Below the pieces are notes generated by a model that was given only the letters and a program-made list of their open reading frames with translations, ran no database searches and was not told the DNA's origin. A program made the position numbers and the translations under genes. Positions 1 to 64,000 of a stretch of DNA of 64,000 nucleotides are shown here, piece after piece (position 1 is the first letter of the stretch; every line of letters starts with the position of its first letter). Where the stretch lies: contig JAFRPF010000031.1 in the NCBI GenBank assembly GCA_017429285.1, forward strand, positions 11,161 through 75,160. The letters run 5' to 3'. Origin of the DNA: Bacilli bacterium. GTDB taxonomy: Bacteria > Bacillota_I > Bacilli_A > RFN20 > CAG-826.

Positions 1-136
1 GAATATTCAAACGTTGATTTAATCGTCAAAAATCTTAATTTTATATTAAGCAGTCGATTTAATAAAACCTTAATTTCGGATTCTGCTTTTAAAAAATATC
101 ACACAAAAACAATAGCCAAAGAATATATTAAAATTT

Positions 137-1402
137 ATGAAAAAAATATTTAATGTTGCATCCGTTTTTGTATATAAATACTCTTTATTCTTTTTAATCG
201 GCTTTCTAATTGCAAATTCTTTTGATTATATATTCGTTGAACTAAATAGTTTCACAAATGCTGGCATTGTGTACAGAGGGATTGTTCTTTTCTTATATGT
301 TGTTTTTGCACTCCTTATAACAATCAAATCAGAAATTATTAAAAACAGAATGTTTGTTTATGTCTCAGCTCTATATATTTTGTTTTCATTAATTTCAATT
401 GTTAACATTACTTTTAACCCTCCTTTGCAAAGCGTTCAAGTTAGCTGTATTGATTATGTAAAATCTATAGGACAAATGCTTGTTAATGTAATTTCTATAA
501 TTGTTTTATTTTCGATATCCAAAATTGACAACAAAGAAAAAGTGATTGCTTCTTACATCATCTTAGGAATTGTCACTCTTTCCATAATTTACTCTCTTAT
601 AAAAGACTATGACTCCATAATTAATACTTTTATTAAATATGATCACTCAAATTATGACGTGAAATCCTTCTTTGTCGACAAAAACACTTTTGGACTTTTG
701 CTTTTTCTTGGATCGATTATTTCGTATTATTTGCACAAGAGTAAAAGCAAATGGTACAATGTACCAACATTTCTAATCTTCGTTTATTCAATAATTATTC
801 GATGTAAAACTGCAGTTCTTCTTATTTTTGTAGTAACGCTTGTTTCTCTTATTGAAATTTTTATTATTTTATTTAGAAAGAATAAAAAAACTTTTACCGT
901 AGTTCTAACTTCGACAGTTTCTTTGCTTGCCTTAAGTTTAATTTTGCTTTCTTTAAAAGCCGGCCCATTTAAATATATTTATTCCGTTCTATTTGATGAG
1001 TACGGTTTATTTTATGATGCATACATAGTTATGGCTGATAGATTTAATAATTGGGGCTACTCAATAAATAAAATATCTTTGTTCCCTTATGTTTTATTGG
1101 GTTTTTCCGAAAGAATCTATCAATTATTTATTACGTGTCCTGTTGACAACATTTTCATCCTTTGTCTTTTATCAGGAGGGGTTATTAAACTACTAATCTA
1201 TTTGTTTTTACTGTTTGTTTTATATAAGAAAAGTATCAAAAATAGAACGATGTTGTTTGTTTTATCATTGCTTGTACTATATGGCTTTATGCAAGACTAC
1301 TCAATGGTTGGTATTTCCTTTTCGTCCATAATATTTGCAATAATTATTTTGCTATATTCAGACCCTATATGTTTTTGCCCATTGACTTATATTCAAAAAT
1401 GA
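137..1402 (+). CDS. Polytopic membrane protein, O-antigen polymerase/ligase (Wzy)-like, in polysaccharide locus
   Basis: 421 aa with about 10-12 hydrophobic helices and no soluble domain; located in a polysaccharide gene cluster; family assigned from topology and context only. Confidence 0.35.
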   Translation: MKKIFNVASVFVYKYSLFFLIGFLIANSFDYIFVELNSFTNAGIVYRGIVLFLYVVFALLITIKSEIIKNRMFVYVSALYILFSLISIVNITFNPPLQSVQVSCIDYVKSIGQMLVNVISIIVLFSISKIDNKEKVIASYIILGIVTLSIIYSLIKDYDSIINTFIKYDHSNYDVKSFFVDKNTFGLLLFLGSIISYYLHKSKSKWYNVPTFLIFVYSIIIRCKTAVLLIFVVTLVSLIEIFIILFRKNKKTFTVVLTSTVSLLALSLILLSLKAGPFKYIYSVLFDEYGLFYDAYIVMADRFNNWGYSINKISLFPYVLLGFSERIYQLFITCPVDNIFILCLLSGGVIKLLIYLFLLFVLYKKSIKNRTMLFVLSLLVLYGFMQDYSMVGISFSSIIFAIIILLYSDPICFCPLTYIQK

Positions 1403-1862
1403 GTTCTTTTGTTTCTTCTTCTATCATATAATGCGCTCTTAATCTTAACCAATAATTTGGAAAGACTGTAATTTCATAAAAATCAAAATCATCGCCATTA
1501 TAATCTGTTACAATTTTTGATATATCGTCTATAGAAAAATATTTATACTTGATTTTCTCTATATATATTTTTTTGTTATTGTTTTCTTGCAACGAAAAAT
1601 CGAAATTTATCTTATCTTTACTATTGCCATAATTAAATGCGATGGAACAACGATTTAAGACAAAGTAACCGTTATATATTTGGAGTCCTGAGGTATTTAT
1701 GTACGAGTGTTCTGTCATTAATTCCTCGTCATAATTTACAACATTTTTAAGTTCGTACTTATTAACCAAATAATCAGTATATTCCGTTTTTGTAGAAAAA
1801 GAACATGATGAACAGAGCATTACAAGGGATAAAAAGAGACTATATTTAAACTTGAATTTCAT
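1365..1862 (-). CDS. Hypothetical lipoprotein
   Basis: N-terminal signal peptide with lipobox (LVMLCSSC); start overlaps the stop of the upstream minus-strand gene, so it is operonic. Confidence 0.5.
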   Translation of the reverse strand: MKFKFKYSLFLSLVMLCSSCSFSTKTEYTDYLVNKYELKNVVNYDEELMTEHSYINTSGLQIYNGYFVLNRCSIAFNYGNSKDKINFDFSLQENNNKKIYIEKIKYKYFSIDDISKIVTDYNGDDFDFYEITVFPNYWLRLRAHYMIEEETKELIFEYKSMGKNI

Positions 1863-3273
1863 AATAATGCTCCTTCATTTTTTTGATTTCGGCGACCGGA
1901 ATAGAAGATAACAACACATTGAATCCAAAAGTTAGAAGAGAACTGGACATAAGAATAACTTCAGTTTCCGTCATCATAAAAACAAATGCCGATAATAACA
2001 AAGATATCCACATTCTTTTTTCGTTTTTGTTATCCTGCCATTTAATTCGTTTTAATATAAAACTATACAAGAAGAAAAGAACAAATAATCCAAAAAGACC
2101 ATAACATAATACCTGTTGAATAAAGCCGTTATGAGGATAAATAACATATCCGTTTGTGCCAATCCTTAAAACATATTGCAAGGAACCTTTAGGATATCCA
2201 ATTACTAAATGATAATTAAATAGTGTGGATATGGATAACAACCAAGCAATATATCTTGATTCTTTTGCTGTGGAAAAAGAATCAACGAATAGTATCTTTA
2301 TTCCCTTTTGAATTTTACTAAAAATGCCAATGGTCCCAATAGGTGTAGCCATTACTAGAATAATAAAGATAACGACTAACAAAAAAGTCAAAATAATAAA
2401 ACTAATTTGAGCAACTCTTTTTTCCTTAATTAGTTTTCTAATTCGTAATGTAAACAAAAAAACAAAGACCAAAAACAAAGAAAGAATTGCTGTTTTGCAC
2501 AAGGAGAAAACAGTCACCATTCCAATTAAAGAAAGGCAAGAATAAATAATAATTCTAAATATTTTTGAGTCTTTATAATACCAATGAGATGCAAAAAAAC
2601 CAGATAAAAAGCCAATTATTAAAAATGAGCCGAATTGATTTTTAGAAATAAAAGACCCAGAGATATCAATTTCATAACCACCATAGGCAGAATCTCCAGC
2701 TGAAAGAGTGGCGATATATTTCTTAAATTCAAATCCGATTGAAAACAAACATTCAAAGACCATAAATCCGAAAACGAACAATAAAAATGGTTTGAGGCTT
2801 TGTTTAGTGCATACACATGGCAATACGAAAACGAACAATAACCCAAAAAACATATCTACCACGCAGGAAGCAAAGCCGCTCAGCAAATCAATCAATCCTA
2901 TTTCATACACCACCAGTGTTTCGTATGCATACGGATCATGGGTAATTACAGAACGATATGTTTTAGGCGAGATAATAAGAGATAGAATCAATATGAGAAT
3001 TAACCCAAGAGAAAAATAAAGGTATTTTTTATCAATCTTCGGTCTAAATCTAATAAAAACAGAAACAGAAAATATTGAAATGATTAGCGTTGCAAAAAGT
3101 CTTAAAGTCAGATTAACCGAGGTTTTCAAAAAGAAATAATAAAGCGATGGTATCGGAGCAAATATGTAAGGCAACAAAAGCAGAGCGAAATAACTTATTA
3201 AAATATAAGGCGTTATTCTTATCAAAAAATCTTTATTTATCTTGTTTAACAAAAACGAAATCCTATCTTTCAT
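1846..3273 (-). CDS. Polytopic membrane protein, O-antigen ligase/polymerase (Wzy/EpsG)-like
   Basis: 475 aa, multi-TM with one larger loop; overlaps TagF-like gene start by 11 nt; context-based call. Confidence 0.35.
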   Translation of the reverse strand: MKDRISFLLNKINKDFLIRITPYILISYFALLLLPYIFAPIPSLYYFFLKTSVNLTLRLFATLIISIFSVSVFIRFRPKIDKKYLYFSLGLILILILSLIISPKTYRSVITHDPYAYETLVVYEIGLIDLLSGFASCVVDMFFGLLFVFVLPCVCTKQSLKPFLLFVFGFMVFECLFSIGFEFKKYIATLSAGDSAYGGYEIDISGSFISKNQFGSFLIIGFLSGFFASHWYYKDSKIFRIIIYSCLSLIGMVTVFSLCKTAILSLFLVFVFLFTLRIRKLIKEKRVAQISFIILTFLLVVIFIILVMATPIGTIGIFSKIQKGIKILFVDSFSTAKESRYIAWLLSISTLFNYHLVIGYPKGSLQYVLRIGTNGYVIYPHNGFIQQVLCYGLFGLFVLFFLYSFILKRIKWQDNKNEKRMWISLLLSAFVFMMTETEVILMSSSLLTFGFNVLLSSIPVAEIKKMKEHYYEIQV

Positions 3274-4417
3274 ATTTACTTAAAATTTCTTTAAACACTC
3301 TTTCGCAATTTTCTGCGTCGCGTAAATCAAAAAAATTATTTATTCTCTCTTTGTAAATTTGGTTTATGGATGTATTTTTTTTGACTTCAAAAACAACATC
3401 GGTTGTGGTTTTAGCAACAGGGCCAAAACCGTTTTCGTCAATTAAAAAATAACCGTGTTTATATTGATGGGTATAAAACAATTCAGAATCAAACTGATAA
3501 TAAATAGTAGGTTTGCCAAGATATGCAAAATCAAACAAAATAGAGGAGTAGTCAGTAATTAAAATTGAAGCGCGACATAACAAATCTTGAATATCAAATT
3601 CATCTAAAATTACATCAACAATTTCATTTGTAAAGGAAGAGAATGCGCTTTTATAGAGGCTGAAGCTTGGATGAAGGCAAAAAACTAACTTGTATTCATT
3701 ATCTTTTGCCCATTTAATTAATTCTTTGTTTTTAATAAGATTGGAATAATTAATGAAGAAATCAGATTTACAAAATTCATCAATACTTAAATTGGACAGC
3801 CATTTTCGCCAAGTTGGCATTATTAAAATAAACTTTTTAGTTGTTTCTCTATTCACTAATGTATCAAATCTTGGAAATCCAGTAAGTTTTAGAACATCGG
3901 CAGTCAAATCAAAACAATCAATCAAGTAATTGTATTCTGCTTTTGCACCACAAATAACAATGTCTGATTTATTATTCGCTTTATAAAAGCAATCTTGCCA
4001 ATTGTGAGTAATACCATGTTGAAGAAAAACATCTATTCCACATTTTTTGTGATACTTCATATAATAAACGGCTAAATATTTGTTTGGCACATAAAAAAAT
4101 AAATGGGTATCAACTCTAACTGATGATCCAATAAACATCAGCCAGTGTTTTATGGACTTGTAATAACATATTTCACCAACTCTTGAAACTTTATTTAAAT
4201 CAACACTCTTCTTGGATATCAAATAAACTGTTCTTATCTCGGGTTTTTTTTCATTCATCCATCTAAATAATGAAAATGAATTATCTTTAGCATCATCTCC
4301 ACGTTCACAAAAAAGCCAAATTCTCTTCTTTGAATAAAGTAATTTGCCGATTGGATAGAGAACAATCAACATTATCAACGCCAATGCAAAGCCTAAAATG
4401 CTTTTCAATTTATGCAT
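3263..4417 (-). CDS. CDP-glycerol glycerophosphotransferase (TagB/TagF family)
   Basis: 384 aa; C-terminal block ...CLHPSF...LITDYSSILFDFAYLGKPTIYYQFD typical of the Glyphos_transf (TagF) family; N-terminal membrane-associating helix. Confidence 0.6.
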   Translation of the reverse strand: MHKLKSILGFALALIMLIVLYPIGKLLYSKKRIWLFCERGDDAKDNSFSLFRWMNEKKPEIRTVYLISKKSVDLNKVSRVGEICYYKSIKHWLMFIGSSVRVDTHLFFYVPNKYLAVYYMKYHKKCGIDVFLQHGITHNWQDCFYKANNKSDIVICGAKAEYNYLIDCFDLTADVLKLTGFPRFDTLVNRETTKKFILIMPTWRKWLSNLSIDEFCKSDFFINYSNLIKNKELIKWAKDNEYKLVFCLHPSFSLYKSAFSSFTNEIVDVILDEFDIQDLLCRASILITDYSSILFDFAYLGKPTIYYQFDSELFYTHQYKHGYFLIDENGFGPVAKTTTDVVFEVKKNTSINQIYKERINNFFDLRDAENCERVFKEILSKYER

Positions 4418-4512
4418 GGCAATATTATAAAAACAATAGTCAATGTTTTCAAATTAAATAATTTGATAGAATATTTCTCGTAAACATAAGTTGCTTTATA
4501 AAAATCTTTTAA

Positions 4513-5565
4513 TCAATTTAAACATCCGTAGCTTCGACAAAACAAAAAATATAAATTTCTTAATACTTCTCTCTTTCTTGTTTTTGTAAGAAAATCCCTG
4601 AAATTCAATAATTTTTGTATTTTGTATTCTTTTTGAAATTTCTTTATTTGTTCAATTGGATTGGGCGCAAACCTGTATTCTTCATTTACTATTGCAAAAT
4701 ATGTTTGTACTTTTAGATACGCAAGCAAATCATTTTTGGTTTGAACGTTGTAAAAATCATTTTTATTAAGAACTTCAACCTGCTTTTGCAACAGATATAT
4801 TTCAGATTTGCAAACAGAATTGTAGGTATGTTTTTTTGTCCATCCTCTATACATTACACAACTTTTATCCAGGTAAGATATTTTCTTGACATTGGACAAA
4901 TAATTAAGAAGAAAAATCTGGTCTTCGGAAAAAGCCATTGACTCATCAAATTTAAAGATTGTTTTCTTTAATAATGCTTAGTTTAAACACACTTCTCCAA
5001 ACAGCGCCATGTATGTATTCAGTGATAAAAAAATTTCCAATTGTTTTGCCCTGTGTTGGATACCAAAAATATTTAATGTCTCGGCAATTTAATAGCATCC
5101 TATTGAAACTTATTTCTCTAAATTCGAGAGTTTTAATAGTTTGTTCTTTTTCCCAAAACCTAGTAAATTCATAAAAACATATATCAGATTCATCCAACTC
5201 CATCTTCTTTATTGCTTCTTCGTAACATTTGTCGTATGACAAATAATCATCAGCGTCTAAAAAAGAAATGTAAGCATCTTCGAGATTATATATTGCAAAG
5301 CTTTATTTCTTTAGAAAGAAACACCCATATTTCTATCGTTTTTTAAGACAATCAATTTCTTATAATTGTTTTTAAGATTATTTAAAATTAAAGGCGTACT
5401 ATCTGACGAATTGTCATCAACACAAATTGCAGTCACATTTTGATATGATTGATTAAAAATGGACCTCACTGCTTTTTCAATCCATTTTTCAGCATTAAAT
5501 GTTGGAACAATTACAACTATTTCTCTCATGCATCTATATTTTACATTTGTATCAAGATAATTCAA
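4513..5565 (-). pseudogene. Family 2 glycosyltransferase disrupted into three ORFs (5311-5565, 4952-5242, 4513-4938)
   Basis: ORF1 carries the GT2 N-terminus (VVIVPTFNAEKWIEK...CVDDNSSD...NMGVSF). ORF2 continues (..AYISFLDADDYLSYDKCYEE..) in a different frame after an in-frame TAA plus a frame change. ORF3 carries the C-terminal FDESMAFSEDQIFLLN motif after a 1-nt frame change in an A-rich run. The pieces sum to about 350 aa. Confidence 0.5.
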
Positions 5566-5791
5566 AAATCATTTATTAACTTTTATTCTTTACTATTCTT
5601 ATTGATTAACTCAGAAATTAAACAACATCAACCTAAACATATAATATTTTATATTCAAAAAACCAAATTTTACTTTTTTGTAATATTAACTCTCCATATA
5701 TTTATATTTTTTGTTTTAAAATGCATTTTTTGTATAGCATTTGAAAAGGAAATTATATTTATAAACTTTCAAATATGTAATAATTATTTTT

Positions 5792-7318
5792 ATGAATGAA
5801 AAGAAAAATATTTTCTTCGGATCAATTATTTCATACATAACTATTTTTGTTGAAATTATTATTTCAATTATTTTCACTCCATTTTTATTGCGGTCGCTTG
5901 GCGACGTTGATTATGGCATAAGAGCATTTTGCGTTTCACTTGTTGGTTATTTAAATCTTTTAACATTAGGTTTGAGTACTTCATACTATCGATTCCGAAA
6001 ATTGCAAGAAAGAACGGAAGCGGACAGCACAAAAAGGATTAACGGGTTATTTGTAATAATCTTTTCTTTTATAGCTCTAATAAGTTTAGTCGTCGGTTTG
6101 ATATTTATATTTCTGATAAAGAATTCTTTTGTTTCTTTTAATAAATTCCCCCCAGAAAGCAAATCCACTATTGTCATAATTTTACTAATCATGGTAGTTC
6201 AAACCACGCTCCACTTTCCTTTCTCTATCTTAACAGTAATACTTGGATATAGAAGGAAATTCGTTATCAGAAACATCATTAATCTCATCAACATTATCCT
6301 TGTGCCTCTTCTTTCAACAATTGTCATAATTTTCCATATTTATAATGTTTTATTAATTTCAATAACGTTAGTCTCACTGCTAGTATCGATAACAATAGAT
6401 TTTTCTAAAGCTTTTATTGTATTTGTTAAAGAAAAAGAAAAAATTACTTTTAAATTAGGTAGAAATGAATTCAAACTCATATTACCAATTTTTTCTTATT
6501 GTATTATTTCATTTGTGGCATCAGCAGTATCTATAATTCATAACGCGACAGACCAAATTGTTATTGGTGCAATTATTTCAGCAGAAGCAGTAACCTTCTA
6601 TTCTCTCTCATTCACATTTTCTAATTATCTAGAAACGATGACCACATCTGTATCGTCGCTTTTTTCGCCAAAACTGACGAATGATGCTATAGAGAATAAA
6701 ATGGATTCCGTTAAAAAAACATGCAATTTTGTTTGGGATACAATTGCTATTATTTTGGTTTTTATTATTGGCGGATTTGCTTCTTGTGGGAATGAATTTG
6801 TTAAAGGGTGGATTGGATCAGAAAAATCTGCCGTGTATACTTATGCATTACTTCTTTTGATTGTGAATGCTATTACATCGGGTATAAAAGTTTCATATTC
6901 CGTTCAATCCGCACTTAATAAACACAAATTTGCTGCTATAGTATACATTATATTTTTATGTGTAAACATTGGACTTTCAATTTTATTATCACCTTTATTA
7001 GAAATTTATGGGGTAATTATTGCGACTTTATTTTCAAAGCTGCTTGAAACTCTAACATTATCTTTCTATTCAAAAAAAATTATAGGTCTTTCTCTTTCTA
7101 ATTATTGGGTATCATTAATTAAAAATGGAGTAATTGCATTTACGTCCTATGCCATATTAAGAGGGGTGTTTAGTTTTCTTGATATTAGGTACCTATCTTT
7201 TTATGTTCAAGCAATAATTAAGGGTTCGTTATATTGTTTAATCTTCTTACCATGTGCTTATTTAGCAAATAAAAAATTTGTTCATTTATTTCTAAAGGTT
7301 TTAAATAAAAGAGATTAA
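5792..7318 (+). CDS. wzx: Oligosaccharide flippase (Wzx, MOP superfamily)
   Basis: 508 aa, about 14 TM helices, typical polysaccharide_biosynth/MATE-like flippase architecture; locus context. Confidence 0.55.
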   Translation: MNEKKNIFFGSIISYITIFVEIIISIIFTPFLLRSLGDVDYGIRAFCVSLVGYLNLLTLGLSTSYYRFRKLQERTEADSTKRINGLFVIIFSFIALISLVVGLIFIFLIKNSFVSFNKFPPESKSTIVIILLIMVVQTTLHFPFSILTVILGYRRKFVIRNIINLINIILVPLLSTIVIIFHIYNVLLISITLVSLLVSITIDFSKAFIVFVKEKEKITFKLGRNEFKLILPIFSYCIISFVASAVSIIHNATDQIVIGAIISAEAVTFYSLSFTFSNYLETMTTSVSSLFSPKLTNDAIENKMDSVKKTCNFVWDTIAIILVFIIGGFASCGNEFVKGWIGSEKSAVYTYALLLLIVNAITSGIKVSYSVQSALNKHKFAAIVYIIFLCVNIGLSILLSPLLEIYGVIIATLFSKLLETLTLSFYSKKIIGLSLSNYWVSLIKNGVIAFTSYAILRGVFSFLDIRYLSFYVQAIIKGSLYCLIFLPCAYLANKKFVHLFLKVLNKRD

Positions 7319-7337
7319 AGTGCATTTTATTATAAGA

Positions 7338-8045
7338 TTAATAATTCTGATTAATCCAATTCGCAACATCAAAATAACGTTCTAAGCAAGTTCGACCACG
7401 CCCAAATAGTTCCAAAGCACCAAAATAGAATGGCTTGTTATTAGCGTATTTTTTTAAAAAAACAACATTGTTATTTTTCATTTGTTTCTTCTCCAAGTCA
7501 TTAGTTACAAAAATAAAATTTGTTTTATTTTCGTTTAAAAAATCTTCTAATTGAGATTTATTTACAAATTTTGAAAAAGCTTTACCATCCCAATCGATAT
7601 CAGACATAAGAAAAAATAAATGATCAAAATTTATACGTTTAGCCCTAGCAAACCATTTTTCTGAAGCAGTAGAAAAATCTTTGTAGTGCACAAATCTTAT
7701 TTTGATATCACCTAAAAGACCGACAGGGCAAAAGTCATTTTTGCCTGTTATATCCACCATTTTCTTAACGTCAATAATGTAATGCTTAAAATTTCTCATC
7801 AATTTAAAAAAATCATCTGACTCTATAAATACATCAATAAAAGGCGATTTGAATTCAAGGCCATAATCATGATAAAATGCGCCAGCAATGCAATTGTTGC
7901 AAATTAAAGAAAAGTCAGCATGTTCAGGTTTGCTGCTCTTTTTTTCTAAAAAAATCTTTCTTTTTTGTTTTGCCTTATTCACCAAAAAAGGTACCGCTCT
8001 GCCAGGTACAAACCAATAAACATTATTACCTTCTTTTTTAATCAT
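7338..8045 (-). CDS. Polysaccharide-locus protein of unknown function (DUF1919-like?)
   Basis: 235 aa soluble protein; NNCIAGAFYHDYGLEFKSPFIDVFI block recalls DUF1919 proteins found in capsule/EPS loci; family assignment is from memory only. Confidence 0.3.
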   Translation of the reverse strand: MIKKEGNNVYWFVPGRAVPFLVNKAKQKRKIFLEKKSSKPEHADFSLICNNCIAGAFYHDYGLEFKSPFIDVFIESDDFFKLMRNFKHYIIDVKKMVDITGKNDFCPVGLLGDIKIRFVHYKDFSTASEKWFARAKRINFDHLFFLMSDIDWDGKAFSKFVNKSQLEDFLNENKTNFIFVTNDLEKKQMKNNNVVFLKKYANNKPFYFGALELFGRGRTCLERYFDVANWINQNY

Positions 8046-8047
8046 AT

Positions 8048-8680
8048 TTAAAAATCTTTCTTTTTTCCTTCAACTTCATCCTTACCTGTGAAGGCTTGAA
8101 AAATGGTTTTAACAATTATTCTTATATCAAACCAAACATTAAATCTTTTAGTATATTCACCATCAAGTTTTGCTTTCTCTGGTATTGGTAATGTGTCTCT
8201 TCCATTGCATTGAGCCCAACCAGACAATCCTGGTCTAATGTCGTTTGCGTGATACTTATCGCGTTCTGTTACCAAATCGTCTTGATTATATAAAGCAGGA
8301 CGTGGGCCCACTACTGACATTTGACCAATAAAAATATTGAATGCTTGAGGTATTTCGTCTAAAGAAGTCTTTCTTAAGAATTTACCAATTTTTGTTATAT
8401 ATTGTTCAGGGTTTTCCAACATATGTGTGGGAACATCTTTTGGAGTATCAATTCTCATCGTTCTAAATTTTAGAATCTTGAAGTGCTTTTTATTTTTGCC
8501 AATTCTCTCTTGCTTAAAGAAGACTGGTCCTTTAGAAGTTACCTTAACAAGTATCGCTAAAACAATATAAAGCAAAGAAAAAACGGTGATTGCTAAAAAG
8601 GATAACAAAATATCAAAAAACCTTTTAAAAGGTAGATAGATCTTTTGTCTAGTGGATAAGAAACTCATGGAGTTACTCAT
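8048..8680 (-). CDS. Undecaprenyl-phosphate sugar-1-phosphate transferase (bacterial sugar transferase, WbaP/PglC-like initiating enzyme)
   Basis: 210 aa; one N-terminal TM; KRFFDILLS...PVFFKQERIGKN...FKILKFRTM...DEIPQAFNIFIGQMSVVGPRP signature of the Bac_transf family. Confidence 0.7.
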   Translation of the reverse strand: MSNSMSFLSTRQKIYLPFKRFFDILLSFLAITVFSLLYIVLAILVKVTSKGPVFFKQERIGKNKKHFKILKFRTMRIDTPKDVPTHMLENPEQYITKIGKFLRKTSLDEIPQAFNIFIGQMSVVGPRPALYNQDDLVTERDKYHANDIRPGLSGWAQCNGRDTLPIPEKAKLDGEYTKRFNVWFDIRIIVKTIFQAFTGKDEVEGKKKDF

Positions 8681-10532
8681 CTTTATCTCCTTTGTCCTTA
8701 TAAGTTTTGATTAAATGTTTAAGTAATGTTTTAACATCACTTGTCTCAGCCATGTCAAAAGCTTTACTGGCTTCTAATACATCAGACTCTAAATTGCTGT
8801 TAATGGCTTCTTTATCTTCAATATAAATTCTTTTATTTTCAGTTTTTTGTTGATGATCAATATCAATTAATAATTCTTCAAACAGTTTTTCTCCAGGTCT
8901 TAACCCTATTTCTTCAATTTGGATATCAATATAAGGAACAAAGCCAGCTTGTCTTATTAGTTTTTCTGCTAAATCAAGAATCTTTACAGGTTGACCCATA
9001 TCTAAAATAAATATTTCTCCCCCTTTAGCGTATAATCCACATTGAAGGATTAATGATACTGCTTCAGGGATAGTCATAAAGTATCTAATAATTCTTTTAT
9101 CGGTAACTGTGACAGGTCCACCTGCTTCTATCTGTTTTTTAAATAACGGAACAACACTACCATTAGAACCTAATACATTACCAAATCTCACTGCGGCGTA
9201 AGCGGTGTTTTTAGATTTCTCAGAATAATACTGAATAATAGTTTCAGCAAAACGTTTAGTAGCCCCCATAACATTTGTAGGTCTAACCGCTTTATCAGTG
9301 GACACTAAAACCATCTTCTTAACGCCATATTTATCCGCCATCTTAGCGACATTATATGTACCAATAACATTAGTTCTAATCGCTTCAGCAGGGCTATCTT
9401 CCATTAGAGGAACATGTTTATATGCCGCTGCATGATAAATATAGTCTGGTTTATATTTCTTGATAATTTGTTCAACTCTAGTTTCATTGTATGTCGAGCC
9501 AATGAGCGTAACTAATTGAATGTCTTTAATCTTCTCTTCTCTGATTTTACGAGTTAATTCCATTTGAATGTCGTAAGTTGAATTTTCATAAATATCAAAA
9601 AGAATTAAAGTCTTTGGATGAGTTTTAAATATTTGTCTAACTAGTTCACTACCAATAGATCCACCAGCACCAGTAACCATAACGCATTTCTCATGCAACA
9701 TATCTTTAACTTCATGGTTATCTAAAATAACAGGATCTCTAGACAAAAGATCGTTTAAATCAACGTCAATGATTCTTTTATCGTTAGGACCTTGCATTTC
9801 TTCAATTAAAGGCATTCTTCTCACTCTAACATTGCAAGAATTCAATAAATTAATAATTTCATGTAATCTATCTTGAGATATTTTACTCATGGCGATAATG
9901 ACTTCTTGAGCTTTAGTGTAATCAATAATCTTAGCAATATCTTTTATAGGACCTTTGATTGGTATATTAGAAAATAAACCACCTATTTTATTAGGATCAT
10001 CATCCACCATCACAATTATTTTGTTGTGGTTATGTGGATTTCTTCTACTTTCATCAATAACCACTTTACCAGTTGCGCCAGCGCCAATAACTAATGTTCT
10101 AACTTTATTGGTTTTGCTACCAACAACTGAAGCCATATTAAATACCCTCACTGCTACTCTGATAGAAACATGAGAGAAAATTAAAAATCCTGTTGATAAT
10201 AACCAAGCAAATACAAAATCAGTAAATCTTGGTAATTGAGGAACAACAGTAATCACAATTAAACCAGTGACATGAATACCTAATGTAACAAAAATAATTT
10301 TAACTGCATCAAGAATGCTAATTTGAGTGGTTATAATCTTATAGATTTTTAATATGAAAAACACTATTAAGGTTGCTAAAGATATTGAGCCAGCATAAAT
10401 AAAGGAACTGATTATATTATCTTTAAATCCACTAACACCATAGAAAGAAACAAACGATATTGTTGTGACTAAAAAACAAATAATAACATCTGCTATCGCA
10501 TATATGAAATGTAAGTTTCTACTTTTTGTCAT
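8673..10532 (-). CDS. capD: Membrane-anchored UDP-sugar 4,6-dehydratase (CapD/PglF/WbpM family)
   Basis: 619 aa; 4 N-terminal TM helices, two Rossmann motifs (VIGAGATG and VTGAGGSIGSEL), Polysacc_synt_2-like C-terminus. Confidence 0.75.
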   Translation of the reverse strand: MTKSRNLHFIYAIADVIICFLVTTISFVSFYGVSGFKDNIISSFIYAGSISLATLIVFFILKIYKIITTQISILDAVKIIFVTLGIHVTGLIVITVVPQLPRFTDFVFAWLLSTGFLIFSHVSIRVAVRVFNMASVVGSKTNKVRTLVIGAGATGKVVIDESRRNPHNHNKIIVMVDDDPNKIGGLFSNIPIKGPIKDIAKIIDYTKAQEVIIAMSKISQDRLHEIINLLNSCNVRVRRMPLIEEMQGPNDKRIIDVDLNDLLSRDPVILDNHEVKDMLHEKCVMVTGAGGSIGSELVRQIFKTHPKTLILFDIYENSTYDIQMELTRKIREEKIKDIQLVTLIGSTYNETRVEQIIKKYKPDYIYHAAAYKHVPLMEDSPAEAIRTNVIGTYNVAKMADKYGVKKMVLVSTDKAVRPTNVMGATKRFAETIIQYYSEKSKNTAYAAVRFGNVLGSNGSVVPLFKKQIEAGGPVTVTDKRIIRYFMTIPEAVSLILQCGLYAKGGEIFILDMGQPVKILDLAEKLIRQAGFVPYIDIQIEEIGLRPGEKLFEELLIDIDHQQKTENKRIYIEDKEAINSNLESDVLEASKAFDMAETSDVKTLLKHLIKTYKDKGDKDE

Positions 10533-10588
10533 AATACTTTACTAAAGTATTGAAACTATACACTATCAAATAGATTATTGCAAATAAA

Positions 10589-10632
10589 AACACGTATGCG
10601 TTATACGTTATGTATATATACATACGTGTATT
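10589..10632 (-). terminator. Hairpin (9-bp perfect arms ACACGTATG/CATACGTGT) preceded by A-run on + strand; terminator after PTP gene on minus strand
   Basis: Inverted repeat read directly; followed by a T-run on the minus strand. Confidence 0.3.
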
Positions 10633-10649
10633 AAATATTCTTCAATAAG

Positions 10650-11093
10650 TTAAATGACAATGTCGATGCAACCAATATTCTTCAATATGTCTCTTACACA
10701 TCTACTTAGTTGTGCCACTACTAACTGATAATTACCTGTATACCATGGATCTTCTATTTCAGTGATGGATGATGTCCATTTACATATTGGTAATATCTTA
10801 TTTGAATTAGGAAACATCTTGTTTAGGTAATAATAATTCTCATCATCCATATAGAAAATATAATCCGCTTGTTGATAATCATCAAAATTAATCTGTTTCG
10901 CGTAATGTCTATCAAAAGAGATATTATTTCTTATTAATTCTTTCTTCATCGGAGGATAGATATCATTACCTATCTCTTCTAATGATGTTGCTCGAGAAGA
11001 AATAATAAAATTATTAGTTAATGATTTCATAATATATTCCGCGGCTACTGAACGACATATATTACCATGACAAACAAATATTATTTTCTTCAT
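10650..11093 (-). CDS. Low-molecular-weight protein-tyrosine phosphatase (Wzb-like)
   Basis: 147 aa; P-loop IIFVCHGNICRS (CX5R) and C-terminal DPWY motif; sits at the edge of the polysaccharide locus. Confidence 0.7.
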   Translation of the reverse strand: MKKIIFVCHGNICRSVAAEYIMKSLTNNFIISSRATSLEEIGNDIYPPMKKELIRNNISFDRHYAKQINFDDYQQADYIFYMDDENYYYLNKMFPNSNKILPICKWTSSITEIEDPWYTGNYQLVVAQLSRCVRDILKNIGCIDIVI

Positions 11094-11152
11094 ATCTTAA
11101 TCTTATAAAATTACTTGAAACATATTAACAATTATTATTAAATAATATCACT

Positions 11153-11237
11153 GCACCTATGGCGGAACTGGCAGACGCGCTAGACTTAGGATCTAGTGGG
11201 GCAACCCGTACAAGTTCGATTCTTGCTAGGTGCACCA
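11153..11237 (+). tRNA. tRNA-Leu (anticodon UAG)
   Basis: Hand-folded cloverleaf: acceptor GCACCTA/TAGGTGC, anticodon stem CTAGA/TCTAG with loop CTTAGGA, long variable arm, T-arm GCAAG/CTTGC, encoded CCA. Confidence 0.85.
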
Positions 11238-11247
11238 ATTTATAAAT

Positions 11248-11272
11248 AAACACCCCATAGGGGTGTTTTTAT
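11248..11272. terminator. Bidirectional intrinsic terminator between convergent tRNA genes
   Basis: Hairpin ACACCCC-TAT-GGGGTGT followed by TTTTT on + strand and a T-rich stretch on the minus strand. Confidence 0.5.
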
Positions 11273-11276
11273 CATC

Positions 11277-11352
11277 TGGTGCCGTCTATCGGAATCGAAC
11301 CAACAACCTATCGATTACAAATCGATTGCTCTGCCAATTGAGCTAAGACGGC
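11277..11352 (-). tRNA. tRNA-Thr (anticodon UGU)
   Basis: Reverse complement folds: acceptor GCCGTCT/AGACGGC, anticodon stem ATCGA/TCGAT with loop TTTGTAA, T-loop TTCGATT, CCA encoded. Confidence 0.85.
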
Positions 11353-11358
11353 GTTTCC

Positions 11359-11433
11359 TGGTGGACACTACAGGGATCGAACCTGTGACCTCTTCCGTGT
11401 GAAGGAAGCGTTCTCCCGCTGAACTAAGTGTCC
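11359..11433 (-). tRNA. tRNA-Val (anticodon CAC)
   Basis: Reverse complement folds: acceptor GGACACT/AGTGTCC, anticodon stem CTTCC/GGAAG with loop TTCACAC, T-loop TTCGATC, CCA encoded. Confidence 0.8.
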
Positions 11434-11625
11434 AGTTAGGACGCTTAAAAATAATAGCAAAGTAAAGTTTCTATTTCAATACTTATCTATATAGATGTAT
11501 TATTCATCATTTCTTATTAATAATATTTCTTTTAAAAGGTTTATAGATATAGCCATAAAAAATTTATTTTTTATTTTTGTTTTATTTATTCTATGCTATA
11601 TATATGGTTGAAGGGGACAATAGAT

Positions 11626-13626
11626 ATGAAAAAAGCATTTCCAGTTATATTATTAACCACTTTGATGGTGGCTTCTTGTTTGAAAGCTCATCAAAAATAT
11701 GGCTTTTATTCTTTAAAAGACGGAGTGGATACATCTACCTTACATGGCACTCCATGGCTTAACACCTCTATTATCGGTATGGCTAATAAAGTTTATAAAC
11801 CATCTCCTAAAGATGATTTCTTTACTTCCGCTAATTATGATGTCTTAGTTAATAACGTTATTCCAGAAGGTTCTCCTAAAGGAGGAGGTTTATTATATAG
11901 CACTAATCAGTTAGTGAAAGATAGACTTAACGATATTATGTCCACTAACACCACTTTCTTAAGCTTAAAAAAAAGAATGAAAAATGGTGATACAAATAAG
12001 ATTAAAGAAGAGATGGATAACATCATTAATATGACAAATGCTCAATTTGAAAATTATATGTCGAGTGTAGAATTTATCCGTGGTTCTTCTGCTCTTATCT
12101 CCATGACAAATGATAAAGGAGTACCTGCACTTGGTTATGCGGTTAATTCCAAAAATCAAAATATCCTCACCCTGATGGTGTCATTATTAATCTATCAACA
12201 ATTAGATGTGTTAACCGCCTCTTTAGAAGAGATGGGAGTAATGGTTGGTTATGAAAAAGAAGAAATATCTCAAATCATCCAAGATTGTTCTGAAACTTTA
12301 TTAAAATTTGCGGCAATTGTCATTCAAGCGAAATCTAATAAAGTGACCACGACAAAAGTTAAATCCATAAATGAAGTATTCCCAAGTATTATAAATGCGA
12401 AAAAGATCTTTAATGATTTAGGTTTAGATGATGAAGCAGATGTTGGGTATAGCGAATTAGCTTATAGCTTAGCTAATTATTTAAAAGAAACATATAGTGA
12501 TACTACAAACTTTAAAGCTTTAAAAGAGATGTTTGCTGTTATTAAATTATTTGAAAATAGATTCTTCTTTGGAGCGGAAAATTATAAGAATTTATGTCTT
12601 AATGCCTTCGCTAATAGTTTAATGGCGGATCCTAATGTCAAAGAGGATACATCTATTGATGAAGTTTCTAATTATTTAACAAACACTATCTTTCCAGAAG
12701 TAGTAGAAAGAGATTATTGCAACAAATACATTACCGCTAAAGCGAGAAATAAAACCAAAGAACTAATTAACGATGTTGTTAATGGTTTTACTACTGTATT
12801 AGAGAATAGTGATTGGTTAACTAATGAAACTAAACAAAAAGCTTTAGAAAAGATGTCTGCGATGAGATTTGAAGCCTTCTATAGCGATCAATATGAATCC
12901 TATAAGCCATTTACTTACACTCCAAGTGATTTAATCTCTAATTATGATGATTACTCTAATTACTATATAGAAGGATTATTTACTATAGCATTTAGTTCCG
13001 ACATCCTTCATATGGGTATGCCAGTAAGCACAGTTAACGCTGCTTATTCTCCACAAACAAATTCCTTTAGAATATTCCATGGTATCGTTTCTAGTTTCAT
13101 CGATGATGAATTAACAAAAGAAGAATTATATGGAAGAATCGGTACTGTAATAGGTCATGAAATTACCCACGGCTTTGATTCCACTGGTGCTCTTTATGAT
13201 AAAGATGGAGAAGTTAATAACTGGTGGACAGAAGAAGATCAAAAGAAATTCCAAGATAAGATTGATAAGATTGTTGATTATTATGAAAACAAAATCACCG
13301 TCTTAAATGACGGCACGAAAATATCTGGTGCTCCTCTAACTGGAGAAATCATCGCTGATATGGGTGGAATGAAAACCATGATTGAACTTGGAAAAAAGAT
13401 CAAAGGATTTAAATGGGATGTATTCTTTAAGAGTTTCGCGATGTTTTATAACTTTAACTACACTATCGATTCTATAAAAGATTCTATTAAAAATGATCCT
13501 CATCCTATTGGTTATTTAAGAGTTAATGTTACCGCTGCTCAATTTGATAAATTCCAAGAAACATATAAAGTTAAGGAAAAGAACGGCATGTATATTGCTC
13601 CAGAAGATAGAATCGCTATTTGGTAA
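11626..13626 (+). CDS. pepO: M13 family zinc metallopeptidase (neprilysin/PepO-like), lipoprotein
   Basis: HEITHGFD (HExxH) plus downstream E...D motifs and NAAY block of the M13 family. Start moved to the internal ATG, which is preceded by AAGGGG. N-terminal lipobox LMVASC. Confidence 0.8.
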   Translation: MKKAFPVILLTTLMVASCLKAHQKYGFYSLKDGVDTSTLHGTPWLNTSIIGMANKVYKPSPKDDFFTSANYDVLVNNVIPEGSPKGGGLLYSTNQLVKDRLNDIMSTNTTFLSLKKRMKNGDTNKIKEEMDNIINMTNAQFENYMSSVEFIRGSSALISMTNDKGVPALGYAVNSKNQNILTLMVSLLIYQQLDVLTASLEEMGVMVGYEKEEISQIIQDCSETLLKFAAIVIQAKSNKVTTTKVKSINEVFPSIINAKKIFNDLGLDDEADVGYSELAYSLANYLKETYSDTTNFKALKEMFAVIKLFENRFFFGAENYKNLCLNAFANSLMADPNVKEDTSIDEVSNYLTNTIFPEVVERDYCNKYITAKARNKTKELINDVVNGFTTVLENSDWLTNETKQKALEKMSAMRFEAFYSDQYESYKPFTYTPSDLISNYDDYSNYYIEGLFTIAFSSDILHMGMPVSTVNAAYSPQTNSFRIFHGIVSSFIDDELTKEELYGRIGTVIGHEITHGFDSTGALYDKDGEVNNWWTEEDQKKFQDKIDKIVDYYENKITVLNDGTKISGAPLTGEIIADMGGMKTMIELGKKIKGFKWDVFFKSFAMFYNFNYTIDSIKDSIKNDPHPIGYLRVNVTAAQFDKFQETYKVKEKNGMYIAPEDRIAIW

Positions 13627-13711
13627 TATCTACTATAGCAAACAAAAAGCTAAGGATTTGGATGTCCTTAGCTCTTTTTGTTTCTTCCTAACAAATGTTA
13701 TGGAAATTTAA

Positions 13712-16018
13712 TTAAATAATCACTTCGTAAAGTTGAATAGCTTCTTGATTTGAATAGGTAGTAGATTTGAAATATCTAAATCTGGTTTGTCCAGAATTTT
13801 TATTAAATCTTAAATGCGCTCCACCAGCACCAACGATATCGACATTACCGTCTTGATCGAAGCTAATTTCGTTATATGCGGCTTCATCTTTAATATCAAG
13901 GCCGTTAGAATCATTAGCTCTACCAATATATTTATTATCTCCACCTTGAATAGTCCAACCATCAGAACTTTCGATGAAGGTAAAAGCTTCAGCGGCTAAT
14001 TCTTCGCTATAAGCGATTGTGCCTTCATTAATTGTGACATCAATCTTATTGCTAACTGCATCTGCAGGTGTTGCGCCTTTCATAACCGCACCTTGGCTTT
14101 CACAAACGATTAAATATGCTCCATCCGTTAATTCATCAGCGGTAGTAATCTTTGCGAAATCAAGATTTTCTTTAATAGTGACAACGCATTCAGCGTGATG
14201 TTCACCGGCAGTAGCAGTGATTGTCACTTGAGTATCAAGAGCAGCTCCGCTGGAAACTGTTAATTCACCAGTAGAAGAATCAACCGCTACAACACTTGGT
14301 TCGCTAGATGAGAATTCTACATCTTCTGCAATCATAGATTTGGTAGCGACTAATTGTCGATAAGTCATACCTGGTTTTAATGTTAATGCTGTTTTGTTAA
14401 GAGTTAAGCTTGGTTCATGGACTTCTCCACTACCAGCTAAGAATTGAACTGTAGTAACTCCATTACCACCACCTATATAAGCGGCACAATTACCTGTACC
14501 ATCTTCAGCGTAATAATAACCATCTTCAGATTCAGGAGCTTCAATATACCAAGGTTCCTTTTCTAAATCATTTAAATATTGAGCGAAAACTGTTCCTTCT
14601 GGATCATATGCTGAAACGTAATAACCAACATAAGATCCATAATTTTCTTGAGCATATTCAGTGCAGTATTCATCAAGTTCTTCCTCAGTTATCAATCCAA
14701 AAACATAATACATATAGTAATAGTCATAGGCTTCCATATAAGCCGCTTCATAAGCAGCGTCTTCATCATAGACAGCGACCTTTAATTTCTTTGCAAAGCC
14801 AGATAACGCTAAAGGAGGAACTGTCACTTGATATTGAGCTAAGAATACACTGATTTGATCGCCTGGCCAAGCATCAACAAATGTTGATACTGGTTCAGTT
14901 TCAGCGATAACAACTTCAAATCCTTCAACTGCATCATCATCGTTATATAGGGCAGCAAAAGAAATTTCTAATGTTTCTTCCCAGTTATAAACGTAAGTAG
15001 ATGAACCAGCGACATAGCCAATATCTAATAAACTACCTAAATAGCTTTCTTCTAAATCAGAAGTAGCGGCACCAGAGATATGTAAAACTCCATTTTTAAC
15101 ATAATATTCATATGAAGTTGCCGTAAATGAAGGAACGGTATATCCTGCTCCAGCATGTGCTTCATAAGGTGCAACAACATCACTTGGCCAAGTGGCCACT
15201 TCTGTAGTTTTTGGAGTGTAATAGCAACAAATGACGTTGCCAGTTCCTTTAACGTAATATGGATTAATGGTAATTGTGGATCCATCCTCAAGAGTTTTCA
15301 CTAATAATGGATCACCATAATCATCAACACCAGTATTAACATAACCATTGGCAGGTAATGTCACTAAACTAACATAGTCAGACACTAAATCTTGATAATA
15401 TTGATCCACTATATACATAGTGTCTTCATCGTCTTGTTGGACAGTATAACCTTTACCAAATTTCATAAATGGAACTGCTTCAGTTAAGGTGCTGTTCATG
15501 ACTTCGAGATCTTCAGTTGTCCATGCGGTATTAGGTGTTAATTCAGTAACTAATTCGTTATACCAACAACTGATAAAGTTTCCATATTCGCTATCAAAAT
15601 AATATTGAACGAAATAATATTTGCCTTCGCCAGAATCTTTTGAAGCGGTATAGTAAACATCTGTTGGATCTTCGTCATTAACTTCGACATCCCAATCAGC
15701 ATCTTCTAGTTCATCGCCCCAATCAGCAAGGGTAAAGCTAGTGGCTTCATCATAGATGGCTAAGAATGGTTCGCCAGTCATATAATCTTCGAATTCGTCA
15801 TATGTGTAACCGGCTTTAAGTTCAACATAAGGTAATACTTCACCACACCATTTTTCCATCAAAGTCTGTAAATCAGCAGGCCATTCTGGCTCTGGAGTTT
15901 CAGAAGATGAAGATGGAGTGGATGAATCCGCACTACTTTTGTTCTTTTTAGGTGTACAACCCACGGCAAGTGCGGCTAATAAACCTAAAGATAAAATACT
16001 AAGTAATTTTTTCTTCAT
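13712..16018 (-). CDS. Large acidic Tyr/Asp/Glu-rich surface lipoprotein with Big_2-like Ig domain
   Basis: 768 aa; lipobox LAALAVGC; strongly acidic with many YY dipeptides; internal Ig-like segment (LTLKPGMTYRQLVATKSM...SSSEPSVVAVDSSTGELTV); no catalytic motif recognised. Confidence 0.5.
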   Translation of the reverse strand: MKKKLLSILSLGLLAALAVGCTPKKNKSSADSSTPSSSSETPEPEWPADLQTLMEKWCGEVLPYVELKAGYTYDEFEDYMTGEPFLAIYDEATSFTLADWGDELEDADWDVEVNDEDPTDVYYTASKDSGEGKYYFVQYYFDSEYGNFISCWYNELVTELTPNTAWTTEDLEVMNSTLTEAVPFMKFGKGYTVQQDDEDTMYIVDQYYQDLVSDYVSLVTLPANGYVNTGVDDYGDPLLVKTLEDGSTITINPYYVKGTGNVICCYYTPKTTEVATWPSDVVAPYEAHAGAGYTVPSFTATSYEYYVKNGVLHISGAATSDLEESYLGSLLDIGYVAGSSTYVYNWEETLEISFAALYNDDDAVEGFEVVIAETEPVSTFVDAWPGDQISVFLAQYQVTVPPLALSGFAKKLKVAVYDEDAAYEAAYMEAYDYYYMYYVFGLITEEELDEYCTEYAQENYGSYVGYYVSAYDPEGTVFAQYLNDLEKEPWYIEAPESEDGYYYAEDGTGNCAAYIGGGNGVTTVQFLAGSGEVHEPSLTLNKTALTLKPGMTYRQLVATKSMIAEDVEFSSSEPSVVAVDSSTGELTVSSGAALDTQVTITATAGEHHAECVVTIKENLDFAKITTADELTDGAYLIVCESQGAVMKGATPADAVSNKIDVTINEGTIAYSEELAAEAFTFIESSDGWTIQGGDNKYIGRANDSNGLDIKDEAAYNEISFDQDGNVDIVGAGGAHLRFNKNSGQTRFRYFKSTTYSNQEAIQLYEVII

Positions 16019-16102
16019 ATATAACCCCTTTCGTATTTTTTTAACGTAATTATTCTATATAAATAAAATGCGTGCCCGCAATAAATATGTTAAGTAAGTA
16101 AC

Positions 16103-16125
16103 AAAAAAATACGGACAATCCGTAT
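16103..16125 (-). terminator. Intrinsic terminator after tRNA-Ile (minus strand)
   Basis: Hairpin ACGGA-CAA-TCCGT with 7-A run upstream on + strand (T-run on minus). Confidence 0.4.
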
Positions 16126-16142
16126 TTGATTTTTAGCAATTT

Positions 16143-16219
16143 TGGTGGGCCTAATTGGACTTGAACCAGCGACCTCGCCCTTATCAGGGGCGCGCTCTAA
16201 CCAACTGAGCTATAGGCCC
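16143..16219 (-). tRNA. tRNA-Ile (anticodon GAU)
   Basis: Reverse complement GGGCCTATAGCTCAGTTGGTTAGAGCGCGCCCCTGATAAGGGCGAGGTCGCTGGTTCAAGTCCAATTAGGCCCACCA folds into a canonical cloverleaf. Confidence 0.85.
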
Positions 16220-16290
16220 ATGTGTCTTATAGACAGCGTTAATAATATACAATAGCGGTTTATAAAAATCAACGGAAAATATATAAAAGA

Positions 16291-16316
16291 AAAAGGAAGG
16301 AATATTTCATCCTTCC
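16291..16316 (-). terminator. Intrinsic terminator after rpsI
   Basis: Stem GGAAGG/CCTTCC with A-run upstream on + strand (T-run on minus). Confidence 0.5.
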
Positions 16317-16365
16317 CTTTAGCACGCTTCTTACTAGTGATATCGAAGATATCAATATAACAAGA

Positions 16366-16764
16366 TTAACGTTTGCTGAATTGTGGAGCTTTTCTTGCGG
16401 CTTTAAGACCGTATTTCTTTCTTTCTTTCTTGCGGGAGTCTCTTGTGAGCATACCAGCAACTTTTAAGGAAGAACGATCGCATCCAGCTTCTAATAAAGC
16501 TCTTGCGATACCAAGACGGATAGCACCAGATTGACCAGTGAATCCACCACCTCTAACTTCAGCTTTAACATCGTATTTACCTTCGGTACCAGTGATAACT
16601 AATGGTTGCTTTAAATCAAGCACTAATGTTTGATAAGGCATATATTCATTAACATCGAGACCGTTAACGATAACTTTACCTGTTCCAGAAGTGAGATAGA
16701 CACGAGCGATAGAAGTTTTTCTTCTACCAGTGCCGTAATATTGAAGATCAGCTTTCTTTGCCAT
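16366..16764 (-). CDS. rpsI: 30S ribosomal protein S9
   Basis: 132 aa; conserved S9 sequence ending ...RKAPQFSKR. Confidence 0.95.
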
Positions 16765-16777
16765 TGTTCAATACCTC

Positions 16778-17218
16778 CTAGTATTTGAGCTCTAAAACTT
16801 CGGGTTTTTGAGCTTCGTGTTTGTGGTCAGCACCAGAATAAACGAATAATTTCTTTTCGATTTGACGGCCTAAGCGACCTTTTGGAAGCATGCCGTGAAC
16901 GCATCTTTCAAACATTTCTTCTGGGAATCTTTCCACCATTTCTTTTGCGGTTCTTGTACGGAGACCGCCGTTGTAACCAGAAACATTGTAATATTTCTTT
17001 GTTTCTAATTTGTTGCCAGAGAGGCTAACTTTTTCAGCGTTGATAACGATGACATAATCACCACAATCAACATTTGGTGTCCAAGTTGGTTTACATTTAC
17101 CAGTTAACACCTGAGCCACTTGAGAGGCTAATCTTCCTAATGGTTTGCCTTCAGCATCGATGACATACCATTTTCTTTGGATTTCGTTTGCTTTTGCAAT
17201 AGTAGTTTGACGTTGCAT
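16778..17218 (-). CDS. rplM: 50S ribosomal protein L13
   Basis: 146 aa; canonical L13 sequence; immediately upstream of rpsI. Confidence 0.95.
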
Positions 17219-17294
17219 AACTTAAATCCTCCTTTTCCAAACTAACTCTGTCTTTACCGGGGACTTCGCTAATTTAGCTTTTGTGCCGAGTAAA

Positions 17295-17324
17295 ATCATA
17301 CTCGGTAAGAATTAGTATTGTCAA
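17295..17324 (-). promoter_or_regulatory. Sigma-A type promoter for rplM-rpsI (-35 TTGACA, 18-nt spacer, -10 TATGAT) with leader hairpin
   Basis: Read on minus strand: TTGACAatactaattcttaccgagTATGAT; downstream leader contains CCGAGTA/TACTCGG hairpin (possible L13 leader-like element). Confidence 0.35.
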
Positions 17325-17356
17325 ACATATTTTAAATTAAATATGGTTAGGCAATA

Positions 17357-17381
17357 AAAAAGGAAGGAATCGTTCCTTCCA
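17357..17381 (-). terminator. Intrinsic terminator after membrane-protein gene
   Basis: Stem GGAAGGAA/TTCCTTCC with poly-A upstream on + strand (T-run on minus). Confidence 0.5.
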
Positions 17382-17389
17382 ATTTCTAT

Positions 17390-17824
17390 TTATTCAAAGT
17401 CACTTGTTTTAAATGCCAGCATCTTTATAGCGCCTATTAATTCCACAGGAATAAATATCGTGGATAAGGAAGCAAATATGCCAAGGATTCCCGCGGCTCT
17501 AGCAGCACCTCTGCTATTCGCATTTTTACAAAATGATAACGCCATAATAGAACATGGGAGTCCCACTACTAATGAGTAGCCACTTAAGCAACCAAATATA
17601 GTGGCTAACATAGTAAATGTTGCATCATGACTTACTTGATCAACAGCTTGTTGCGCGCCTTCTTCACCAGCGATAACCGCTCCTGTAGTGGCGCCCATGG
17701 TAACAACCACCGCCATCATCACTAAGATGACAACTAAAGCGATAATATATCCAAATATCGCAACAATATCTAAAATTAATCCACCAACGAATAATCCTGT
17801 TGGTTTACCCCTTTTATCAGCCAT
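17390..17824 (-). CDS. Small integral membrane protein (4 TM, possibly DUF4190-like repeats)
   Basis: 144 aa, four hydrophobic helices, Gly/Ala-rich; starts 3 nt downstream of yebC stop, so co-transcribed with yebC. Confidence 0.5.
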   Translation of the reverse strand: MADKRGKPTGLFVGGLILDIVAIFGYIIALVVILVMMAVVVTMGATTGAVIAGEEGAQQAVDQVSHDATFTMLATIFGCLSGYSLVVGLPCSIMALSFCKNANSRGAARAAGILGIFASLSTIFIPVELIGAIKMLAFKTSDFE

Positions 17825-17827
17825 ATA

Positions 17828-18538
17828 TTATAGGCCTCTAACGTTATGATAGACGTTTTGAACATCCTCGACATCGTCGAGCATATCTAATAATTCAGTG
17901 AATTTTCTCTTATCTTCTGGATCAGATAATTCAATTGGATCGTTTGGTAAGAAAGTAATTTCAGAAGTAATAAATTCAGTGATACCCATACCCGCTAAAA
18001 CTTCTCTAGCGTGACTAAATGCCGCAGGTTCCACTAAAACAGAGATAACACCATCTTCTAATGTTACTTCTCTAACATCGACATCACTTAAAATAAGTGT
18101 TTCTTCCACTTCATCACGGTTTGTGCCGTTAAAATCAAAAACACCAGTTTCAGTAAAATTAAAGATTGTTGAACCTAAGTGACCACCTTTTTTAGTGATC
18201 GCTGTTCTGATTTCCACTAAAGCACGGTTGGAATTATCAGTTAATGAATCAACAATTAAAAGAGAACCACCAGGACCAAAAGCTTCGTATCTACCTTGTG
18301 TATAAGATTCAGCAGATCCACCTTTTGCTTTTTGAATTGCTCTATCAATGACATCTTTAGTAACGTTTTGAGATCTCCATTTTTCAATTGCTGATCTTAA
18401 CGCTAAGTTCATTGATGGATCTGGCTCACCAGATTTTGCTGCCATATAAATTTCTTTAGAAGCTCTATTGAATAAAGCGCTTCTTTTCGCCGCAGTGGCA
18501 GCCATTGCTTTGGCTCTAACTTCATGTGCTCTTCCCAT
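17828..18538 (-). CDS. yebC: YebC/PmpR family DNA-binding transcriptional regulator
   Basis: 236 aa; N-terminus MGRAHEVRAKAMAATAAKRSALFNRASKEIYMAAKSGEPDP is the hallmark of the YebC (DUF28) family. Confidence 0.85.
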   Translation of the reverse strand: MGRAHEVRAKAMAATAAKRSALFNRASKEIYMAAKSGEPDPSMNLALRSAIEKWRSQNVTKDVIDRAIQKAKGGSAESYTQGRYEAFGPGGSLLIVDSLTDNSNRALVEIRTAITKKGGHLGSTIFNFTETGVFDFNGTNRDEVEETLILSDVDVREVTLEDGVISVLVEPAAFSHAREVLAGMGITEFITSEITFLPNDPIELSDPEDKRKFTELLDMLDDVEDVQNVYHNVRGL

Positions 18539-18595
18539 TGGTTTTTCCTCTTTTCGGTTTTAGATTTTAGCAAAATTACTTATTAATGTGAATAC

Positions 18596-19333
18596 TTAAT
18601 AATTCACATCAACAAGATATAAGCCTTCTGCTGGAGCTTTATAACTAACGATCTCTCGTTTATCTTTCTTTGATAAATGATACTCTATGAAACTAATGTC
18701 TTCTTTTTTTGCCGCTACCGCTAAAGCAGTCCCAACGATATTTCTAATCATGTAACGCATAAACCCGTTTCCTTTGATAGAAATAATCATTTGTTTAGTT
18801 TGCTCAATATAATTAGCCTCGATTAAATAGATGGTTCTTACAAAATTATCTTCATCTTCTTCTTTTGAAGTAAAATCTTGGAAATTATGGGTTCCTTCAA
18901 ATAGTTTTAATGATTCAATAAGTAGGTCAATATCAACTTCATAAGGAACTATTGTTTCAAGCTCATAATTAAAGGGATTTCTTTCATCTAATCTCATCAA
19001 ATATGTATATGTTTTTCCTTTAGCGGAATAACGAGCATGAAAATCATCACTTACTTGTCTAATTTCGTTAATAAAAATATCTTTTGGAAGTAAACAATTA
19101 GCGGAATATCTTAATCTATCTAGATCCATATTTGAATCAGTATCAAAATGGAAGTATTGTCTTTGAGCGTGAACTCCAGCATCGGTTCTTCCAGAGGCAA
19201 AAATATTAATTTCAGAATTTAAAATTTGTGAAAGAACTTTTTCAATTTCTTCCTGAACACTAGGAGCATTTTTCTGCTTTTGCCAACCTTGATAATTTGT
19301 ACCTTTATAGGATACTTGACATAGTAATCTCAT
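18596..19333 (-). CDS. truA: tRNA pseudouridine(38-40) synthase
   Basis: 245 aa; ...GRTDAGVHA... catalytic Asp motif; conserved position downstream of ecfT as in Firmicutes. Confidence 0.9.
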   Translation of the reverse strand: MRLLCQVSYKGTNYQGWQKQKNAPSVQEEIEKVLSQILNSEINIFASGRTDAGVHAQRQYFHFDTDSNMDLDRLRYSANCLLPKDIFINEIRQVSDDFHARYSAKGKTYTYLMRLDERNPFNYELETIVPYEVDIDLLIESLKLFEGTHNFQDFTSKEEDEDNFVRTIYLIEANYIEQTKQMIISIKGNGFMRYMIRNIVGTALAVAAKKEDISFIEYHLSKKDKREIVSYKAPAEGLYLVDVNY

Positions 19334-19345
19334 CTCAAAAACCCC

Positions 19346-20227
19346 CTAAAATCCAAGGTTAATGTGGAAAAATAGCTCAAATAAATCTAATGTTTCTACA
19401 TTTAAATCGTAAATGAATAGATATAGGATTCCGCCGAACACCGCACCACCAATAACAAAGGCGATGATATCTCTATATGTGAATGATAATTTACGATATC
19501 TAGTTCTTTTGCCTTTTGGATCATAACCCCTAGCTTCCATCGCATCAGAAAGTTCTTCACTTCTTTGAATTGCAGATACAAATAGAGGAATAATTAAAGA
19601 GATAACCGCTCTAAAACGTTTAAAGAGATTTCCTCTATTAAAATCCACACCACGAGAAGCTTGAGCTTTCATAATACGGTCAGTTTCATCTAATAATGTT
19701 GGTATAAATCTTAAAGCAATTGATAAAGTCATTGCGATTTCGTGAACTGGGAATCTAATAACCTTTAAAGGATACATATACCATTCAAATGCATAGGTTA
19801 AATCCATCGGTTTTGTACTAGAAGTTAAAACCATGGTTAAAGAAATCATTAAAATCAGTCTTAAAATGATATAACCAGCTTGGTAAAAGGAATCCCAATA
19901 TATCGCATAATGATCATTAAAACGATAACAGACCATTGTATAGGAGTTATTCGGTATAAATACATATATCGCTAATATGAATATCACCATGAACCACATG
20001 GATTTCATACTTTTAAATAAACCTAAAAAACTAATTCTAGTAAGTATCATTAATAGAATTAATAAGATTAACATTCCTGCACTTAAAAGAAGTGTTGTGG
20101 ACCATAAAGTAAACTTTAAAAAAATGGCCACCATTAAAAGAATAAGAATTAAAATCTTATTTCTTGGATCAAGTTTATGAACAAAGGTGTTATAAGGCGT
20201 ATAACGCCCAAAAGTGACGTTATTCAT
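19346..20227 (-). CDS. ecfT: Energy-coupling factor transporter transmembrane (T) component
   Basis: 293 aa multi-TM CbiQ-like protein with ...ALRFIPTLLDE...RG motif; follows two ECF ATPases. Confidence 0.85.
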   Translation of the reverse strand: MNNVTFGRYTPYNTFVHKLDPRNKILILILLMVAIFLKFTLWSTTLLLSAGMLILLILLMILTRISFLGLFKSMKSMWFMVIFILAIYVFIPNNSYTMVCYRFNDHYAIYWDSFYQAGYIILRLILMISLTMVLTSSTKPMDLTYAFEWYMYPLKVIRFPVHEIAMTLSIALRFIPTLLDETDRIMKAQASRGVDFNRGNLFKRFRAVISLIIPLFVSAIQRSEELSDAMEARGYDPKGKRTRYRKLSFTYRDIIAFVIGGAVFGGILYLFIYDLNVETLDLFELFFHINLGF

Positions 20228-21077
20228 CCTTATTTCCCTTTCTAGTAATTTGATTTACTAAATCATCAACACATTTGATGCTTTGAATATCAATATTTGC
20301 CCCTCTATCCTTAAGTAGCTTAGCTAATTTATATAAAGGAGGGATTTCAATCGCTGAAGATTCATTTATTTGATCAAATAATAAATCTGGAGTTCCTTGA
20401 TACACTAATTTGCCATCTTTTAATAAGAATACTAAGTTACAGTATTCCATTACTAATTCCATATCATGGGTGACAACAATAATGGTTTTGCCATCGTCAT
20501 GCATCTTTTTGACTAAAGACATGATGTCTTCAGTTCCTTTAACATCCAATCCAGCGGTGGGTTCATCAAGAACTAAGATATCTGGACTTAGCGCTAAAAT
20601 ACCTGCAATAGCGACCCTTCTTTTTTCTCCACCGGATAATTCAAATGGAGATTTTTGATAGAATTTTGGACCTAATCCAACTGATTCAAGGGCTTTATGC
20701 GCTTCTTTTAATGCATCTTGTTCTTTATAACCGAAGTTTTTTAAACCAAAAGCGACATCCTTTTCAACAGTCTCTTCGAATAATTGATATTCAGGGAATT
20801 GAAAAACAATACTTAAATGTTTTCTTAAACCTTTGATGTTTTTGTTTTTACGCTTATTACTAGTCACCACAAAGTCATCGACATGAACTTCACCACTTGT
20901 GGGTAATAATAAAGCGTTTAATGTTTGAATTAGGGTTGATTTACCTGAACCGGTTCTTCCAATAAAAGCCGCAAAAGAATTATTTGGTATTTCTAAAGAA
21001 ACGCCTTTTAAAGCTTCGCTAGAGTTAGGCGTTTTACGTAAATATGTATAGAAGAGATTTTCTATCTTGATGGGCAT
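20220..21077 (-). CDS. ecfA2: ECF transporter ATPase component A2
   Basis: Walker A GRTGSGKST, signature LSGGEKRR, Walker B ILVLDEP; start trimmed to the internal ATG preceded by GGAGG. Confidence 0.85.
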   Translation of the reverse strand: MPIKIENLFYTYLRKTPNSSEALKGVSLEIPNNSFAAFIGRTGSGKSTLIQTLNALLLPTSGEVHVDDFVVTSNKRKNKNIKGLRKHLSIVFQFPEYQLFEETVEKDVAFGLKNFGYKEQDALKEAHKALESVGLGPKFYQKSPFELSGGEKRRVAIAGILALSPDILVLDEPTAGLDVKGTEDIMSLVKKMHDDGKTIIVVTHDMELVMEYCNLVFLLKDGKLVYQGTPDLLFDQINESSAIEIPPLYKLAKLLKDRGANIDIQSIKCVDDLVNQITRKGNKDE

Positions 21078-21883
21078 AAAACCTCCGCTATTTCTTCTAA
21101 TGAAGAACACTTATTAATATCTATGTCTTTTTCTGAAAGTTTTTCTTTCAAATCCAAAATGAAAGGCATGCCTAAATGAAGTGACTCTAATGCGGTTCTA
21201 TTAGAAAACACTTCTTCCGGTTTTCCTTTAAACGCTACTTCACCTTTATTAATTACAATCACTTCATCACTTAAGAATGCTTCTTCCACATCATGGGTAA
21301 TAGATAAAATTGTTAAGTTAGGATTTTCTTTTTTCATCTCGAAAACAAGATTCTTAATATCGCTTTTACCTTTTGGATCAAGCATCGATGTTGCTTCATC
21401 TAAAATTAAGATTTCTGGGGCTAAAGCTAAAGCGGAAGCAATGGCCACTCTTTGCTTTTGTCCACCTGATAAACGAGATGGTTCTTTATCTAAAAATTCG
21501 TTCATTCCCACGCGTTTTGCGTAGTTTTTGACGATTTCTTGCATTTTTTGACGTTCAATTTGTTTGTTCTCTAAACCGAATGCAATATCATCTTCAACCG
21601 TCGCACCGATGAACTGATTGTCTGGATTTTGAAATACTAAACCAATCTTCTTTCTAATGTTACGGATAGTTTTATATGTGACTAATTCATTATCGATAGT
21701 TATATTTCCTTCAATTGGGGCGATAAGTCCGATAAGTAATCTCGCTAATGTCGATTTACCAGATCCATTATGGCCAACGATGGAAACATAAGACCCTTCT
21801 TTGACGTTAAAAGAAACATGTTTTAACACTGGTTCTTGGTTATTATATGAAAAACTTATGTTTTTAACTTCAATCTTATTCAT
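21062..21883 (-). CDS. ecfA1: ECF transporter ATPase component A1
   Basis: Walker A GHNGSGKST, signature LSGGQKQR, Walker B ILILDEATS. Confidence 0.85.
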   Translation of the reverse strand: MNKIEVKNISFSYNNQEPVLKHVSFNVKEGSYVSIVGHNGSGKSTLARLLIGLIAPIEGNITIDNELVTYKTIRNIRKKIGLVFQNPDNQFIGATVEDDIAFGLENKQIERQKMQEIVKNYAKRVGMNEFLDKEPSRLSGGQKQRVAIASALALAPEILILDEATSMLDPKGKSDIKNLVFEMKKENPNLTILSITHDVEEAFLSDEVIVINKGEVAFKGKPEEVFSNRTALESLHLGMPFILDLKEKLSEKDIDINKCSSLEEIAEVLCPSR

Positions 21884-21935
21884 GGACGTTATTATATCAC
21901 AGCTTTTAAGCTAAAAGACAATAACGTATGATAGG

Positions 21936-22499
21936 TCATTTCATCAACCGACGTAACTTACTAACTGCATTTTGAAATAAGTAATAGATTGTAGAACGAG
22001 ATTTACGCATCTCTTTGGCAATTTCTTTAAATTCATATCCTTCAAGAAACAAAGATACAATTCGATATTCCTGATAGGAAAATTGATTAGAATGTCGCAT
22101 GGTATTTAATATTGAACTAGTCAGATTCTCTTCTTTGAAATAAGTATCACTAAAACTAGAATCGTGAACTTTGATGTTATCAAAATTAAACGAATCATCA
22201 ATTCTTATTGTGGCCACATCTAAAACCGCTAGCTTTCGATGGCTTCTAACGAATTTAGAAATCTTATTAATCGCGATTAGTCTCCAATATGAATAGAAAC
22301 TATTCGGACCACTAGTATATCTTTCCATCGCTACTAGAGTGGCTTCATAAGCTACAGACATGTAATCTTCTACAGAAAAACTTAAATTTTCATAGATATC
22401 TTTTGATTCATTAGCGAGTTTCCATGCAAATTTTTGATATCTTTCTAATAGAATGTTTCTTGCTCTATCATCTCCATTACGTATTTCATCAAGTAGCAT
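21936..22499 (-). CDS. sigH: Sigma-70 family RNA polymerase sigma factor (SigH-like, minimal regions 2 and 4)
   Basis: 187 aa. C-terminal HTH EYRIVSLFLEGYEFKEIAKEMRKSRSTIYYLFQNAVSKLRR (region 4). Position downstream of cysS-rlmB matches the cysS-rlmB-(yacP)-sigH arrangement of Bacillus. Confidence 0.55.
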   Translation of the reverse strand: MLLDEIRNGDDRARNILLERYQKFAWKLANESKDIYENLSFSVEDYMSVAYEATLVAMERYTSGPNSFYSYWRLIAINKISKFVRSHRKLAVLDVATIRIDDSFNFDNIKVHDSSFSDTYFKEENLTSSILNTMRHSNQFSYQEYRIVSLFLEGYEFKEIAKEMRKSRSTIYYLFQNAVSKLRRLMK

Positions 22500-22526
22500 A
22501 TCATCAGTTGGATATGTTCTATCCGA

Positions 22527-22566
22527 AATAAAAAAATTCCCCCTTTCTTTATAATTTAGGAGGAAT
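22527..22566 (-). terminator. Intrinsic terminator after rlmB
   Basis: Stem AATTCCTCC/GGGGGAATT (one G-U pair) followed by a T7 run on the minus strand. Confidence 0.45.
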
Positions 22567-22578
22567 TAAATTGATAAT

Positions 22579-23328
22579 TTAATATTTCTCTCTTATCTGC
22601 GACATTAATATGCCTGCAGCAACAGATGCATTTAATGAATTAACATGCCCATATTGAGGGATTTTTACTATGTAATCAGAATTAGACAAAACTAATTTAG
22701 AAACACCTTGTCCTTCACTACCAATAATAAGAACAGTTTTAAAATCATAATCTAAGTCTTGATAATTAATTGTTCCAGAACCATCGGTAGAAACAACCCA
22801 AAATCCTTCTTCTTTTAGTTTAGAGATGGTCTGATTCAAATTGCCAATAAGCGCAACAGGCACATAATTAATCGCCCCTGCTGAAGTTTTGGCCACAGTC
22901 GCATTTAATGGTACTTGGTTATGTTTAGGAATTAATAAGCCAGTTGCTTTAAATACATCACAGCTTCTTAATATAGCTCCTAAGTTATGCGGATCGTTAA
23001 TTCCATCTAAAATAACGATAAGTGGTTTAGTTTCACTTTTTGCTAATTTTAAAATATGCTCCAAAGAAACATATTCATATTCTTTAATAAATGCAATAAT
23101 ACCCTGATGAACTCCATCGCATAAAGAATCAAGCTCATCATTGCTTTTAAAAGTAGTTTTCACATTCTTTTCCTTAATGAGATCGAGTATTTCTTTATGT
23201 GAGAATTTAGGCGTTAAAAAGATTGACTTTACGCGGTTAGCGTGTAAAGCTTCTTTAACTGAATTCCTCCCATAAATGACATTGTTTTTCGTTTCCATTA
23301 TTAAACTACTTTCTTTATTTAAAATCAC
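22579..23328 (-). CDS. rlmB: 23S rRNA (guanosine-2'-O)-methyltransferase RlmB (SpoU/TrmH family)
   Basis: 249 aa; N-terminal IYGRNSVKEAL substrate-binding domain and C-terminal SPOUT motifs (LIIGSEGQGVS, NVSVAAGILM); true start may be the internal Met (METKNN). Confidence 0.8.
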   Translation of the reverse strand: MILNKESSLIMETKNNVIYGRNSVKEALHANRVKSIFLTPKFSHKEILDLIKEKNVKTTFKSNDELDSLCDGVHQGIIAFIKEYEYVSLEHILKLAKSETKPLIVILDGINDPHNLGAILRSCDVFKATGLLIPKHNQVPLNATVAKTSAGAINYVPVALIGNLNQTISKLKEEGFWVVSTDGSGTINYQDLDYDFKTVLIIGSEGQGVSKLVLSNSDYIVKIPQYGHVNSLNASVAAGILMSQIREKY

Positions 23329-23354
23329 TATAAATTTTATCTATATAATAGAGA

Positions 23355-24698
23355 TTACAAAATTCCCTTTTGTATTAAAATTTGACGAATTTCATCGCTT
23401 TTTGCAAAGTCTTTTGCCTGTTTTGCGGCCAAATAAGCACTCACTAATTCTTCAATTTCTTTATCAAATTTAACATAGGTTATATTTAACCCTAAAACTG
23501 AAAACATATCAGTGAGAGTTTTGAACTGATTATTAAGTGTTATAAAATCAATTTCTCTACTTCTTAAAGTTTGATTACTTTCTTTAATTAATTTATAAAC
23601 TTCAGTTAATGCGTTCGCAGTATTAAGATCATCTGCTAAAGAGGCGATAAACTGATCAATATAAACAGGTTTGCCTTCATCTAAATTAATATGATTCATC
23701 TGTAAGGTGAAAGCCATTTGTTTATAAGCCGCTTGCATCTTATTAACTTCTTGCATCGCCGCATTCACTGTTTCATCAGTAAAATTCACAGGTTGACGAT
23801 AATGGGCGTTTAAAATCACTAGTCTAGTGACCGCTCCGCCATATTTTTCAATCATGTCTTTAGCGTAGACAACATTGCCTAGTGATTTAGACATCTTTTC
23901 ATTACCGAAATTGATGAATGCATTATGCATCCAATAATTAGCAATCTTATTATGATGCATCGCTTCAGCTTGAGCGATTTCATTTTCATGATGTGGGAAT
24001 TTTAAATCATATCCACCACCATGAATATCGATGAAATGATTTGGGAAGATAGAATCAATCATCACTGTACATTCTGTATGCCAGCCTGGACGACCTTTTC
24101 CCCAGGGTGAATCCCATCTCACACCAGTATCGGTTTTCTTCCACAAAGCGAAATCTAAAGGAGATTCTTTTTTAGAATTTTCTTCGATTCTAGCGCCGAC
24201 AATTAAATCTTCGACGTTAATTCCGGATAAGGTTCCATAATCTTTGATTTTAGGAACACGGAAATAAACATCTCCATCCACCACATAAGCGGCATCAAGT
24301 TTAACTAAAGCATCGATATATTCGATAATCTTATTAATATATTCAGTCACCTTAGGTGTGATGTTTGGTTTTTCACTACCTATCGCTTTTGTGACCTTTA
24401 AAAATTCTTGTATATAAAATTCTGTTAATTCCTTTTCACTTTTTCCTTCTTTTTGGGCTTCCTTAATGATCTTATCATCGACATCGGTAAAATTACTGAC
24501 ATAAGTAACTTTGTAGCCTACGTAGCGTAAAAAGCGTCTTAAAGTATCGAAGACCACAACTGGTCTCATATTACCAATATGAGGATAGTTATAAACAGTC
24601 GGTCCACAGACATACATGGACACTTCACCATCTTTAATTGGTTTAAATTCTTCAAGTTTATTGGTTAAGGAATTGTAGAATACTATTTTCATAAGCAA
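23355..24698 (-). CDS. cysS: Cysteine--tRNA ligase
   Basis: 447 aa; class I HIGN (HIGNMRP) and KMSKS motifs; Zn-binding Cys/His positions. Confidence 0.95.
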   Translation of the reverse strand: MLMKIVFYNSLTNKLEEFKPIKDGEVSMYVCGPTVYNYPHIGNMRPVVVFDTLRRFLRYVGYKVTYVSNFTDVDDKIIKEAQKEGKSEKELTEFYIQEFLKVTKAIGSEKPNITPKVTEYINKIIEYIDALVKLDAAYVVDGDVYFRVPKIKDYGTLSGINVEDLIVGARIEENSKKESPLDFALWKKTDTGVRWDSPWGKGRPGWHTECTVMIDSIFPNHFIDIHGGGYDLKFPHHENEIAQAEAMHHNKIANYWMHNAFINFGNEKMSKSLGNVVYAKDMIEKYGGAVTRLVILNAHYRQPVNFTDETVNAAMQEVNKMQAAYKQMAFTLQMNHINLDEGKPVYIDQFIASLADDLNTANALTEVYKLIKESNQTLRSREIDFITLNNQFKTLTDMFSVLGLNITYVKFDKEIEELVSAYLAAKQAKDFAKSDEIRQILIQKGIL

Positions 24699-24730
24699 GT
24701 AGAGGGGGCGATTTAACCGCCCCCATAAAA

Positions 24731-26482
24731 TTAATCAGGATATTTTTCTCTCTTAGAATTGTAGTGAGTGTGCAATAATTTTTCACTTAATTCAGATAGA
24801 GGTTCACCAAGGAATTCTTTATATAATTTTTGAATATCCTTGTTATTGTGTGATTGTCTAATAACTTGTCTTTCATCTTCGCTATATAAAACACTCGCAC
24901 GTTTTTGACGATAAGTATCTAAGATATCATCATCTTCATTTGGTAATAAGGATGGTTGAACATATGGTTGACCACCACCGTTAATACATCCACCTGGGCA
25001 ACCCATAATTTCGATAAAGGCATATGGAGATTTACCTTCTTTAACTTCTTGGACTAATTTAGAAGCGTTCTTCATACCTGAAGCAATCGCTACTTTAATA
25101 CCAAGTTCTTTAATTTCAGCTTCTCTAACGCCTTCTAAACCACGGACATTTTCAAATACGATTCTATCGTATTCTTTACCGGTTAAGACAAAGTAAGCAG
25201 TTCTTAAAGCCGCTTCCATAACACCACCGGTAACACCGAAGATAACACCAGCACCAGAATAATCGCCTAATAAGTCAGCATCAAACTCTTCTTCTGGTAA
25301 TTTTTGCCAGTTAATACCGGAACGTTTGATCATCTTAGCTAATTCACGTGTCGTTAAAACAGCGTCGACATCTTGATCCATTTCTGGACGTTGTCTTTCA
25401 TATTTTTTCGCCGTACAAGGCATAATGGAAACCACAAAAATATCTTTAGGATCTAAATCATGTTTCTTAGCGAAATAAGATTTAATAATCGCACCCACCA
25501 TCATATGTGGGGATTTACATGTTGAGATATGTGGAATGATTTCTGGATAGAAATATTCCATATAGTTAATCCAACCTGGTGAGCAGGATGTGATTTGTGG
25601 TAAAACACCTTTGTTCTTAATTCTATGAATTAATTCATAGCCTTCTTCCATGATGGTTAAGTCCGCGCCGAAGATTGTGTCAAAGACACGATAGAAACCT
25701 AAACGATGTAAGGCAGCAACCATTTTACCAGTACCAGGAGTACCAATCTTTTCACCAAATTCTTCAGCGATAGCAGCTCTGACAGCCGGAGCGGTTTGAA
25801 CAATAACTTTCTTACCAGCTCTAAAGGCTTCATCAACCTTTTCAATTTCACTATGCTCCATTAACGCACCGACAGGACAGACGTTAACGCATTGTCCACA
25901 TTGCATACATGGGACATTAGCGAAGCTTCTATTTTGGACAGGACCAACAATGGTCTTAAAGCCACGATTTTCAAAACCTAAGATGGAAATACCTTGGGCT
26001 TCTTTACATCTTTCAATACATCTACCACATAAAATACATTTTGCCGTATTTCTGATGATGCCAGGAGCGACTTCGTCATAGGTCTTTTCTGTGGTTTGAC
26101 CAACATATTTACCTTCTCTAGCACCGACCATTTCCGCGACATGTAATAATTCGCAGTGTCCATTTTTTGGACATTGTAAGCAGTTTTTCTCGTGGTTAGA
26201 GAGGATTAATTCCACACTAGCTCTACGAGCTTCCACGGCTTTTGGTGAAGAAATAGAGATTTCCATTCCTTCATTGACTGGATAAACGCATGAGGCACAT
26301 AATCCACGAGCACCTTTAACTTCCACTAAACAAACACGGCAGCTTGCTCTAGAGCATTTACCGTGGTTAAAAGCACATAAGGAAGGGATTTCATAGCCGC
26401 ATTTACGGCATGCTTCTAAGACGGTCAAAGAATTATCAACTTGATAATCGCGACCTTCGATTTTGATATTTACTAAAGCCAT
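24731..26482 (-). CDS. hydA: [FeFe]-hydrogenase catalytic subunit with N-terminal 2Fe-2S and 4Fe-4S ferredoxin domains
   Basis: 583 aa; H-cluster motifs TSCSPGW (L1), MPCTAKKYE (L2), EIMGCPGGCINGGGQP (L3); N-terminal Cys clusters. Confidence 0.85.
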   Translation of the reverse strand: MALVNIKIEGRDYQVDNSLTVLEACRKCGYEIPSLCAFNHGKCSRASCRVCLVEVKGARGLCASCVYPVNEGMEISISSPKAVEARRASVELILSNHEKNCLQCPKNGHCELLHVAEMVGAREGKYVGQTTEKTYDEVAPGIIRNTAKCILCGRCIERCKEAQGISILGFENRGFKTIVGPVQNRSFANVPCMQCGQCVNVCPVGALMEHSEIEKVDEAFRAGKKVIVQTAPAVRAAIAEEFGEKIGTPGTGKMVAALHRLGFYRVFDTIFGADLTIMEEGYELIHRIKNKGVLPQITSCSPGWINYMEYFYPEIIPHISTCKSPHMMVGAIIKSYFAKKHDLDPKDIFVVSIMPCTAKKYERQRPEMDQDVDAVLTTRELAKMIKRSGINWQKLPEEEFDADLLGDYSGAGVIFGVTGGVMEAALRTAYFVLTGKEYDRIVFENVRGLEGVREAEIKELGIKVAIASGMKNASKLVQEVKEGKSPYAFIEIMGCPGGCINGGGQPYVQPSLLPNEDDDILDTYRQKRASVLYSEDERQVIRQSHNNKDIQKLYKEFLGEPLSELSEKLLHTHYNSKREKYPD

Positions 26483-26496
26483 AATCTTTCTCCTCC

Positions 26497-28389
26497 TTAT
26501 CTTTTAACAATCGCGCCGAATTTACATCCAGCCATACAGCTACCACATTTCACACACTTATTTGGATCGATGTGATGGACAAATTTATTTGGAATTTTCG
26601 CTGGTTGATCAGTAGGTGTAATACAACCAACTGGGCAGTTTCTTGCACATAATGTACAACCCATACATTTCTCTGGAAGAATATAGTATTCCATCATATT
26701 TTTACAAACATGAGCAGGACATTTATGATCCTTAACATGAGCTTCATATTCTTCTGGGAAAGCTTTCATCGTGGAAAGAATTGGGTTAGTCGCGGTTTGG
26801 CCTAAAGCGCATAAGGAGTTAGATTGAATGAATTTGGATAATTCTTTTAAATCTTCTAAATCCTTTTCTTCGCCTTTGCCATCGCAGATCTTGGTTAAGA
26901 TGTCTAAACATCTTCTGGTACCAATACGACATGGAGAACATTTACCACATGATTCATCGCAGATAAATGTCATATAGAATTTAGCGACGTCCACCATACA
27001 GTTATCTTCATCCATGACAATGGCACCACCAGAACCCATCATACTTCCAGCGGCTACTAAGCTACCAAAGTCGATTGGTGTATCTAAGTCTTTTTCGGTT
27101 AAACAACCACCAGATGGACCACCTGTTTGAATGGCTTTAAATTTCTTACCACCAGGGATACCACCACCGATATCATAGATTAATTGTCTTAAAGTAGTTC
27201 CCATTGGAACTTCAACTAAGCCAACGTTATTCACTTTGCCACCTAAAGCAAAGACTTTTGTACCTTTAGTGTCATCTGTACCGATACTAGCGAATTTCTC
27301 CCATCCTTCTCTTAAGATGAACGGAACACACGCTAATGTTTCGACGTTATTAACGACAGATGGATGTCCCCATAAACCCTTCACCGCCGGGAATGGAGGA
27401 CGAGGACGCGGCATACCACGTTTACCTTCAATAGAATTGATTAAGGCAGTTTCTTCACCACATACGAAGGCGCCTGCACCTAATCTAATATGACAACGGA
27501 ATGAGAAGTCTGTACCTAAGATGTGATCACCTAAAATACCAATTTCTTCTAATTCCTTAATCGCTTTTGCTAAACGTTTAACGGCGATTGGATATTCCGC
27601 TCTGACGTAGAAATAACCATCATTTGCGCCAATCGCATAACCAGCGATCATCATACCTTCGATAACCGCACATGGATTTCCTTCAATAATAGAACGATCC
27701 ATAAAGGCTCCTGGGTCACCTTCGTCACCATTACAAATCATGTATTTTGGTTCGTCAGTGTCAGGAACAAATGACCACTTTCTTCCTGTTGGGAAGCCAG
27801 CGCCACCTCTACCTCTTAATCCAGATTTTAAGACTTCATCGATGACTTCTTTTCTGGACATATGTAAGGCTCTATTTAAGCCTTGGAAAGCACCATTACC
27901 GATCGCTTCTTCAATATCTTCTGGATTGATTTCACCATTACCATGTAAAGCGATATCTCTTCTTTGTAATTTATAGAAGTTAATATCGTGTTGTTTTTGT
28001 ACATGTTCTTTAGTTTGAGGATCAACAAATAATAATCTGGTAACGATTTCGTTATTTAAGATATCTTTTTCAAAGATTTCTTCCGCATCAGATGGTTTCA
28101 CTTTTGTGTACAAGGTTTCTTCTGGGAAGATCTTAACGAATGGGCCTTGAGAACAGAAACCGAAACATCCAACGATGTTGGCGGTCACTTTATCTTCTAA
28201 ACCATTCTTTTTAATTAATTCTTGGAATTTTTCTAAGGTCACTTGGCTGTCCGCGGATAAACAACCGGTACCACCGCAGACGACGATCGCTTTATGACCG
28301 GGTTCACAGTGGAATTTCTTTTGCAAACAACTACCGCAGTGGTTAAATCTCTCTTGGAGTTCTTTTTCATTATTAATACGATTCATCAT
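26497..28389 (-). CDS. hydB: Hydrogenase NAD(P)-binding flavoprotein subunit (NuoF-like, HydB/HndC)
   Basis: 630 aa; N-terminal thioredoxin-like 2Fe-2S module, FMN/NADH site GRGGAGFPTGRKW, C-terminal two 4Fe-4S motifs. Confidence 0.8.
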   Translation of the reverse strand: MMNRINNEKELQERFNHCGSCLQKKFHCEPGHKAIVVCGGTGCLSADSQVTLEKFQELIKKNGLEDKVTANIVGCFGFCSQGPFVKIFPEETLYTKVKPSDAEEIFEKDILNNEIVTRLLFVDPQTKEHVQKQHDINFYKLQRRDIALHGNGEINPEDIEEAIGNGAFQGLNRALHMSRKEVIDEVLKSGLRGRGGAGFPTGRKWSFVPDTDEPKYMICNGDEGDPGAFMDRSIIEGNPCAVIEGMMIAGYAIGANDGYFYVRAEYPIAVKRLAKAIKELEEIGILGDHILGTDFSFRCHIRLGAGAFVCGEETALINSIEGKRGMPRPRPPFPAVKGLWGHPSVVNNVETLACVPFILREGWEKFASIGTDDTKGTKVFALGGKVNNVGLVEVPMGTTLRQLIYDIGGGIPGGKKFKAIQTGGPSGGCLTEKDLDTPIDFGSLVAAGSMMGSGGAIVMDEDNCMVDVAKFYMTFICDESCGKCSPCRIGTRRCLDILTKICDGKGEEKDLEDLKELSKFIQSNSLCALGQTATNPILSTMKAFPEEYEAHVKDHKCPAHVCKNMMEYYILPEKCMGCTLCARNCPVGCITPTDQPAKIPNKFVHHIDPNKCVKCGSCMAGCKFGAIVKR

Positions 28390-28871
28390 TAAGCCTCCAT
28401 AGCGCGATATTCTGCAATAATGTTTTTAACATTATCAACTTTCACTTGTGGATAAACTTTGCCGTTAATACTAACAGCGGGAGCGACCGCACAAGCACCG
28501 ATACAACGTAAGACGTCAATTGTGAATAAGCCGTCTGGGGTTGTTTCACCTGGTTTGATGTTTAATAGTTCCGCAAATTTATCGAGTACTAAATTGCTAC
28601 CCTTAACATAGCAAGCAGTACCTAAACAGACACCAACAACATATTTGCCTTTAGGTGTCATAGAGAAAAAGGAATAAAATGTCACAACACCATAGATTTC
28701 ACTAACTGGTACACCGGTTAATTTACTGACTAATTCTTGAACTTCTAAAGGAATATAACCATATTCTTTTTGAATGTCTTCAAGAATCATCATCGTGGAT
28801 GTTGGTTCATCTTTATACCTTTCTACAATTTCTGTAATAAGTTTTACAGCTTGAGGTTGTAATTTTGCCAT
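28389..28871 (-). CDS. hydC: Hydrogenase 2Fe-2S subunit (NuoE-like, HydC/HndA)
   Basis: 160 aa; NuoE-type Cys pattern CLGTACYVKGS...RCIGACAVAP; start of hydB overlaps its stop by 1 nt. Confidence 0.8.
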   Translation of the reverse strand: MAKLQPQAVKLITEIVERYKDEPTSTMMILEDIQKEYGYIPLEVQELVSKLTGVPVSEIYGVVTFYSFFSMTPKGKYVVGVCLGTACYVKGSNLVLDKFAELLNIKPGETTPDGLFTIDVLRCIGACAVAPAVSINGKVYPQVKVDNVKNIIAEYRAMEA

Positions 28872-29020
28872 AATAGCCTCCTACTTGGTTACTATTTCGT
28901 GAGTATATCACGCGTATTATTTTACGTGTAAATGCGCTTATGTGTAAATAAGAGAAATGAAAAAGTATTGTTAATGAATAAATTTGATAAATAAAATATG
29001 ATATCTAAGAGGTAGGAATT

Positions 29021-30052
29021 ATGAAAATTGCATTTTTTGACACAAAAGAATACGACAAAGACGCATTTAATATATACGCGGAAGAAAGAAATATTGAAGT
29101 CAAATATTTTGAACCAAGATTAAATATCGATACCGTAAGTTTAACAAAAGGTTTTGACGCAGTATGCGCATTTGTGAACGACGATTTAAATAAAGAAGTT
29201 ATCGATCGTTTATATGAAAATGGTGTTAGAGCCATATTCTTAAGATGCGCAGGTTTTAATAATGTCGATGTCAAAGCTTGCTTTGGTAAGATTCATGTTT
29301 ATCGAGTTCCCGCTTATTCTCCTTATGCAGTCGCGGAACACGCGATGGCCTTATATATGACCAATAACCGTCGTATCCATAAAGCCTATAATAGAACCAG
29401 AGAATATAATTTCTCCCTAAATGGATTAACCGGAAATGATATGCATGGGAAAACAGTCGGTGTTATCGGAACCGGAAGAATTGGAAAATGCTTTATCAAT
29501 ATCTGTAAAGGTTTTGGGATGAATGTCCTTTGTTATGATGCCTATCCAAGTGATGATTCCTTAAATTACACCTCTTTAGATGAAATCTTTGAAAAGAGCG
29601 ACATCATCTCTTTACACTGCCCATTAACGGAAGAAACCAAACATCTAATAAATAAAGATAGTATCGCTAAAATGAAAAAGGGTGTATCCATCATCAATAC
29701 TTCAAGAGGTGGGTTAATAGATGCTAAAGCGTTACTCAAAGGAATTACCGATAGAAAGATCGGTTCTGCATGCTTAGATGTCTACGAAGAAGAAGCTGAT
29801 TTATTCTATGAAGATAAGTCTGGTCACATTATGAATGATGATACATTATTAAGATTAATTTCTATGCCTAACGTCATCATTACCTCTCACCAAGCTTTCT
29901 TAACTCATGAAGCATTAGAAAACATCGCTGATACCACGACACAAAACATTTTAAGCTTCTTCAATAAAGAGGAAGTTAATGCGAACGAAATCTGCTATAG
30001 ATGCGGCCACCAAGAGATATGCAAAAAAGCCAGAAAACAAAAATGTTTCTAG
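29021..30052 (+). CDS. ldhA: D-lactate dehydrogenase / D-isomer-specific 2-hydroxyacid dehydrogenase
   Basis: 343 aa; NAD motif GVIGTGRIG, catalytic R/E/H of the D-2-hydroxyacid dehydrogenase family; N-terminus MKIAFFDTKEYDKDAF typical of LdhA; unusual C-terminal CxxC...C...C tail. Confidence 0.8.
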   Translation: MKIAFFDTKEYDKDAFNIYAEERNIEVKYFEPRLNIDTVSLTKGFDAVCAFVNDDLNKEVIDRLYENGVRAIFLRCAGFNNVDVKACFGKIHVYRVPAYSPYAVAEHAMALYMTNNRRIHKAYNRTREYNFSLNGLTGNDMHGKTVGVIGTGRIGKCFINICKGFGMNVLCYDAYPSDDSLNYTSLDEIFEKSDIISLHCPLTEETKHLINKDSIAKMKKGVSIINTSRGGLIDAKALLKGITDRKIGSACLDVYEEEADLFYEDKSGHIMNDDTLLRLISMPNVIITSHQAFLTHEALENIADTTTQNILSFFNKEEVNANEICYRCGHQEICKKARKQKCF

Positions 30053-30080
30053 TAAAATAAGCCACTTTTGCAATAAAAAT

Positions 30081-30108
30081 GCCGGATTTTCTTTAGATCC
30101 GGCTTTTA
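30081..30108 (+). terminator. Intrinsic terminator after ldhA
   Basis: GCCGGAT-tttctttag-ATCCGGC followed by TTTT. Confidence 0.5.
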
Positions 30109-30216
30109 TATATTTTCTTTAAGCTTTTTAATTTATAATACTAACCAATAAGTTTTTTCTTAGTCACTTATGATCCTTTAATTCATATCAGTTATTGAAG
30201 CTGCGATGACTTATTT

Positions 30217-30915
30217 TTAAAACTTCTTTTGAACGATTAATTGTGGTTTTCCTATTGTGACTCTAACATCATCAGGAACTGACTCAGTTAAAAAGACGTT
30301 ACTACCGATGGTGACACGGTTTCCGATAACAACATCACCGCCTAAAATTGAAACACCAGCGTAAATAGTGACATCATCTTTAATTGTAGGATGTCTTTTT
30401 ACTCCTGCTAAACGATGACCTTTACCTAATGATAAAGCACCTAAAGTAACGCATTGATAGATTTTGGCTCTTTTACCAATAACTGTGGTTTCACCGATAA
30501 CGATACCTGTCGCGTGATCAATAAAGAAAGGAGAATCTATTTGTGCGCCTGGATGAATATCAACACCTGTTAAGATATGAGCCTCTTCCGCAATGATACG
30601 TGCGGTGAGTTTTTCTCCTAATAAATATAATTCGTGAGCGACACGATAATATCTAATAGCCTTATAACCTGGATAGGCTAATATAACTTCATCCTTACTA
30701 TCCGCGGCTGGATCACTATCCATAAAGAAATCTAAATCCTGTTCAAGTTGTTTTCTAACCACAGGCAATTTGCTTAAAAAGACTTCGGCTTCTTTCTCAT
30801 CATTTTTAACATATTCTAAGAATAAGCCTTTAATAATACTTAAGTTATCAGAACAACCTAACACATAGTTCTCTACGGATTCGTAAAATTCACTAATTTC
30901 TTTACTGCAAATCAT
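30217..30915 (-). CDS. cysE: Serine O-acetyltransferase
   Basis: 232 aa; SATase N-terminal helical domain plus left-handed beta-helix hexapeptide repeats (..IGETTVIGKRAKIYQCVTLG..). Confidence 0.85.
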   Translation of the reverse strand: MICSKEISEFYESVENYVLGCSDNLSIIKGLFLEYVKNDEKEAEVFLSKLPVVRKQLEQDLDFFMDSDPAADSKDEVILAYPGYKAIRYYRVAHELYLLGEKLTARIIAEEAHILTGVDIHPGAQIDSPFFIDHATGIVIGETTVIGKRAKIYQCVTLGALSLGKGHRLAGVKRHPTIKDDVTIYAGVSILGGDVVIGNRVTIGSNVFLTESVPDDVRVTIGKPQLIVQKKF

Positions 30916-31021
30916 ATGTTAGCCTCCAAGTGGTATTGATTTTATCATTAAAAATTATATTTGAATATTTTAACGATATAAAAATATTAATTACACAAAG
31001 TAAGAAATTTAAAAATTATTT

Positions 31022-31191
31022 TTCGACAACTGTATAAAACAACCCTTAATTTCTTAAAAAATAGTGTTATTTAAACAATCTTATATAAATTAATTTATAT
31101 ATAGTGAAATCAAAATCATAAATTAGGTTAATAATTTTATTTTTCTTGTATATATCACTACTTTTTTGTGTTTTTTCGACACTGTATAAAC
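31022..31191. repeat. Two copies of 17-19 nt motif TTTTTCGACA(A)CTGTATAAA(A)C (31022-31040 and 31175-31191) flanking a 20-bp perfect palindrome TATATAAATTAATTTATATA (31082-31101) in the cysE/nrdD divergent intergenic region
   Basis: Read directly from sequence; candidate operator/promoter elements. Confidence 0.4.
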
Positions 31192-31330
31192 TTCAAATTG
31201 TTTTGCTTGTTTACCTATAAGTAAATTGATAAAGTTTATACACAATCCATTTAAGAGGCATCTTAGAAGGAAATATCTTAAAAACATCTTAAAAGGTGTT
31301 TTTCTATCACCATAAAGGAGTGAGCTTTTT

Positions 31331-33700
31331 ATGCTAAAAATTTTAAAAAGAAGCGGAAACGTCGAACCGTTTGACATCAAAAAAATCGAAAGAGCGATAG
31401 AAAAAGCATTCTTCGCTGAACACAAAGTTTATACACCAGAGGTCATTGAAATGTTAGCACTTAGAACAGTGGCTATTTTTAATGGCAAGGCGAAAAACGA
31501 AACTATTGGAGTGGAAGATGTTCAAGACGCTGTGGAAGTAGCCTTGATCCAAGCCGGTTTTGTGGATGTAGCAAAAAGTTACATTATCTATCGTAAACAA
31601 CATCAAAATTTAAGAGAACTTAAAACCACAAACTTAGATTATAAGAATGTTGTTAATAACTATTTAAAAATTAATGACTGGAGAGTTAAGGAAAACTCCA
31701 CTGTTACCTATTCTGTGGGTGGCTTAATTCTTTCTAACTCTGGTGCAGTCACCGCTAACTACTGGTTAAGTGAAATATATGATAAGGAAATCGCGGACGC
31801 GCATAGAAATGCTGATATCCACATCCATGACTTATCTATGTTAACTGGTTATTGTGCTGGTTGGTCATTAAAACAATTAATTCAAGAAGGTTTAGGTGGT
31901 GTCGTTGGAAAGATTACCTCCGCTCCAGCTGCTCACTTATCCACTTTATGTAATCAAATGGTTAACTTCTTAGGTATCATGCAAAATGAATGGGCTGGTG
32001 CACAAGCTTTTTCATCCTTTGATACCTATCTAGCCCCATTTGTGAAAGTTGATAACTTAACGTATAAACAAGTTAAACAATGTATTCAATCCTTCATCTA
32101 TGGTGTTAATACACCATCCAGATGGGGTACTCAAGCACCATTTACCAATATCACCCTTGACTGGGTTGTTCCAAACGATATGGCGGAACTTAACTGTATC
32201 GTCGGTGGTAAAGAAATGCCATTTAAATATAAAGATTGTGTCGAAGAAATGGCGATGGTTAACAAAGCCTTCATCGAAATCATGATTGAAGGTGACGCTA
32301 ACGGAAGAGGTTTCCAATATCCGATCCCAACTTATTCCATCACCAAGACATTTGACTGGTCAGAAACTGAAAATAACAAGTTATTATTCGAAATGACCGC
32401 CAAATACGGTACTCCATATTTCTCTAACTACATCAATTCCGATATGGAACCAAGTGATGTAAGAAGTATGTGCTGCCGTTTAAGATTAGACTTAAGAGAA
32501 TTAAGAAAGAAATCAGGTGGTTTCTTCGGTTCTGGCGAATCTACCGGTTCTATCGGTGTTGTCACTATCAATATGCCAAGAATCGCTTATTTAGCCACTG
32601 ATGAAGCTGATTTCTATCAAAGATTAGATCATATTATGGATATTTCTGCTCGTTCACTTAAAGTGAAGAGAAATACCGTTACCGCTTTATTGGAAGCCGG
32701 TTTATATCCATATACAAAGAGATATTTAGGCACATTTAATAACCACTTCTCCACCATCGGTTTAGTGGGTATGAATGAAGCTTGCTTAAATGCTCGTTGG
32801 TTAAAGAAGGATTTAACACATAAAGAATCCATTCAATTTACTAAAGATGTGCTCAATCACATGAGAAGTAAATTATCTGATTACCAAGAATTATATGGTG
32901 ATTTATATAACTTAGAAGCTACCCCTGCGGAATCCACCGCTTTCCGTTTAGCTAAACACGATAAAGCTAAATTCCCAGATATCATTACCGCTAATGATGA
33001 AGGTATGACTCCATATTATACAAATTCATCTCACTTACCAGTCGGATTTACCGAAGATGTTTATAAAGCCTTAGACATCCAAGATGGTTTACAAACTTTA
33101 TATACATCAGGAACAGTTTTCCACTGCTTCTTAGGTCAAAAATTACCTTCTTGGAAATCTTGTATGAATTTCGTTAGAAAGATCGCGGAAAACTATCATA
33201 TTCCTTATTACACAATGTCACCAACATACTCTGTATGTAAAGAACATGGCTATTTAGTTGGTGAACAATTCGTTTGTCCACACTGTGGTCAAAAAGCAGA
33301 AGTTTATTCCCGTATTACCGGTTACTATCGTCCAATTCAAAACTGGAACGATGGTAAAACCGCTGAATACCATAACCGTAAAGAATATGAACCAGAGAAT
33401 TCTCATTTAACACATTCTTTAATTAATGAAGAATGCGCACAAGAAGAAAAGACAAGCGACGAATCATTAAATGAAATCTTATTATTCGCCACAAAAACTT
33501 GTCCAAACTGTAAGATGGCCAAAATGCTTTTAGATAAAGCTGGTATCCACTATACAGTTATCGATGCTGAAGATAATAAAGAAAAGACTTTAAAATATAA
33601 AGTCAATAAAGCACCAACCCTTATCGTTCCTAACGAAAATGGCTACGATGTCTTTGAAAACGCATCTAACATCAAAGGATATATAGAAAGTATCAACTAA
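31331..33700 (+). CDS. nrdD: Anaerobic ribonucleoside-triphosphate reductase (class III RNR) with C-terminal fused glutaredoxin/NrdH-like CxxC domain
   Basis: 789 aa. N-terminal ATP-cone. Zn site C-x14-CPHC. Glycyl-radical motif RITGYYRP. Then an extra ~90 aa thioredoxin-fold tail: TKTCPNCKMAKMLLDKAGIHYTVIDAEDNKEK...APTLIVPNENG. Confidence 0.9.
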   Translation: MLKILKRSGNVEPFDIKKIERAIEKAFFAEHKVYTPEVIEMLALRTVAIFNGKAKNETIGVEDVQDAVEVALIQAGFVDVAKSYIIYRKQHQNLRELKTTNLDYKNVVNNYLKINDWRVKENSTVTYSVGGLILSNSGAVTANYWLSEIYDKEIADAHRNADIHIHDLSMLTGYCAGWSLKQLIQEGLGGVVGKITSAPAAHLSTLCNQMVNFLGIMQNEWAGAQAFSSFDTYLAPFVKVDNLTYKQVKQCIQSFIYGVNTPSRWGTQAPFTNITLDWVVPNDMAELNCIVGGKEMPFKYKDCVEEMAMVNKAFIEIMIEGDANGRGFQYPIPTYSITKTFDWSETENNKLLFEMTAKYGTPYFSNYINSDMEPSDVRSMCCRLRLDLRELRKKSGGFFGSGESTGSIGVVTINMPRIAYLATDEADFYQRLDHIMDISARSLKVKRNTVTALLEAGLYPYTKRYLGTFNNHFSTIGLVGMNEACLNARWLKKDLTHKESIQFTKDVLNHMRSKLSDYQELYGDLYNLEATPAESTAFRLAKHDKAKFPDIITANDEGMTPYYTNSSHLPVGFTEDVYKALDIQDGLQTLYTSGTVFHCFLGQKLPSWKSCMNFVRKIAENYHIPYYTMSPTYSVCKEHGYLVGEQFVCPHCGQKAEVYSRITGYYRPIQNWNDGKTAEYHNRKEYEPENSHLTHSLINEECAQEEKTSDESLNEILLFATKTCPNCKMAKMLLDKAGIHYTVIDAEDNKEKTLKYKVNKAPTLIVPNENGYDVFENASNIKGYIESIN

Positions 33701-33701
33701 T

Positions 33702-34622
33702 ATGTACGATGTCATCATTATCGGTGGCGGTCCTGCTGGAATGGCAGTCGCTTTAAATACACTTAGAAATGGACGCACCTGTCTCCTTTTAGAAAAGGAG
33801 AATTTTGGTGGTCAAATGGCGACTTCTCCAAAACTAGAAAACATTCCAGGCATCAAAGCGATATCCGGAATCGAATATAGCGATAAGATGTTTGAACAGA
33901 TCACCGATATGGGGGCGGAGTTCGAACTTGAAGAAGTAGAATCTATCACAAAAGAAGATGAAAAATTCATCGTTAAAACTAATTACAACACCTATGAATC
34001 TTGGACTGTTGTTTTAGCAAATGGTTGTCATCATCGTAAGATGAACTTACCACATGAAGATGATTTAGTGGGTAAAGGTGTCTCTTATTGCGCAGTTTGT
34101 GATGGAGCCTTCTATAAAGGTCAAACCACAAACATCATCGGAGATGCTAATACAGCGTTACAATATGCTTTATTACTAAGTAATTATTGCCCCACTGTTA
34201 ATGTCTTCGCTTTATTTGATCATCTATTTGGAGATCAAATCTTAATTCAAAGAATTAATGATAATCCAAATATCAATGTTAGATATAATGTTTCCTTACA
34301 AGAATTCATCGGTGAAGAAGAATTAAAAGCTTTACGTTTCTTTGATAAAACAAATAATCAAGAATTCACCGTTGAAACAAACAACGTCTTCGTCGCTATT
34401 GGTCAAATTCCATGTAATGAACCCTTTAAAGATTTAGTGGAATTAGACAATAAAGGGTTTGTCATCACTAATGACAATATGGAAACATCTTGTCCAGGTG
34501 TTTACGCTGTAGGCGACACAAGAAAAAAAGACATCCGCCAAGTAGTAACTGCTTTGGGTGATGCCAGTGTGGCTAGTGTCTATATCAATAGATATTTACA
34601 ATCATTAAATAGAAATGACTAA
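33702..34622 (+). CDS. Thioredoxin-reductase-like flavoprotein (TrxB family fold; NADPH-binding motifs degenerate)
   Basis: 306 aa. FAD motif IIGGGPAGMAVA. Redox-active CAVCDG. The second GxGxxA motif reads IGDANTA and the HRRD motif reads DHLFGD. Start codon is 1 nt after the nrdD stop. Confidence 0.7.
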   Translation: MYDVIIIGGGPAGMAVALNTLRNGRTCLLLEKENFGGQMATSPKLENIPGIKAISGIEYSDKMFEQITDMGAEFELEEVESITKEDEKFIVKTNYNTYESWTVVLANGCHHRKMNLPHEDDLVGKGVSYCAVCDGAFYKGQTTNIIGDANTALQYALLLSNYCPTVNVFALFDHLFGDQILIQRINDNPNINVRYNVSLQEFIGEEELKALRFFDKTNNQEFTVETNNVFVAIGQIPCNEPFKDLVELDNKGFVITNDNMETSCPGVYAVGDTRKKDIRQVVTALGDASVASVYINRYLQSLNRND

Positions 34623-34643
34623 AGGATTGCTTCGGCAATTCTT

Positions 34644-34895
34644 TTATTTATATAAATTCTTTAATCTTTCGTTGGGTTCTGGAGGATTGTCCATTAGTTC
34701 TAAAAACAAATCTCTCTCATTATTCTCTAAAATAATGGATTGATTTCTCATATCGTTTCTAACTTGTTTCATCATTGCATCATAAATATAGGATGGTAAT
34801 GTTTGATGCTTTATATCCGCAGCCATATTTAAAAACTCTTTCTCGTTATCAGAAAGATAAATATTTATTTCATTTGTCTTTTTAAAAATAGCCAT
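34644..34895 (-). CDS. Small hypothetical protein (possible ribbon-helix-helix/DUF1778-like fold)
   Basis: 83 aa, no Cys; N-terminal beta-strand-like INIYLSDNEKEFLNMAA; immediately downstream of nrdG on the same strand. Confidence 0.3.
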   Translation of the reverse strand: MAIFKKTNEINIYLSDNEKEFLNMAADIKHQTLPSYIYDAMMKQVRNDMRNQSIILENNERDLFLELMDNPPEPNERLKNLYK

Positions 34896-34945
34896 GGAAT
34901 TTCTCCATAGCTATTATAACATTTATATCGATAATTTCACGCTTA

Positions 34946-35638
34946 TTAGTAGCCTCTTAAATTAACAGAGTGAATAGTTTCGCTTAATATATCTTTAAAA
35001 TGTTCGGCTTTTTCTTTACTCACTTCGTGAAAACCATGAGCGATGCAACTTTCACGATCCACATATTTTTGAAGATACATTCTTTTAGCCCCTTTAATTA
35101 ATTGGGCCATTTCTTTAATATCTTCTTCATCATGAAATTCATCGATGATTGTGGTTCTAAATTCATATTCATATGGCGAATTAATTAAAAAATTAATTGT
35201 TTCTTTAATCTTATCCATATAAACATTTTTAGCGCCTGCGGTTAGAGGATATTTTTTCTCGCTATTTTTAATATCCATCGCTACATAATCGATTAATTTA
35301 TTTTCAAATAAATATTTCACTAATTCTGGGTTAGTGCCATTAGTGTCTAATTTCACTAAATAACCTAAATCTTTAATCTGTTTTATCTTTTCCACTAAAT
35401 CGGGCATTAAAGTGGGTTCACCACCACTCACCACAACGGCATCAATTAAACCTTTTCTTTGTCTTAAATAGGCTAAAATATCATCAAAAGGAATAAAAGT
35501 ATCCGCTTCTAAGACTGTTTGTCCGTTATGACAAAAAGGGCATCTAAAATTGCAAGCTTTAGAAAATAAGACAACAGCAACTTTGTCTTCATAATCTAAT
35601 AATGAAAATTTATCTATTCCTACAAAGTCCACGGACAT
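34946..35638 (-). CDS. nrdG: Anaerobic ribonucleoside-triphosphate reductase activating protein (radical SAM)
   Basis: 230 aa; CNFRCPFCHN radical-SAM CxxxCxxC cluster near the N-terminus; GGEP motif. Confidence 0.85.
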   Translation of the reverse strand: MSVDFVGIDKFSLLDYEDKVAVVLFSKACNFRCPFCHNGQTVLEADTFIPFDDILAYLRQRKGLIDAVVVSGGEPTLMPDLVEKIKQIKDLGYLVKLDTNGTNPELVKYLFENKLIDYVAMDIKNSEKKYPLTAGAKNVYMDKIKETINFLINSPYEYEFRTTIIDEFHDEEDIKEMAQLIKGAKRMYLQKYVDRESCIAHGFHEVSKEKAEHFKDILSETIHSVNLRGY

Positions 35639-35701
35639 ATTTTAGCACACTATCGATATTTTCATATTTTATATTAATAAAATTGGTATTATAATTTCAT
35701 C

Positions 35702-36181
35702 ATGATTAAAAGTAATATTTCCTGGGATGAATATTTTATGGGCATCGCTGTGCTCTCCAGCATGCGTAGTAAGGATCCCAACACCAAAGTGGGAGCGTGT
35801 ATTGTGGATGAAAATCATAAAGTGGTTTCCATCGGTTATAACGGCATGCCATGTGGATGCGATGAAAATCAATTATCTTGGAATAAAGGTACTGGTTTAG
35901 ATAGCAAATATCTTTATGTTTGCCACGCTGAATTTAACGCTATTTTAAATACCAGAAATGGTACTTCTGCATTAAAGGGTTGTACCGTTTATGTCACATT
36001 ATTCCCATGCAATGAGTGCACAAAAGCTATTATTCAAACCGGAATTAAAGAAGTTGTTTATATTTCTAATAAATATGAAACCACGACTGAAACTCAAGCT
36101 TCGTTAAGAATGTTAACACTCGCTGGAGTCAAGATTCGTCATTACGAAGGAAGAATTCCTGAAATTAATTATGACCGTTAA
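35702..36181 (+). CDS. comEB: dCMP deaminase (ComEB-like cytidine/deoxycytidylate deaminase)
   Basis: 159 aa; zinc-binding HAEFNA and PCNECTKAI motifs. Confidence 0.8.
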   Translation: MIKSNISWDEYFMGIAVLSSMRSKDPNTKVGACIVDENHKVVSIGYNGMPCGCDENQLSWNKGTGLDSKYLYVCHAEFNAILNTRNGTSALKGCTVYVTLFPCNECTKAIIQTGIKEVVYISNKYETTTETQASLRMLTLAGVKIRHYEGRIPEINYDR

Positions 36182-36959
36182 AGAATACGTTAACTTTAGA
36201 AAAGACGAGATGAAAAATCTCGTTTTAAAAATGGATAAAAAACCATGCATCGCGATTGTCCAAGTTAATGAAGACGCTGGTAGTAATGCTTATGTTAAAG
36301 GGAAATTAAAAGACGCGAATGAATTAGGTATAAATGCTGATTTAATCAAATTACCTTTAAATACTAAACAGGAAGAATTATTAGAAATCATTGATCAATT
36401 AAATAAAGATAAAGTTCATGACGGCTTTATCGTTCAAATGCCTTTACCTAAAGGTATAGATGAAGAAACTATCAAATTAGCGGTATCTCCTAATAAAGAT
36501 GTTGATGGTTTCCATCCATTAAGTAAATTATCTCCATGTACCCCAAAAGGTATCATGAATTATTTACATCATGAAAACATCCCCATCTTAGGTAAGAACG
36601 CAGTTGTTATCGGAAGAAGTAATATCGTTGGTAAACCGATGGCGAAACTCTTATTAAAAGAAAGTGCGAATGTCACTGTTTTACATAGTAAAACTTCATT
36701 TGAGGATATGGCTAGATATATCGAAAACGCCGATATCATTGTTATCGCGATTGGAAAAAAGCACTTCTTAGATAATAAATTTAAATATAAAAAATCCGCA
36801 GTCATCATAGATGTTGGTATATCTAGAGACGAATCCGGATTACATGGTGATGCTTTACCTGACTTACCTGTTTATTTACAAACACCGGTGCCAGGTGGTG
36901 TAGGACTATTAACTAGATTAGCCCTATATGAAAACCTATTAGAGCTTGTCTCTAAATAG
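36171..36959 (+). CDS. folD: Bifunctional methylenetetrahydrofolate dehydrogenase/methenyl-THF cyclohydrolase
   Basis: 262 aa; FolD blocks (..YVKGKLKD.., GFIVQMPLP, VVIGRSNIVGKPMA, PVPGGVG). Confidence 0.85.
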   Translation: MTVKEYVNFRKDEMKNLVLKMDKKPCIAIVQVNEDAGSNAYVKGKLKDANELGINADLIKLPLNTKQEELLEIIDQLNKDKVHDGFIVQMPLPKGIDEETIKLAVSPNKDVDGFHPLSKLSPCTPKGIMNYLHHENIPILGKNAVVIGRSNIVGKPMAKLLLKESANVTVLHSKTSFEDMARYIENADIIVIAIGKKHFLDNKFKYKKSAVIIDVGISRDESGLHGDALPDLPVYLQTPVPGGVGLLTRLALYENLLELVSK

Positions 36960-36960
36960 A

Positions 36961-38112
36961 TTATTTATTCTTCAACTCGGCGAATTTCTCTCTCATCGTC
37001 GGGTTATTTTTTGTTAATGACTTAATTGATAGATTTTGCACCTTATCATTAGCGATTCTTAAATTCTTTTCACTACCCACAAGTTCTTTTCTGACTTTTT
37101 GTAAGTGATCGATAGTTTTATCAATCTCTTCAATCGCTGTGGTGAAATGATCTTTCGCAAGTTCATAATTTCTCGCCACTAATTGTTGTTGGTCATTAAG
37201 TTCTTGCTCAAAGTTAGTGATATCAATATTTTCATTTCTCACTAGCATTAATTCGTTTTTCGCTTCTGCGGCGTTAAGCGCAGCATTTCTTAATAAAGAA
37301 ATAATTGGAATAAAGCATTGTGGTCTTACCACATACATCTTCTTATAACGATAAGAAACATCGACAATACCAGCGTTATATAATTCGTTATCTGGTTCTA
37401 ACATAGAAACAAGTACTGCGTATTCACAATTTTTCTCATTTCTATCCTTATCGAGTTCTTTAAAGAAGTCTTCGTTTTTATGTTTACTCGCAGTTTCATC
37501 ATTTTCATTTTTCATCTCAAACATGATGGAGATAAGTTCTGCGCCTTCTTTAGTTTTTTCTCTAAATATAAAATCACCTTTAGATCCACTTTTCGCATCG
37601 TTATCTTTTTCAAAATAGGCATCTGGGAAAGCTGACATTCTAATTTGGTTAAATTGAATCTGGCAGTGTTGTTCTAAAGTTTCACCCACTAGTTTTGTGG
37701 ACATTCTCGTTTTTAAATCACGATAATAGCTAACTTCTTCTTCCTTTTCTTTAAGCTTTCTAACTTCCTCATTCTTCTGATTTAAAAGATCATTTTTCAA
37801 TTTATCTATTTCGTGGTCTTTACTAGAAATCGCTTTTTGAATTTCTAATTCTTTTTCACTCTCGTTTAATTTGATTTTGGTCTTTAATTCATCGATTTCT
37901 TTTTCAAGATTTCTTTGCTTATCTAAAAGCTCATTTTTGTGTTTTTCTTCCAAAATAGTGAGGTTTTGACGGTTTTTTACTTCTTCTAACTCTAAACGAC
38001 GATGTAATTCTTTTTCAAATTCGACATCACGAACACTACTAGCAATACTACGATATTGTTCCTCACTAACACTAAAAACTTTTTGGCAGTGTGGACATTT
38101 AATTTCTGGCAT
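36961..38112 (-). CDS. DUF2130 family protein (N-terminal zinc ribbon CPHC + long coiled coil)
   Basis: 383 aa; MPEIKCPHCQKVFSVSEEQYRSI start; heptad-rich middle region; strong RBS GGAGG. Confidence 0.6.
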   Translation of the reverse strand: MPEIKCPHCQKVFSVSEEQYRSIASSVRDVEFEKELHRRLELEEVKNRQNLTILEEKHKNELLDKQRNLEKEIDELKTKIKLNESEKELEIQKAISSKDHEIDKLKNDLLNQKNEEVRKLKEKEEEVSYYRDLKTRMSTKLVGETLEQHCQIQFNQIRMSAFPDAYFEKDNDAKSGSKGDFIFREKTKEGAELISIMFEMKNENDETASKHKNEDFFKELDKDRNEKNCEYAVLVSMLEPDNELYNAGIVDVSYRYKKMYVVRPQCFIPIISLLRNAALNAAEAKNELMLVRNENIDITNFEQELNDQQQLVARNYELAKDHFTTAIEEIDKTIDHLQKVRKELVGSEKNLRIANDKVQNLSIKSLTKNNPTMREKFAELKNK

Positions 38113-38123
38113 AATCTTTCCTC

Positions 38124-38342
38124 CTATCTTGGAAATATATCTTTCTCATTAACATCTTTTATAATCGCTGGACACTCTCCACCGATTTGGATGTCATAGA
38201 TAATTTCTCCGTTATTATTTTTTCTAACTTCATATATGATTCCGGGATCAATATCATCCCTTCTTTTAAAGGAGACTTTTTGTCCTTTTTTATATGTTGA
38301 ATTTAAAATAACTTCCGATTTCTTCTTTTTAAATAAACACAT
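38124..38342 (-). CDS. Small hypothetical protein (72 aa)
   Basis: ORF only; Lys-rich; no clear RBS; start codon abuts a perfect 7-bp inverted repeat. Confidence 0.3.
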   Translation of the reverse strand: MCLFKKKKSEVILNSTYKKGQKVSFKRRDDIDPGIIYEVRKNNNGEIIYDIQIGGECPAIIKDVNEKDIFPR

Positions 38343-38345
38343 CTT

Positions 38346-38365
38346 GTGAATATTTTATCACAAGA
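38346..38365. promoter_or_regulatory. Palindromic candidate operator TTGTGAAtattttATCACAA
   Basis: Perfect 7-bp arms with 6-nt AT spacer, immediately upstream of the small ORF/DUF2130 operon start; resembles Rex/CRP-type half-sites but with non-canonical spacing. Confidence 0.25.
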
Positions 38366-38493
38366 ATAATTATTGATTTACCACTAACGAAAAATAATTC
38401 TAATTTTCAATATATATTGATTTCGTTTGTAGCAATTGTTACAACCGAAATTTTTAATAAGTTTATTTTTTTGGCCTTTATTATAAATAAAAC

Positions 38494-38522
38494 TGAACAA
38501 ATTTTTGTAGCGTGGCTATAAT
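38494..38522 (+). promoter_or_regulatory. Sigma-A type promoter (-35 TGAACA, 17-nt spacer, -10 TATAAT) for membrane-protein gene
   Basis: Read from sequence; followed by RBS AAGGAGA and ATG at 38544. Confidence 0.35.
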
Positions 38523-38543
38523 AATTAAGAAAGGAGAAAACAT

Positions 38544-39167
38544 ATGCAATTTGTCAAAGAACGTATTGGTAAATGGATTCAAGCCGCTATTATCATTGTC
38601 GTCGGTATTTTATGTATCGTCGCAGGTGCTGCTCTTGGAAATAATGATCCAAGTTCTGCTCAAGACGCTATCAATGGTATTTCATTAACATTAGGTATCA
38701 TCTTAATTGTTGTTGGTTCATTATCATTATTATTAGCCTTCTTAGTAGCTTTCTTAGCAAAGAAAGGATTTGCAGCTGTTGCTATCCCAGGTGCTATTTT
38801 ATTAGCTTTTGGTATCAGCTTAGTAGTCGTTAAATACGCTTTCACATTTATCAACTTATTATTAGTCGTCGTTCCATATTTATTAATCTGTGTTGGCGCA
38901 GTCGTCGTCTTAGATGCTATCTTTAACTGTGTCTTCGCTATCTTAGCTAAAAACGTCAAAGGAGTTTTAGTTGGAGTTATCGTTGGCTTAGTTGTCGGTA
39001 TTGTCGCTATTGTCTTAGGTGCTTTATGTATCGGTGACAAACCAGTTATCGAATATGGCGCACAATTAATCGTCTTCGGTGTCATCGTTGTCTTAGTGGG
39101 ATGCTTACAATGTTTATTAACATTTGTGAAACTTCCTGATGCCGTTGTCGTTGTCAGTAAAAAATAA
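38544..39167 (+). CDS. Integral membrane protein, 6 TM, Gly/Ala/Val-rich (HdeD/DUF308-like?)
   Basis: 207 aa highly hydrophobic; strong RBS; terminator downstream. Confidence 0.5.
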   Translation: MQFVKERIGKWIQAAIIIVVGILCIVAGAALGNNDPSSAQDAINGISLTLGIILIVVGSLSLLLAFLVAFLAKKGFAAVAIPGAILLAFGISLVVVKYAFTFINLLLVVVPYLLICVGAVVVLDAIFNCVFAILAKNVKGVLVGVIVGLVVGIVAIVLGALCIGDKPVIEYGAQLIVFGVIVVLVGCLQCLLTFVKLPDAVVVVSKK

Positions 39168-39190
39168 GACACAAAATTTAATTATAAAAT

Positions 39191-39222
39191 CCCGTAAATA
39201 TTTAGATTTTACGGGTTTTTAT
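39191..39222 (+). terminator. Intrinsic terminator
   Basis: CCCGTAAA-N9-TTTACGGG followed by TTTTT. Confidence 0.5.
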
Positions 39223-39256
39223 TTATTTTTAATGTAATTATTAATAGAATTAATTC

Positions 39257-39997
39257 ATGAAGTTTATCAATATTCCGAAAGATAAGTTGAAGAAATATTT
39301 AAAAATATTACTTGTTTTAGTAATTGTCGCCGCGATCAGCATTTCTTTATATTTCATCTTAAGAGCGGCTGGTTTAACCGATGTTAACAAATTAAAAGGC
39401 TGGTTAAAGTCTGTTGGCCCATGGGCTATTATCTGCTACATCCTTTTAAGAGTGGCTTGCACTATATTCTTATCATTTATGCCCGCCACTAGCATGATTT
39501 TTGATCTACTTTCTCTCGCGACATTTGATTATTTAAATCCAATCTATATTTTCTTAATCTGTTTCTTAAGTGTTATTTTGACTTCTGTTGTCATGGATTT
39601 AATCGGTCGCTTCGGTGGTAATAAAGCGATCGTTAAAATCTTAGGACAAAAAGAATATGATGAAGCCAAAGATCTCGTGCAAGAAAAAGGAATGGTTTAT
39701 GTTCCTGTTATGTATCTACTTCCCATCTTCCCAGATGACGCGATATGTATGGTTTCAGGAGCCACAAAGATGAACTTCTGGGTTCACCTCGCGGAAATCA
39801 TTTTATGTCGAGGTATAGGATGTGCGACTGTCATATTTGGTGTTCAAATTATTCCAAAAGGTGTCTCAAGTTTCACTAGCACCAATCCATTAGAATATTT
39901 ACAAGTTATCTTCTTAATCGTCGCTTATTTAGGTTTATTACTTTATTTAGCGAGACGAGTTGATAAATGGTTGACTGCGAAACTAAAGAAAAAATAA
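39257..39997 (+). CDS. TVP38/TMEM64 (DedA/SNARE-associated) family membrane protein
   Basis: 246 aa multi-TM; ..YLLPIFPDDAICMVSGATKM.. matches the conserved re-entrant loop motif of the family. Confidence 0.5.
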   Translation: MKFINIPKDKLKKYLKILLVLVIVAAISISLYFILRAAGLTDVNKLKGWLKSVGPWAIICYILLRVACTIFLSFMPATSMIFDLLSLATFDYLNPIYIFLICFLSVILTSVVMDLIGRFGGNKAIVKILGQKEYDEAKDLVQEKGMVYVPVMYLLPIFPDDAICMVSGATKMNFWVHLAEIILCRGIGCATVIFGVQIIPKGVSSFTSTNPLEYLQVIFLIVAYLGLLLYLARRVDKWLTAKLKKK

Positions 39998-40013
39998 AAG
40001 GGTATAAACCCTC

Positions 40014-40982
40014 TTATAAGATTTTAACTCCTTGTTTCAGGAGTTTTTCTTTATATTCATCATCCCAATATGATGATTGCACTTCTCCAATATGTTTCTT
40101 TTTTAAATAAAACATACATAATCTAGATTGACCAATACCACCACCGATGGTTAATGGTAATTCATCATTATTAATCATCTGACAGTACGGATTATTTAAT
40201 TTATCTAATTCACCTTTATATTTTAATTGTTTATATAAAGATTCTTTATTGACTCTTATACCCATTGAAGATAATTCAATTGGAGAATCGATAGTCTCAT
40301 CAAAAAGAATAATATCGCCATTAAGTTTCCAATCATCATAGTCCGCTGCGCGTCCATCATGAGGTAATTTATTTTTAAGTGGCCAGCCTATCTCGTAGAT
40401 AAATACCGCTTTTAAGGCTTTGGAGATTAAATATTCTCTTTCTTTAGGAGTTTTACTAGGATATCTCTTTTCAAGCTCCTTGGTGGATATTTTCGCTATT
40501 TTGCTCGGTAAATCGTATTTAAATCCCCACTTCTTCTCGCTTATTAAAGAAACTTTATAGATGACAGAATAGATTTGAGAAACAATTTTAAATAAGTATC
40601 TCTTATTTCTATCTTCTTTTTTAATAATCTTTTCCCAATCCCATTGGTCGACATAGATAGAATGAAGATTATCCATCTCTTCATCTTTTCTAATCGCATT
40701 CATATCGGTATATAAACCTGTTTCTAATGGGAAATCATATTTCTTTAAAGCGTATCTTTTCCATTTCGCTAAAGATTGAACGATTTCTAGTTTTTTATCT
40801 TTAACTAGAAAACTGACTCTTTCTTCATGTCCGTTCAGTTCATCATTTAAACCGCTTTCTTCTTCTAAGAATAAAGGCGCGGACACTCTAATAAGATTTA
40901 GTTTTTTCGCTAATAAAGTTTCAAATGTATCTTTTAGATATTTAATGGCGATTTGTGTTTCTAATAGTGTTAATTCTTTCAT
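40014..40982 (-). CDS. asnA: Aspartate--ammonia ligase (asparagine synthetase A)
   Basis: 322 aa; class II aaRS-like AsnA fold; conserved ...SSMGIRVN... and QSRLCMF motifs. Confidence 0.85.
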   Translation of the reverse strand: MKELTLLETQIAIKYLKDTFETLLAKKLNLIRVSAPLFLEEESGLNDELNGHEERVSFLVKDKKLEIVQSLAKWKRYALKKYDFPLETGLYTDMNAIRKDEEMDNLHSIYVDQWDWEKIIKKEDRNKRYLFKIVSQIYSVIYKVSLISEKKWGFKYDLPSKIAKISTKELEKRYPSKTPKEREYLISKALKAVFIYEIGWPLKNKLPHDGRAADYDDWKLNGDIILFDETIDSPIELSSMGIRVNKESLYKQLKYKGELDKLNNPYCQMINNDELPLTIGGGIGQSRLCMFYLKKKHIGEVQSSYWDDEYKEKLLKQGVKIL

Positions 40983-41073
40983 ATCCCCATAATCATAAAG
41001 AAATATCTTTAAAAGGGCAATAGAAAAGGCCCTGATAAATCAGAGCCAGTTCTTATTAGTTAATAGTTTCTAA

Positions 41074-42387
41074 TTAGTAGACACGAACAGAGCTAACATT
41101 AGAGAATTCCACACTCTCGTTAGCGTATTTCATATCGAAACTAACGTATAGTTTTTCTCCCATTAAGGAAGCATTAAGGCTACTAGAAGCAACATAAACT
41201 TGATTACCTTCAACTTCTTTCGCTTCAAAGCTCATCTTCGCCATGTTATCGCCTAAGCTTAAACCTTTTTCAATAACGACTTCTTCTCCGCCTGCGGCAT
41301 ATCCCTTACTAAATTTAACAGAGAATTTTGGAGCAAAAGCGTTATTTCCACTGATATTTTCAAAGTTCAAAGTTCCTTCAAAATGGACTGAACCATCATC
41401 CTTAATAGTGAATTTGCTATCGTTAAGTGTTGGTAATTCGCTACTTGGTGTATATGTTCCACTTTCAGAATTATAGTCGCCAACGGTTGAACTACTTTCT
41501 AATTCAATAACAAATGGATTCGCATATTTGGTTTTGAAAGTGTTAATCGCGGCTTCATTAGCGGCTTTTTTACCATATTTTAATTCAAGTGTAGAAGTTT
41601 CTTTTTCAATCACTCTTTCTTTAGCAAATGGGACATTAAGCGAATCATCATAGTTTGATGTGGTTTCGCTAAATCTAGTCATTCTTGTGATTTCAAACTT
41701 GGAATTGAAGGAGAAAACTGATTGGCTCTTTTCCACTTCTAACTTATCGAATGTTTCATCGCCACGTACAACCGCGGTATGGGTTTCAGTAATATCAGAA
41801 CTAACAGTGATATAAGAGTTTTTGCCTTCTTTATAAAATTCCAATTGAGCAATTCCAAAAGGTTGTACAACATTTTGCCAAAGCATTCTCTTATAGAATT
41901 GTTCTTTAAGTGTTGGTAATTCAGTTTCAGAGATTTGCATGAAGTAACTAAATGGTAATTCTTCATATTGCTCACTAACCGTGCCAACCACTTTCTTTTC
42001 TTCGTCTAAATAAATGTAGCTATTTTCTTCTTCAACAAAAGAATATTTATATGATGGCTCTTCCACTTTAGTGGTTTCTTTATTCTTCGTTTCTAAATAG
42101 AAACCTTCATATGCCTTACCATCAATTTCGATTGATGTTTCACTCTTTCTATTTTCGCTTGGAGAACTTAAACGGTAACCTGTACCTTTCATTTCTTTTA
42201 GATCAGAAAGTTTGTTAAAAACACCATCTAATAATTTAGCTTTTTCAATCTCAGTAACTGGATCTCCGCTGAATTTAAATTCTTCAAATTTGACCTCGCT
42301 ACTCTTTTTATTTGAACAAGCCGCTAAAGAGAGAGGAAGTAAGATACTAGTAGCTAAAATAATTATTTTCTTTTTCATTTTATTCAT
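41074..42387 (-). CDS. Surface lipoprotein, paralog family member A
   Basis: 437 aa; lipobox LSLAACSN; shares N- and C-terminal blocks with the two adjacent genes. Confidence 0.6.
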   Translation of the reverse strand: MNKMKKKIIILATSILLPLSLAACSNKKSSEVKFEEFKFSGDPVTEIEKAKLLDGVFNKLSDLKEMKGTGYRLSSPSENRKSETSIEIDGKAYEGFYLETKNKETTKVEEPSYKYSFVEEENSYIYLDEEKKVVGTVSEQYEELPFSYFMQISETELPTLKEQFYKRMLWQNVVQPFGIAQLEFYKEGKNSYITVSSDITETHTAVVRGDETFDKLEVEKSQSVFSFNSKFEITRMTRFSETTSNYDDSLNVPFAKERVIEKETSTLELKYGKKAANEAAINTFKTKYANPFVIELESSSTVGDYNSESGTYTPSSELPTLNDSKFTIKDDGSVHFEGTLNFENISGNNAFAPKFSVKFSKGYAAGGEEVVIEKGLSLGDNMAKMSFEAKEVEGNQVYVASSSLNASLMGEKLYVSFDMKYANESVEFSNVSSVRVY

Positions 42388-42397
42388 CCTTCTTTCT

Positions 42398-43702
42398 TTA
42401 CATCATATTGGAGAAATATGGAACGACAGTAACATTTTCAAAGCTTAATGTGTTCTCGTTAGTTAAAGAGACATCATAAGAGATTAAGAAACTGCCGCCT
42501 GCTGGCATTGCATCATATGTATAAACAACATACGCTTCTGTTCCTTCACCAATTTTTACTTCAGTAAATCCGAATGGTTCTAAAGCTTCTTTTAAAGGTA
42601 ATGTGCCTCTAGCGATATCAACCGTGCCTTGGTAACCATTAGGACGATAATTTAAAGAGTTAGTAATTTTAAGAGCGTTTTGTTCATTAGAACCGTTATA
42701 AATTCTAATATCATAATGACGTTTCACTAAAGATAAATCTTCTCTTTTGATTATATCTCTAAACATAGTACCTTGTTGGGTAAATGTCTTGGAATCTTTA
42801 TCGTAGGAACCTGTTTCAACATCCATACCGGTTGTATCATCAGATAACTGTTTTCCATAGAATTCGCTGACAATCGCGGAGAATTTAGCCGCACCATCTT
42901 CTTTATCACCATAAGTGACAGTCTTTTTCTCAGTGGTTTCTTCAACTACAACTGGTTTATCGATATAGTGCTCATAAGAAGGAACGTTACTTTGTTCATC
43001 TTTAAATAGTGTCCAAGAAACAATCTTGTAAGCTTCATCAATCTTTAAAACTTCTTGTTTACGACTGATATCGATTCTTTCTTTGTGATGCTGATCATCA
43101 CCATATTCATCAAAGGTATGTTCTTCTTCATACATTTCATTTATTGCATAATAGAATTTGCCCTCTTTAAAGAGTTTGCCTTCATCAAAGACATCACCGA
43201 CATCAGTTAAGAAACGATTATTTAATGCTTCTCTTCTAGCTTTAAGAGCATCTTCATCAGCAATTTCTTCAACATTATTGTAATAACGGGTCGCCTTTCT
43301 ATAGTCAACAGAGATCATTTTTTCTCCATCGACCCATTCATATTCATCAGTCGTCACTTTTTCAGTGGTGATAATATGATTTACTTTTGTGCGAACTTCA
43401 GAATTAGAGATTTCGTTCACGAAATATCCGTTATATAAGGTTGTTTCAATCGTGCCTTCAGCATTCATGCAGTCATCGTAGTCGCCATAAACATAATTTG
43501 TTTTTTCGCTCTTTACGCTCTTGATTTGTTTCGCTGCCTCTAAGACTTCAAACATAATACGATCACGTTCAAATCCAGTGACTTCAGCTTCAAAATTAAA
43601 TTGTTGGAAAGTAACTTTATCTGTATCTTTTTTCTTATTGGAACAACCAGATAACACTAAAGGTAAGAGTAACGCTGTTCCTAAAATAATTTTCTTATTC
43701 AT
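42398..43702 (-). CDS. Surface lipoprotein, paralog family member B
   Basis: 434 aa; lipobox LVLSGCSN; paralog of A and C. Confidence 0.6.
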   Translation of the reverse strand: MNKKIILGTALLLPLVLSGCSNKKKDTDKVTFQQFNFEAEVTGFERDRIMFEVLEAAKQIKSVKSEKTNYVYGDYDDCMNAEGTIETTLYNGYFVNEISNSEVRTKVNHIITTEKVTTDEYEWVDGEKMISVDYRKATRYYNNVEEIADEDALKARREALNNRFLTDVGDVFDEGKLFKEGKFYYAINEMYEEEHTFDEYGDDQHHKERIDISRKQEVLKIDEAYKIVSWTLFKDEQSNVPSYEHYIDKPVVVEETTEKKTVTYGDKEDGAAKFSAIVSEFYGKQLSDDTTGMDVETGSYDKDSKTFTQQGTMFRDIIKREDLSLVKRHYDIRIYNGSNEQNALKITNSLNYRPNGYQGTVDIARGTLPLKEALEPFGFTEVKIGEGTEAYVVYTYDAMPAGGSFLISYDVSLTNENTLSFENVTVVPYFSNMM

Positions 43703-43720
43703 CTTTATTCTCCTTTCCTA

Positions 43721-45019
43721 TTACATGACTTGGCTAACAAAGGCATCTAAGTTAGAAACAACCACTTCTGTTTGTGTTATTTCAACATCAAAACTTAAAT
43801 GTAAATAGCCATTGATCATTTGGCCTTCTGGTAAATAATAGACGACATCATGATCGACATTATTATTAACAGAATATCCACTTGGGAGTTTAGCTTGTAA
43901 GCCTTCAAATTCTTTATCGATTAAACCAACCCATTCATCAGATGGGATAATGTGATCGCTAGTATGACCAGCAAGACGTAATGAGAATGCATTAGCTTGA
44001 GCACCATTATTTAATGGAATAATAGCATCAACATGTCTCTTAGCGAATGTAATGAATTTCATTTCCATTTCATAAGTTGGAGTACTTGTGCTGTTATAAG
44101 TTTGAGCTTCAGCATTATAATTACCTAATGTTGTATTTAAGGATAAGTCGGCTAGTTGAACACTATTGTATTCAGCATTAATTTTCGCTAATCCTTTAGA
44201 ATTATCTTTTAATTTGCCATATTCAAATTTGATTTCATTATGGTTTTCGTTTAGTTTAATCATCTCTTCTCCCATAGGAGGTTCTGCTTGATAATGGTTG
44301 GCTTCCGCAAGATAATCATAGGAAAATTCCGTAACCTTAAATGACTTATTAATAGTCATGGTCATTTGTCTTTTGTTAGAACCTTTTTCCGTTAAAACAT
44401 CTTCGCCATATACCACTGGTGATTCAGATTCATAATAATATCTAAGGACAAAATTATAATTGTCACCTGACTTATAGGCATTAGCGTCCGTCATTTGACT
44501 CACAAACATACCAGGAATTTCACGATAGAAACTGGTTTTGAGTAATTCAAACTGTCCTTGTTCGTCGGTGTCAAAGAAGTGACCTTGTACTTCAATATCT
44601 TTATTGTGTTTGTCATTAATGACTGCAAGGTATTGTTTCTTTTCGTTGTCGACCCAATGATCTTCAGTAGTTTCACCTTCCACAACTGTTGTTACACCAT
44701 TAACCACATATGTAGTTTTTGTCTCTGCATCAGCGTGTGAATAATAGTTAGCATAGTTATAGACGACTTGTTTAGTTTCCGTTGTACTACTGGAGTTTTC
44801 ATTATTAGCTTCAAATGATTTTGTGCTCACAGTAAATTTCACAACTTCGTCCAGTTTTTGATAAGCAGCCCAAATAACATCTGCTTTTTCTTTATCAGAA
44901 AGTTCTTCACCGATGGATAGATCTTTCTTATAATCCACTCCTTTAGTCTTATTTGTACATGCTGTTATCATTGAAAGTGGTAGCAATAAAACAGCACCAA
45001 AAATAATCTTTTTTCTCAT
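43721..45019 (-). CDS. Surface lipoprotein, paralog family member C
   Basis: 432 aa; lipobox SMITACTN; paralog of A and B (C-terminal LSFDVEIT...VSNLDAFVSQVM block). Confidence 0.6.
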   Translation of the reverse strand: MRKKIIFGAVLLLPLSMITACTNKTKGVDYKKDLSIGEELSDKEKADVIWAAYQKLDEVVKFTVSTKSFEANNENSSSTTETKQVVYNYANYYSHADAETKTTYVVNGVTTVVEGETTEDHWVDNEKKQYLAVINDKHNKDIEVQGHFFDTDEQGQFELLKTSFYREIPGMFVSQMTDANAYKSGDNYNFVLRYYYESESPVVYGEDVLTEKGSNKRQMTMTINKSFKVTEFSYDYLAEANHYQAEPPMGEEMIKLNENHNEIKFEYGKLKDNSKGLAKINAEYNSVQLADLSLNTTLGNYNAEAQTYNSTSTPTYEMEMKFITFAKRHVDAIIPLNNGAQANAFSLRLAGHTSDHIIPSDEWVGLIDKEFEGLQAKLPSGYSVNNNVDHDVVYYLPEGQMINGYLHLSFDVEITQTEVVVSNLDAFVSQVM

Positions 45020-45106
45020 TTAATAAAGATTCCTTTCTGCCTTAATTATATAATAGAGAAATTTTTTAGCAACATGTCCGAGGAGACAAAAAGATATGTT
45101 AATGTC

Positions 45107-47506
45107 TTATAGAAACTTCTTTAAAGCCTTAAATACATGACCATTTACTAAAAGTAAGATACCTTCCGCGGTCTTTAAAGTCATCTTCCCACCCGCGCTA
45201 TAGCAAAGACTTCTTAAACAATTAGATAAAATCATCTTTTTCATAAATGTTCCGGATTTTATCACTCTGATTTTTTCTTGCTCATCTTGACATTTCTTCG
45301 CGGATTTTATGACTTTATCACCTTGATGTAGCATCGCTTTTTTAATGATCTTCCCGAAGAAGGTATTAAATTCATAGATCGGAGTTTCCATAGTATATGG
45401 CTTTTTCTTTTTGTAAGGTTCTACTTTTCTACCTAGATAGGAAAAATATGTTTCGTTATCAATATGAGTAATATCTTTTGATAAATAAATGTTTTCATTT
45501 TCTTTTAAAGATAATTTCTCACCATTAATATGAATCTTCTTAGTTTCATATATATGATTAGCGTCATCATTTAAATAGAAGATATAATCCGCGTCTTCAA
45601 TCTTTTCTAAATTAGAGGATGATTCATACACTTTTAAGTCATCCACTTTAATAGTTAAGCTAACTTCTTTTTCTTCTAATGGGGATAAGGCTACTTTCTT
45701 ATAAGCTTTTAATTCATATTTACTACGTGGAAGGGAGCTATTTTCTATTCCAACATATATTTGAGGAACGACTTCAATAGAAATATCACTATCGTTTTTC
45801 ACCTTAAAGGAAACGATTATTTCCTTATTATCCTTATTATTAATATATAAATTATAGAAATGATATTTCCCATATGTTAAACCGTAACCAAATGGGAACA
45901 ATACTTTCTTATCAAAAGAAGAATAATAACGATATCCGACATATATCGATTCTTTATATAGCTCAATTGGAGAGGAATCGTACTCACTATAATAAGGAAC
46001 ATCTTCATATCTATTCATCCAGGTAAACGCTAAATGTCCAGAAGGAGATGTTTCTCCAAATAGTAATTTATAACAAGCTTCTCCACCCATCTCGCCAGGT
46101 AGATTCATAAATAACAAACTATTTAATTTATCAATAAACGGCATCTCAAAAGGAGATCCACCAAACATGATAAAGACAATCTTTTTATTTTGTTTTACTA
46201 ATTCGTTAATGAGATGGATTTGATTAATAGGGAGTTTCATATCTTTTCGATCAAATCCTTCTGATTCAGATAGATCAGTTAATCCACCGAAGAATAAAAT
46301 AACATCAGCATCGCTAGCGCCATTAATCGCTTCGATTTCTAATTTAGAATTTATCTTTTCTTTATTTTCTTCATAACCCGGATAGAAACGATATTTTACT
46401 TCATGGTTGTCAAAAGCTTTCTTATTATCAATAACCTCATAAGCATTGATTAAAGATGATCCGCCACCTTGATATCTCATCTTATTAAATAGGTCACCAA
46501 TAATGACATATTCTTTATTCTTATCTAACGGTAAAAGATTATTTTCATTCTTTAATAAGACTGCACTTTTTATAGCGGATTTTAAGGCAATTTCTTTATT
46601 TTTATCAAATATCTGCGCCTTTTTTGATGTTTTTACTCTTGTTTTATTAATTGTTTCTAATAATCTAAAAACTGATTCATCTAAGGTAGATTCTTTAATT
46701 AATCCAGACTCCACACCTTTCACTATTTTTAAGATGTTTTCTTCTATCATGCCTGGCATCTCTAAATCTTGAGACATATTTAAAGAGATATCTCTATTCA
46801 CCATTCCACCCCAATCGGTAATGGTTAATCCATCATAATGATATTTATCTCTTAAGATATCTTTTAATAAATATTTATTCTCACTAGCGTGATAACCATT
46901 AACCTTGTTATAGGCGGTCATGATTAAACCAGGATGAGAATTATTAATGACAATTTGATATCCCTTTAAATATATTTCATTTAGTGCTTTTAGATCGATA
47001 ATCGAATCACCGATATATCGATAATCTTCTAAATTATTACCAGCGTAATGTTTTAGACACGCTAATACTTTATTTTGTTGTAAGCCGTTAACAAAATTAG
47101 AACATAAGGTCCCTGTTAAATATGGATCTTCCGATAAATATTCAAAATTTCTTCCACATAATGGATTTCTTTTAATATTTATCGCTGGTCCTAATAAAAC
47201 ATTAATATCGTAATATAAACATTCTTGAGCGATGCTATTGCCAACTTCAAATAATAAATCATTATCGAATGAACAGGCTAATGCGCTTCCACATGGAAAG
47301 CAAGTCGCTGGTAATGTGTGAATAGTGTTATTAATATCAACATTACCTTCGCTCTCTTTTCTAACCCCATTAGGTCCATCACTCATCGTTAAGCTAGGTA
47401 TAGCCAAAGGCTTCACTGGTCGAGTGGCCATATTCTGGTACCCAACTAATAGTGAAGCCTTTTGATAAATAGTTAGTTTTTTTAATACTTCTTTACTATC
47501 AAGCAT
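45107..47506 (-). CDS. Glycoside hydrolase family 3 beta-glucosidase (BglX-like), cytoplasmic
   Basis: 799 aa; GH3 N-terminal domain (KHYAGNN, nucleophile-region LTITDWGG), alpha/beta sandwich and FnIII-like C-terminal domains; no signal peptide; start ATG overlaps upstream stop (TAATG). Confidence 0.8.
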   Translation of the reverse strand: MLDSKEVLKKLTIYQKASLLVGYQNMATRPVKPLAIPSLTMSDGPNGVRKESEGNVDINNTIHTLPATCFPCGSALACSFDNDLLFEVGNSIAQECLYYDINVLLGPAINIKRNPLCGRNFEYLSEDPYLTGTLCSNFVNGLQQNKVLACLKHYAGNNLEDYRYIGDSIIDLKALNEIYLKGYQIVINNSHPGLIMTAYNKVNGYHASENKYLLKDILRDKYHYDGLTITDWGGMVNRDISLNMSQDLEMPGMIEENILKIVKGVESGLIKESTLDESVFRLLETINKTRVKTSKKAQIFDKNKEIALKSAIKSAVLLKNENNLLPLDKNKEYVIIGDLFNKMRYQGGGSSLINAYEVIDNKKAFDNHEVKYRFYPGYEENKEKINSKLEIEAINGASDADVILFFGGLTDLSESEGFDRKDMKLPINQIHLINELVKQNKKIVFIMFGGSPFEMPFIDKLNSLLFMNLPGEMGGEACYKLLFGETSPSGHLAFTWMNRYEDVPYYSEYDSSPIELYKESIYVGYRYYSSFDKKVLFPFGYGLTYGKYHFYNLYINNKDNKEIIVSFKVKNDSDISIEVVPQIYVGIENSSLPRSKYELKAYKKVALSPLEEKEVSLTIKVDDLKVYESSSNLEKIEDADYIFYLNDDANHIYETKKIHINGEKLSLKENENIYLSKDITHIDNETYFSYLGRKVEPYKKKKPYTMETPIYEFNTFFGKIIKKAMLHQGDKVIKSAKKCQDEQEKIRVIKSGTFMKKMILSNCLRSLCYSAGGKMTLKTAEGILLLVNGHVFKALKKFL

Positions 47507-50500
47507 TATTTATTTTTCTTATTTTTGATTAAGAAGTAAATACCAACTCCAACACCACCTAAAACGATAACAGAGCCAATAATCACTGGAATCGCCCAGG
47601 CTAAGACGTTAATTGATTTTTTACTTCCGCCACCTTCAGATGTTGAACCACTGGAAGAACCACCACTTGTTGGATCTTCTGATGTTCCTCCACCATTACT
47701 AACGGTAATTGTGAATGAAGTATGTTTAGTAATCTCACCAGCGGTATAACTAACATCAACTGTATATGTTCCAGCTTGATTCATGTTATAACCACTAAAT
47801 GTGGCTTCATTTGTGACATCAACTGGATCACCGAATTCAAACTGTGCCATAACGGTTGGTTTGACAAATTCATCACCAACATTATATGTAGTGACTGGAT
47901 TAGTAACGCTGATTGACTCTAAATCGTTATGATCGTTAGAAACGATTTCGATATCATAAACACATTTAAATTCAGTATTTAATTTATAAGTAACAGTGAT
48001 TTGTTTAATACCGACTTGAGCTTCGGTAAATGGAACGCCTTCGTCTGGTTGTCCAGTAATGACGTAATCAGAAGCATCTAATGGCTCTCTAGTGTTATCG
48101 GAGAAGACTGCTTTGACTTGACCTCCGAAGGAGAAATATTCACCAACGATGAAGACATTTTTCATGCCGCTTACTTCAATACCAACCATAACGTGTTGGC
48201 TAGAAGGTTTAACATTAATTGTATAAGATGTTTCAACACCCATATAGGTAACTGTGACAGATTTTTGTCCAGCGGTTAACATATCAGGAGTTTCCACTTG
48301 GAAACCAGTGCTGATAACATCAAATGCTCCACCACCCCAATTTACTTTAATCTTTAATCCTGAATAGGAGAATGTTTCTCCAACTTCAAATTCTGTATCG
48401 TGTGTGGAACTTGTATCAACTTCAATTGATTGAGGTTTCTTTAATGTGACATCCTCATAAATTTCAATATCACTGGTGTTGGCCATTTTGATTTTGTCAG
48501 CATCAGAATTATAAGACATATATAAATAGTCGGTTTGAGATTTGCTTTCAATATAAACAGTGTCATAGGTGTCGGTTCTAGTAATAGAAACTTCCCAAAC
48601 TGCTGCGGGAACAACGCTGGTATTATATTCTAATGCTTTTCCATTAGCGGATAGATATTCACCACTATCTAAATCTCTAAAGGCCCATCCACCATTAGTG
48701 ACTTTTTCAACTTCAAAGACTTTTTCACCATGTGGACGATATGTAAATTCTTTGACTTCGAAGTTTTCATTATACATTTCTAAATTATCACTACCTGCGG
48801 CAAAGACAACATGATCCCCAGCAGTAATAGATGGTGATAATTCAAATTTAGCTTGTGTAACATTAACTGGATAAGTCGCCACACAGTTGTCATAAACAAC
48901 TCTAATTTCTTCTGTATCTGAAGTAATAACTTCTGGATCCAGAGTGTACTTATCACTTGCTACTTCTTCGACCCTATCTGGACCGATACCAGCAGAATCT
49001 TTATATGTGGCAGTAACCACTAAACCAGTTTTGTTTGTGGTTTCACCAACAAAGTAATCTTTTTGTGCGTTAGTAGCGTCCACTGCAATTTCACTACAGT
49101 AATAACCAGTCACTGTAATTCCAGAAACGGTCACTGTTCTTTCCGCACCACTTAATTGGATACGACCAGTTACGGATGTATTGCCCGCTATTAGTGCATC
49201 CCAAGTGACGCTACCAGTAACATCTAAACTGAAGGTTTCAAATGTCGCGGTGATTGTTAAACCAGTTGCGTCAAATTCTTCACCTTCGTTGTAGGTGTCT
49301 TTAGTTAGTGTTCCACTATAGGAAAGGGAATTAAATTCTTGAGTAACTAATAAACCAATCTTGTTGTTATTTTCTTGTTGAACGTCACTACCAGAAATAA
49401 ATCCGCCAGAAATATGTTGTAAATATCTACCTTCGGTATCAATTAAATTGAATATTTCAACACCAGAAGTTGGGCGAGAAACAACCCAGTATGTGGTTGG
49501 TTCACTAACAAATGCTAAATAAGCAGTGCTAGCGCCCTTTTCAACGTAGGAATCACCTTGTCTAATGTAATAAGAGTTATCAGCTTTATTTGCTCTTTCA
49601 AATAAGAAAACGCTTGAACCGTCACTATAATTAATGTCGGTTACATTATTTCTTGGATTGGTTGTAGACATACCGACTTTAAAAGTATAGTCGGTAATAA
49701 TATATTCATTAGATGTTAATACATCATAAACATAGTTATGAACTGTAATTGTACAGCTAGCTTGTCTTATAATTGTGCCGTCAGATGCGGTACATGTCGC
49801 TGTCGCAACACCTTCACCTTCATAAGTAACAATAACAGTTTGATCGCTATCACTATCTAATGATAAGACAGCAGTATCGCTCACTTCCCAATGATAGGAT
49901 GTTGGTTCATACCCTGTAGTTGGAGTAGCAGTTAAACTGATGCTATCACCAGTAGGACCACTGGCTTCAGTTTCATTTAAGGTAATGTTTTCATTGCCTC
50001 CAGAATATTTAAAAACTGAAACATCTACCATACCACTACTAGAAGCTGTATATTCACCAAAAACATTGTTTTGAGGATTCAATTTGATCATTCTTGTCGT
50101 AAATCCGACATTAGTAAATGTAGCAACACCATCGGCATCAATTGCAATTGTCCAAGATGATGATGCTGTAATGGTTGTTTCTACGGCTAATTTTGTATCA
50201 TTTTTGCCAGCAATATATTTGCCATTTTCATTTTTAAACGCAAACGAAGTATCTGTGTAACCTTGTTCAAGAGTTAAAACCATTGCGGAACCAGAATCAT
50301 CAGTGAAAGAATCTAGACCGCTTGATTTAGTAACTGATGCACCTACATATCTATCATTGTTAATTGTGCCTGTCATAACATAAGCAACACTTCCAGCGCT
50401 AGCGATCACAATTTCATCGCCAACTGCTAAATCATTTGTTTTAACAATGCTATATTTAGCTTTAGCAGGAGCAGCGCTAACATTTACATTAAATGATGTA

Positions 50501-51510
50501 GTAACACTTGGTGCATAAGTAACTATAATTTCTTTGCTACCAATATCTGTAGCCACAAATGTGGTTGGTGAGAAAGAACAAGAAGCTGTGACATCAATTT
50601 GTTCGCTACAATGGGAACATGTTCCCATCACTACTAATCCATCAGTTTCTAAATCATCACCAACATAATAATCAACTTTTGTGGGTAAATGAGTTACTTC
50701 AATAGAAGTAATTGTGGGCTCAATAACACTAATAGGTGTTGTACAAGATAATTGACCATAATTAATGGTAATTTCTTCTGTTCCTGCATCTAGAGCACCT
50801 TCTGGAGAATAGACGTAATCGGTAATTTCTTCTTTTGTGCCACCTTCATGTGTACCTTCTACATACATGCCTGTAGGATCAAATGATTCCCCGACATGAT
50901 AAGAAGTTTTTGTAGGAGGGGTTGTTACTTCAATTTTTGTAATTGGATCAGTAGGTGTACCACCTTCATAAACAACTTCAATTTTATTTAAATATAAAGC
51001 TGCTTGAGCTTGAGTGGGTCTACTAACTTCTATTGTGATAGCACCAGTCTTTTTCGCGGTGGAATTATCATATGCTAATTCAGTTCCTCCGGAGGCTGCG
51101 TTATTAGTTAAAACATCACTTGTGGCAACTTCATTTCCCCCAATTAAAATATGGCTTGTTGCATTAGTACTGTTTTTTGCAGCAGCCCAGACAGAAACTG
51201 ATTTAACCGTAATTGTGTTAAACGCTGTCGTAGACAAAGTTAAAGAAGTTGCATTTTTAGAATTAGAGCCAACATGAATATAAGATGCTTGATCATTAAT
51301 GCTATCGGCCACATAAGAAAATGACCAAGTATTACTTTTATCATCAGTTAAATCGCCGGCTGCTGTCACATGGCTTGGCTGTAAAGTCGCGGTCTCTTCC
51401 GCAGCGTTAGCCTTAATAACACTACTACCAGTCTTAGGTAATAACGCTACCGCTAATAAGGATAAGGACACGCCTGCTAAAACCGAGGCTAATAATTTTT
51501 TATGTCTCAT
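47506..51510 (-). CDS. Giant cell-surface protein with tandem Big_3-like Ig domains and C-terminal TM anchor
   Basis: About 1334 aa from the ATG preceded by AAGGAGA. Signal peptide MRHKKLLASVLAGVSLSLLAVALL. At least 6 repeats of the Y.VGE.FD.TGL.V...Y....VTVTY pattern. C-terminal hydrophobic helix plus KNKKNK tail. No LPXTG. Confidence 0.65.
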   Translation of the reverse strand: MRHKKLLASVLAGVSLSLLAVALLPKTGSSVIKANAAEETATLQPSHVTAAGDLTDDKSNTWSFSYVADSINDQASYIHVGSNSKNATSLTLSTTAFNTITVKSVSVWAAAKNSTNATSHILIGGNEVATSDVLTNNAASGGTELAYDNSTAKKTGAITIEVSRPTQAQAALYLNKIEVVYEGGTPTDPITKIEVTTPPTKTSYHVGESFDPTGMYVEGTHEGGTKEEITDYVYSPEGALDAGTEEITINYGQLSCTTPISVIEPTITSIEVTHLPTKVDYYVGDDLETDGLVVMGTCSHCSEQIDVTASCSFSPTTFVATDIGSKEIIVTYAPSVTTSFNVNVSAAPAKAKYSIVKTNDLAVGDEIVIASAGSVAYVMTGTINNDRYVGASVTKSSGLDSFTDDSGSAMVLTLEQGYTDTSFAFKNENGKYIAGKNDTKLAVETTITASSSWTIAIDADGVATFTNVGFTTRMIKLNPQNNVFGEYTASSSGMVDVSVFKYSGGNENITLNETEASGPTGDSISLTATPTTGYEPTSYHWEVSDTAVLSLDSDSDQTVIVTYEGEGVATATCTASDGTIIRQASCTITVHNYVYDVLTSNEYIITDYTFKVGMSTTNPRNNVTDINYSDGSSVFLFERANKADNSYYIRQGDSYVEKGASTAYLAFVSEPTTYWVVSRPTSGVEIFNLIDTEGRYLQHISGGFISGSDVQQENNNKIGLLVTQEFNSLSYSGTLTKDTYNEGEEFDATGLTITATFETFSLDVTGSVTWDALIAGNTSVTGRIQLSGAERTVTVSGITVTGYYCSEIAVDATNAQKDYFVGETTNKTGLVVTATYKDSAGIGPDRVEEVASDKYTLDPEVITSDTEEIRVVYDNCVATYPVNVTQAKFELSPSITAGDHVVFAAGSDNLEMYNENFEVKEFTYRPHGEKVFEVEKVTNGGWAFRDLDSGEYLSANGKALEYNTSVVPAAVWEVSITRTDTYDTVYIESKSQTDYLYMSYNSDADKIKMANTSDIEIYEDVTLKKPQSIEVDTSSTHDTEFEVGETFSYSGLKIKVNWGGGAFDVISTGFQVETPDMLTAGQKSVTVTYMGVETSYTINVKPSSQHVMVGIEVSGMKNVFIVGEYFSFGGQVKAVFSDNTREPLDASDYVITGQPDEGVPFTEAQVGIKQITVTYKLNTEFKCVYDIEIVSNDHNDLESISVTNPVTTYNVGDEFVKPTVMAQFEFGDPVDVTNEATFSGYNMNQAGTYTVDVSYTAGEITKHTSFTITVSNGGGTSEDPTSGGSSSGSTSEGGGSKKSINVLAWAIPVIIGSVIVLGGVGVGIYFLIKNKKNK

Positions 51511-51567
51511 ATTTATATCTCCTTTCAATAAAGTCCCCCAACCAAGATAGATTGGGGGGTATAAATA

Positions 51568-52839
51568 TTAGAGTTTTTCAACGGTTTCTTGTAAAACCAT
51601 TTTCTTTAAATTCTTTTCTTTTCTACCTGGTTTTAAAACTCTTTCACCAGGTTTAATCGCTCCAACTGGACACACAAGTCCGCATAATAAGCAACCAACG
51701 CATTTATCATGGTTGCAATTTGGACGACGTGTTTCTTTATTCCATTCCATAGCTTGGTGAGCGCCGTCATAACAAGAGATGACGCATCTTCCACAGCCAA
51801 CGCATTTATCGGAGTTAATTTCTGGATAGACGATATAATCTCTATCAAGTTCTTCCGCTGGAATGATATTTTTATTAGCTAATCCGACTAAGTCTTCTAA
51901 ATGATCGACACCTTGTTCTTCCATATAGTGTTCTAAGCCGTTTTTCATATCTTCAACAATACGATAGCCATATTGCATAATACCTGTGGTAACTTGTAAG
52001 TTTTTACAACCTAATAAGATAAATTCCGCAGCATCTTCCCAAGTTTCGATACCACCGATACCGGAGATATCTACATTCTTAAGTTTTGGATTAGTTTTCA
52101 TCTGTTGAATAAATCTTAAGGCCACTGGTTTAACAGCTTTACCAGAATAACCAGAGATAGAGGATTTACCATTAATAATTGGTAAACCAACTTTCTTATC
52201 TAAATCAACATTGATAATAGATTTAATAGTGTTAATAGCAGCGATACCATCCGCTCCACCTTCAATAGAAGCGATGGCAGGATCACACATATCAGTGATA
52301 TTTGGTGTCATCTTGGCCATGAATGGTAATTTGGTGCTTCTTCTAACCGCCGCGCAGTATTTACGGCAAAGTTCAGGATTACTACCAACATCGCTACCCA
52401 TCGCATGAGAAGTCATCTGTGGACAGGAGAAATTTAATTCAATCATATCCGCACCGGCTTCGGTGACAAGTCTAGCTAATTCTTCCCAGTCTTTTTCATT
52501 ACTACCCATAATTGAGGCGATAAGAACGTTATTTGGGAATTCTTTTTTAAGTCTTCTTAAGTCCGCTAAATTTTCTTCTAAAGAGTGTTCAGCGATCTGT
52601 TCCATGTTTTTAAAACCAACAAATGGTTCCGCTTCTTTTGTTAAAGCGTCAAAACGAGGAGAAACTTCATCGATTAAATAATGTTTTGGACCAATTGTCT
52701 TAAAGACAACTCCACCCCAACCACTACGATAGGCTTTCGCACACATGTCATAGCAGTTACCAACTGGGGAAGATGATAAACAGAATGGGTTTGGGAATTT
52801 AACACCCATGAAGGTAATGGATAAATCTTTTCTAACCAT
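51568..52839 (-). CDS. preA: Dihydroorotate-dehydrogenase-family flavoprotein with C-terminal 2x[4Fe-4S] (PreA-like dihydropyrimidine dehydrogenase subunit)
   Basis: 423 aa; DHOD/DHPD TIM-barrel motifs plus C-terminal [11 protein letters not shown]...[12 protein letters not shown] ferredoxin domain. Confidence 0.65.
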
Positions 52840-54071
52840 TATTTTTTACCTCCTAAAAATCTTTTGACTTCAAAAGCGACTTCTTTACCGCTTCTGACAC
52901 CATAAACAACTGTCTTTTCACCATGACCAATGTCACCAGCAAAGAAGACGTTAGTGCCTTCCACACGGCAACCTTTTTGGTTAACTTCGCCTTTTTCTAA
53001 AGTAACGCCTAATCCGTTCACATTAGAAACTTGGCCAACCGCTAAGATGATAAGATCAGCTTTAATCTTTAATTCAGCAGGAATAACTCTATGTTTAAAT
53101 TTAACAATTCCGCCTCTAGCCACAGCGGTAGGAACATAACCATCAATGATAGTGACTCCTTCTGCTTGTGCGCCTGTTAATTCCTTCTTGGAAGCACGGA
53201 ATTCAGAAAATTGTTCATAAACAACATCGGTCACATGTGGGCAACCTAATAATTTTAAGGATGTGACGACATCCATCGCGACGTCACCACCACCAATTAC
53301 TAAAACATTGTTAGGAACTTTGACATTACCTTTTCTAGCTTTAGTTTTCTTTAACCAATCAACAGCCTTAATGACTTTGCGGTTATTTTCAAACATTGGT
53401 AACATCTTACCTTCGCTAGCACCAACCGCTAATATAACAGCGTCATTTTCTTTTCTTAATTCTTCGATTTTAACGTCTTCACCGACTTTAGTGTTTAAAA
53501 CGATATCAACACCTAATTCGACAATTCTTTTTATTTCTTTATCAACGATTTCATTTGGTAAACGATATTCAGGAATACCATATCTTAAATAGCCACCGGC
53601 TTTTGCTTCTTTTTCATAAATTGTCACTTTAAAGCCTTCTTTAGCGAGTTCTGCAGCGACTGTTAAGCCACTTGGACCACTACCGATAACGGCGACTTTC
53701 TTACCATTAGGTTCTTTAACTTCTAAGATTTCCATCTTGGTAGCATCTTCAAAGTCTGTGATGTAACGTTGAATTCTACCGATATCGATTGGTTTATCAA
53801 TACCGCTTCTGCTACAACCTTCTTGGCAATATCTTTCTGTTGGACAAACTCTTGCGCATATCGCCCCTAAGACGTTATTAATACGCACAGTCTCCGCGGC
53901 TCCTTTGACGTTTTTAAAACGTAAGGAACGAATAAATTTAGCAGGATCTGTTCCTGCTGGACAACTAGTAGAACATGGAGCGTCTAAGCATAGTAAACAC
54001 CTGCTGGCTTCTTCCATAACTAAACGAGGTGTAAAACCGACTTCATATTCTTCTTGGTACTTTTTGGACAT
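52839..54071 (-). CDS. preT: GltD-family FAD/NAD(P)-binding oxidoreductase with N-terminal Fe-S (PreT-like partner subunit)
   Basis: About 410 aa from the ATG downstream of GGAGGGG. Cys motifs [14 protein letters not shown]. Rossmann [11 protein letters not shown] and [12 protein letters not shown]. Stop overlaps the preA start. Confidence 0.65.
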
Positions 54072-54296
54072 TATTAACCCCTCCATAAAAAGTATTAAGA
54101 ATTATTCTTTGTCTATATTCTATCAAAGGATTTAATTTTATTAAATAAAAGAATGCTAACTATTACTAATAATAAGATATTGTCTCATCATAAAATTTTT
54201 TAATCATAGATTAATAAAAAATCTTTCTCATTTTTTTGAACATTTTGGAATTTATACCCCCTATTTGTGATATAGGAGGGTATCTTATCTTCCTCG

Positions 54297-54471
54297 TAGT
54301 TACGTATAGGCGCTTCTTCGCCCACGACAGATTTAAAGACTCGTGAAAAAAGGAGGAAGTGTCTATGGAAATTATCATAGTTTTCATGACTTTACTGCTA
54401 TTGATGCTAGTAGAAGTAAAGAAAAACAGGAATTAACACCTTAAGTTAAAAATCCTGCCTATACGTAACTA
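54297..54471. repeat. 15-bp perfect inverted repeats (TAGTTACGTATAGGC at 54297-54311 / GCCTATACGTAACTA at 54457-54471) bracketing a small ORF
   Basis: Read directly; 145 bp apart; enclose a strong RBS and a 23-codon hydrophobic ORF. Confidence 0.5.
54365..54436 (+). CDS. 23-aa hydrophobic peptide with charged tail (MEIIIVFMTLLLLMLVEVKKNRN), type I toxin-like
   Basis: Not in ORF track (<60 aa); AAAAAAGGAGGAAGTGTCT-ATG strong SD; single TM helix plus KKNRN tail; flanked by long-range inverted repeats. Confidence 0.25.
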   Translation: MEIIIVFMTLLLLMLVEVKKNRN

Positions 54472-54565
54472 TTGTTACATCTTTATTTTATATTATTGAT
54501 TTCATTAAGCAAGAAAAAAAGTTGCCCACGTATTATGGACAACTCTTCGATCAATAATTAATTAA

Positions 54566-55027
54566 TTATTTGGACCATTTAACGGTGAAGTCATGTTCCA
54601 CACCCATGGCTTTACCTTTCATACTGGTTAATAAGCCATATTTGTTAAAGGTCGCAGTGCCGTTATCTTGTTCAGCTTTCATTGTAACTTTGAAGGAACC
54701 GTTACCGAAATAATAGGTGAAATTTTCATCATTACCAATAACAGTGGCATTCATTGTGAAGACTTGTAAACCCGCTAAAGCGGCAACGCTATTGTCATTT
54801 GTACTTGCTTTGCCGTCTTTCCATTCATAGGTAGTTTTGTCAAATTCGACTTTCAAACCATTGTAGCTAGTATAACCGTTTAAAACGACCTTTGTGTAAG
54901 GAACTTCTAGCTTAGCAGCGTTAACAGCTTCTTCATGGAATTTGTCATAGCTGACTTTGCTTGGGCCACAGGCTGTCAATAGGACTAGTGATGCAGCACC
55001 TAAAACTAATTTGTTTAAGATTTTCAT
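54566..55027 (-). CDS. Small lipoprotein of unknown function
   Basis: 153 aa; lipobox LVLLTACG. Confidence 0.5.
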   Translation of the reverse strand: MKILNKLVLGAASLVLLTACGPSKVSYDKFHEEAVNAAKLEVPYTKVVLNGYTSYNGLKVEFDKTTYEWKDGKASTNDNSVAALAGLQVFTMNATVIGNDENFTYYFGNGSFKVTMKAEQDNGTATFNKYGLLTSMKGKAMGVEHDFTVKWSK

Positions 55028-55184
55028 ATTTTTATCAATCCCCTTATGTAAAACATAATATCACTTGGTTTTTACTACTTAGAAACACTTTTTATATTTT
55101 TTGTATCTAAAATTGATACTAATTTTAAATTAATAATTGATTTTGGACGCATTTATGCTATCATATTTACGTAAGGAAATCTAC

Positions 55185-55550
55185 ATGTTTAAAGTTATAT
55201 TTTATGAAGATAAAACCGGATACTCAGAGCTTTTCGAGCTATTAAGCGCTTTAGCAGAAAAAGCTCCAAGTGACAAAGATAAAAGGATCCAACTTAAACA
55301 GATTACTTTACATATCGAATTATTAAAACAACAAGGCACAAGATTGCCAAACAATATAACCAAGCATTTACGCGATGATATTTGGGAGTTAAGACCAGGA
55401 GGAAACAGAATATTATATTTCTATTTTAAAGATAATATGTTTGTCTTGTTGCATATGTTCAAAAAGAAAACTCAAAAGACACCTATACAGGAAATAGATA
55501 AAGCAATAAGAGAAAAGAATGATTATATATCTAGAAATAAGGAGAGATGA
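55185..55550 (+). CDS. higB: Type II toxin, RelE/ParE superfamily (HigB / phage Gp49-like, DUF891)
   Basis: Start set at MFKVIFYEDK (RBS AAGGA); ..IWELRPGGNRILYFYF.. block typical of Gp49-like toxins; stop 1 nt before the HTH gene. Confidence 0.6.
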   Translation: MFKVIFYEDKTGYSELFELLSALAEKAPSDKDKRIQLKQITLHIELLKQQGTRLPNNITKHLRDDIWELRPGGNRILYFYFKDNMFVLLHMFKKKTQKTPIQEIDKAIREKNDYISRNKER

Positions 55551-55551
55551 A

Positions 55552-55827
55552 ATGAGAACTTGGGAAGATTTTAAAAAAACCGCTAAAGAGAAAAACGATA
55601 TCACTAAACAAGATATCGAAGAAATGGAAGCTTTAGCCACCATCATTAGTGCCATTATTGATCGAAGAAACGAACTTGGTTATTCACAAAGAGATTTAGC
55701 AGAAAAATGTGGAATTCCACATTCATCTGTAGCAAGAATCGAGTCATGTGTCGTTAAACCTAATATCGAAACATTAATCAAAATAATGAAACCATTAGGT
55801 CTTACTTTAGAAGTGGCCACATTATAA
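55552..55827 (+). CDS. higA: XRE-family HTH antitoxin (HigA-like)
   Basis: About 91 aa from MRTWEDFKK (RBS GGAGAG); HTH LGYSQRDLAEKCGIPHSSVARIE; toxin-first gene order as in higBA. Confidence 0.6.
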   Translation: MRTWEDFKKTAKEKNDITKQDIEEMEALATIISAIIDRRNELGYSQRDLAEKCGIPHSSVARIESCVVKPNIETLIKIMKPLGLTLEVATL

Positions 55828-55861
55828 TAATCGAGTAAAATATATTTAAACTTAATACAAA

Positions 55862-55893
55862 AGAAACCCCTACATTGTAGGGGTATTATTTTA
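55862..55893. terminator. Bidirectional intrinsic terminator between higA (+) and lipoprotein gene (-)
   Basis: CCCCTAC-att-GTAGGGG with T-rich flanks on both strands. Confidence 0.45.
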
Positions 55894-55899
55894 ATTGTG

Positions 55900-57762
55900 T
55901 TAATCTCCGTAAGTGATAACTAAGGAACGCCAATCGGTTAGGTCGGTCATTGATGATTTATAATAAGAATTCTTATTACAGTAACTGCTAACTGACCAGA
56001 AAAGACATATTCCATTAGAATTACCAGCACCTTGTTGGTGGGTTTCATAAGCCACTAAATGGCTATGAGCGGTCAAAACTGCGTCAGTGTATGTACTACC
56101 TGGATCAAAAGAAGAATCTGCTAATTCATTAACAAAATCTTTCGCGTCAAATGTTCCATAACCTGTATAACTACTACCAGCGTAATGCTGGCAAGATTTA
56201 ATCAAAGATTTAAAAGAAGATTTCGTGCTAGAAGTAATAGAAATATGTTTAGCCATATTATTCCAAGCATTTTTGTATTCTTCAGCATAAGATAAATCTA
56301 AATAAGATTGAGTTTGATTACCACTAGAAGAAACTCCACCATTATCTTTGATAAATCCATCACAAATAGCTTTTAATATCGTGGTTGTTGGTTTATCAGC
56401 ATATAAATCATCAATCCATGTTTCATAATCATATCCTTCACCAGCTTCACTCTCTTGAGAGCAAACCATATAATTGAAGAATTCACTATTTTTAATTGCG
56501 ATATCTTGAACCGCCATTAAACATGCGTCATAACCAATAAATTCTAATTTATCGGATTTACTTCTTCCGGTTTTTTCGAAGGCTCCATTAACTGCGTTAT
56601 ATACTTCGTCAGTTAATAAACTATCATCGCCATGGTTTTCATCATAACAAACACCTTGCATCGCTCCACCATGGTTCCATAAGATAACGCCTGTTTTTTC
56701 GGCTGGATAATCTGTAAGACCCCATTCTAAGAAACTTTGGAAAGTGGAAGTTAAGCCCATTGATTGATCACCTAAGGTGTCATCTTCCAAGACGATTTTA
56801 TTATTCACAACTCTATGTCTTTGAGTTCTTTCATTAGAAATTGTGTAATTATCGGAATAATGACCATATTTGGAGTTATTAGTCCATACAGATGCTCCAC
56901 CAGTTTGAATAAGAATATTCACATCATCTGGTTGTCCGTTAACAGAAAGAATTTCTTGAATATCGCTAACCGCTAAACCAACTCCATCCCAAGAATATGC
57001 ATTACCATAATCATCGTAGACTGTTGTTTGATTAGCGTAGCCGCTTTCTAAATCGTTTCCACATAAATAAATCATAAGTGTCCATTTATCTAAGACAATT
57101 TCTTGGATACTAATGGTTTTTGAAGCTTCGAATTTATTATCCACGGTTTTCGCGGTAACAACGACACTACCTTCAGTAGAATATGAAGTTAGAACACCTG
57201 TATTACTAATAGATGCTAAATTCGTGTTATCAACTGACCAGTTAATTTCTGGTAACTCCGCCCCACTTGGAGTAGGACTAACAGAGAAAGCCATCGTGGA
57301 ATTAAGACCCATATTATTTCTAGATGTAGAAATAGTAATACCAGTTAATTCTGGTCTAACTACTTCCACTTCAAAAGTTTTAGTAAATGGTCTACTTGTG
57401 TCATTTGCAAAATAAGAAGAAACGGAAACTGTAGCTGTGCCTAATGCTAAAGCATTAAATTCACAAGCTGTCTTTGTCGTACCAGTGGTCACTTTCTTTA
57501 AGATTGTGTTATCAGATGATTTCCAAGTAATTTTTTTACTAGGCATTTGATCGCTAGGATCCATACTTAAAGTAAGTTTGACTTTATTACCAGAAACAAC
57601 TTTAGAATCACCGCTTAAAGTGACTTTGACACCATCAATTTCTTCTGTATCGTCAGAATGAACATCTTCACTGACACTCTCCGCTTTTGGAGAGACGATA
57701 TTACATGATGAAAGAAGCAATGGAGTTAATATTAACGGAAATAGTTTCCAAATCTTTCTCAT
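55900..57762 (-). CDS. Surface lipoprotein with two Big_2-like Ig domains and a clostripain-like (peptidase C11) domain
   Basis: Start set at MRKIWKLF (RBS AAGGGGA). Lipobox LLLSSCN. Catalytic dyad candidates ..ILWNHGGAMQG.. (His) and ..FIGYDACLMAV.. (Cys), spaced as in C11 peptidases. Confidence 0.5.
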   Translation of the reverse strand: MRKIWKLFPLILTPLLLSSCNIVSPKAESVSEDVHSDDTEEIDGVKVTLSGDSKVVSGNKVKLTLSMDPSDQMPSKKITWKSSDNTILKKVTTGTTKTACEFNALALGTATVSVSSYFANDTSRPFTKTFEVEVVRPELTGITISTSRNNMGLNSTMAFSVSPTPSGAELPEINWSVDNTNLASISNTGVLTSYSTEGSVVVTAKTVDNKFEASKTISIQEIVLDKWTLMIYLCGNDLESGYANQTTVYDDYGNAYSWDGVGLAVSDIQEILSVNGQPDDVNILIQTGGASVWTNNSKYGHYSDNYTISNERTQRHRVVNNKIVLEDDTLGDQSMGLTSTFQSFLEWGLTDYPAEKTGVILWNHGGAMQGVCYDENHGDDSLLTDEVYNAVNGAFEKTGRSKSDKLEFIGYDACLMAVQDIAIKNSEFFNYMVCSQESEAGEGYDYETWIDDLYADKPTTTILKAICDGFIKDNGGVSSSGNQTQSYLDLSYAEEYKNAWNNMAKHISITSSTKSSFKSLIKSCQHYAGSSYTGYGTFDAKDFVNELADSSFDPGSTYTDAVLTAHSHLVAYETHQQGAGNSNGICLFWSVSSYCNKNSYYKSSMTDLTDWRSLVITYGD

Positions 57763-57883
57763 AATTTTCCCCTTTAGTTCCATTTTAATGGAGAGATTAT
57801 TTTAAGGGAAAAAGAAAGACAATGCAAATAAAGTGTTTATTTATTGTTATTAAATAAAGAATGTATGTATCGATTGTAAGGTT

Positions 57884-57912
57884 AAAAAAGAAGTGATGAT
57901 AACACCACTTCT
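57884..57912 (-). terminator. Intrinsic terminator after rplQ
   Basis: GAAGTGGTG-ttatcat-CACTTC followed by TTTTTT on the minus strand. Confidence 0.5.
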
Positions 57913-57930
57913 ATTTAGTTTGATAAGAGA

Positions 57931-58332
57931 TTATTCAACCCAGGTAACCACGACGATTGGAGCGTCATCTCCACGTCTATTACCGAGTTTTAATCTTCTT
58001 GTATATCCACCGTTTCTTTCCTTAAATTTAGGACCGACTTCGGAGAATAAGACATCTAAAGCTTTTTTACCAGATTCGTTTTCGATGTTTCTAACAAATC
58101 TAGCAGCTTGTCTTTTTGCGTTCATAACATCTTCCTTTTTGGTTAATGTCACTAAACGATCTGCTTCTTTCACCACATCACGGGCGACAGCTTCTGTCAC
58201 TTTCACAGAACCTTTGAGAATTAAGTCAGTAACGACATTACGAAGCATATTCTCATATTTGCTCTTGGTATAGGCGGCTTTAAATCTTACGCCGGTCTTA
58301 CCATGGACATTTTTTCTACCTTGTGCTGGCAT
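57931..58332 (-). CDS. rplQ: 50S ribosomal protein L17 (with ~18-aa N-terminal extension)
   Basis: C-terminal ..GGYTRRLKLGNRRGDDAPIVVV.. L17 signature; strong RBS AAGGAGGT before the annotated ATG. Confidence 0.9.
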   Translation of the reverse strand: MPAQGRKNVHGKTGVRFKAAYTKSKYENMLRNVVTDLILKGSVKVTEAVARDVVKEADRLVTLTKKEDVMNAKRQAARFVRNIENESGKKALDVLFSEVGPKFKERNGGYTRRLKLGNRRGDDAPIVVVTWVE

Positions 58333-58346
58333 AACTTGTTACCTCC

Positions 58347-59312
58347 TTATTCAAAGTCTCTGAAGGATAAACCATAAGAAATTAATTTTTCTTTGATTTC
58401 CTTAAGTGATTTCTTACCTAAGTTTTTGACCTTCATCATCTCTTCTTCACTCTTTTCTGTTAATTCGAGGATGGTTTGAATACCAGCTCTCTTTAAGCAG
58501 TTATAAGAACGGACGGAGAGATCTAATTCTTCGATGGTGAAGTTTTCATATTTATTTTCTTCAACTTTCACTTCATCCTTTTCGATATTGATATCTCTTG
58601 TGATATCAGCGACATCTAAGAATTTATTTAAGTGGGCAATTAAAATTTCCGCGGATAAGGCTAAAGCTTCTTGAGGAAGTATAGAGCCGTTTGTCCAAAC
58701 TTCGACTGTTAACTTGTCGAATCTAGAATCGTGTCCCACACGGGTGTTTTCGACGGTATAATTGGCTTTTCTCACTGGTGAGTAGTTACTATCAGTGGAA
58801 ATGGTGCCAAGAGTTAAACCGGTATGAAGTAATTTATTTTGTTCACCGGTCACATAACCACGACCATTTCTAGCGTGTAAAACCATCTTTAAGGAACCGC
58901 CTTCACAGACATGAGCGATTTCTAAATCTTTGTTAACGACTTCAACGCCGCTAGGTAAGATAATGTCACCAGCGGTCACCACTTTTGGTCCTTTAACATC
59001 GATTTCTAATTTTTTATTTGTGTCATCACCTTCAGGAATTTTTAAGACTAAGTCTTTTAAATTTAAGATGATGGATGTAACGTCTTCTTCCACACCTTCT
59101 AAAGCGGTGAATTCATGACGCGCACCTTCCACTTCTACCGCGTAGACAGAAGCGCCAGGTAAACTAGATAATAACACTCTTCTTAAAGCGTTACCTAATG
59201 TATTACCAAATCCTCTTTCAAGTGGTTCGATGACGAAACGACCATAATTTTCATTTCCGTCATAATCGGCTTGGGAGATCCCAAATCTTTCAAATGGGTT
59301 CGCAATTTTCAT
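58347..59312 (-). CDS. rpoA: DNA-directed RNA polymerase subunit alpha
   Basis: 321 aa; canonical RpoA N- and C-terminal domains. Confidence 0.95.
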   Translation of the reverse strand: MKIANPFERFGISQADYDGNENYGRFVIEPLERGFGNTLGNALRRVLLSSLPGASVYAVEVEGARHEFTALEGVEEDVTSIILNLKDLVLKIPEGDDTNKKLEIDVKGPKVVTAGDIILPSGVEVVNKDLEIAHVCEGGSLKMVLHARNGRGYVTGEQNKLLHTGLTLGTISTDSNYSPVRKANYTVENTRVGHDSRFDKLTVEVWTNGSILPQEALALSAEILIAHLNKFLDVADITRDINIEKDEVKVEENKYENFTIEELDLSVRSYNCLKRAGIQTILELTEKSEEEMMKVKNLGKKSLKEIKEKLISYGLSFRDFE

Positions 59313-59327
59313 GTTTTTTACCTCCTA

Positions 59328-59717
59328 TTAGCCTCTTGGGCGTTTTGGTGGACGACAGCCATTATGTGGGATTGGAGTGCTATCAACGATAGATAAGACT
59401 TGTAAACCCACGACCGCTAAAGAACGGATGGCGCCTTCACGACCTGGACCTGGACCTTTGACATCAACATCAACTTGTCTAATTCCTTGATCATAAGCGG
59501 CTTTACCAGCAGCTTCCGCGGCTTGTTGAGCAGCGAATGGAGTGGCTTTTTTCGCACCTTTGAAGCCCATCGCACCAGCGCTGGACCAGCTTAAGGCGTT
59601 GCCTTGTTCATCACAGATGGTCACAATGGTGTTATTGAAAGTGGAATGAATGTGGGCCACACCTTTAGTAAATGAACGTTTGACTTTCTTTTTACGAGTA
59701 TTTGTCTTTTGAGCCAT
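59328..59717 (-). CDS. rpsK: 30S ribosomal protein S11
   Basis: 129 aa; conserved S11 sequence. Confidence 0.95.
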
Positions 59718-59735
59718 ATTACTTTCCTCCTTCTA

Positions 59736-60113
59736 TTAACCTTGTGGCGCCATCTTCTTATTCGCAATGGTCTTTCTTGGACCTTTACGAGTTCTGGCGT
59801 TAGTTTTTGTTCTTTGACCACGGACTGGTAAACCTTTTCTGTGGCGTAATCCTCTATAGCAGTTAATTTCTGTTAAACGTTTGATGTTTAAAGCTACTTC
59901 TCTACGAAGATCACCTTCTGTTTTGTATTTAGCGATTTCATTTCTAATCGCACCGAATTGATCATCAGTTAAATCTTTAACTCTGATCGTGCCGTCGACT
60001 TTTGCGCCTTCGCAAATCTTTTCGGCGGTATATCTTCCAATACCATAAATATAGGTAAGGGAGATTTTGACTGGTTTGTCGTTTGGAATATCAACACCAA
60101 CAATACGTGCCAT
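59736..60113 (-). CDS. rpsM: 30S ribosomal protein S13
   Basis: 125 aa; [10 protein letters not shown]... S13 N-terminus. Confidence 0.95.
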
Positions 60114-60130
60114 ATTTCAATTTCCTCCTA

Positions 60131-60244
60131 TTAACCTTGTCTCTGCTTGTGTTTTGGATTTGAGCAAATGACCATCACTTTGCCATTTCTCTTAATCACT
60201 CTACACTTTGGGCAGATAGGTTTGACTGAGGGTCTGACTTTCAT
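60131..60244 (-). CDS. rpmJ: 50S ribosomal protein L36
   Basis: Not in ORF track; translated by hand: [37 protein letters not shown] (zinc-ribbon C..C..C..H). Confidence 0.85.
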
Positions 60245-60269
60245 AAGTTTTTTCCTCCTAAATTACGGT

Positions 60270-60488
60270 TTATTTAAACCTAAATGTTATACGGCCCCGT
60301 GTTAAATCATAAGGCGAGATTTCTACCGTAACTCTATCACCTGGGAGAATGCGTATGTAATTCATACGGATTTTTCCAGAAACGGTGGCCTGAATTACGA
60401 CGCCGTTTTCGAGTTCTACCTTGAAATTTGCGTTAGGTAGGCACTCCTTAACGACCGCCTGCACTTCAATCATATCTTGTTTTGACAT
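60270..60488 (-). CDS. infA: Translation initiation factor IF-1
   Basis: 72 aa; S1-like fold; canonical IF-1 sequence. Confidence 0.95.
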
Positions 60489-61250
60489 TTATTCTTCTCC
60501 TTCATACATGGTAATTATTTCATAACCGTCTTCGGTGACGATCACTGTGTTCTCGTAATGCGCGGTTAATTTACCGTCCTTACTTTTCACAGTCCATCCA
60601 TCTCCTAAGGTACGAACATCCTTACGACCTTCTAATACCATCGGTTCGATGCATAACGCCATTCCTTTACTAATCACTGGACCAGTTCCACTTCTTCCAT
60701 AATTTGGAATGGATGGATCTTCATGCATGTGGGAACCTATCCCATGACCAGTATATTCTCTAACGACGTTATAACCATGACTTTCAACAAATTTTTGAAT
60801 GGCTTCGGATATATCTCCGATATGAGCGCCGGGTCTTACTAATTTCACCGCTTCAAAGAAAGCTTGTTTAGTGATATCAACGATCCGATTCGCCCTTTCC
60901 GTGAGCGTGCCGACTTTATAGGTACGACACGCATCCGCGGAATAGCCTTTATATGTTGCTACAATATCCACTGAGACGATGTCACCTTCATGGATGACGA
61001 TTTTACTTGAAGGAATGCCATGTATTAATGTGTCATTAACACTCACACAAGCACTCGCTGGATAACCATAATATCCTTTCTCCGCGGGAATACAGTTATT
61101 ATCTAACATTGTTTTCTCGACGATTGAATCGATATCTAAGGTTGTCATACCAGGATGAATCTTTTCTTCTAGTGTTTTAAACACTAAAGCGACGACTCGT
61201 CCCGCTTCTTTCATCAAATTAATTTCTCGTTCGGATTTTGTAATAATCAT
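60489..61250 (-). CDS. map: Type I methionine aminopeptidase
   Basis: 253 aa; metal-ligand D/D/H/E/E positions conserved. Confidence 0.9.
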   Translation of the reverse strand: MIITKSEREINLMKEAGRVVALVFKTLEEKIHPGMTTLDIDSIVEKTMLDNNCIPAEKGYYGYPASACVSVNDTLIHGIPSSKIVIHEGDIVSVDIVATYKGYSADACRTYKVGTLTERANRIVDITKQAFFEAVKLVRPGAHIGDISEAIQKFVESHGYNVVREYTGHGIGSHMHEDPSIPNYGRSGTGPVISKGMALCIEPMVLEGRKDVRTLGDGWTVKSKDGKLTAHYENTVIVTEDGYEIITMYEGEE

Positions 61251-61251
61251 A

Positions 61252-61902
61252 TTATTTTGTTAAAAATTTGGAAACTTGATTGAAGAGTTCTTGACTGCCC
61301 ACTAAAGAGTTGAAGTTCTCTAATAAGCCTCTTTGTTTATAGAAGTCTAAGAGAGGTTTAGTGTCAGTCACATAGTGGTCTAAACGAACTTTTAAAGCTT
61401 CTTCATTATCGTCCGCTCTTTGATACAAAGGTCCGCCACATAAATCACAGACACCTTCCACTTTTGGTTTCATGGTGACGATATGATATGGTGCGCCACA
61501 ATTCTTACAGACGCGACGACCGGAGATTCTTCTAATGAGTTCTTCGTTATTACAATCTAAGTTGACCACGACTTCGATTGGTCGATTGATTTCTTTAGAT
61601 AATCTTTCTAAAGCTTCCGCTTGAGGAAGAGTTCTTGGGAAACCATCGAGTAAGAAACCGTTTTCACAGTCCTTTTCCGCTAAACGAGCTTTTAACATAT
61701 CGATGGTCACTTGGTCAGGGACTAAATCACCTTTATCGATATAGCTTTTCGCGAGTAGACCTAGAGCGGTTCCACCCTTTATATTTTCTCTAAACATATC
61801 TCCAGTAGAAATATGAACGAGATTAAGGGAACTTTTTAATTGTTTAGCCAAGGTGCCTTTACCCGCACCTGGAGGGCCCATTAAGATAATGTTCTTTTTC
61901 AT
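61252..61902 (-). CDS. adk: Adenylate kinase (with Zn-binding lid Cys4)
   Basis: 216 aa; P-loop GPPGAGKGT; lid CKNCGAPYH...CDLCGGPL. Confidence 0.9.
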   Translation of the reverse strand: MKKNIILMGPPGAGKGTLAKQLKSSLNLVHISTGDMFRENIKGGTALGLLAKSYIDKGDLVPDQVTIDMLKARLAEKDCENGFLLDGFPRTLPQAEALERLSKEINRPIEVVVNLDCNNEELIRRISGRRVCKNCGAPYHIVTMKPKVEGVCDLCGGPLYQRADDNEEALKVRLDHYVTDTKPLLDFYKQRGLLENFNSLVGSQELFNQVSKFLTK

Positions 61903-61904
61903 AA

Positions 61905-63263
61905 TTAACGTCCTCCACCAGCGACGACTTCGTCGAATGATTTTCCGGCTAATAAGCCATCGATTTGACTATTGATTTCAAGCGCCACACCAACGACGAT
62001 GATTAATCCTGTTCCGCCTAAAGCCAGAGAAGGATTATCTTTAAAGATAGTTAATGTTAAGACGACTGGTAAGGCAGCGATAAGGGCTAATGCCATCGCT
62101 CCGATAAAGGTTACTCTATTAAGTACTTTACGGACATAACGTTCCGTTTCATTACCGGTATGGATACCAGGGATATAACTACCATTCTTTTGGAAGTTTT
62201 CCGCTAGTTGTTGTGGATTGATTTGAATGTTCGCATAGAAGAAGGTAAATGCAATTGTTAAGACTAAATAGATTATTAAGCCCCAAGGCATTGACCATCC
62301 ACCCATATCATACATCGTGGAGGTTTGGAAAATTCCTAACCATTTATCACTTGTCTTATCTGGGTCGATAAATGCGACGATAACGCTAGGTGCCATCAAG
62401 ATGGAACTCGCGAAGATGACAGGAATGACACCTGCGGAGTTAACCTTGATCGGTAAGAAGCTAGCACGGGACATCGCTTGAGTTTGTCCCCCACCCTTAC
62501 CGGAGTGTTGCACTGGAATCTTTCTTTTGGAAAGTTCGATAAATGTAACAAAGGCAATAATAAGGACATAAGAGAGGATATAAAGCAAGAATTTGAATAT
62601 ACCCGCGATACGAGCGGAGTCGCCTTGTCCTTGTAATGCGGAATTACCCACCCATAATGAGAAGGCATTTCCAATCTGACTTGGTAATGAGCAAACGATA
62701 CCGGCGAAGATAATCATTGAGATACCGTTGCCAATACCTTTGACAGATATTTGGTCACCGAGCCACATGACAATCATGGATCCCGCCATCATAATGACAA
62801 TTATATAAATATAAGTGAGCCATTCTTGACTAGCGGTCACAAATGTTATGGCGTCAGATGATTCCATGGTACGAATAATACCATAGGCTTGGACCGCACC
62901 TAACATTAATGTTAGATAACGGGTGGCCATTTCGAGCTTTCTTCTTCCGCCTTGACCTTGACGTTTCAGTTCCGTTAAGGCTGGCAAGACATCAGTGGAT
63001 AATAATTCCACGATAATCTGAGCCGTGATGTAAGGAGAAACGCCTAAGGCGAATATGGAGAAGCTCTGTAAAGTTCCTCCACCTAATAGGTTCATTAAGG
63101 ATAAAGCGTAAGAACTATCTAAATAATTCTGTAAATCTTCACCTAATGTCACCCCCGGAACGGTGATTTGAGCACCGATTCGGAAGATGAAGAGGATGAG
63201 AACCGTGAATAAGATACGGTTCATGATTTCTTTATTTTTGAGAATTCCACCTAATTTCTTCAT
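61905..63263 (-). CDS. secY: Preprotein translocase subunit SecY
   Basis: 452 aa; 10 TM; conserved SecY blocks. Confidence 0.95.
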   Translation of the reverse strand: MKKLGGILKNKEIMNRILFTVLILFIFRIGAQITVPGVTLGEDLQNYLDSSYALSLMNLLGGGTLQSFSIFALGVSPYITAQIIVELLSTDVLPALTELKRQGQGGRRKLEMATRYLTLMLGAVQAYGIIRTMESSDAITFVTASQEWLTYIYIIVIMMAGSMIVMWLGDQISVKGIGNGISMIIFAGIVCSLPSQIGNAFSLWVGNSALQGQGDSARIAGIFKFLLYILSYVLIIAFVTFIELSKRKIPVQHSGKGGGQTQAMSRASFLPIKVNSAGVIPVIFASSILMAPSVIVAFIDPDKTSDKWLGIFQTSTMYDMGGWSMPWGLIIYLVLTIAFTFFYANIQINPQQLAENFQKNGSYIPGIHTGNETERYVRKVLNRVTFIGAMALALIAALPVVLTLTIFKDNPSLALGGTGLIIVVGVALEINSQIDGLLAGKSFDEVVAGGGR

Positions 63264-63265
63264 AA

Positions 63266-63706
63266 TTAGATCACCTCAATTTTGCCACCGGCATCACTAA
63301 TGGCTTTTTCAGCGGATTTGCTGAAGGCGTGAGCTTGGACGGTTAACTTCTTTTCCAAAGTTCCTCCGCCTAAAACTTTTAAACCACTATATTCTTTGGT
63401 TAATAAACCTTCTTCTTTTAGTAATGCTGGAGAGACCACTGTACCGTCTTTGAATCTATTGAGATCCTTGACGTTAATGGTGGCATAATTGACATGATTT
63501 ACATTTTTGAAGCCTCTTTTTGGAAGTCTTCTGAAGAGTGGTAATTGACCACCTTCGAAACCGAGAGCCACGCCACCACCGCTACGGGCATTTTGACCTT
63601 TATGACCTTTACCGGCTGTTTTGCCGTTTCCAGATCCAAGGCCACGTCCTTTACGGAAATGTTCTCTACGCGCACCTTCGGTAACTTGAAGTTCATGTAA
63701 TTTCAT
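63266..63706 (-). CDS. rplO: 50S ribosomal protein L15
   Basis: 146 aa; Gly-rich L15 N-terminal region. Confidence 0.95.
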
Positions 63707-63750
63707 ATGTGCACCTCCTGTTCAAATATTTTTATATTGAATAGATATTT

Positions 63751-64000
63751 TTATTCTTTGCCACGAAGAGTTCTAGTTTCTTTGTAGCTCTTGAGGTTAT
63801 TTAAGCCTTGGTTGGTGGCTCTAATGATATTAATTGGAGCTCTACTACCATAGACTTTGGAGCAAACGTTACGAACACCTGCTAATTCTAAGACCGCACG
63901 GACTGGACCACCGGCGATAACACCAGTACCTTCAGGGGCAGGTTTTAGATAAACATTACAAGCACCATATTTACCGATTACTTCGTGAGAGATAGTTCCA
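63751..64000 (-). CDS. rpsE: 30S ribosomal protein S5 (C-terminal part; gene continues beyond window end)
   Basis: Hand translation of the minus strand gives ..[57 protein letters not shown]. The 44-nt gap to rplO leaves no room for rpmD. Confidence 0.8.

Follow-up and report, generated by a model that had tools for sequence, protein, structure and literature searches.

Within the window (the whole 64,000-nucleotide stretch of DNA analysed), nrdD (31331..33700, + strand) encodes a 789-aa class III ribonucleoside-triphosphate reductase with a redoxin domain fused at its C-terminus. The ORF matches Pfam NRDD over residues 121-686 (E=6e-187) and NF006126 at 1113.8 bits (cut-off 548), with an ATP-cone at residues 3-92 (31337..31606, +; PF03477, 76.9 bits, E=2e-21). 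Its stop codon (TAA, 33698-33700) is followed, after one base, by the ATG at 33702 of a gene for a 306-aa FAD flavoprotein of thioredoxin reductase (TrxR) fold (33702..34622, +). The two-gene unit is closed by a terminator-like hairpin (34621..34644, +), identified by consensus match only, with a 10-bp stem and then a T-rich tail. Convergent to it lies nrdG (34946..35638, −), encoding the radical-SAM activase of NrdD (TIGR02495, 197.7 bits, cut-off 131.15; Radical_SAM). An earlier, sequence-only reading of this DNA had described a 789-aa NrdD with an extra thioredoxin-fold domain past the glycyl-radical motif, the one-nucleotide gap and the convergent nrdG downstream; the ORF, the Pfam matches, the motif positions, the coordinates and TIGR02495 bear out each of these points. 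It did not mention an 83-aa TacA-like ORF on the minus strand (34644-34895), between the flavoprotein gene and nrdG. HydABC genes also lie nearby, a feature common to close relatives only.

By alignment with Thermotoga maritima NrdD, the enzyme has the conserved beta-A reducing cysteine at C175 (GYCAGW; 31853..31855, +; C125 in T. maritima), a finger loop M380-C381-C382-R383 (32468..32479, +; aligned with SCCR, 328-331) and E529 (32915..32917, +), the counterpart of the proposed proton donor Glu495. Under the motif classes of Burnim 2022, the finger loop is of the double-cysteine type, with a methionine. The glycyl-radical motif R661-I-T-G664-Y-Y (33311..33328, +) falls in invariant columns; C175, MCCR and E529 (NLEATPAE) were invariant in 44/44 full-length fused NrdDs examined. 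A glutamate, a double-cysteine finger loop and the beta-A cysteine are the criteria for NrdD2, with its thioredoxin-dependent turnover, and, judged by these residues, the active site of the fused NrdDs is thioredoxin-type and NrdD2-like. The finger-loop methionine supports formate chemistry in Escherichia coli NrdD (Burnim 2022). Since the fused NrdD keeps this residue (MCCR), formate is a possible reductant or alternative reductant, and its exclusion in the sequence-only reading was overstated.

Beyond the catalytic core lies an acidic linker of low predicted order (approximately residues 689-714; 33395..33472, +) with a single cysteine (EECAQ). It was delimited by model confidence (pLDDT ~50-70 at tail residues 30-55 of the AF2 model) and by composition, compared over 54 homologues. 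The redoxin domain that follows (residues 716-789; 33476..33697, +) has a Trx/Grx fold, with C724-P-N-C727 and a cis-Pro loop A-P-T-L, and its residues 716-752 match Pfam Glutaredoxin (PF00462; 33.3 bits, gathering score 22.9). The AF2 model of the domain has a pLDDT of ~90 and the topology beta-alpha-beta-alpha-beta-beta-alpha, and Foldseek matched it to thioredoxins with a probability of 1.0; both support a thioredoxin-like fold for the tail. Profile matches of the tail include PDO/Grx-like proteins (1j08, 2ywm, 1a8l), MJ0307 (1fo5) and NrdH (4hs1, 1r7h); its NrdH family score of 18.8 bits is far under the cut-off of 85.75.

The flavoprotein matches Pyr_redox_2 (E=3e-39) and has the FAD motif GGGPAG and a redox-active C130-A-V-C133 (34089..34100, +), both cysteines being invariant. 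It lacks canonical NAD(P)H motifs, and its score against the NCBIfam TrxR equivalog TIGR01292 (298.8 bits) is under the cut-off of 343.45. We took the motif register from HMMER alignments to the TrxRs of Bacillus cereus and Staphylococcus aureus (7aaw, 4gcm). The GGGDSA of these enzymes (GGGxSA dinucleotide-binding motif) aligns with G147-D-A-N-T-A152 (34140..34157, +), where G147, D148, N150 and A152 are invariant, and their H-R-R-D-x-x-R aligns with A170-L-F-D-H-L-F176 (34209..34229, +). The former site is the beta1-alphaA loop of the second Rossmann unit (predicted strand 143-146, helix 150-160); the second glycine of GxGxxA is alanine in the flavoprotein, toggling between alanine and glycine within its motif class (F, defined below), and an aspartate is invariant at x. 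At the latter, the 2'-phosphate site, H175, R176, R177 and R181 (E. coli numbering) are replaced by A, L, F and F. The alignment upholds the earlier description of a TrxB-fold protein with GGGPAG and CAVC, and with GDANTA for GGGNSA. That HRRD reads DHLFGD, as also claimed, was off in register by three residues; the loss of the 2'-phosphate site stands, because the three arginines and the histidine are all replaced by hydrophobic residues. Intact NADPH-binding residues are thus absent when the protein is aligned to NADPH-TrxRs, and the replacements are conserved: [ILV]IGD[AG]N[ST]A, xLF[DN]xxF and the CxxC pair are kept, single outliers aside, in all 120 homologues (61-99% identity). The motif changes are conserved replacements and not degeneration.

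The flavoprotein scored 218 bits against the NADPH-TrxR (NTR) of the Firmicute B. cereus, compared with 111-113 bits against the clostridial ferredoxin-dependent flavin TrxRs (FFTRs) 6gna/6gnc and 132 bits against 5j60, and FFTR structures were absent from its top 50 structural matches. The sequence-only reading had called the protein FFTR-type; as a statement of descent this was rejected, Firmicute NADPH-TrxRs being nearest in both sequence and fold. Among the matches listed, the partner reductases of NrdD-linked loci were of the canonical NADPH type in 9 cases, GGGNSA/QNL (Q class) in 39 and GD[AG]N[ST]A/xLF (F class) in 5. The flavoprotein of the window belongs to the monophyletic F class, which in a neighbour-joining tree nests among NrdD-linked TrxRs, canonical HRRD forms included; this nesting indicates that a switch of donor arose secondarily. 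In some F-class members a GxGxxA is formally retained (as GDGNSA in L008 and L019), and among the matches listed most genomes with the module have a partner TrxR of another motif class, the canonical NADPH type included. An F-like flavoprotein was also found apart from NrdD (L090), so the F class is not an exclusive RNR partner.

For the synteny survey, the flavoprotein profile was used to collect 82 non-redundant loci of Clostridia, Negativicutes and Bacilli MAGs; the genome scan was bounded by its search patterns, and its frequencies come from a biased sample and count only the matches listed. Within these matches, 53 of the 82 loci encode a Grx-tailed NrdD directly upstream of a TrxR homologue, the two genes sharing a strand and lying 7-473 nt apart. 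Paired loci span Oscillospiraceae, Acutalibacteraceae, Ruminococcus, Faecalibacterium, Christensenellaceae, Lachnospiraceae, Phascolarctobacterium and Bacilli MAGs, and thus several Firmicute orders. In the converse direction, three of three look-ups with tail fragments as the starting point led to a downstream Pyr_redox_2 gene (TrxR homologue), and an F-class representative of 54% identity has the same arrangement. Flanking genes vary between loci while the pair stays. Among the matches listed, 22 loci encode housekeeping NTRs, from Bacilli and Lachnospiraceae; these branch separately, and none is NrdD-linked. Pairing of the NrdD and flavoprotein genes is a common feature of gut Firmicutes; together with the NrdD2-type residues, its synteny gives good support to the earlier proposal that reductase, Grx domain and NrdD are a dedicated unit.

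From the observed domain architecture, folds, motif loss and conservation, NrdD2-type residues and synteny, we infer all the electron-transfer steps and the identity of the donor. We put at somewhat better than even the chance that nrdD and the flavoprotein gene form a two-gene private disulfide relay for an NrdD2-like class III RNR, with a donor that is most likely not NADPH and probably ferredoxin/flavodoxin-like. An external donor would reduce the homodimeric FAD flavoprotein; its FAD would hand two electrons on to the C130/C133 dithiol of the same protein, and this dithiol would in turn reduce the redoxin domain at its C724/C727 disulfide. Tethered to NrdD through a flexible linker of ~25-30 residues, the reduced domain would then re-reduce the disulfide that C175 forms with finger-loop C381 or C382 at each turnover. 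E529 would act as proton donor during turnover, and NrdG would install the glycyl radical at G664.

The rebuilt pyridine-nucleotide site (GDANTA; ALFxxxF) makes NADPH most likely not the electron donor of the flavoprotein. Functional analogy with FFTR makes ferredoxin, flavodoxin or a similar low-potential one-electron carrier the probable donor, reached by an independent evolutionary route. Ferredoxin is plausible, but the coupling to ferredoxin and hydrogenase in the sequence-only reading went beyond the evidence: no linked ferredoxin, flavodoxin or rubredoxin gene was found in the F-class loci examined. Because the flavoprotein is closer to NADPH-TrxRs than to known ferredoxin-dependent TrxR, it may bind NADH or NADPH non-canonically, and the same relay could run on a pyridine nucleotide, likeliest NADH, with the arginine loss as a specificity switch. 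We regard this as unlikely, if the foremost competitor. All the proteins closest to the flavoprotein, by sequence and by fold, are low-molecular-weight TrxRs that depend on NAD(P)H, the second Rossmann unit still folds in prediction, and sister F-class members retain G-x-G-x-x-A (GDGNSA or GDGNTA); moreover, the motif of the adjacent Q class (GGGNSA + QNL) recurs in the TrxR of Thermosipho africanus (7jyp), and Thermotoga-type TrxRs take NADH. However, NADH-specific relatives such as AhpF have an acidic residue at the beta2 end, where the flavoprotein has L171 and F172 and no acidic residue. It would also be unusual for a functional dinucleotide site to have alanine for the second motif glycine, as in the window family, at a position that is variable in the class. 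An invariant aspartate occupies the helix N-terminus where pyrophosphate normally binds, and the published criterion for a non-NTR TrxB is exactly the absence of GxGxxA and HRRxxxR.

Alternatively, the fused redoxin and the flavoprotein could be a maintenance or activation system and not the turnover reductant, keeping NrdD cysteines (active-site or zinc-ribbon) reduced for radical installation by NrdG, e.g. after oxygen exposure, whilst the reducing equivalents for catalysis come from formate. The MCCR loop does have the methionine that, in formate-dependent E. coli NrdD, forms the thiosulfuranyl radical, but E529 and the second finger-loop cysteine, both tied to formate-independent turnover, are invariant in all fused enzymes examined. 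Stoichiometric fusion and translationally coupled expression are more in keeping with a substrate-level reductant than with a factor for occasional repair, and we know of no demonstration of formate use by a Glu + CC enzyme. In our judgement this explanation is unlikely too. That the flavoprotein is a general TrxR-like enzyme, or one of unrelated role, lying beside nrdD by chance is very improbable indeed: F-like and Q-class TrxR homologues do occur away from NrdD (L014, L022, L034 and L090), but the near-abutting, same-strand pair recurs in 53 loci among the matches listed with differing flanking genes, the genes of the window are one base apart, and the housekeeping NTRs (22 loci listed) branch separately and are never NrdD-linked.

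The private relay that we favour resembles several known systems. In Methanosarcina barkeri, ferredoxin reportedly supplies the class III RNR NrdD3, the electrons passing first to a disulfide reductase and then to an NrdH-like redoxin. In this system, too, the class III RNR has a small, operon-encoded redoxin to itself, and the chain starts at ferredoxin and not at NADPH or formate, which is the concept of the sequence-only reading; with such coupling already published, the novelty then claimed was too strong. It differs in having an FTR-like [4Fe-4S] reductase instead of a flavoprotein and a redoxin that is a separate protein, and the RNR is archaeal and has neither the glutamate nor the methionine. 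The FFTRs of Clostridium pasteurianum, C. acetobutylicum (6gna/6gnc) and Gloeobacter (5j60) use ferredoxin and lack GxGxxA and HRRxxxR; the flavoprotein shares their TrxR fold, FAD, CxxC and absence of NADPH motifs but has normal NTR length (306 aa vs ~288 aa), is distant by bits and has no evident cyanobacterial-type C-terminal Trp tail. Like NrdH-redoxin with TrxR (class Ib RNR) and the PDO/Grx-like protein with TrxR of Thermotoga and Pyrococcus, the redoxin domain is small and Grx-sized and would draw its electrons from TrxR instead of glutathione; unlike NrdH, it has CPNC in place of C(V/M)QC, is fused to the enzyme and scores far below the family cut-off.

The NrdD2-type class III RNR of Neisseria bacilliformis reportedly runs on NADPH by way of TrxR and thioredoxin (Wei et al. 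2014, PNAS). It shares the glycyl radical, the beta-A cysteine, the double-cysteine finger loop and the active-site glutamate, and the scheme in which a Trx-fold protein, served by a low-molecular-weight TrxR-fold flavoprotein, reduces the turnover disulfide. Here, unlike there, the redoxin is fused to the NrdD C-terminus, the reductase is encoded immediately downstream and lacks GxGxxA and HRRxxxR, and the finger loop is MCCR, not SCCR. Redoxin domains on RNR subunits, acting or presumed to act as reductants, are known from the characterised Grx::ATP-cone::NrdB fusion of Facklamia ignava, which is class I and GSH-dependent (Rozman Grinberg et al. 2018, PMC6187632), and from one genome, Lachnospiraceae bacterium TWA4, recorded with a 'Glutaredoxin:NrdD' (NrdDd; PMC6187632, Table S1). 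The latter entry further weakens the earlier novelty claim, although it comes with no biochemistry or partner reductase. The new part is that the fusion is widespread in Firmicutes and coupled to an adjacent TrxR homologue, a gene pair that probably feeds electrons to DNA-precursor synthesis.

ORF calling placed nrdD at 31331-33700 (+ strand, 789 aa, with Pfam and NCBIfam matches) and the flavoprotein gene (Pyr_redox_2, 306 aa) at 33702-34622 on the same strand, its ATG one base after the nrdD stop codon; these are exactly the ORF positions given by the sequence-only reading. Their products match MBR0439826.1 ('ribonucleoside triphosphate reductase') and, for the flavoprotein, MBR0439827.1 ('FAD-dependent oxidoreductase') with full identity. 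A terminator-like hairpin (34621-34644) lies at the end of the flavoprotein gene, and the activase gene nrdG (34946-35638, - strand; TIGR02495, 197.7 bits) runs convergently towards the pair.

NrdD scored well above the NCBIfam thresholds (NF006126, 1113.8 bits versus 548; TIGR02487, 511 bits versus 326). It has an ATP-cone at residues 3-92 and the NRDD barrel at residues 121-686 (PF13597, 623 bits, E=6e-187), and the glycyl-radical motif RITGYY (residues 661-666) together with the presence of nrdG identifies a class III RNR. To assign the subtype, we aligned NrdD to the Thermotoga maritima enzyme (4coi). C175 corresponds to Tm C125, the finger loop M380-C381-C382-R383 to Tm S328-C-C-R331, and E529 to Tm E495, the position that Burnim 2022 takes as its reference for the proposed proton-donor Glu. 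NrdD2 enzymes are defined by the residues of Wei 2014, as summarised in PMC4493059 and PMC9669993: finger-loop Cys in addition to the beta-A Cys (here C381-C382 and C175) and a Glu equivalent to Tm Glu495/Nb Glu438, all of which the window NrdD carries. Aurelius 2015 likewise describes NrdD2 by a third Cys and a Glu, with an additional Met in some enzymes. The segments GYCAGW, MCCR and NLEATPAE were present in all 44 full-length fused NrdDs collected. On these residues, we assign the window NrdD to the thioredoxin type. According to Burnim 2022, MCCR enzymes hold the components for formate use and thioredoxin use alike; since the Met is kept here, the window NrdD may therefore still be able to use formate.

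The C-terminal tail of NrdD was modelled by AF2 using the window tail and 53 tail fragments. Residues 716-788 gave a beta-alpha-beta-alpha-beta-beta-alpha fold (pLDDT ~90, with the linker at ~50-70), and a Foldseek comparison with the PDB returned thioredoxins at probability 1.0 and a target-normalised TM of up to 0.71. Pfam Glutaredoxin (PF00462) matches residues 716-752 with CPNC at 724-727 (33.3 bits, gathering score 22.9), a match confined to the first half of the Pfam model (positions 1-37 of 60). The thioredoxin-like fold proposed for this region by the sequence-only reading is thus upheld. C724, C727 and the cis-Pro P761 are invariant in the tail alignments. A profile of 37 tails matched, among PDB sequences, TrxR-reducible 'glutaredoxin-like' PDO proteins (1j08, 2ywm, 1a8l), small thioredoxins (2l6c; MJ0307, 1fo5) and NrdH-redoxins. 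The tail itself falls below the NrdH-redoxin family cut-off (TIGR02194, 18.8 bits versus 85.75) and, judged by eye, its cis-Pro loop is APTL (Trx-like PTL) and not TVP, with no GGxdD glutathione-binding motif. Because of these profile matches, the fold, the APTL loop and the low NrdH score, the tail is best described as a short Trx/Grx-fold redoxin of the TrxR-reducible kind.

An acidic stretch of ~25-30 residues, predicted to be disordered, separates the glycyl-radical domain from the redoxin domain. In the window this linker (~33395-33472, + strand) carries a single Cys, in 'EECAQ'. Across 54 fused NrdDs, a CxC, CC or CxxC pair was found in 22, a single Cys in 15 and none in 17, so that a linker Cys pair can be ruled out as a universal obligatory shuttle. 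Lundin 2015 described class III RNRs as having no known external cysteine pair; both the fused redoxin and the facultative linker CxC (22/54 proteins) bear on that statement. One database protein, P0228, had the appearance of a TrxR-Grx fusion, and was set aside as a 128-aa chimera on a 529-bp ENA contig, probably an assembly artefact and not a three-way fusion.

To examine the nucleotide site of the flavoprotein, we used HMMER alignments to the Bacillus cereus (7aaw) and Staphylococcus aureus (4gcm) NADPH-dependent TrxRs (NTRs). The protein retains the FAD motif GGGPAG, the redox-active CAVC and the GD motif near its C-terminus. In the second Rossmann unit, GGGDSA is replaced by G147-D-A-N-T-A152 and H-R-R-D-x-x-R by A170-L-F-D-H-L-F176, so that both NADPH motifs, GxGxxA and HRRxxxR, are absent. 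The score is also under the NTR equivalog cut-off (TIGR01292, 298.8 bits versus 343.45). Among database homologues, 120/120 (61-99% identity) keep IGD[AG]N[ST]A and xLF[DN]xxF, apart from single outliers, and G147, D148, N150, A152 and F172 do not vary across 16 aligned sequences reaching down to 61% identity. The AF2 model (pLDDT 85) has the two-domain TrxR fold, with a TM of 0.8 to 7aaw and 4gcm, and the replaced segments form the beta1-alphaA loop and the beta2 exit of a second Rossmann unit that still folds in the model. The invariant Asp of GD[AG]N[ST]A is a new feature under selection.

A TrxR fold without NADPH motifs is the criterion used in PMC10880999 for calling a TrxB a non-NTR, and the flavoprotein combines the two. 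Its closest relatives, compared by bit scores and Foldseek ranks, are nevertheless NTRs. The best PDB sequence matches were Firmicute NTRs (7aaw, 218.4 bits), versus 112.8 and 111.3 bits for the clostridial ferredoxin-dependent flavin TrxRs (FFTRs) 6gna and 6gnc and 132.1 bits for the Gloeobacter FFTR/DTR 5j60. The best 50 Foldseek matches of the model were all NTR-type TrxRs or AhpF (26-36% identity), and no FFTR structure was among them. The sequence-only reading was thus right about the loss of the NADPH motifs. As judged by these comparisons, the flavoprotein is not an FFTR by descent.

We then asked how widely the gene pair is conserved. In three related loci (L001, L003 and L007; flavoprotein identity 63-72%), NrdD-Grx, the flavoprotein and a convergent nrdG are arranged as in the window, and an F-class cluster representative of 54% identity is encoded in an operon of the same layout. 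A profile scan with one genome per species, restricted to two peptide patterns, gave at least 80 loci. Among the 82 non-redundant loci listed, at least 53 encode a Grx-tailed NrdD whose gene ends 7-473 nt before that of the TrxR homologue and shares its strand; the NrdD core is 70-88% identical to that of the window. The linked loci listed come from Oscillospiraceae, Acutalibacteraceae, Ruminococcus, Faecalibacterium, Faecousia, Christensenellaceae, Lachnospiraceae, Clostridiaceae, Phascolarctobacterium succinatutens and Bacilli MAGs. In the converse look-up, starting from tail fragments on longer contigs, a Pyr_redox_2 gene was downstream in 3/3 cases (abutting in two and 1.1 kb off in one). 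The co-occurrence of fusion and TrxR neighbour in related genomes, which had been left as a check, is therefore established for these loci, and this synteny effectively excludes the explanation that nrdD and the flavoprotein gene are adjacent by coincidence.

The NrdD cores of the Grx-fused enzymes at L008-L085 are highly similar across Bacilli MAGs, several Clostridia families and one Negativicute (70-88% identity), whereas the partner TrxRs of the same loci are only 36-46% identical to the window flavoprotein. This disparity suggests either that NrdD is very strongly constrained or that nrdD has spread horizontally.

The partner reductases fall into three motif classes. N-class enzymes have the canonical NADPH motifs (GGGxSA and HRRD); among the loci listed, nine are NrdD-linked and 22 with enough upstream sequence are unlinked, all of the latter being housekeeping enzymes of Bacilli and Lachnospiraceae. 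Q-class enzymes have GGGN[ST]A and QNLxxLTGE (39 NrdD-linked loci among those listed, and four unlinked with enough upstream sequence), and F-class enzymes have GD[AG]N[ST]A and xLFxxxF (five NrdD-linked loci among those listed, plus the window). Most NrdD-linked TrxRs (the 39 of the loci listed, within L009-L088, including gut Clostridia and Faecalibacterium) thus keep GGGNSA and have QNLxxLT in place of HRRDxxR. The Thermosipho africanus TrxR (7jyp), the best PDB match of a Q-class member, shares the Q-class motif; a literature search on cofactor use by the Thermosipho and Thermotoga TrxRs gave no usable report. A neighbour-joining (distance) tree, drawn without support values, recovers a monophyletic F class; it places the F and Q classes within the NrdD-linked N-class enzymes and separate from the branch of housekeeping NTRs. 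When 1.84 billion cluster representatives were scanned with HMMER in an unbiased manner, ~15-20 clusters (50% identity) among the best 150 had F-like motifs. One of these database proteins, P0388 (locus L090), is a 303-aa flavoprotein of 39% identity with GDANVA and ALFDHLFGE, preceded by an unrelated 77-aa ORF fragment and no Grx tail, so that the rebuilt nucleotide site is not confined to NrdD-linked enzymes.

From the architecture, folds, residue patterns and synteny, we infer a private disulfide relay, a model that we consider well supported. Electrons would pass from a donor to FAD and then to C130/C133 of the flavoprotein, from there to C724/C727 of the tethered redoxin, and finally to the NrdD disulfide formed by C175 and C381 (or C382). 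E529 would be the proton donor, with NrdG installing the radical. As to the electron donor, which is where the model is weakest, the loss of the NADPH motifs and the conservation of that loss argue against NADPH, and the toggling of the second-Gly position between Ala and Gly within the F class argues against a functional dinucleotide site. Both observations weigh against a rival explanation, that the flavoprotein uses NADH or NADPH in a non-canonical manner. By analogy with the FFTRs and with Methanosarcina barkeri NrdD3, ferredoxin or flavodoxin would be the most plausible donor; no ferredoxin or flavodoxin gene was linked in the F-class loci examined. A further rival concerns the acceptor end of the relay: the redoxin and flavoprotein may activate or repair NrdD, with formate as the turnover reductant. 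The retained finger-loop Met speaks for this explanation, as does Padovani 2001; the second finger-loop Cys and E529, residues linked to formate-independent turnover, speak against it. Taking the relay with a ferredoxin or flavodoxin donor further, we regard it as possible, but rather doubtful, that the F flavoproteins form a third lineage of TrxRs independent of pyridine nucleotides, one that evolved separately from an NrdD-dedicated NADPH reductase and wires dNTP synthesis directly to reduced ferredoxin/flavodoxin via the NrdD redoxin. If so, this wiring would hold in uncultured Bacilli and some Clostridia, and the N, Q and F classes would record repeated donor switching for DNA-precursor synthesis among gut anaerobes.

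The class III RNR of N. bacilliformis reportedly receives its reducing equivalents from thioredoxin, TrxR and NADPH, and M. barkeri NrdD3 is said to be fed by ferredoxin via FDR and an operon-encoded NrdH-like redoxin. To our knowledge, these are the only two formate-independent class III RNRs for which the reductant supply is settled. In contrast to both, the redoxin here is within NrdD itself and the reductase is encoded next door, which would make a third reductant arrangement for class III RNR, at the window locus and ~50 related loci of abundant gut and rumen Firmicutes, among them Faecalibacterium, Ruminococcus, Oscillospiraceae and Phascolarctobacterium. The fusion as such is not new, and the novelty claim of the sequence-only reading is partly overstated: Rozman Grinberg 2018 (PMC6187632), in describing Grx fusions to RNR subunits, listed 'Glutaredoxin:NrdD' in one genome only, that of Lachnospiraceae bacterium TWA4, and both thioredoxin-dependent class III RNRs (NrdD2) and a ferredoxin-fed NrdD3 have been published. 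What does appear new is the breadth of the fusion, its pairing with TrxR and the motif classes: in the literature searched, we found no account that presents the NrdD-redoxin fusion as widespread, describes its obligate TrxR neighbour or distinguishes the reductase motif classes, although an earlier mention in Wei 2014 or Wei 2015 is possible. The system is compact (NrdD, NrdG and one flavoprotein), so that its reductant specificity is directly testable, and the three motif classes offer a natural series on donor change in TrxR-fold enzymes. Were the F class ferredoxin- or flavodoxin-dependent, it would represent an independent origin of FFTR-like chemistry and would tie the supply of DNA precursors to the pool of low-potential electrons in strict anaerobes.

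Around the pair, HydA-, HydB- and HydC-like genes (24731-28871, - strand) lie 2.5 kb from nrdD; their products are a 583-aa [FeFe]-hydrogenase-like, a 630-aa NuoF-like and a 160-aa NuoE-like protein. HydB/HydC-like genes also adjoin nrdD at L001, a locus from a related MAG, and not at L003; HydABC near nrdD is common only to the window and a close relative. A motif search of the 64-kb window for ferredoxin, flavodoxin and thioredoxin genes matched only HydA, the HydB-like protein and one other Fe-S protein. A PFL-like glycyl-radical enzyme was not found within the 64-kb window, a span too short to conclude on it. No NrdR box was apparent upstream of nrdD: with at most three mismatches allowed, the consensus gave eight matches in the window versus 8.2 expected, none near nrdD. 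An Rfam search of the window returned no riboswitch or other RNA element near the nrd locus, its sole matches being four tRNA genes (11153-11433 and 16146-16219). Repeats upstream of nrdD were dismissed as trivial AT-rich matches.

Between the flavoprotein gene and nrdG is an 83-aa TacA-like (RHH) ORF (34644-34895, - strand; PF08681, E=2e-12), and nearby lies a promoter-like site that has an extended -10 (34940-34913). This antitoxin ORF is an orphan, with no space for a TacT toxin, and occurs only in the same-species loci L004-L006, being absent from L001, L003 and L007. After nrdG come genes for dCMP deaminase and FolD (35702-36959, + strand). The same two genes follow nrdG at L001, L003 and L004, among them relatives at 63-70% flavoprotein identity, continuing the called genes in L001 and L003, and the nrdG neighbourhood with dCMP deaminase and FolD is a small conserved dNTP/dTMP supply cluster.
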